Source: a virus | Taxonomy: Duplodnaviria; Heunggongvirae; Uroviricota; Caudoviricetes | Virus record (IMG/VR): IMGVR_UViG_3300025326_000020 | Length of the DNA stretch: 10,392 nucleotides | Direction: 5' to 3' (one strand) | In this document: positions 1 through 10,392 of the stretch, one piece after another | Layout of the letters: each line of letters starts with the position of its first letter | Numbering within the stretch: the stretch's first letter is position 1 | Position numbers and translations under genes: made by a program | Notes under the pieces: generated by a model | Told to the model about the DNA's origin: nothing | Databases searched by the model: none | Seen by the model: the letters and a program-made list of their open reading frames with translations, nothing else

Positions 1-81
1 TATCACCAATGTTACGGTTGCCCACATTCTTGCCTTTTCTGCTTTTGTTCGTGGTATAACCGGCTTTGTCCGACTAGCCAT
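1..81 (-). CDS. Hypothetical protein, N-terminal 27 codons only (runs off the left edge)
   Basis: ATG at 81-79 preceded by AAAGGGG; open frame MASRTKPVIPRTKAEKARMWATVTLVI to the window edge. Not in the ORF track. Confidence 0.55.
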   Translation of the reverse strand, partial: MASRTKPVIPRTKAEKARMWATVTLVI

Positions 82-323
82 TATTCGGCCCCTTTCAGGT
101 AGGGATGGCATAGGATGGGCTAAAATGTCGGCTTTCGAGGCATTTCGACTCTAATCCGCATAATAGTCCATCCTGCACCATTTCTACCTGAAATGTCGTG
201 TGCTGTCACTGTTTAGGTCTAAATGTCCGATTTGCCGGTTGATTCTGTCCGTTTTGGGTTGGAATCTGCCGCTACGTCCATTATAGCTCGCGCTTTGTGG
301 ACATATGGTACTAATCCGACATT

Positions 324-509
324 TTAGTATGTGACCTGCATCACATTTGTTCTGTCCTTTTTATCGTGTTGTATGATGACTTTACCAATTGCTGATAGTT
401 TGTTGCCAGTTGTGGCGTTTATACCACATGTGCAAGTTGCGGCATAAGTGCCATGTTGTACCTTTTGCACTGTTACATCATGTTTTACGTACTGTGGTAC
501 ATTCATCAT
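324..509 (-). CDS. Small hypothetical protein (61 aa), possible Zn-binding (H10, C26-x-C28, H48)
   Basis: RBS GGAGGA 3 nt before the ATG; co-oriented with neighbours. Confidence 0.75.
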   Translation of the reverse strand: MMNVPQYVKHDVTVQKVQHGTYAATCTCGINATTGNKLSAIGKVIIQHDKKDRTNVMQVTY

Positions 510-520
510 GATTCCTCCTG

Positions 521-842
521 ATATGTCCAGATTTAGGCTGCCATGCCTGATTTATTGTACTTAGAACATTTGCCCGATTTCCAACAATTGCTCTGATAGG
601 TAATGGAATTCGACATTTGTCCGATTTGAGTGGTATTCGCATGATTCCCACCATCTTACCACAATGGTGGGATTGTCCGGTTCGGTAATGTATGGGATGA
701 CTTTAGTCACTTTGCCCACACATGTACCTGTTTCGCACATTTGTACTTTTTCGATAATATCCTGCCTAGTTACGATGGTTCCTACCTTTAAGCTCATGTT
801 TGCCCCTTTTGATAGGGCATGGCAGTCTAAAACTAGACATAT
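521..842. repeat. Gene-enclosing inverted repeat 1 (arms 521-547 and 816-842)
   Basis: ATATGTCCAGATTTAGGCTGCCATGCC versus reverse complement of the right arm ATATGTCTAGTTTTAGACTGCCATGCC; 24/27. Confidence 0.9.
561..797 (-). CDS. Hypothetical protein (78 aa), possibly an SH3/KOW-like beta barrel
   Basis: RBS AAGGGG; LKVGTIV...VGKVTKV...IVVRW pattern; exactly enclosed by the 521-547/816-842 inverted repeat. Confidence 0.8.
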   Translation of the reverse strand: MSLKVGTIVTRQDIIEKVQMCETGTCVGKVTKVIPYITEPDNPTIVVRWWESCEYHSNRTNVEFHYLSEQLLEIGQMF

Positions 843-1201
843 ACGGATATAACGGGGTATGGGTGGTTTGGGGGTTTAGTAGGACTCTACGTAGTATGCA
901 GTAGTTTCAGTGGAAAAGTCCCAATCTTCCCATTGGTCCACATCGCCCATAATGCCTGGATCTTCTGATATGTCCTTGATGTCCTCTAGGAGGTACATAA
1001 GGCTTTCATCCGAATCGTCCTCTTTGAGCAATTTCTCCACATGTGTCTTTAATGTCCGAATTGCTTCCGGAAATGTGTCGAAATCGCCCAAAGGGGTACC
1101 TGTCAGACTTTCGTCATCAATCGGCTGATATGATACAGACCATCCCATTTTGTCCTCTTTCGAGATATAGTTACCCATACCCCGATATATCCGTACATGT
1201 C
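836..1201. repeat. Gene-enclosing inverted repeat 2 (836-864 and 1173-1201)
   Basis: GACATATACGGATATAACGGGGTATGGGT versus GACATGTACGGATATATCGGGGTATGGGT; 27/29. Confidence 0.95.
876..1148 (-). CDS. Highly acidic hypothetical protein (90 aa); start revised from 1349 to 1148
   Basis: Motif GAGGACAAA-ATG at 1148; MGWSVSYQPIDDES...; the track's 5' extension crosses repeat arms and overlaps the upstream gene. Confidence 0.8.
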   Translation of the reverse strand: MGWSVSYQPIDDESLTGTPLGDFDTFPEAIRTLKTHVEKLLKEDDSDESLMYLLEDIKDISEDPGIMGDVDQWEDWDFSTETTAYYVESY

Positions 1202-1202
1202 C

Positions 1203-1553
1203 ACACATATCCAACTTTAACCTACCTTGTGCTGATTTGGAAGGTTTTGCTACTATGTCACGGTTTGTGGTGGAATGTCCGATTTGGGAGGCTTTGAGGG
1301 TTGTTCCCGATCTGTCGCTCTTGTCATAAGAGCAGCCTGATCTTCCCATTCGTCCACATATTGGGTGTTATGGGACATACCATCCCATTCGTCGTAGTTT
1401 ATCCACTTTGCCCGACTATCATCCCAATAGCCCGATTCGTTCTCTTCGCGCATTGTGCGGCGATTGTACTCTTCTTCCGCATAGTCGCGTTCATCACTAT
1501 TGTTCATTTTGCCCACCTTTGTCTGACAAGGTAGGATAGAGCTGGATATGTGT
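1203..1553. repeat. Gene-enclosing inverted repeat 3 (1203-1230 and 1526-1553)
   Basis: ACACATATCCAACTTTAACCTACCTTGT versus ACACATATCCAGCTCTATCCTACCTTGT; 25/28. Confidence 0.9.
1253..1507 (-). CDS. Acidic, Y/W-rich hypothetical protein (84 aa); start revised to 1507
   Basis: AAAGGTGGGCAAA-ATG; MNNSDERDYAEEEY...; enclosed by the 1203-1230/1526-1553 inverted repeat. Confidence 0.7.
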   Translation of the reverse strand: MNNSDERDYAEEEYNRRTMREENESGYWDDSRAKWINYDEWDGMSHNTQYVDEWEDQAALMTRATDREQPSKPPKSDIPPQTVT

Positions 1554-1846
1554 TGGTATAGTAGCTTTAGACCGGCATGTCCGTTTTGTACTAGTTGTTG
1601 GTAAGTGAGGCGAAATCTGCCTTTTCGGCGATAAAGCGAACATCCTCCTTAATGTGCAGCAATGTCTCAATTGCTACAATTCCTGCCTCAATGCGGCTTT
1701 CGTCGCTTTCTGCACTAACTAGATCAAATGTGGCCTTTGTGTAGGTTGCCACCAATTGTCCGAAATGCTTCATAAAGGCGTTAACGTCCATTTTGTCCTC
1801 CAAAGGATGATTTGGTAGGACATGCCGGTTTAGAGCTACTATACCA
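1554..1846. repeat. Gene-enclosing inverted repeat 4 (1554-1582 and 1818-1846)
   Basis: TGGTATAGTAGCTTTAGACCGGCATGTCC versus TGGTATAGTAGCTCTAAACCGGCATGTCC; 27/29. Confidence 0.95.
1591..1791 (-). CDS. Hypothetical helical protein (66 aa); start revised to 1791
   Basis: GGAGGACAAA-ATG; MDVNAFMKHFGQLV... Confidence 0.8.
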   Translation of the reverse strand: MDVNAFMKHFGQLVATYTKATFDLVSAESDESRIEAGIVAIETLLHIKEDVRFIAEKADFASLTNN

Positions 1847-1847
1847 T

Positions 1848-2185
1848 GGATCATCTGGTTTATGGAGGTATGTTGGGCATTGTGCGGATTTAGCGGGTAA
1901 TTGCCTTTCGAGTAGGATCGTACGAATTGCGCCATGCGTTCCTAATGTCACGAAGTGCCCTGCTAGTAGCCAGTTTGTCCGTTTCGTCCTCAATGCCAGA
2001 CATGTCTACCATTCGATAGATTGCCTCGAATGAGGTAGTCAGTCCGATTAGTCGCATGAGTCCCTTAACTACTGACCTGTGGATTTTGCCCGAAGGATGC
2101 GGGTTTGGCCACATTTGCGCCCAAATGTCCATTTTGTGCTCCTTGTCAGGTTTTGCCCGACATACCCCCATAGACCAGATGATCC
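1848..2185. repeat. Gene-enclosing inverted repeat 5 (1848-1879 and 2154-2185)
   Basis: GGATCATCTGGTTTATGGAGGTATGTTGGGCA versus GGATCATCTGGTCTATGGGGGTATGTCGGGCA; 29/32. Confidence 0.95.
1890..2132 (-). CDS. Hypothetical protein (80 aa); start revised to 2132
   Basis: AAGGAGCACAAA-ATG; MDIWAQMWPNPHPSGK... Confidence 0.8.
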   Translation of the reverse strand: MDIWAQMWPNPHPSGKIHRSVVKGLMRLIGLTTSFEAIYRMVDMSGIEDETDKLATSRALRDIRNAWRNSYDPTRKAITR

Positions 2186-2342
2186 CTATTTACCCCTCCC
2201 TGTCCATATGTGTCCGGATTTGTGACGTATTGTCAGGGAGTCACCGATTCCTTCGGAAATGTTCAATTCTTGAGGACGTATCCGTATCCGTCCCTATATG
2301 TCGGTATTTGTCCTGACATGTCCGAATTTGTCGGTGCATCTT

Positions 2343-2640
2343 GGACTTACTACCTTCTGTCGGACATGTACGACATGCCCGATTTTTACCAGGTGTACCT
2401 TGGGTACTGGTTTCGGTTGATTTGATACATTTTGACCGCAATGTCCGTTTCGTACTCGATGACCGACATGTCAGGTTCCCCACACATGTCCAGAATGCCG
2501 AAAATGTCCATTATGTGCAGTTTTTCCATTATCTTCTCATATGCCCGCTTTGTCCCTTTACGCAACAATTCGTATGAATCATCCATTTTGTCTCCTTTGT
2601 GAACATTTATCGTACATGTCCGATAGGAGGTAGTAAGTCC
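2343..2640. repeat. Gene-enclosing inverted repeat 6 (2343-2373 and 2610-2640)
   Basis: GGACTTACTACCTTCTGTCGGACATGTACGA versus GGACTTACTACCTCCTATCGGACATGTACGA; 29/31. Confidence 0.95.
2386..2586 (-). CDS. Hypothetical protein (66 aa); start revised to 2586
   Basis: AAAGGAGACAAA-ATG; MDDSYELLRKGTKRAY... Confidence 0.8.
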   Translation of the reverse strand: MDDSYELLRKGTKRAYEKIMEKLHIMDIFGILDMCGEPDMSVIEYETDIAVKMYQINRNQYPRYTW

Positions 2641-2660
2641 TATTTCTACCGATAAGACCA

Positions 2661-3026
2661 ACATTTCCAGGTTTAAATGCATATGTCCGCTTTGAGTGGG
2701 TTTGTGCTACTTTACAGTGATTGTCCCGTTAGGGAGCTTTTCAACTGTTGCGTACCATTTGCGACTTGTGTACGGATTTGGACCAACAACGGTGTATTTG
2801 ATACCAATGTCCATATTGTCCATCATGACCGTTTTGCCTGCGTTTGGTCCAAATGCGTCAGTTACGTAGAATTCCACCTTTGTCGGGTACGTGGCGATTC
2901 TACCCTTAAGCTCCTTTTTGGTTGGAATGTCCGCATTGGTGTTAATATCTCTTGCGCCCACGTTTACGTACATTTGTGCTCCTTGTCCGATTTTATACGG
3001 ACATATGCACATAGACCCGGAAATGT
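2661..3026. repeat. Gene-enclosing inverted repeat 7 (2661-2689 and 2998-3026; gapped extension to 2648/3042)
   Basis: ACATTTCCAGGTTTAAATGCATATGTCCG versus ACATTTCCGGGTCTATGTGCATATGTCCG; 25/29. Confidence 0.9.
2707..2973 (-). CDS. Phage hypothetical protein (88 aa); start revised to 2973
   Basis: AAGGAGCACAA-ATG. TKKELK...VVGPNPYTSRKWYATV resembles, from memory, a small unknown-function family in actinobacterial phages; not verified by search. Confidence 0.8.
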   Translation of the reverse strand: MYVNVGARDINTNADIPTKKELKGRIATYPTKVEFYVTDAFGPNAGKTVMMDNMDIGIKYTVVGPNPYTSRKWYATVEKLPNGTITVK

Positions 3027-3028
3027 CC

Positions 3029-3333
3029 TGGTTTGTATCGGTTTAGACGGGTATGTCCGAAAATGTACTAGATCGTGCAGTTTTGGAATGCTTCGAAGGC
3101 ATTTGCCCATTCGTGGGCTGAATGCCAGATTCGCACCCAAATGAGATCATTGCCCCATATGCGCACTATCTCCACATAGTACCAATTGTCCATCCTGTCC
3201 GGTTTGCTTGCTTTGACCAGAATGGCCATTAGGTCAGGATTGTCATAAAACTTCCTTGCTGCTACGATGTGTCCCATTTTGTCCTCCATTGTCCGTTTTG
3301 AGAGGACATACCCGTTTAGACCGATACAAACCA
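3029..3333. repeat. Gene-enclosing inverted repeat 8 (3029-3058 and 3304-3333)
   Basis: TGGTTTGTATCGGTTTAGACGGGTATGTCC versus TGGTTTGTATCGGTCTAAACGGGTATGTCC; 28/30. Confidence 0.95.
3068..3277 (-). CDS. Hypothetical protein (69 aa); start revised to 3277
   Basis: GGAGGACAAA-ATG; MGHIVAARKFYDNPD... Confidence 0.8.
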   Translation of the reverse strand: MGHIVAARKFYDNPDLMAILVKASKPDRMDNWYYVEIVRIWGNDLIWVRIWHSAHEWANAFEAFQNCTI

Positions 3334-3355
3334 AAAGGCATAGTTTCGTGCCTTT
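3334..3355. other. Local hairpin (7-bp stem) at the head of the left gene block
   Basis: AAAGGCA-TAGTTTCG-TGCCTTT; abuts repeat 8. Followed by UUGGUUUG on the minus strand, so a weak terminator is possible. Confidence 0.5.
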
Positions 3356-3368
3356 GTCCGGTTCTGTC

Positions 3369-3410
3369 ACTATTGACTTATTAAGTAACGGTTTGACTGG
3401 GTTTCACCGG
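3369..3410 (-). promoter_or_regulatory. Conserved 42-bp element, copy 1 (candidate promoter or operator of the left gene block)
   Basis: 33/42 identical to 5328-5369; both copies lie directly upstream of a minus-strand gene block. Function is inferred. Confidence 0.5.
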
Positions 3411-3684
3411 ATTTCTACCGTTCCCAGCCGGTTTGGTATCTAATGCCGTCTTTTGTCCGATTCGGTGCTTTTTTGCTACTTTCAGTCTACTCTCGCCTAG
3501 TTTGGGCTGATTTATCATGATATGACCGATTTACCAGCTTATAGCAGGGCAAGTTTTGTACCGATTTAGCGGGATATGACGGATATGTCCGATTTACCGT
3601 ATATTCGGGGCAAACTGGACATGATCTTGTGAGATTTGTCACACCACTAAATCCACTCAACAGTGGTAATATCCGGACAAGTGC

Positions 3685-3973
3685 TAGATTGGGTAGATAT
3701 GAACTGGTATGTCCGTTTTGACTAGTTTAGGCTGTATCCTGCTGGTATGTACTCACTTGTCACTCTTGGCATGAAATGTACGTATTCGTCTGTCTTGTGC
3801 CAAATTACCTCTTTTGGGAGGTTTTCGAGTCGTGTGTACAGGTTTGACCGCTTTCGTCCTAGAATGTTCCAAACGCTAACTTTGCGGTGTTTGCCTGAAT
3901 AGCCCATTTTTGTCTCCTATGTCCGTTTTGTCTGCTGGGAAGCGGACATACCAGTACAAATCTACCCAATCTA
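3685..3973. repeat. Gene-enclosing inverted repeat 9 (3685-3715 and 3943-3973)
   Basis: TAGATTGGGTAGATATGAACTGGTATGTCCG versus TAGATTGGGTAGATTTGTACTGGTATGTCCG; 29/31. Confidence 0.95.
3722..3907 (-). CDS. Basic hypothetical protein (61 aa)
   Basis: AGGAGACAAAA-ATG; MGYSGKHRKVSVW... Confidence 0.8.
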   Translation of the reverse strand: MGYSGKHRKVSVWNILGRKRSNLYTRLENLPKEVIWHKTDEYVHFMPRVTSEYIPAGYSLN

Positions 3974-4235
3974 CGCATATCCGGATAAAAGAGCATATGT
4001 CCGTTTTGGGTGGTTAAATGCGGGTTAGTGACATTTTGAACGCATGCTGGGCATTTGTCGTGATTGTCTGCAAATGCACTATTGTGTCACACTTTGCCCT
4101 GCTGTGACACCTTTCGCACGTTTCCTTGTGATTCATTGCGTTTAGTCTGGCTTTGTCCCATTCTGCCCACAAATCTACCATTTTGTCCTCCATGTCCTAA
4201 ATGGGTGGACATATGCTCATTTATCCGGACATGCG
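3974..4235. repeat. Gene-enclosing inverted repeat 10 (3974-4002 and 4207-4235)
   Basis: CGCATATCCGGATAAAAGAGCATATGTCC versus CGCATGTCCGGATAAATGAGCATATGTCC; 27/29. Confidence 0.95.
4014..4181 (-). CDS. Hypothetical 55-aa protein with an H-x3-C-x2-C-x5-C putative Zn site (not in ORF track)
   Basis: GGAGGACAAA-ATG at 4181; MVDLWAEWDKARLNAMNHKETCERCHSRAKCDTIVHLQTITTNAQHAFKMSLTRI; TAA at 4016-4014; enclosed by its own inverted repeat. Confidence 0.8.
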   Translation of the reverse strand: MVDLWAEWDKARLNAMNHKETCERCHSRAKCDTIVHLQTITTNAQHAFKMSLTRI

Positions 4236-4236
4236 C

Positions 4237-4610
4237 GCATTTGTCCAGGTATGTGATGGTATGTCCGCTTTGTCAGTTACATTCCAAATGCCTCACTAAG
4301 CCACATTTGGGCTGCTTCCTCCTCATCTGAGGTGGTTAGTACCAATTGAGGGTTGTTGCCCTCTTTGTCCGTTTTGGACACCTGGTACCCATTTGTGAAA
4401 GTTGCCACAAATGAGTGAACTTGCACCAGTTGTACCAAAACGTCCTCATTGTCCCATTTCTGGGCTTCTGCGGTGGTTAAGTAGGAAAAAGGCTCATCTA
4501 CAACACTTTGCCCTACATGTCCAATTTGGGTACGATCTGACATGATATGCTCCTTTTGTTCGTTTTGTGCAAACCGAAACGGACATACCATCACAAACCC
4601 GGACAAATGC
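4237..4610. repeat. Gene-enclosing inverted repeat 11 (4237-4267 and 4580-4610)
   Basis: GCATTTGTCCAGGTATGTGATGGTATGTCCG versus GCATTTGTCCGGGTTTGTGATGGTATGTCCG; 29/31. Confidence 0.95.
4277..4543 (-). CDS. Hypothetical protein (88 aa); start revised to 4543
   Basis: AAAGGAGCATATC-ATG; MSDRTQIGHVGQSV... Confidence 0.75.
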   Translation of the reverse strand: MSDRTQIGHVGQSVVDEPFSYLTTAEAQKWDNEDVLVQLVQVHSFVATFTNGYQVSKTDKEGNNPQLVLTTSDEEEAAQMWLSEAFGM

Positions 4611-4611
4611 T

Positions 4612-4965
4612 GACTTATCCGGATTTAGGGGTGTATGTCCTTTTACGACCTATTTGACTAGATCGCGCCGATTTTCCACGGTTCGACCTCTATGGTCGCT
4701 TCGCGTAGAATGTCGGTTGCCTCACCATTGTCGTTTATGAGGCATTCGCTCATAATGACCGTATTGCCCAAATTGGGCAATCTGACCACTACGTAGTATT
4801 TGTCCTCATTGTCGGGAGTGAGGAAATTCTCCTCATATCCCACAACTGTCCCGATTTGCACCCGGAAGTCGTCTTTGTCCAAATAGTACTGAGCGTCCAT
4901 GATTGTCTCCTTTGTCCATTTTACTTGGATTTGGGAGGACATACACCCTTAGATCCGGATAAGTC
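4612..4965. repeat. Gene-enclosing inverted repeat 12 (4612-4641 and 4936-4965)
   Basis: GACTTATCCGGATTTAGGGGTGTATGTCCT versus GACTTATCCGGATCTAAGGGTGTATGTCCT; 28/30. Confidence 0.95.
4658..4900 (-). CDS. Acidic hypothetical protein (80 aa), possibly SH3-like; start revised to 4900
   Basis: AAAGGAGACAATC-ATG; MDAQYYLDKDDFRVQIGTVVG... Confidence 0.8.
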   Translation of the reverse strand: MDAQYYLDKDDFRVQIGTVVGYEENFLTPDNEDKYYVVVRLPNLGNTVIMSECLINDNGEATDILREATIEVEPWKIGAI

Positions 4966-4972
4966 TCATTTG

Positions 4973-5290
4973 CCTCACATGTACCCTATGTCCGACATGT
5001 CCGTTTTTCCTACTTTAGGACTTTTTGGTCCTGATTGTCGGTCCTGTGTAGCTTGTCGACATTACGGCATAGATGAGGTTTGTCTCCTTTGGCCTGTTTC
5101 CATCCAGTACGTCCGATGTGACCCATTCTGTCCGTTCTAGCCGGGTTGCGAAGATTGCCCCATCTTTCCATTCTGTCACGGTCCATACCTCTCGTAACAA
5201 TTCGTATGAATTGTCCATTTTGTCCATTTTGTCTCCTATGTCCGTTTCTGCCCGGGGAGCGGACATGTCGGATATGGGGGACATGTGAGG
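4973..5290. repeat. Gene-enclosing inverted repeat 13 (4973-5003 and 5260-5290)
   Basis: CCTCACATGTACCCTATGTCCGACATGTCCG versus CCTCACATGTCCCCCATATCCGACATGTCCG; 28/31. Confidence 0.95.
5015..5227 (-). CDS. Hypothetical protein (70 aa); start revised to 5227 (or 5218)
   Basis: AGGAGACAAA-ATG; MDKMDNSYELLREVW... Confidence 0.75.
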   Translation of the reverse strand: MDKMDNSYELLREVWTVTEWKDGAIFATRLERTEWVTSDVLDGNRPKETNLIYAVMSTSYTGPTIRTKKS

Positions 5291-5292
5291 TT

Positions 5293-5312
5293 TAGCGGGA
5301 TAGCTCCCGCTA
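5293..5312. other. Local hairpin (8-bp stem) at the head of the five-gene block
   Basis: TAGCGGGA-TAGC-TCCCGCTA, between repeat 13 and the outer arm. Confidence 0.6.
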
Positions 5313-5327
5313 TGTCCGGATATCTCC

Positions 5328-5369
5328 ACTGTTGAGTTGATAAGTAACGATTTGGAGGGATTTCACCGG
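5328..5369 (-). promoter_or_regulatory. Conserved 42-bp element, copy 2
   Basis: Minus-strand consensus CCGGTGAAA-N8-AAA-N-CGTTACTTA; overlaps the outer stem arm. Confidence 0.5.
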
Positions 5370-5428
5370 CTTGTCGGATATTTGGGGAATGTCCGATAGT
5401 ACCGTTTCCCGCCCTTTGACCTACTTCA

Positions 5429-5437
5429 AGTATAGCA
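5429..5437 (-). promoter_or_regulatory. Candidate extended -10 element TG-C-TATACT facing the small-gene array
   Basis: Matches TGn-TAnnnT; no recognisable -35. A related TGCTATAAG lies at about 3538-3546, upstream of the other block. Confidence 0.3.
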
Positions 5438-6036
5438 TGGGCCTATTATGTCCATATATCGGATATGTCCGATATATGCGGATAATAGTTGGTGCATATA
5501 TGGTCATATATCCGGACATTTCGGGAATGTCGGACTGCAAATGTCGGCCTTAGTACGATATATCCTGATATAGTAGGGCAAAACGGACAGGGCATACCAG
5601 GGCAATCGCGACAATACCGACAAATCGGACATTTGTGGGTATTCGGGCTAATGGGGCATAGGCCACATATCGGGCACAGCCTGCCCGTATTATGATGATA
5701 TGTCCGGATATAGCGGACTGTGAAATTTGTCACTGGCCGGATATATGCGCATAAATCGGGCACGACCGCTGGCCGGCGCGAGAGTGTTGAAATATACCTT
5801 ATATCGTATATGTCCGATATATGCCCATATAGTAGGGCGCTGCCCTGCCGCCCCCCGCCCTGTCCGATTTGCCCCCTTATAATGTATATACGCGCATATA
5901 GGCTGATTTATCCGATTTAAGCCCATATATGAGGACAAATGGATGTCCTGATATATCGGCATAAATCAGGACAAAGATTAACTATATTACGAAATATCAA
6001 CATAAATCGGACATTCCGGTAGGTTTCGCGAAAATC

Positions 6037-6150
6037 GGTGTATTTTTCAAATGTTAGTAATTTTACATGATGATAGGTTTGTTTTTCAAATGTTAGTAAT
6101 TTTACATGATGATAGGTGTATTTTTCAAATGTTAGTAATTTTACATGATG
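6037..6150. repeat. 39-bp AT-rich tandem repeat, 2.9 copies
   Basis: Unit GGTGTATTTTTCAAATGTTAGTAATTTTACATGATGATA at 6037-6075, 6076-6114 (2 mismatches) and 6115-6150 (partial). Confidence 0.95.
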
Positions 6151-6519
6151 CTGAACCCCGGAGATCTAACATGATAATAAATTATAGACCCGGAGAAATT
6201 TAAAAAGAAAAATCGAAAAAAGTGTTGGATTTCTAACACTCTGAAGATCAATTGAAAAATCCAAAAAAGTGTCGGATTTTTTACATGATAACAAAAACAC
6301 AAACCCCGGAACCCCGAAGAAAATTGAAAAGAAAAGTCCAAAAAAGTGTTGGAGATTCTTCACATTTAAACACAATGAATGAAACCCCGGAGATTTTTGG
6401 CCCCGAGCCGTTTTTGAGCTCTGCTACAAGTGTCACAGCACTGACAAGATCCAAAACTTTATGTCGACAGTAGCTCTGTTATGCTGTATCCTGATACTGG
6501 AGTCTCTAAGGAGGTGAAC

Positions 6520-6852
6520 ATGGCTACTCAGGACGGGCCAGTGCCAGGAGACTGGAATCCAATTAAAGCTTTGGAAAACTTGACAATGGAACGCGCTTTT
6601 GCTGGTAATGATAAGACCCCACAGCAAATCGCGAAGAAGCTAATGGAAGAGAACTTACCAGTCGCGGTGATGGCACTATGTCACATAGCGACCTATGGTG
6701 AGTCGGAGGCAATGCGTTTTAACGCTTCCAGGTATATAGTTGAACGTACCATGGGACCGGCCGAACGTCAGGCTGTTGTCGATGGTCGGCACGCTTGGGA
6801 CGATATCTACGAAAAAGTTGTATCAGAAGCAGAAAAGTACATTCAGCAGTAG
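6520..6852 (+). CDS. Probable terminase small subunit (110 aa); start revised to 6520
   Basis: Strong RBS AAGGAGGTG; helical protein of TerS size (ALCHIATYGESEAMRFNASRYIVERTMG); first gene of the module upstream of TerL. Assignment mainly by synteny. Confidence 0.6.
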   Translation: MATQDGPVPGDWNPIKALENLTMERAFAGNDKTPQQIAKKLMEENLPVAVMALCHIATYGESEAMRFNASRYIVERTMGPAERQAVVDGRHAWDDIYEKVVSEAEKYIQQ

Positions 6853-6889
6853 AATGGTAACCCCCACTTGCCTGTGGGGGTTACCATTC
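6852..6889. terminator. Perfect 16-bp hairpin (terminator or processing site)
   Basis: GAATGGTAACCCCCAC-TTGCCT-GTGGGGGTTACCATTC directly after the stop codon; no strong U-tract. Confidence 0.55.
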
Positions 6890-6926
6890 GTTGTTGACAA
6901 TATTCAAGATCATCGATGGAGGTAAA

Positions 6927-7427
6927 ATGGCAGTCAAGCGTGCCTTTCGGGGTGATAATGTTATTCACCGTAATGCCAAAGGTGAATCAATGGCAGTTGT
7001 TCTAAGCGGTGGTCAGGGTGATGCCCCTGCCGCTCCTGTTGCTGTTGGTAGTGGTACTGGTGGAACTTTGGCGGCAGCTACATATACCTACAAAAATACG
7101 TATGTCAAAGATGGTGTTGAATCTGCACTATCTGCCGCTTCGAACAGCTACGTGGCGACCGGGGCTACTAGTTCGGTGGCGTTGACTGTTGCGACAGTGG
7201 CAGGAGCGACGTCTTATAAGATTTATGGGCGAACTGGTGGGTCATTCTTGTTAATGTCTACTATTACTGCACCGACCGTTCTGTATACTGATACTGCGGC
7301 TGATACTCCATCTGGCGCTGCGCCGGCCACCAATTTTAATGTTTCCTTTAGAAGCCCATATGCTGGTCACCCACAGTCTACTGGTATTCTACCTGGACTT
7401 GGGGCTAACCAATACCAGAAGATTTAG
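6927..7427 (+). CDS. Putative virion structural or decoration protein with an Ig/FN3-like beta domain (166 aa); start revised to 6927
   Basis: RBS GGAGGT; A/G/T-rich; GGTLAAATYTYK...ES..S...VAGATSYKIYGRT...YTD pattern recalls FN3-like domains of phage virion proteins. Confidence 0.65.
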   Translation: MAVKRAFRGDNVIHRNAKGESMAVVLSGGQGDAPAAPVAVGSGTGGTLAAATYTYKNTYVKDGVESALSAASNSYVATGATSSVALTVATVAGATSYKIYGRTGGSFLLMSTITAPTVLYTDTAADTPSGAAPATNFNVSFRSPYAGHPQSTGILPGLGANQYQKI

Positions 7428-7440
7428 TGGGTGATGGTTA

Positions 7441-7647
7441 ATGGCCTGGACTGCACAAACGTTAGGTCATATTCAAATTTTCTATGTTAGTGGTTCGAAA
7501 ATTTTGGTCAGGCCAGGAATAATTACTGGAATTGTGGCTGGGCAAACCGTTAATGCTAAAGTTGGTCATACCAGTCAGACCTTTGCAGCGCTGCCTCGTC
7601 GGATTACTCCGACTGCACAAGTTTACCCATGCTATATTCCAATGTAA
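7441..7647 (+). CDS. Hypothetical protein (68 aa), beta-rich
   Basis: Fills the gap between co-oriented genes; weak RBS. Confidence 0.7.
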   Translation: MAWTAQTLGHIQIFYVSGSKILVRPGIITGIVAGQTVNAKVGHTSQTFAALPRRITPTAQVYPCYIPM

Positions 7648-7665
7648 AAATTGATGAGGAAAATT

Positions 7666-9078
7666 ATGGTCGGCGAGGCAGTGCGGCAGGTCTCGAAGGA
7701 AAAATACTTCGAGCTGATTAAGTATGAGCCGCACGCCCGCCAACGAATGTTTCATGATTCTACCGCTAGATTTAAAATTCCAGTGTGTGGAAGAAGATTC
7801 GGAAAAACAGTAATGGGCGCCCGGGAAGCCGAACCCATTTTGATGATTCCAAACAAACTGGTGTGGATTGTCGGGCCGACATATGACCTTGGCGAGAAGG
7901 AATTCCGAGTTATTTGGAATGACATGATTGTCAAGTTAGGCTTGGGTAAAGAAAAATCTGTTAAAAGAGCCTTCAACAAGCGTGCCGGCGATATGTATAT
8001 TGAATTCCCATGGAATACTAGAGTTGAAGTGCGCAGTGCTGACCGGCCGGAAACGTTGGTTGGTGATGGTCTTGATTATGTTATTATGGCCGAAGCAGCC
8101 AAGCATACTAAGGAAACTTGGGATCGATTTATTCGACCAGCGTTAACTGATACTAAGGGTTCGGCTACCTTCAGCACCACGCCGGAAGGACAGAACTGGA
8201 TTCATGACTTGTGGCAGTTGGGTCAGAATCCAATGTTTGAGGAATATGAAAGCTGGCGCTTTCCATCTTGGGAAAATGTTCATATTTACCCAGATGGTAT
8301 AAACGATCAGGAAATTAAGCTCCTTGAGAGAACAATGCCATATGAATGGTTTCAGCAGGAAATTGCGGCTGACTTCACAACCTTCATGGGTAAGATTTAT
8401 TCTGAGTGGGATGAACAGACACACGTTAAGGCTACTAAGTTTAATCCGTTGTGGAAAAATTACATTGCCTTTGACTGGGGTTTCGTTAACCCGATGGCGG
8501 CAGTGGAGTTTCAAGTTGATCCAATGGACCGAGTACACATTTGGCGGATGCACTACAAAACTCACACCAGACTAGAAACCTTCCTTCAAGAAATGCAGGC
8601 AAGAGAGCAGCCACCTGGTTACCATATTAACCTTTGCTTCGGTGATGCCGCCGATCCAGAAGCTGTTGCTACTGTTTGTGCGAGATTTGGGCCATGCATT
8701 GCCGATCCAAAATCTAAGGATAACTGGCGAGAAGGCATAGATTTGGTCAAAGGTTTTTTGTCGACCCGTACCGTGGGCACGTCCGATGAATTCGAGACGC
8801 CGGTGGATGAGCCCTGGCTGTTCGTTGACCACTCCTGCTACGACATAATTCGTGAATTCAACAACTACCGTGCAGCGGCGCCGAGTACTGGTAAGCCAAG
8901 AAACCCGCGTGAAGATGCGCAGAAATACGACGACCACGCGCTAGACGCATTGCGGTATGGACTTATGCACATTTTCAAGTTGGGATCTACGATGTCTTTG
9001 TCGGAGTTTGTCAACGCAAACGAAATGAAAGATATTCCAGACAGGGGTTACTTTACCCAAAATATGGTGTTCTCATGA
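7666..9078 (+). CDS. terL: Terminase large subunit (about 470 aa); likely start 7666
   Basis: Walker A CGRRFGKT, Walker B-like YVIMAE, coupling motif STTP, RNase H-like nuclease acids (AFDWG, FGDAA, DDHALDALRY); RBS GAGGA before ATG 7666; followed by portal. Confidence 0.95.
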   Translation: MVGEAVRQVSKEKYFELIKYEPHARQRMFHDSTARFKIPVCGRRFGKTVMGAREAEPILMIPNKLVWIVGPTYDLGEKEFRVIWNDMIVKLGLGKEKSVKRAFNKRAGDMYIEFPWNTRVEVRSADRPETLVGDGLDYVIMAEAAKHTKETWDRFIRPALTDTKGSATFSTTPEGQNWIHDLWQLGQNPMFEEYESWRFPSWENVHIYPDGINDQEIKLLERTMPYEWFQQEIAADFTTFMGKIYSEWDEQTHVKATKFNPLWKNYIAFDWGFVNPMAAVEFQVDPMDRVHIWRMHYKTHTRLETFLQEMQAREQPPGYHINLCFGDAADPEAVATVCARFGPCIADPKSKDNWREGIDLVKGFLSTRTVGTSDEFETPVDEPWLFVDHSCYDIIREFNNYRAAAPSTGKPRNPREDAQKYDDHALDALRYGLMHIFKLGSTMSLSEFVNANEMKDIPDRGYFTQNMVFS

Positions 9079-9179
9079 TAGAGTTCGTTGTTGGGCTTGC
9101 CTGTGGGGTTTTCATAGCACTTGGCGTCATCACCGCTATTTGGTTGTACGTAAGCAGCAAGATTACTGAGGGGAGTTAA
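9075..9179 (+). CDS. Small single-pass membrane protein (34 aa; not in ORF track)
   Basis: ATGA overlap with the terL stop; MIEFVVGLACGVFIALGVITAIWLYVSSKITEGS; its end carries the portal RBS. Confidence 0.65.
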   Translation: MIEFVVGLACGVFIALGVITAIWLYVSSKITEGS

Positions 9180-9181
9180 CT

Positions 9182-10392
9182 ATGCCAGATACTAACGAAG
9201 ATATTATTGCTGCCATCGAAAGTCGGATTGAGCAGAAAGTTGCTCAGATGACCCTCAGTGAGGCATATGGTAACTATGATCTGGTGTCTTCGGTGTATGA
9301 CCCTGTGAATGGGTCATATGTTGTCATGGCCGAGCGCGACCCTAAGATGTCAACCAGTACTGCGTTCAAGGAAATGGGATATAGTTCGCCATCACCGTTT
9401 ACTGCTTGGACGCGCGAGGAGCGGGTTGGTGAGCTAAGAGATAAGCTTGGTATTCGGGTCTACTATGATATGAAGCGGGCCGATGGTACTGTTCGTGGCG
9501 CCCTTCGGCTTCTTAAGACGCCAGTTATGGCGGCGCGCTGGTTTGTTGAACCTGCATCTGATTCAGTTTTAGACACTAACATTGCCAAATTTGTTGAAGA
9601 AAATCTGTTTGAGAAGCTAAATATGCCATGGCATCGGGTGTTGGAAGATGCTCTATTGATGTGCGAGTATGGATATCTACCACTTGAGAAGGTATATGGA
9701 CTAGATTCAGATGGTAGAATTATTTTAAAGAAATTGGCACCTCGGCACCCGCTTGACATTCAAGAGTGGATATATGATGACGCTGGTGGACCTGATGGAA
9801 TTGTCATGGACCCAACCGAAGCTAATGGTTGGAACCCTATTGCAATTCCTATTGAGAAATTAGTTGTCTTTGTTCTGGAACAAGAGGCCGGCGATATGCG
9901 TGGAATTAGCATTCTCAGGTCAGCTTACAAGCACTACTTCTATAAGGACACCCTTTATAAAATCGACGCCATTCAAAAAGAGCGGCACGGAATTGGTGTC
10001 CCCATTATTAAACTACCTCTTGGGTATAGTCCAAGCGATCGTCAATTGGCTGAGGATCTTGGTAGAAATCTTAGAACGAATGAAAGAGCACATATAACGC
10101 TGCCAGAGAATTGGACTGTGGAGTTTGCGAAACTTGAAGGGCAGCCAGTGGATTGTATGCTATCAATTGAACACCACAATGATCAGATTATGGCTAACAT
10201 TCTAGCACCGTTCTATCGAGAAGCAAATGCTAAAGAAGATTCAATGAACATGTTCTACAAAGCAACCAGATACATTGCTTCTACTATTGCTGATACCTTC
10301 AATCGATATGTTATTAGGCAGTTAGTAGACTTTAACTTTAGTCGGGGTAAGTACCCAACTCTCCGTGCCCGTCGTATTGGTGAAAATGAAGA
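9182..10392 (+). CDS. Portal protein, DUF935/Mu gp29-like, 3'-truncated by the window
   Basis: RBS GAGGGGAG; about 403 open codons to the edge; D..VRGALRLLKTPV, EYGYLPLEKVY and GISILRSAYKHYFYK...ERHGIGVP motifs; position after terL. Confidence 0.9.
   Translation, partial: MPDTNEDIIAAIESRIEQKVAQMTLSEAYGNYDLVSSVYDPVNGSYVVMAERDPKMSTSTAFKEMGYSSPSPFTAWTREERVGELRDKLGIRVYYDMKRADGTVRGALRLLKTPVMAARWFVEPASDSVLDTNIAKFVEENLFEKLNMPWHRVLEDALLMCEYGYLPLEKVYGLDSDGRIILKKLAPRHPLDIQEWIYDDAGGPDGIVMDPTEANGWNPIAIPIEKLVVFVLEQEAGDMRGISILRSAYKHYFYKDTLYKIDAIQKERHGIGVPIIKLPLGYSPSDRQLAEDLGRNLRTNERAHITLPENWTVEFAKLEGQPVDCMLSIEHHNDQIMANILAPFYREANAKEDSMNMFYKATRYIASTIADTFNRYVIRQLVDFNFSRGKYPTLRARRIGENE

Follow-up and report, generated by a model that had tools for sequence, protein, structure and literature searches.

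An uncultured soil phage carries 13 small genes in its first operon, and each of them lies between two mutually pairing sequences (arms), which are complementary, covary, fold on the sense strand with a fixed geometry, and are restricted to the first early genes. We favor, at a probability of roughly 0.55, the view that the arms are strands of long-range RNA helices within the polycistronic early transcript, and that these helices are probably cut at their symmetric center by a dimeric double-strand-specific RNA nuclease, such as the host RNase III. One long transcript would then probably be handled as separate, end-clamped messages.

The gene array and its relatives

The window, meaning the whole 10,392-nucleotide stretch of phage DNA that was analyzed, carries all 13 ORFs of the array on its minus strand (561-5227). 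Each is preceded by a GGAG-type ribosome-binding site, and an independent gene caller found the same ORFs in other assemblies of this phage. For all 13 genes, one arm is located 18 to 35 nt upstream of the ATG, and its complement lies 3 to 22 nt past the stop codon. The arms are 27 to 38 nt in length and 86-94% complementary. A preliminary description of this DNA had stated that every one of these genes is enclosed by its own inverted repeat, and all 13 pairs were indeed recovered, with none in shuffles; a scan for such pairs gave 14 in the window and 0.0 in shuffled sequence.

Cassette 1 (4973-5290) comprises a 5' arm at 5290-5260, an ORF at 5227-5015 (70 aa), and a 3' arm at 5003-4973; in each of the seven phages, the first slot is taken by its arm type, A3. 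In cassette 2 (4604-4972), arms at 4965-4936 (extending to 4972) and 4641-4612 (extending to 4604) enclose the ORF at 4900-4658 (80 aa). With 5' arm, ORF, and 3' arm given in that order, the following cassettes are 3 (4237-4610: 4610-4580, 4543-4277 encoding 88 aa, 4267-4237), 4 (3974-4235: 4235-4207, 4181-4014 encoding 55 aa, 4002-3974), and 5 (3682-3977: 3973-3943, 3907-3722 encoding 61 aa, 3715-3685). The array is interrupted at 3334-3684 and resumes with cassettes 6 (3029-3333: 3333-3304, 3277-3068 encoding 69 aa, 3058-3029), 7 (2661-3026: 3026-2998, 2973-2707 encoding 88 aa, 2689-2661), and 8 (2343-2640: 2640-2610, 2586-2386 encoding 66 aa, 2373-2343). Beyond a second gap at 2186-2342 are cassettes 9 (1848-2185: 2185-2154, 2132-1890 encoding 80 aa, 1879-1848), 10 (1554-1846: 1846-1818, 1791-1591 encoding 66 aa, 1582-1554), 11 (1203-1553: 1553-1526, 1507-1253 encoding 84 aa, 1230-1203), 12 (836-1201: 1201-1173, 1148-876 encoding 90 aa, 864-836), and 13 (521-842: 842-816, 797-561 encoding 78 aa, 547-521). 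Within runs, neighboring arm pairs are spaced by -7 to +7 nt, and cassettes 12 and 13 share 7 nt, where the 3' arm of the former runs into the 5' arm of the latter. The next gene downstream of the array (ORF 509-324) has no arms.

Two tandem sigma-70-like promoter matches, by consensus only (TTGAAA, 18 nt, TAAAAT; 10/12 each), are found on the minus strand at 6060-6128, within a direct repeat in AT-rich sequence. This region is a candidate start for the early leftward transcript. Promoter-like sites were seen only there, upstream of the array, and a sequence scan found neither promoter-like nor terminator-like sites in excess inside it; the array may be cotranscribed as one polycistronic RNA. 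The first run is headed by an element at 5294-5349 (minus strand) that consists of a conserved 23-nt core (5349-5327) and a small hairpin (5311-5294) ending 3 nt before the first arm. A second copy of the core (3390-3368) belongs to the element that heads the second run (3334-3390, minus strand), whose hairpin (3355-3334) directly precedes the 5' arm of cassette 6.

Pairing is specific. The upstream and downstream flanks of the same gene score 39-54 against each other, and noncognate combinations score 10-35, apart from three that are an artefact of overlapping flank windows. The 3' arm of one gene and the 5' arm of the gene after it score at background and have only a 7-nt box in common, and no local hairpins form between neighboring arms.

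Eight or more related phages, all uncultured, have the same arrays, limited to the first ~4 kb of the early operon. Six to 11 arrayed pairs occur in each of the close relatives L002-L007 (terminase ~80% identical), four in the L031/L034 clade (terminase 55% identical), and another contig, L074 (110 kb), has an array as well. Three relatives with complete genomes (81, 76, and 74 kb) have such pairs essentially only in one array, which heads an operon divergent from the structural genes. Gene content is highly mosaic among the relatives, and the arm design is constant. Cassettes, arm pairs, and even half-arms reassort, with homology breakpoints inside ORFs or at the inner box and not at arm ends. 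Because arms and genes reassort, the arms are, in evolutionary terms, specific to the pair and not to the gene, contrary to the preliminary description: proteins that are 73-80% identical occur within unrelated arms, and arms that are 91-95% identical surround unrelated proteins. The single gene orientation that it had noted extends to all 63 of the 63 cassettes of close relatives.

Helix design and covariation

A structural model was built on 61 distinct cassettes from the phage and its relatives. The arms form a helix of 29 bp (offsets -22 to +6), paired in 90-100% of these cassettes, and its variable positions show three to six pair types each. The ends are sharp, with pairing at background level by -24 and +8. 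The outer half consists of 12-13 variable bp, and the 13-bp inner half ends in a near-invariant AUGUCC(G)/(C)GGACAU box. Predicted duplex energies range from -38 to -54 kcal/mol, with ~-46 kcal/mol for the 29-bp helix and ~-21 kcal/mol for its inner 13 bp. The sequence CGGACA, which is ~20-fold in excess throughout the early transcript, occurs in the early module only.

Offsets -10 and -7 are unpaired and flank two positions that are paired in 97% of cassettes. At the exact center of the helix, both strands read 5'-C-N-N-A-3', which gives a two-fold symmetric motif of C·A, two base pairs, and A·C, with U·U as an alternative. The central mismatches are only C·A, A·C, and U·U (with one U·C), and never purine-purine. 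Both central positions are unpaired in 39/56 cassettes, and the neighbors of the presumed cuts are unpaired in 39-51/56. The central dinucleotides of the two arms are complementary in 19 of the 21 cassettes in which this can be distinguished, and identical in none.

At 20 variable positions, an arm is paired with its own partner at 98.2%, versus 54.9% with swapped partners (maximum of 60.9% in 1000 permutations). Comparisons of related arms revealed 588 doubly compensated changes, 153 in which a wobble preserves the pair, and 72 that break it. Applied to first-slot cassettes, RNAalifold recovers this stem and leaves the identical two columns unpaired, and both the MFE and centroid folds (RNAfold) of a 1301-nt RNA with four cassettes contain all four stems. 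The claim of the preliminary description that pairing is maintained is borne out by very strong covariation across seven phages. These comparisons of sequences support the view that selection keeps pairing and not one binding sequence. That description had stated that each pair differs in sequence, but the arms are not free-form: one consensus, with the inner box and the fixed mismatch positions that it had missed, is common to all.

Outside the center, non-Watson-Crick pairs on the sense strand comprise 49 G·U and 10 A·C (p=2.7e-7). This excess of G·U suggests folding in the mRNA. A point against the RNA reading is that a single DNA strand, if folded, would accommodate G·T wobbles as well.

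Proposed processing and alternative explanations

We infer the cleavage, the identity of the enzyme, and the stabilization of the products, which would proceed as follows. Once transcribed, a 3' arm would pair with the 5' arm lying 200-350 nt back on the transcript, and each ribosome-binding site and ORF would be placed in a loop of its own, closed by a 29-bp helix. The outer 12-13 bp and the six variable inner pairs would form a private address that matches a 5' arm to its partner, and the constant box would close the loop. A dimeric double-strand RNA endonuclease, most simply host RNase III, may act at the two-fold symmetric center and cut both strands with the usual two-position stagger. 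Each gene would be freed on a monocistronic mRNA of its own, with its 5' and 3' ends still held together by the 13-bp inner helix and out of reach of end-dependent RNases, and the outer halves would be thrown away as short linker RNAs.

The 29 positions of the helix are within the length of an RNase III-type processing helix (about 20 bp or more), and two paired positions between two marked positions are compatible with the geometry of its cuts. Long-range duplexes in mRNA, 10-36 bp in length and formed by strands up to 505 nt apart, are cut by RNase III with a 2-bp stagger (PMC11780869, PMC6212723). At mapped E. coli and B. subtilis sites, the positions beside the cuts are >90% paired (PMC11780869, PMC6212723); this canonical motif, with pairing beside the scissile bonds, is absent here if the cuts lie on either side of the central 2 bp. 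Such an unpaired center might prevent cleavage, as an anti-determinant, or might serve another enzyme. No RNase III gene was found in these phages, and the complete relatives also lack an integrase, a resolvase, and RtcB. The invariant inner box and the CGGACA excess are not explained by RNase III.

Perhaps the same RNA helices form but stay uncut, as structural insulators or clamps, although we consider this rather unlikely. With the central mismatches interrupting it, the helix would offer no segment longer than 13 bp and would be ignored by RNase III. Each translation unit would fold apart from its neighbors, which would suit a module with constantly swapped genes, and double-stranded intergenic RNA would keep out Rho and single-strand endonucleases. 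All of the pairing evidence also fits uncut helices; so do a center unlike canonical RNase III sites, extremely mosaic gene content beside a constant arm design, and arms that stop just outside the ribosome-binding site and stop codon. However, a mere anti-determinant need not be symmetric and exactly central with exactly two paired positions, and equal halves of 12-13 bp fit a dimer centered on the motif. It is improbable that a phage or host factor other than RNase III reads the box and the C·A/A·C loop and excises the ORFs, after which these might be ligated into circular mRNAs or the flanks joined. Such a factor would act by analogy with archaeal bulge-helix-bulge processing, and would recognize early RNA by its CGGACA tag. 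The complete relatives, in which many ORFs have no assigned function, yielded neither RtcB nor a recognizable RNA ligase or nuclease candidate, and the only nonstructural genes that co-occur with arrays encode Ro60 and a DUF2786/DUF7168 protein. The invariant box and the fixed mismatch chemistry do go beyond generic dsRNA recognition, and the confinement of CGGACA to the early module fits a dedicated factor, but 1x1 mismatches 2 bp apart differ from 3-nt bulges 4 bp apart.

The arms might instead be DNA-level recombination sites that bound mobile cassettes in the manner of integrons, invertases, or transposons, perhaps as folded single-stranded DNA. The reassortment of cassettes, arm pairs, and half-arms would agree with such sites; arms cut and rejoined at their centers would give palindromic sites, and integron attC sites likewise keep structure over sequence. 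This explanation is very improbable, as no tyrosine or serine recombinase was found in three complete genomes, cassette orientation is uniform, outer arm ends are the variable part and lack target-site duplications, arms can overlap, and neighboring arms form no attC-like hairpins. Because the central dinucleotides are complementary and never identical, a directly repeated crossover core at the arm center was excluded. The term "exchangeable gene cassettes" from the preliminary description is apt for the mosaicism, but the homology breakpoints miss the arm ends and no recombinase was found in the three complete genomes. A functionless repeat, homogenized by gene conversion as an intergenic element, would account for the one consensus behind all arms. 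It is disfavored to the point that we give it hardly any credence: it does not predict the fixed mismatch positions, the 5:1 sense-strand G·U excess, or the sharp helix ends, and pairing is kept despite complete sequence turnover between phages with ~80% identical terminases.

Comparison with known systems

A literature search found no published description of this architecture. Early genes of T7 and SP82/SPO1 have RNase III sites between genes, in local hairpins, and the T7 sites contain an internal loop at the cut. In the array, a phage early polycistronic RNA would likewise be divided into defined messages, but each helix encloses a gene and the facing arms of adjacent genes are not complementary; with these arms at background, a T7-type intercistronic hairpin was rejected. 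Integron attC sites are local hairpins after each ORF, used by the IntI integrase at a GTTRRRY core. Their cassettes resemble those of the array in having promoterless small ORFs in one orientation, structure kept over sequence, and reshuffling. An attC identity was rejected, because the array lacks an IntI-type recombinase, a local palindrome, and a directly repeated core; PF00589 (tyrosine recombinase) is absent from the complete relatives G001, G002, and G005 and two partial ones, in agreement with a Pfam scan of G001 ORFs. PF00239 (serine invertase) is absent from the relatives scanned, and with 63/63 cassettes in the same orientation a Hin/Gin/Cin-type invertible segment was rejected. No transposase family occurs among the scanned ORFs. 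Terminal inverted repeats of a transposon or MITE were rejected on the grounds that the outer ends are most variable, the box is at the inner end, and arms abut or overlap. The archaeal bulge-helix-bulge motif, in which a 4-bp helix separates two 3-nt bulges, was rejected for the mismatch geometry described above.

PeSL cassettes in the hyperplastic regions of T4-type phages are directly repeated units of a promoter and a local hairpin (PMC2839356, PMC4122927). As in the array, small orphan early genes of a highly mosaic region are bounded by a conserved regulatory motif, which probably provides homology for shuffling (PMC2839356, PMC4122927), but PeSLs neither pair across a gene nor show pair-specific covariation. 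The ends of one message also pair in icaR of Staphylococcus aureus, where 5'UTR-3'UTR pairing covers the Shine-Dalgarno sequence and represses translation, with involvement of RNase III (PMC3868564). In contrast, the array arms come no closer than 18 nt to the ATG and do not cover the ribosome-binding site, and icaR is a single gene and not an array. Cellular long-range RNase III duplexes are similar in length (10-36 bp) and in separation of strands (up to ~500 nt) in B. subtilis (PMC11780869) and E. coli (PMC6212723), and their two cuts span two paired positions, like the 97% paired center of the array helix. However, these sites are scattered, are not systematically placed around whole cistrons, and are >90% paired beside the cuts, where the array has C·A/A·C or U·U.

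The rRNA stalks of 16S and 23S rRNA in bacterial rrn operons are also similar (PMC10250234). In both cases, flanking complements pair over hundreds of nucleotides within one precursor, a putative one for the array, the helix is about two to three turns long, and successive units of an operon are held in their own stem-closed loops. As in the stalks, the flanking segments of the array pair under selection, and the helix is on the transcribed strand, as judged from the 49:10 G·U bias. Unlike the stalks, the array places 13 protein-coding mRNAs in a row, with a strict 29-bp design, two fixed mismatches, and a conserved box, and its cleavage is putative.

An array of enclosed genes

Each of the 13 consecutive minus-strand genes in the window, from 5227-5015 down to 797-561, is enclosed by its own pair of complementary arms, as the preliminary description had stated. 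The 5' arm lies 18-35 nucleotides before the ATG and the 3' arm 3-22 nucleotides after the stop codon; the arms are 27-38 nucleotides long and 86-94% complementary. In an all-against-all comparison of the flanks of the window genes, cognate upstream and downstream flanks score 39-54 and non-cognate combinations 10-35, except for three values that are due to overlapping flank windows. The next downstream gene (509-324) is without arms in this comparison, and shuffled sequence yields zero such arm pairs. Neighboring helices abut at -7 to +7 nucleotides inside runs, and gaps at 2186-2342 and 3334-3684 split the array into runs of five, three, and five genes with their arms (cassettes). The gene-free gap of 157 nucleotides at 2186-2342, between cassettes 8 and 9, contains several GGACA sequences and a small hairpin (GGGACG..CGTCCTC).

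Small minus-strand ORFs with GGAG-type ribosome-binding sites fill the left 5.3 kb of the window. The genes for the large terminase (7651-9078; the match to Terminase_6N is weak) and a Mu/P23-45-type portal (9182-10390) are on the plus strand, and this structural block and the early block diverge from an AT-rich region. Two tandem, identical sigma-70-like promoter matches (TTGAAA, 18 nucleotides, TAAAAT) face left at 6128-6099 and 6089-6060. They are carried by a tandem direct repeat of about 39 bp (6050-6135), at which metagenome contigs break. The leader between these promoters and the first cassette is about 750 nucleotides long, and no convincing gene was found in it. From 5440 to 5940, it contains nested, longer-range inverted repeats (5447-5476/5800-5829, 5569-5593/5857-5881, and 5734-5759/5912-5937) and palindromic ATATCGGACATATCCGATAT-like motifs, and may be an operator or another structured-RNA region.

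A head element of about 60 nucleotides directly precedes the first arm of runs 1 and 2, at 5349-5294 and 3390-3334 on the minus strand; none occurs in the 2186-2342 gap. It comprises the core CAAATCGTTACTTA..AACTCAA.AGTG, then a small hairpin, and is conserved in the related IMG/VR loci L002, L003, L005, and L006. Its agreement with the boxA consensus of E. coli is limited to 8 of 13 positions. The element may act as a promoter, in antitermination, or as a signal for processing.

No nucleotide match to the window was found among 50,697 cultured phage records, and the best cultured match to its terminase is about 35% identical. The window DNA is of soil-metagenome origin. Other assemblies of the window phage are 99.98% identical to it, and matches to the array sequence come from three soil-metagenome DNA contigs; searches with the array and with one of its runs gave no RNA dataset. 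Ten of the 13 small array proteins were scanned, and none of these ten belongs to a Pfam or PHROG family.

A terminase-based search of IMG/VR returned 39 related loci. Among those that include upstream flank, the six closest (L002-L007, about 80% terminase identity) have 6-11 arrayed pairs each in the same place. The L031/L033/L034 clade (55% identical) has four pairs, and most other relatives at 55-60% terminase identity have none or one. Scanning IMG/VR with a 17-base arm pattern gave eight stretches, of which two are known relatives, one is a new array (L074), and the others look like chance. The new array occupies 3409-6040 of a 110-kb contig (IMGVR_UViG_3300009147_000001) and has at least six cassettes of the same arm design. 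Every pair in the relatives snugly surrounds one minus-strand ORF and its ribosome-binding site. The single orientation observed in the window extends to 63 of 63 cassettes of close relatives, including two that a longest-ORF heuristic assigned to the opposite strand and that have normal minus-strand genes. Within three complete relatives with terminal repeats (G001, 81 kb; G002, 76 kb; G005, 74 kb), arm pairs are essentially confined to one array of about 4 kb, which is the head of a leftward operon adjoining the structural genes.

A covarying helix with a symmetric center

The arms of 61 distinct cassettes were aligned on the initial A of the conserved ATGTCC, which lies at the end of the 5' arm nearest the gene. 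The helix spans offsets -22 (often -23) to +6, and pairing is at background at -24 and +8. Offsets 0 to +6 form a box that is almost invariant, AUGUCC(G) with its partner (C)GGACAU. Offsets -22 to -11 and -6 to -1 are freely variable, with three to six pair types per position, yet they are 90-98% paired. By comparison, about 75-80% of cassettes lack pairing at offsets -10 and -7, and the two positions between them are paired in 97%. The helix thus consists of a 12-13-bp outer half, a mismatch, 2 bp, a second mismatch, and a 13-bp inner half. Its center reads 5'-C-N-N-A-3' on both strands, with CUAA the commonest form, and is thus two-fold symmetric. The central mismatches are C·A, A·C, or U·U, with a single U·C, and no purine-purine mismatch occurs. 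Of 56 well-anchored cassettes, 39 have both positions unpaired and only five have both paired. Energy predictions range from -38 to -54 kcal/mol for the 13 duplexes of the window, and the inner 13 bp by themselves reach about -21.

The preliminary description proposed that pairing, rather than one binding sequence, is maintained, and comparison among related phages agrees with it. Cognate arms are paired at 98.2% over 20 variable positions, versus 54.9% for swapped partners (maximum 60.9% in 1000 permutations). When related arms were compared between genomes (132 pairs), 588 differences had a compensating change on the partner strand, 153 preserved the base pair as a wobble, and 72 disrupted it. 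RNAalifold applied to four cassettes from slot 1, the first of the array, arrives at this long-range stem too, including its two unpaired columns, and 13 of the pairs have changes on both sides. Also, RNAfold predicts all four stems in a 1301-nucleotide, four-cassette transcript, in both the minimum free energy and the centroid structures.

Non-Watson-Crick pairs outside the two central positions include 49 G·U and 10 A·C when read on the sense strand (p=2.7e-7). Every phage that offers enough cases for a judgment shows the bias, the window least of all (6:4). Since a sense-strand G·U would be mismatched in duplex DNA or on the antisense strand, it is the sense strand that folds. The obvious folding candidate is the mRNA, because the arms enclose precisely the translation units of a single operon. 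That the arms form RNA stems, as originally interpreted, is strongly supported by comparative data.

Mosaic cassettes and recombination

The gene content of the arrays is highly mosaic, and about 80 cassettes share only 14 protein clusters. Protein homology is almost uncoupled from arm identity: proteins that are 80% and 73% identical occur in unrelated arms, and unrelated proteins are enclosed by arms that are 95%, 91%, and 86% identical. Arm type A3 occupies slot 1 in all seven phages, whichever gene is inside. The arms were at first called gene-specific, but because arms and proteins reassort, they are better described as pair-specific. Nucleotide homology between relatives ends at the inner box or within ORFs, and not at arm ends. 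In our reading, recombination is frequent at the conserved box and in leader sequences, and its products are filtered by selection for pairing. The diversity within a genome of the variable arm segments (the addresses) would prevent a 5' arm from pairing with the wrong 3' arm.

Alternatively, the arms might be DNA sites for site-specific recombination, with the CTAA center as crossover core. Insertion at an asymmetric core creates hybrid sites that are inverted repeats differing only in the core, as CTAA differs from TTAG, and this would neatly explain the two mismatches. However, such a model requires the same core sequence in both arms. Among the 21 cassettes with a central dinucleotide other than a self-complementary one, 19 carry its complement in the 3' arm and none carries the identical dinucleotide there; the crossover core was rejected for this reason. 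That the variable part of the arms is their outer ends also argues against recombination sites. No local attC-like hairpins were found between neighboring arms, and no joints, inversions, or deletions were found at 400-6400 in the three soil-metagenome contigs, from which rare forms could escape. The complete relatives have no tyrosine or serine recombinase (integrase or resolvase). A Pfam scan of the larger ORFs of G001 reveals a lytic-type set, likewise without a recombinase: family A DNA polymerase, primase, ThyX, PD-(D/E)XK nuclease, SNF2 helicase, Fic, and Ro60.

When relatives were compared, the only genes co-occurring with arrays were those for Ro60 and a DUF2786/DUF7168 protein, which occurs commonly in phages and plasmids and has no known function. 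All three complete relatives with arrays carry the Ro60/TROVE gene (G001, 70238-71827; G002, about 43.9-45.5 kb; G005, about 14.0-15.6 kb). It was not found in three relatives without arrays, namely G006 (94% complete) and the partial G007 and G008. A connection between the arrays and structured-RNA turnover is only a lead, as the samples are few and phylogenetically related.

Possible functions and known systems

A helix of about 29 bp with equal halves, a two-fold symmetric center, and exactly two paired positions between the marked ones fits cutting by a dimeric, RNase III-class enzyme. RNase III cuts in E. coli and B. subtilis are two positions apart, and these positions are about 90% paired (PMC6212723, PMC11780869). 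The B. subtilis enzyme cuts mRNA duplexes of 10-36 bp whose strands are up to 505 nucleotides apart (PMC11780869). If both arms were cut at the center, each gene would be freed as a separate monocistronic mRNA, with the 13-bp inner helix still clamping its ends, and short linker RNAs, each consisting of two outer halves, would also be released. RNase III and RtcB are absent from the relatives searched; because no RNase III of the phages' own was found, the host enzyme would be used. Such cutting is the likeliest mechanism, and processing and stabilization by the stems are plausible. However, mapped RNase III sites are more than 90% paired beside the cuts (PMC6212723, PMC11780869), unlike the phage helix, which has C·A or U·U there. 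Perhaps the center instead blocks cleavage, leaving the stem as a clamp or insulator, or serves another enzyme.

The early region (window 1-6050, minus strand) has 32 copies of CGGACA on its sense strand, versus 1.6 expected, and 65 of GGACA, versus 7 expected. The copies sit in ORFs, leaders, and arms. Hardly any CGGACA occurs in the late region or in the other 65-70 kb of G001 and G002, whose CGGACA-rich early stretches are at about 6-18 kb and 18-31 kb, respectively. CGGACA looks like an oriented early-module tag for an RNA- or DNA-binding factor. Several leaders, namely those at 5260-5228 and 3943-3908 in the window and those of slot 1 in L002, L003, and L006, have a second CGGACAU just 5' of the Shine-Dalgarno sequence. 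It can pair locally with AUGUCCG of the 5' arm as a 7-bp hairpin that competes with the long-range helix, and may be a co-transcriptional folding intermediate or a switch.

It is conceivable, though we think it improbable, that a dedicated dimeric factor and not generic RNase III reads the AUGUCCG/CGGACAU box and the symmetric C·A-2bp-A·C loop. Such a factor would cut out each early ORF in the form of a panhandle mRNA or even a circular one, the addresses would make cassettes orthogonal and freely exchangeable, and the early-only CGGACA tag would provide timed control over the full set of early messages. The phage's own Ro60/Y-RNA machinery might take part in this system.

The RNase III sites of T7 and SP82-type phages are local hairpins, a feature that the array does not have in the flank comparison. 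The nearest analogues of the phage stems are the leader-trailer stalks of rRNA operons (PMC10250234) and the long-range RNase III duplexes that lie scattered among cellular mRNAs (PMC11780869, PMC6212723). Pairing of the icaR type between 5' and 3' regions covers the ribosome-binding site (PMC3868564), whereas the phage arms avoid theirs. The PeSLs of T4-type phages (PMC2839356, PMC4122927) have a similar mosaic-cassette context, but without pairing across the gene. No account of long-range stems around individual genes in phage mRNAs or operons turned up in full-text literature searches.

The usual picture of a phage early operon is a simple polycistronic message, or one that is cut at local hairpins. 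Here, a whole block of orphan genes of the host-takeover type forms a chain of stem-closed loops on one precise plan, which is conserved despite complete sequence turnover. This large natural set of covarying long-range mRNA helices offers a testbed for cut-site choice by double-stranded RNA nucleases, including the effect of C·A mismatches. The array also suggests that pairing at long range within mRNAs is a regular element of phage design. If the stems are processing sites, they would be a natural, modular way to express many unrelated small genes from one promoter, with defined mRNA ends, stability that can be set gene by gene, and every gene insulated from its sequence context. Synthetic biology makes such devices from ribozymes, Csy4, or RNase III sites.

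Follow-up and report, generated by a model that had tools for sequence, protein, structure and literature searches.

Why does each of the first small genes of a tailed phage lie between two complementary arms whose pairing is interrupted at the centre, and what would read that interruption? We addressed this question in a 10,392-nt stretch of viral DNA (the window; IMG/VR record IMGVR_UViG_3300025326_000020), which appears to represent the left arm of an uncultured soil phage, tailed and of lytic type.

Thirteen helices, each enclosing one gene

An independent scan of the window found 13 long-range inverted repeats, no more and no fewer, with arms of 27–32 nt and loops of 204–312 nt, and the same score was reached by none of 24 dinucleotide shuffles of the window. 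Each helix encloses one ribosome-binding site and one ORF. The ORF fits its loop closely, with medians of 25 nt between arm and start codon and 11 nt between stop codon and arm. The enclosed genes have 60–100 codons, their helices stand in tandem series of 10–13, and none of the early ORFs gave a significant family match. All 13 stems lie on the minus strand, as do two sigma-70-like promoters (TTGAAA-18-TAAAAT; assigned by consensus match, presumably active) located in tandem 39-bp repeats at 6037..6150 and directed leftward into the array.

The stems contain 32 non-Watson-Crick positions on the minus strand (15 CxA/AxC, 8 UxU, 8 G.U and 1 CxU), and no purine-purine opposition was found among the 13 of them. 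In eight stems, two mismatches stand exactly 2 bp apart and form a central tetrad with the pairs between them. Five of the eight read CxA, 2 bp, AxC: stem 4 (1554..1846; arms 1554–1582/1818–1846; ORF 1591–1791; tetrad 1830–1833/1567–1570), stem 6 (2343..2640; arms 2343–2373/2610–2640; ORF 2386–2586; tetrad 2624–2627/2356–2359), stem 8 (3029..3333; arms 3029–3058/3304–3333; ORF 3068–3277; tetrad 3316–3319/3043–3046), stem 12 (4612..4965; arms 4612–4641/4936–4965; ORF 4658–4900; tetrad 4949–4952/4625–4628) and stem 13 (4973..5290; arms 4973–5003/5260–5290; ORF 5015–5227; tetrad 5273–5276/4987–4990). Both arms carry CUAA in stems 4, 8 and 12, and the outer half of stem 13 holds the CxU. Stem 3 (1203..1553; arms 1203–1230/1526–1553; ORF 1253–1507; tetrad 1536–1539/1217–1220) and stem 7 (2661..3026; arms 2661–2689/2998–3026; ORF 2707–2973; tetrad 3011–3014/2673–2676) read CxA, 2 bp, UxU, and stem 9 (3685..3973; arms 3685–3715/3943–3973; ORF 3722–3907; tetrad 3956–3959/3699–3702) reads UxU, 2 bp, UxU. 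One central UxU is present in stem 2 (836..1201; arms 836–864/1173–1201; ORF 876–1148; tetrad 1185–1188/849–852, AUAU), stem 10 (3974..4235; arms 3974–4002/4207–4235; ORF 4014–4181; tetrad 4219–4222/3987–3990) and stem 11 (4237..4610; arms 4237–4267/4580–4610; ORF 4277–4543; tetrad 4593–4596/4251–4254). Stem 5 (1848..2185; arms 1848–1879/2154–2185; ORF 1890–2132; tetrad 2170–2173/1860–1863) has CxA at position 0 of the tetrad only, and a second CxA near its inner end. The original prediction had named the same eight and three stems, counted the same five and given the same mismatch composition without purine-purine clashes; our scan and recount reproduced each of these figures.

Stem 1 (521..842; arms 521–547/816–842; ORF 561–797, 78 aa) lacks the 2-bp geometry because its mismatches, UxU and AxC, stand 5 bp apart. 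Its 5' arm shares 7 nt with the 3' arm of stem 2, and it falls just outside the start at 836 that had been given for the array.

Folding in the sense RNA

The arms are matched gene by gene: of 18 variable columns, 17.6 are paired between cognate arms and 9.6 between non-cognate arms. When stems with homologous ORFs were compared, 262 both-side changes preserved pairing and 21 broke it. Outside the centre we counted 1425 Watson-Crick pairs, 57 G.U and 11 C.A, and this excess of G.U over C.A (binomial p 1.3e-8) identifies the sense RNA as the folding strand. Mean duplex energy was −45.4 kcal/mol on the minus strand and −47.4 kcal/mol on the plus strand, which bears out the earlier caution that stability leaves the strand unfixed. 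In minus-strand RNA from 3970 to 5295, MFE and centroid folding yielded four gene-closing helices in a row, with stems 10 and 11 in both folds and stems 12 and 13 in the MFE fold. These results support the helices as RNA-level features of the sense transcript.

The same data bear on a DNA-level explanation, in which the inverted repeats are the end-marks of mobile or swappable single-gene cassettes, similar to integron attC sites or the PeSLs of T4-type phages, and the mismatches are by-products. Gene content and order vary between relatives by whole units, and one stem type may enclose different ORF families. In PeSL cassettes, too, a variable early region contains small genes whose functions are unknown, each bounded by a repeated motif, with units gained, lost and re-assorted between relatives (PMC2839356, PMC4122927). 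However, PeSLs are direct repeats with a promoter and a terminator hairpin (PMC2839356, PMC4122927), whereas the arms here are inverted, gene-specific and covarying, unlike a shared recombinase site. The G.U bias of the sense strand indicates RNA, unit shuffling may be a side effect of shared motifs, and the dyad stays unexplained. As a primary function, cassette mobility is thus largely refuted, and we consider it very improbable.

Readings as a local hairpin or as an integron were both tested and rejected. An attC-like local hairpin would require neighbouring arms to pair, yet adjacent arms match at 9.8 of 18 columns with −17 kcal/mol, whereas cognate arms reach 17.6 of 18 and −45 kcal/mol. 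An integron-like system was set aside on the gene-by-gene covariation of the arms and on a search of three complete relatives, in which no tyrosine recombinase was found.

A two-fold symmetric mismatch pair at the dyad

The geometry is also present in six related phage contigs, giving 63 gene-spanning helices in total. For column counts, 54 stems from the seven contigs were aligned with the inner AUGUCC/GGACAU motif as the sole anchor. Two columns separated by 2 bp are non-pairs in 43/54 and 48/54 stems and hold 91 of all 110 non-pairs; the other 27 helix columns together contain 19, and the two columns between the mismatch columns contain none. G.U never occupies either mismatch column; almost every mismatch there is CxA/AxC or UxU. 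Each arm reads 5'-CWWA-3' on the mRNA strand, which produces CxA, two A-U pairs and AxC, a two-fold symmetric centre that sits on the dyad of a ~30-bp helix. The half-helices measure 12–16 bp, with a median of 14 bp on both sides. Of two relatives with complete genomes, the 81-kb one has 11 helices and the 76-kb one has 10, all within one 4-kb block, with one further helix match elsewhere in ~150 kb. The more distant clade L034 retains helices that span genes, but of its four only one shows the 2-bp mismatch pair. The conserved gene-enclosing architecture with a central mismatch pair is real, and our data establish the helices together with their covariation, strand, geometry and conservation in relatives. 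We found no description of such a layout in the literature.

The two halves differ in sequence conservation beyond the tetrad, with a tendency to AUCCGGRU in the outer half and AUGUCCG at the end of the inner half. In the complete relatives CGGACAU is confined to the early region, and it also occurs in 5' UTRs, directly ahead of the SD. A symmetric RNase III dimer alone does not account for this asymmetry, which, together with the distribution of CGGACAU and the lack of family matches among the early ORFs, would suit recognition of the CWWA dyad by another factor, with the AUGUCCG/CGGACAU end as a second recognition element. Such a reader could be a phage protein from one of the unannotated early ORFs, or a further dsRNA-specific enzyme of the host, for example a sequence-specific dsRNase of the Mini-III type or an enzyme that modifies bases at the AxC mismatches. 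No protein presents itself as a candidate, the complete relatives yielded neither a dsRBD nor an RNase III domain, and nothing observed demands a new factor; we regard this reading as unlikely.

A putative RNase III site

Judging from the sequence, the central mismatch pair probably marks a place where host RNase III cuts or binds. Tentatively, and at slightly under even chances, we favor the possibility that the enzyme cuts each helix at the dyad to give clamped monocistronic mRNAs. First, the ~30-bp helices exceed the two turns needed by RNase III (PMC1540722). Second, in E. coli catalysis is suppressed when a G-C pair stands beside the scissile bond, an effect that weaker pairs lift (PMC1540722). 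Third, the two positions between cuts are ~90% paired in vivo (PMC6212723). Fourth, long-range (>100 nt) mRNA helices are commonly cut by B. subtilis RNase III (PMC11780869). Length, two-fold symmetry and weak pairs by the presumed cuts are compatible with a dimeric RNase III, and the earlier cleavage proposal is supported in part. Against it, in vivo sites of the E. coli and B. subtilis enzymes are more than 90% paired at the cut-flanking positions (PMC6212723, PMC11780869), where the phage helices are mismatched. Furthermore, if the cut is assumed at CUA^A, the equivalent of proximal-box position 2 holds G-C or C-G on the outer side of 30/63 stems and on the inner side of 38/63, pairs that weaken binding by an E. 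coli rule that may not be the host's (PMC1540722). Cutting may also be limited to one strand where a target site contains mismatches, loops or bulges (PMC3867540).

With a bulge-helix-bulge motif, E. coli RNase III can still bind while cutting is abolished (PMC1540722, PMC3867540). Pairing around the cuts is the rule at mapped sites (PMC6212723, PMC11780869), and helices with the present geometry could accordingly be bound by the enzyme yet left uncut. The helices may then be uncut clamps that make each cistron an insulated, independently folding loop, a possible but doubtful alternative. The ORFs fill the loops tightly, so the stop and start regions are close together, and a terminating ribosome would be brought beside its own ribosome-binding site; scanning by endonucleases may be blocked. 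The weak tetrad would act as a catalytic antideterminant or a flexible hinge, at the centre where every allowed cleavage register of a 30-bp helix falls, and the helix would survive cellular RNase III, possibly with the enzyme bound. However, ~13 bp would suffice to close a loop, so this reading gives no reason for the conserved ~30 bp or for the symmetry of the halves. Catalysis would be blocked by mismatches of any kind, but those used are only the small, helix-compatible CxA and UxU, and the two inner pairs are kept. The precedent itself, the 'uncoupling' motif of Calin-Jageman and Nicholson (2003), likewise places two non-pairs around a very short helix at the catalytic sites, but it consists of bulges and was obtained in vitro (PMC1540722, PMC3867540); here the 1x1 mismatches, CxA or UxU, are symmetric and their effect is putative.

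A further step proposed originally, ligation of the clamped ends into a covalently closed circular mRNA, is hardly credible. After a CUA^A cut, 5'-pA and 3'-UA-OH would adjoin in a four-base loop, now broken, on top of a 13-bp stem; on steric grounds a ligase could plausibly act on it. The suggested search for RNase III-like and RNA ligase genes, run in three complete stem-bearing relatives, detected no RtcB, Rnl2-type ligase, RNase III domain or dsRBD; the Rnl1 search gave no information, its control being silent. RtcB and a ligase are carried by G003, the stem-less relative. Moreover, RtcB joins 3'-P and 5'-OH ends, while RNase III leaves 5'-P and 3'-OH ends. The circle is therefore unsupported, because no RtcB or Rnl2-type ligase was found in these relatives and the end chemistry of RtcB does not match.

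Archaeal rRNA processing stems likewise have a long-range flanking helix whose two-fold symmetric defect is read by a dimeric nuclease, and there the splicing endonuclease and RtcB yield circular pre-rRNA (PMC10515664, PMC3867540). In that motif 3-nt bulges flank a 4-bp helix, the enzyme is archaeal and the ends are 2',3'-cyclic-P and 5'-OH (PMC10515664, PMC3867540). An archaeal bulge-helix-bulge was rejected here, where single 1x1 mismatches surround 2 bp in a bacterial-type phage whose complete relatives have no detected RtcB.

Model for the early operon

Returning to cleavage by RNase III, among the closest known systems are the early-mRNA sites of T7 (R0.3 to R1.3) and SP82, the latter cut by B. 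subtilis RNase III. They share with the array an early polycistronic phage transcript that starts at strong tandem promoters of host type, a dsRNA element at each gene boundary whose target site includes non-Watson-Crick positions, and stable monocistronic mRNAs as the outcome, which is proposed here (PMC4838370, PMC3867540). Those signals are intergenic local hairpins, usually nicked on one strand to leave a 3' hairpin (PMC4838370, PMC3867540), whereas here adjacent-arm pairing is weak and the selected helix spans the whole gene; therefore a cut would clamp both ends of one mRNA. The layout also resembles known long-range helices of flanking sequence from which RNase III frees an enclosed functional RNA by a 2-nt-stagger cut, but here the enclosed RNAs are mRNAs, repeated in tandem, with a conserved mismatch dyad.

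We infer RNase III as the reader, as well as the cutting, its position and its stabilising effect. In the model, the two tandem promoters would drive a leftward early operon whose first 13 small genes, of unknown function, would each be looped by their own gene-specific helix in the operon RNA. Dimeric host RNase III would dock on the dyad and make a staggered CUA^A cut on each arm, and cuts on both arms would therefore leave 2-nt 3' overhangs. The mismatches would be weak positions by the scissile bonds that fix one cleavage register. With all helices cut, the polycistronic transcript would become monocistronic mRNAs, each with its 5'-monophosphate end and its overhanging 3' end held in a ~13-bp duplex ending AUGUCCG/CGGACAU, and the clamped ends would be protected against 5'-end-dependent nucleases and 3' exonucleases.

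A leftward operon with one long-range helix per gene

In the right part of the window lie the gene for a large terminase subunit (TerL) at 7651-9078, which has a weak Pfam match and is 35% identical to actinophage terminases, and, from 9182 to the window end, the gene for a Mu/P23-45-type portal. Left of these structural genes, a 39-bp unit is repeated in 2.9 tandem copies (6037-6150) and carries two near-consensus sigma-70-like promoters (TTGAAA-18-TAAAAT) on the minus strand, which are aimed at the array; the arrangement recalls T7, whose early promoters are also in tandem. The array is a leftward operon of small ORFs, each having a strong ribosome-binding site (GGAGGACAAA-AUG). Scanning the window without gaps along its anti-diagonals (match +1, mismatch -2, score ≥16, loop 100-700 nt) turned up 13 inverted repeats and no more, all within 521-5290; of 24 dinucleotide-shuffled sequences, none reached that score. 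A single ORF of 55-90 codons lies inside each repeat, with a short 5' UTR containing the Shine-Dalgarno (SD) sequence and a 3' UTR of 6-22 nt, and neighboring units adjoin within 0-7 nt except at two longer gaps. No enclosed ORF had a significant family match in PHROGs or Pfam, and an Rfam search of the window returned nothing relevant. When 1.3 kb of the minus-strand RNA was folded, four consecutive gene-closing helices appeared in both the MFE and the centroid structures. The original prediction listed eight of the 13 stems as having two central mismatches exactly 2 bp apart and three as having a single central UxU; both lists were exact on recheck, and our recount of non-Watson-Crick positions on the minus-strand RNA gave the same tally (15 CxA/AxC, 8 UxU, 8 G.U and 1 CxU).

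Distribution of the array among relatives

A terminase query retrieved 39 IMG/VR loci. The six closest (TerL 78-83% identical) have the same arrays, located upstream of and divergent from TerL, and three loci of a more distant clade (L031, L033 and L034; 55% identical) have gene-spanning helices with a less regular center. Approximately 30 other loci, some 350 kb in total, contain essentially no such helices and act as an internal negative control. Of the complete relatives, two that have terminal repeats (81 and 76 kb) carry 11 and 10 helices, each set in a single 4-kb block, with only one unrelated hit outside the block. Comparison of the window with the six closest loci revealed that one stem type can hold different ORF families and that the order of ORF families varies by contig; thus, stems and ORFs re-assort.

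A megablast search against isolated phages gave no match, and the best TerL match among isolates was 35% identical, so that there is no cultured relative or published transcriptome. The window sequence was found only in three soil DNA runs, and no RNA run was listed with the array or a 1.3-kb part of it. The only genome match was a 6-kb contig binned with a Chitinophagaceae MAG; we do not trust this host assignment, since the phage relies on strong Shine-Dalgarno sites and on promoters of the -35/-10 type. A Ro60/TROVE protein is encoded by each of the three complete stem-bearing relatives (G001:C1:70874-71755, G002:C1:44004-44903 and G004:C1:14061-14945) and is absent from five stem-less relatives and from one 82%-complete stem-bearing fragment. 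This co-occurrence may only mirror shared ancestry, and a link of Ro60 to the turnover of highly structured early RNAs would be speculation.

A symmetric mismatch dyad at the helix center

Aligned on their centers, 63 stems extend from column -13 to column +16, with half-helices of 12-16 bp per side (medians 14 and 14) around a four-position center. Non-pairs concentrate at two columns: column 0 (46/63; CxA in 38, UxU in 7, paired in 17) and column +3 (53/63; AxC in 41, UxU in 12, paired in 10). The intervening columns +1 and +2 hold Watson-Crick pairs in 62 of 63 stems, nearly always U-A then A-U, and G.U never occurs at column 0 or +3. Both mismatches are present in 42 stems, one in 15 and none in 6, with a similar share in every contig. 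The first alignment favored mismatches at columns 0 and +3; after re-anchoring on the AUGUCC/GGACAU motif alone (54 stems), 91 of 110 helix non-pairs fell in the two mismatch columns and none in the pair of columns in between. In the 5'-to-3' direction the central tetrad is identical on the two arms, most often CUAA, which gives the center two-fold symmetry. The sequence outside the tetrad is asymmetric: the inner half ends in a near-invariant AUGUCCG/CGGACAU, the outer half tends to AUCCGGRU, and the outer ends are the most variable part of the arms.

The CGGACAU/AUGUCCG motif also occurs outside the helices, and in the complete relatives it is confined to the early region. Copies in both orientations are dense in an ORF-free leader of ~700 nt (5291-6030) and in an internal gap of 350 nt (3334-3684). 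Additional sense-strand copies directly precede several SD sequences; local pairing of these copies with the AUGUCCG end of the 5' arm could produce an alternative fold. A 29-nt inverted repeat (3651-3679 and 5313-5341; 90% complementary, 1633 nt apart) forms a higher-order helix around the five promoter-proximal gene units, and its center on the minus strand is AxA beside G.U, not the CWWA tetrad. A hairpin resembling a terminator, with UUUUGG after it (3334-3355, minus strand), lies where the 350-nt gap ends, immediately before the 5' arm of stem 8, and suggests a possible division of the array into two units of transcription or processing. Just past the last gene-spanning helix on the minus strand there is a conserved, imperfect local hairpin of ~35 bp (93-193, and 2943-3025 in the close relative L002) that no U-run follows.

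Pairing is under selection in the sense RNA

Cognate arms pair in 17.6 of 18 variable columns, as opposed to 9.6 of 18 for non-cognate arms. When stems with homologous ORFs were compared, 262 both-side changes and 37 one-sided changes keep pairing and 21 break it; pairing of the arms is under selection. Outside the center, G.U exceeds C.A on the minus strand by 57 to 11 (p 1.3e-8). Since a minus-strand G.U is a plus-strand C.A, this excess identifies the sense RNA as the strand under selection and rejects folding of the plus-strand (antisense) RNA. The slightly higher stability of the plus strand (mean duplex energy -47.4 versus -45.4 kcal/mol) arises because its center would be G.U. With the sense strand selected, the central CxA pairs are real, maintained mismatches in the mRNA.

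Several known arrangements were considered and rejected. A T7-type local hairpin or an attC-like junction hairpin would be formed by adjacent arms, which pair in only 9.8 of 18 columns with a mean of -17 kcal/mol, in contrast to -45 kcal/mol for the cognate gene-spanning arms. An integron-like attC array is opposed both by these weak junction hairpins and by the missing tyrosine recombinase (PF00589), which is absent from the three complete stem-bearing relatives while the control matched in 14 of 14 genomes. A transposon or MITE was rejected because the arms vary most at their outer ends, which is not the pattern of transposon ends. The PeSL cassette has a direct-repeat early promoter and a terminator stem-loop at each boundary, whereas the arms here are gene-specific inverted repeats; promoter-like sites show no enrichment over shuffles (17 found, 14.8 expected), and strong ones occur only at 6060-6128. 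Units do re-assort between relatives, in a way that resembles PeSL-mediated shuffling (PMC2839356) and probably proceeds via shared motifs; this explains neither the covariation nor the dyad. The archaeal bulge-helix-bulge requires two 3-nt bulges on opposite strands with a 4-bp helix between them; the stems instead have 1x1 mismatches 2 bp apart and no bulges, and their arms align gap-free.

The dyad as a candidate RNase III site

Inside a bacterium, an RNA helix of 30 bp will encounter RNase III, and the array must therefore use or evade the enzyme. We tentatively favor use, in which host RNase III may cut at the dyad; the cut positions considered here are those presumed by this cleavage model. 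The dyad lies midway along a helix whose length just suffices for one dimer, and a CUA^A cut on both arms would leave the canonical 2-nt 3' overhang. The minimum for RNase III is about two turns (20-22 bp) of quasi-continuous dsRNA (PMC1540722), and the stems have the length of a class 1 double-cleavage site. In E. coli sites, the two positions between the staggered cuts are ~90% paired in vivo, usually with a G-C (PMC6212723), and A-U/U-A is tolerated there in B. subtilis (PMC11780869); in the stems these positions are paired, as A-U or U-A. B. subtilis RNase III also often cuts helices formed across >100 nt of mRNA (PMC11780869). The cut-flanking positions are >90% paired in the mapped E. 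coli and B. subtilis sites (PMC6212723, PMC11780869), and this counts against use of the stems, which are mismatched there. The staggered cleavage site of the original prediction is partly supported: helix length and the pairing between the cuts fit it, and the mismatches at the flanking columns 0 and +3 do not.

The flanking mismatches can be read in either direction. Pertzev and Nicholson found that a strong G-C beside the scissile bond suppresses catalysis with binding unaffected, and that a weaker pair relieves the block (PMC1540722); a mismatch at this place is an extreme weak pair. The E. coli proximal-box rules call for A-U/U-A at position 2 and exclude a strong G-C at position 4, beside the scissile bond (PMC1540722). 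With the presumed CUA^A cut, position 4 is a mismatch or A-U, with G-C in only 4 of 126 cases, and outer-side position 1 has G-C in 48 of 63, both fitting E. coli; at the equivalent of position 2, G-C or C-G occurs in 30/63 stems (outer side) and 38/63 (inner side), a misfit that counts against cleavage. This mapping of positions is our own reading, and the E. coli rules may not apply to the host enzyme. Mismatches can also restrict cutting to one strand (PMC3867540), and a bulge-helix-bulge motif uncouples binding from cutting (PMC1540722), both of which count against cleavage at the dyad. Therefore, evasion deserves weight as a somewhat unlikely alternative, in which the helix is an uncut clamp and the dyad is its central antideterminant. 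That the dyad is instead read by a different factor seems improbable.

The proposed circularization of the messages

The original prediction went one step further and saw the clamped ends as poised for ligation into a circle if an RNA ligase is available. In the fullest form of this idea, a host ligase would join the ends after a staggered cut at the CWWA dyad and convert every early message into a closed circular coding mRNA with a four-base loop on a 13-bp stem. If true, a bacterial virus would make natural, translated, exonuclease-proof circular mRNAs. We consider this very improbable. RtcB chemistry does not match RNase III ends, and neither RtcB (PF01139) nor an Rnl2-type ligase (PF09414) was found in the three complete stem-bearing relatives; the ligase negative rests on these two profiles, as the control for Rnl1 (PF09511) was silent everywhere. 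The same genomes gave no RNase III domain or dsRBD. The one relative with RtcB and a ligase, G003, has no stems.

Significance

We found no description in the literature of an operon that gives each cistron a separate long-range helix bearing a conserved mismatch dyad, a search of incomplete coverage that is not proof of novelty. The parts are already familiar, namely RNase III-type helices and the processing of phage early mRNA. The 63 natural variants constitute a ready-made mutational series that could reveal whether symmetric CxA or UxU mismatches beside the scissile bonds direct, restrict or block cleavage by a bacterial RNase III. If the dyad is not cut, the array shows how a phage keeps a 30-bp dsRNA intact despite RNase III, which would be equally informative. 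If it is cut, the helices would provide compact natural cistron insulation and mRNA stabilization, directly usable as a synthetic-biology part, and this phage family would unite the rRNA-operon design, in which a flanking helix frees the enclosed RNA, with T7-style early-mRNA processing, turning a tandem array into one end-clamped mRNA per gene.

Follow-up and report, generated by a model that had tools for sequence, protein, structure and literature searches.

Two arms of an inverted repeat enclose five small genes in this 10,392-nt window (the whole stretch of DNA analyzed here), and this outer repeat is non-random, far beyond chance. Each of the genes is predicted to lie within a stem of its own, and the outer repeat is best read as a leader-trailer helix, specific to this lineage, in a read-through early RNA. 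We give this reading a probability of about 0.4, and put a neutral inverted duplication only slightly below it. The outer helix probably forms in RNA, while a selected function for it is a more tentative proposition. We infer transcription across both arms, formation of the helix in the cell, its cleavage, and any benefit. That the ends of a long bacterial transcript can pair is well established for ribosomal RNA, and for single mRNAs in very few cases. If the present helix does close around five stem-clamped messages, it would mean that phages can give their early messages an RNA architecture of several levels, for processing or protection.

The outer repeat and its predicted fold

The repeat and the structures that it encloses are as follows, from the 5' end of the RNA to its 3' end.

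5313..5337, minus strand: outer helix 5' strand (RNA sense), the leader tail AACTCAAnAGTG... CCGGACA, with a weak extension to 5341-5349
5293..5312, minus strand: leader hairpin, 8 bp, GC-rich, an insertion relative to 10 leaders of other phages
4973..5290, minus strand: gene stem 1, arms 5260-5290 / 4973-5003, encloses a 70-aa gene at 5015-5227; compensatory changes in 7 phages
4612..4965, minus strand: gene stem 2, arms 4936-4965 / 4612-4641, encloses an 80-aa gene at 4658-4900
4237..4610, minus strand: gene stem 3, arms 4577-4610 / 4237-4270, encloses an 88-aa gene at 4277-4543
3974..4235, minus strand: gene stem 4, arms 4207-4235 / 3974-4002, encloses a 55-aa gene at 4014-4181
3685..3973, minus strand: gene stem 5, arms 3943-3973 / 3685-3715, encloses a 61-aa gene at 3722-3907
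3655..3679, minus strand: outer helix 3' strand, the "anti-leader" (3651-3679 by the repeat finder), with the last unit 1 gene stem on one side and the palindrome of unit 2 on the other

The repeat finder returns the outer arms as 3651-3679 and 5313-5341, 29 nt each, 90% complementary and 1633 nt apart. The first-pass annotation of this DNA had given arms at 3655-3679 and 5313-5337 with 23 of 25 matches, and direct reading of that core confirms it, with 24 of 25 positions paired in the minus-strand (mRNA) sense once a G·U is counted along with the 23 Watson-Crick pairs; the remainder is a central A·A. The single wobble is a G·U in the minus-strand sense and a C·A mismatch in the plus sense. 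RNAduplex scores the arms at -42.1 to about -43.5 kcal/mol, compared with -22 for the next-best partner of the outer arm within the window and a mean of -10.4 (sd 3.9) over all sites. The longest long-range inverted repeat in 300 dinucleotide-preserving shuffles of positions 1-6000 reaches no more than 18 matched bases, versus 26 observed. Both arms lie outside every reading frame, between other helices. Three more independent assemblies of the same phage (L044, L045, and L046; 99.97-99.98% identical) have the same arrangement in the same orientation, so it is not an assembly artefact.

Folded to minimum free energy, the minus-sense RNA of 5350-3640 has the outer helix closing around the 8-bp hairpin and five gene stems of 28, 27, 33, 29, and 28 bp, with linkers of 0, 2, 7, 1, 0, 0, and 6 nt between successive helices. 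The nested multibranch fold with linkers of 0-7 nt that was proposed from the letters alone is thus reproduced by energy models in the sense transcript. The outer helix, with its 25-bp core, extends up to 34 bp in this fold, and 22 of its 25 core pairs have a probability of at least 0.9 in a 2451-nt context. With the five gene stems formed, only a seven-way junction, about 16 of its nucleotides unpaired, would stand between the outer strands, so the outer helix should form readily. All five ribosome-binding sites of the block fall within gene-stem loops, and none is in the outer helix.

Beyond the five inner stems, the window has at least 8 more gene-enclosing stems. Such stems have private arms of 26-36 nt that are maintained by compensatory change; in the first-gene stem, more than 10 paired columns show double compensatory changes across 7 phages. 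Over 62 distinct gene stems, with a central motif left out, there are 38 G·U against 10 A·C in the mRNA sense (p = 6 × 10−5). These patterns of change indicate that the gene stems are under selection as sense-RNA structures, and as a system they are well supported here. The central motif, present in 37 of the 62, has 2 bp with an A·C mismatch (sense strand) on either side, reads YCUAAR on each arm, and lies about 13 bp from the inner end, which is the end with UGUCCG on the 5' arm. By direct reading, the outer helix does not have this motif and has the A·A plus G·U at its center instead. The polarity of the GGACA motif in the outer helix is also reversed relative to the gene stems.

Leaders, promoters, and the search for other outer stems

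We take the window to carry the leftward early region of an uncultured soil-type tailed phage, with three promoter-plus-leader units. The control elements, right to left, are these.

5429..5437, minus strand: extended -10 promoter of unit 1, TGCTATACT, a conserved alignment column
5338..5380, minus strand: leader element of unit 1 (the 42-bp element of the first-pass annotation), conserved, predicted unstructured, in the 5' UTR, CCGGTGAAAT..CAAATCGTTACTTATCA
3628..3643, no strand assigned: palindrome TGTGA-N6-TCACA, which precedes the promoters of unit 2 and is 8-12 nt away from the 3' arm of the outer repeat
3536-3544 and 3484-3492: -10-like boxes of unit 2
3379..3420, minus strand: leader element of unit 2, conserved
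3334..3378, minus strand: unit 2 counterpart of the 5' arm and hairpin (3356-3378, then hairpin 3334-3355, then a U-rich run)
93..345, minus strand: start of the third unit, with palindrome 330-345, -10 TATAAT 280-285, and leader-like element 205-250
93-127/159-193, minus strand: local hairpin of the third unit, 35-nt arms, 27 pairs

The 42-bp element was dropped as a promoter candidate on finding the conserved extended -10 upstream of it. The likely promoter is relocated by this, and the element becomes a conserved 5' UTR leader downstream of the extended -10 box. In the aligned leaders, a -10-like hexamer is recognizable in 11 of 12 and the upstream TG in 8 of 12. The unit 1 box lies about 85-95 nt upstream of the outer 5' arm, and its position predicts a transcription start near 5422, about 85 nt upstream of the arm. 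Because the extended -10 is conserved and there is no clear -35 box, transcription is most likely by the host polymerase. Neither an RNase III gene nor a phage-encoded T7-like RNA polymerase was found in three complete relatives and one partial relative, and since the RNA polymerase model is silent in all the control genomes too, the absence of that gene is weak evidence.

The outer 5' arm is the tail of a leader element that is conserved in 12 related leaders. The core of the leader, CAAATCGTnACTTAwyAACTCAAnAGTG, is the most conserved non-coding sequence of the region; the 12 leaders yield no consensus structure for it, and a small variable hairpin stands ahead of it. Where unit 1 has its 8-bp hairpin, the unit 2 leader has a different one, 3334-3355. 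No intrinsic terminator is found near the outer 3' arm, nor between the arms or just after them, and with the 3' arm not at a terminator, the unit 1 RNA should continue into unit 2. No predicted transcript boundary falls within the outer arms, which was a check proposed by the first-pass annotation. The same positions do not allow the arms to be taken as the transcript ends, as it had proposed, since the 5' arm is within the 5' UTR and the 3' arm is away from any terminator.

The left block does have the same order of parts that had been described for it, namely the 42-bp element (3379-3420), the segment 3356-3378, the hairpin 3334-3355, and a first gene stem. It had also been observed that 3356-3378 has no partner inside the window, and this is borne out, with a best duplex of only -14.4 to -15.4 kcal/mol and nothing in 1-3300 that pairs with it. 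The further suggestion that the missing partner lies to the left of position 1 is unlikely, because unit 2 ends within the window and a third promoter and leader unit begins at about 345. The gene of this third unit begins near 82 and runs leftward. The unit has a homologue in L002 and a partial one in L006, where the homology covers palindrome, -10, and gene start. The L044 assembly (ENA, 40.5 kb) stops exactly at window position 1, and an exact pattern from the left end of the window has no match in IMG/VR.

Partners for 12 further leaders in relatives were searched over 0.4-8.6 kb downstream, with at least 3 kb available for 10 of them, and the best partners score -15.6 to -25.4 kcal/mol versus -42.1 here. 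Including unit 2 of the window itself, 13 of the 14 elements tested are without an outer-stem partner. The proposal that both ends pair in each whole transcription unit is therefore unsupported, and with the outer stem confined to this phage and this one block, it is no general rule for the transcription units of the phage. The negative result guards against extending the idea of one outer stem per unit to this phage group. A long-range inverted repeat of at least 25 nt is absent from the three complete relatives. An inverted repeat in L007 (5422-5462 / 7419-7459, 73%) was rejected as an equivalent, being driven by C/G runs and not adjoining a leader. L002 is the one relative with two canonical units and a comparable junction, and at that junction 19 nt separate the last unit 1 gene stem from the palindrome of the next unit, with no outer arm. 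On this sequence comparison, the outer 3' arm, the anti-leader of about 29 nt, is the new part, as L002 has nothing equivalent at this junction.

Scans for Rfam families and tRNAs found nothing in the window, and megablast against deposited phages had no match. The first and last genes of the block have no relatives in IMG/VR, and the gene at 4658-4900 has three, at 66-70% identity. A Chitinophagaceae host, nominated by one 6.3-kb contig in a genome bin, is discounted in view of the strong GGAG ribosome-binding sites of the phage genes and of how weak the evidence from binning a short contig is.

A proposed leader-trailer helix and its alternatives

In the leader-trailer reading, each small gene would be inside its own stem of about 30 bp, with the outer repeat as an extra level on unit 1 only. 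About 29 nt at the end of unit 1 (3651-3679) would be antisense to the last 25-29 nt of the leader (5313-5341), giving a 25-bp helix that is imperfect at its center (A·A and G·U), in the length class of the gene stems. In the way supposed for those stems, such a helix would offer double-stranded RNA to an RNase III-type enzyme of the host, or act as an end clamp; in the first case the five-gene block may be freed from the leader and from unit 2 read-through, and in the second it may be kept as a compact domain. Counting against a selected helix is the missing comparative support, with no partner for any of the 13 other leaders, and all available copies of the phage are identical, so covariation in the outer helix cannot be judged. 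The 5' strand is conserved for another reason, and one inverted duplication of the leader tail would give the same picture in the absence of any function. The gene stems may also be cut anyway, in which case an outer cut would add little.

The alternative that survives best is that a short inverted duplication or recombination copied the conserved leader tail to the end of unit 1, leaving a scar that may form a helix in RNA but is unselected and has no important role. It fits with the 5' strand being a family-wide leader, so that novelty is limited to the 3' strand, whose nearest match is its own partner, with the outer repeat occurring, among 14 leaders, at a single block of a single phage, and with the lack of the mismatch geometry that is conserved in the selected gene stems. 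It fits less easily with a copy that has clean ends at helix length (25-29 nt) and sits outside genes, exactly in the linker from the last gene stem to the regulatory palindrome of the next unit. In addition, host double-strand RNases would probably not overlook 25 bp of paired RNA in an early transcript, and the same phage has leader hairpins that are missing in relatives, a hint of a reworked leader design.

A stronger version of the leader-trailer reading takes rRNA as its model. In rrn operons, leader-trailer processing helices flank 16S and 23S rRNA (PMC10250234). Those helices and the outer helix are 25-40 bp with strands about 1.5-3 kb apart in one transcript, the 1.63 kb enclosed here come close to a 16S rRNA in length, and both are seen as double-stranded substrates of RNase III, putative in the case of the phage. 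In both, the 5' strand comes directly after a conserved leader box that is itself preceded by a small hairpin, an order of hairpin, linear box, and 5' strand of a long-range helix that may correspond to boxB, boxA, and boxC of rrn leaders (PMC10250234). By this analogy, a boxA-like leader would be tethered to the elongating polymerase, its 3' tail passed to the trailer 1.6 kb downstream, and the gene panhandles within the block panhandle excised as a rosette of five messages. We consider this unlikely; if true, messenger RNAs would have their first described case of a hierarchical processing architecture like that of rRNA. The outer helix differs from those of rrn in enclosing five translated mRNAs in their own stems and not a stable RNA, and in being neither conserved nor covarying in relatives.

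Somewhat harder still to credit is a regulatory anti-leader, in which the unstructured leader core is a linear protein-binding RNA signal (for example, a boxA-like site for an antitermination complex that remains tethered to the polymerase) and the 3' arm pairs once the polymerase reaches the end of unit 1, whether as in the rRNA leader-trailer model or with the signal switched off before the polymerase enters unit 2. The high conservation of the core with no consensus structure argues for it, as does the rrn-like order of elements. The boxA consensus GYTCTTTAANA is matched by eye at only 8 of 11 positions (PMC5725501), though this consensus is gamma-proteobacterial and may not be that of the host. 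Of its two functionally tested positions, C4 is missed and T6 is matched. The leader element could equally be a DNA site, and relatives have the leader without the trailer.

Known invertible segments are 1-3 kb long, lie beside a promoter, and are flanked on both sides by inverted repeats of 26-34 bp. The layout here resembles them, with promoter and leader just outside the right-hand repeat, but a DNA-level switch in which the 29-bp repeats are sites for inverting the 1.6-kb five-gene segment relative to the promoter, Hin/Gin/Cin-like, is very improbable: four assemblies have one orientation, ten small early genes tested (including all five of the block) have no Pfam or PHROG match, the arm sequence is conserved leader and not a recombinase site common to other repeats, and the many sense-RNA stems of the region account better for such repeats.

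Comparison with known processed messages

In the early genes of phage T7, the RNase III sites are local hairpins (about 50-60 nt) between cistrons. The likeness is in a polycistronic early transcript made by host polymerase, with double-stranded RNA elements that would permit cuts into separate messages, putatively so here. The difference is that the helices here are long-range, around whole genes, and the outer one is around a whole block, with arms 1633 nt apart.

Another system for comparison is the icaR mRNA of Staphylococcus aureus, in which pairing of the 5' UTR with the 3' UTR creates an RNase III substrate, masks the ribosome-binding site, and represses one gene (PMC3868564). As in icaR, untranslated ends of one mRNA would pair to make a putative RNase III substrate; unlike icaR, the outer helix contains no ribosome-binding site and spans five genes.

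The predicted outer helix of unit 1

In the sense of the mRNA, which is the minus strand, the outer helix is predicted to join a 5' arm at 5313-5337 to a 3' arm at 3655-3679, around the five small genes of the leftward unit 1. A repeat finder extends the arms to 3651-3679 and 5313-5341, 29 nt with 90% complementarity, and of the 25 positions in the core, 23 are Watson-Crick pairs, one is G·U as read in the mRNA and one is A·A by direct reading. The outer duplex scores about -43 kcal/mol versus -22 for the next-best site of the arm in the window, with a mean of -10.4 (sd 3.9) over all window sites, and in 300 dinucleotide shuffles long-range repeats never went beyond 18 matched bases. When the minus-sense RNA from 5350 to 3640 is folded, the outer helix appears together with an 8-bp hairpin and five gene stems, the helices that each enclose one small gene, which are 27-33 bp long and joined by linkers of 0-7 nt; in a 2451-nt context, a pair probability of at least 0.9 is reached by 22 of the 25 outer pairs. 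The same phage was assembled three further times, and these assemblies are collinear with the window at 99.97-99.98% identity. The repeat, the shuffles, the fold, the pair probabilities and the assemblies agree, bearing out the first-pass annotation of an outer stem enclosing a nested five-gene fold. The stem is real and non-random, and is predicted to form.

Distribution among units and relatives

The window carries structural genes in its right third, including a portal of the Mu/P23-45 type (PF06074, PF21919) and a terminase-like protein. No deposited phage matches the window, and the relatives found via the terminase are IMG/VR phage contigs of 64-81 kb, three of them complete with terminal repeats. 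About 14 small minus-strand genes lie in 1-5340, each with a GGAG-type ribosome-binding site. Pfam and PHROGs have no match for any of the ten small early genes searched; the coding strand is confirmed by protein homologues that the relatives have for several of the small genes. Genes 2386-2586 and 5015-5227, otherwise unrelated, have the same ribosome-binding site, and both proteins begin with MD(K)(M)DxSYELLR; this common 5' end suggests on sequence that cassettes may have been shuffled there. The large divergent intergenic region between early and structural genes contains a 39-bp tandem repeat in 2.9 copies (6037-6150), with one copy more in an ENA contig of the same phage; two Logan contigs end within it.

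A partner scan took the 30 nt that follow the leader core in 14 leaders and compared them with the downstream sense RNA, over as much as 8.6 kb. The score was -42.1 kcal/mol for unit 1 of the window, versus a background of -15.4 to -25.4 for all other leaders. The three complete relatives have no long-range repeats of 25 nt or more, and their repeats of 20-24 nt are made of common ATGTCCG motifs. The outer stem is thus a feature of one block in one phage only, and the proposal that the ends of each whole transcription unit pair is left unsupported. A related expectation, that 3356-3378, the unit 2 counterpart of the 5' arm, has its partner left of position 1, also loses its support because unit 2 ends inside the window, where unit 3 starts, with these parts:

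330-345, minus strand, palindrome
280-285, minus strand, TATAAT
205-250, minus strand, diverged leader
about 82, minus strand, gene start
93-193, minus strand, local hairpin with 35-nt arms and 27 pairs

In one relative, L002, the whole order recurs; in a second, L006, the palindrome, the -10 and the gene start do. If unit 2 were built like unit 1, its partner would be expected just right of 345, and none was found for 3356-3384 within 1-3300 (best duplex -14.4). As there is no terminator, a partner left of position 1 is improbable rather than impossible. The last gene of unit 2 (324-509) is without a clean enclosing stem; its ribosome-binding site falls within the 3' arm of the adjoining stem, and its final codons overlap the unit 3 palindrome. 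CRP/FNR-type palindromes TGTGA-N6-TCACA lie upstream of each promoter and leader (330-345, 3628-3643 and 5719-5734), with 5 found versus 0.5 expected when one mismatch is allowed, and L002 and L006 have perfect copies in the corresponding position. The palindromes may serve a CRP-family or phage dimeric regulator as operator of the early units.

Origin of the two arms

The alignment comprised twelve leaders: the window supplied two, and a degenerate-pattern search of IMG/VR and metagenomes supplied ten from relatives. They have in common, in order, an extended -10 box (TGnTAnACT; a -35 box is not evident), a small variable hairpin about 50 nt past it, a highly conserved core, CAAATCGTnACTTAwyAACTCAAnAGTG, and then ..CCGGACA. 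No other non-coding sequence of the region is as well conserved as this core, which the 12 leaders, drawn from at least 9 phages, all carry. The window has these parts:

5429-5437, minus strand, extended -10 box of unit 1, TGCTATACT
5338-5380, minus strand, leader core, unit 1
3379-3420, minus strand, leader core, unit 2
205-250, minus strand, diverged leader element, unit 3

This core is the 42-bp element of the first-pass annotation; as it lies downstream of the -10, a place in the 5' UTR is most likely. A promoter role for it was rejected, since the extended -10 box precedes the core in the aligned leaders. The 12 leaders yield no consensus secondary structure for the core, and it is predicted to be unstructured; it could act as a linear signal in the RNA, boxA- or nut-like, or as a site in the DNA. 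Both leaders of the window phage have an extra small hairpin that the ten others do not. In unit 2 it lies at 3334-3355 (minus strand), followed by UUUUGGUUUG, and was flagged as terminator-like; an attenuator at this place, just ahead of unit 2's first gene stem, is possible.

The outer 5' arm is the tail of the conserved leader; all relatives have it, and its presence there has nothing to do with the outer helix. For the 3' arm the comparison is L002, the sole relative with two canonical units, where the 3' arm of the last unit 1 gene stem is followed by 19 nt and then the unit 2 palindrome TGTGA-N6-TCACA. At this junction the window has about 30 extra nt, which are the outer 3' arm, so the new feature is an "anti-leader" insertion.

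Gene stems and readings of the outer helix

The gene stems are selected RNA structures. Among 62 distinct stems from the window, where they lie within 516-5290, and eight relatives (arms of 26-36 nt), 37 have two A·C mismatches in the mRNA sense that flank 2 bp, 13±1 bp from the inner end, reading YCUAAR on both arms. Outside this motif the mRNA sense has 38 G·U versus 10 A·C (p = 6e-5), the mark of pairing selected in the sense RNA, neither in DNA nor in the antisense strand. In seven phages, the homologous stem of the first gene has double compensatory changes at more than 10 paired columns, with the two A·C columns invariant and neighbouring pairs covarying; homologous genes of different phages have enclosing stems that differ in sequence. 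The two-fold symmetry of the motif is consistent with staggered cutting by a dimeric double-strand RNase. On the plus strand, TGTCCG is found 38 times before 6000 (67-6013) and never after; each gene-stem arm has one copy at its inner end, and another copy lies just before each ribosome-binding site, so a 5' arm could pair locally or with the distal arm.

We infer that the outer helix is a leader-trailer helix. Transcripts from the unit 1 promoter would include both outer arms. Neither these nor any gene-stem arm falls in a reading frame, so translation would not open them; the formed gene stems leave only about 16 unpaired nt between the outer strands, which would make closure easy. This would yield 25 bp of double-stranded RNA, imperfect at the centre and in the size class of the gene stems. 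A host RNase III-type enzyme might cut it, which would free the block from its leader and from RNA that reads on into unit 2; alternatively, the helix would keep the ends of the block together. Host enzymes would probably be used, since the complete relatives yielded neither an RNase III gene nor one for a T7-like polymerase.

Almost as likely is a neutral inverted duplication of the leader tail, which accounts for the same data and agrees with the outer helix being neither conserved nor provided with the mismatch motif of the gene stems. That the 3' arm is a regulatory anti-leader is possible, but depends on the unproven nature of the leader. A DNA inversion switch is unlikely, given a single orientation in four assemblies and ten searched early genes all lacking a protein-family match.

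Read as a leader-trailer helix, the outer stem would be a new variant of long-range end pairing, embedded in a system of gene-enclosing stems that is itself remarkable. Among known systems the rRNA leader-trailer helix comes closest; there the 5' strand follows boxB and boxA, and a conserved box forms part of it (PMC10250234); in the window, too, the 5' strand is located after the leader elements. The leader has a weak likeness, at 8 of 11 positions, to the gamma-proteobacterial boxA consensus GYTCTTTAANA (PMC5725501).
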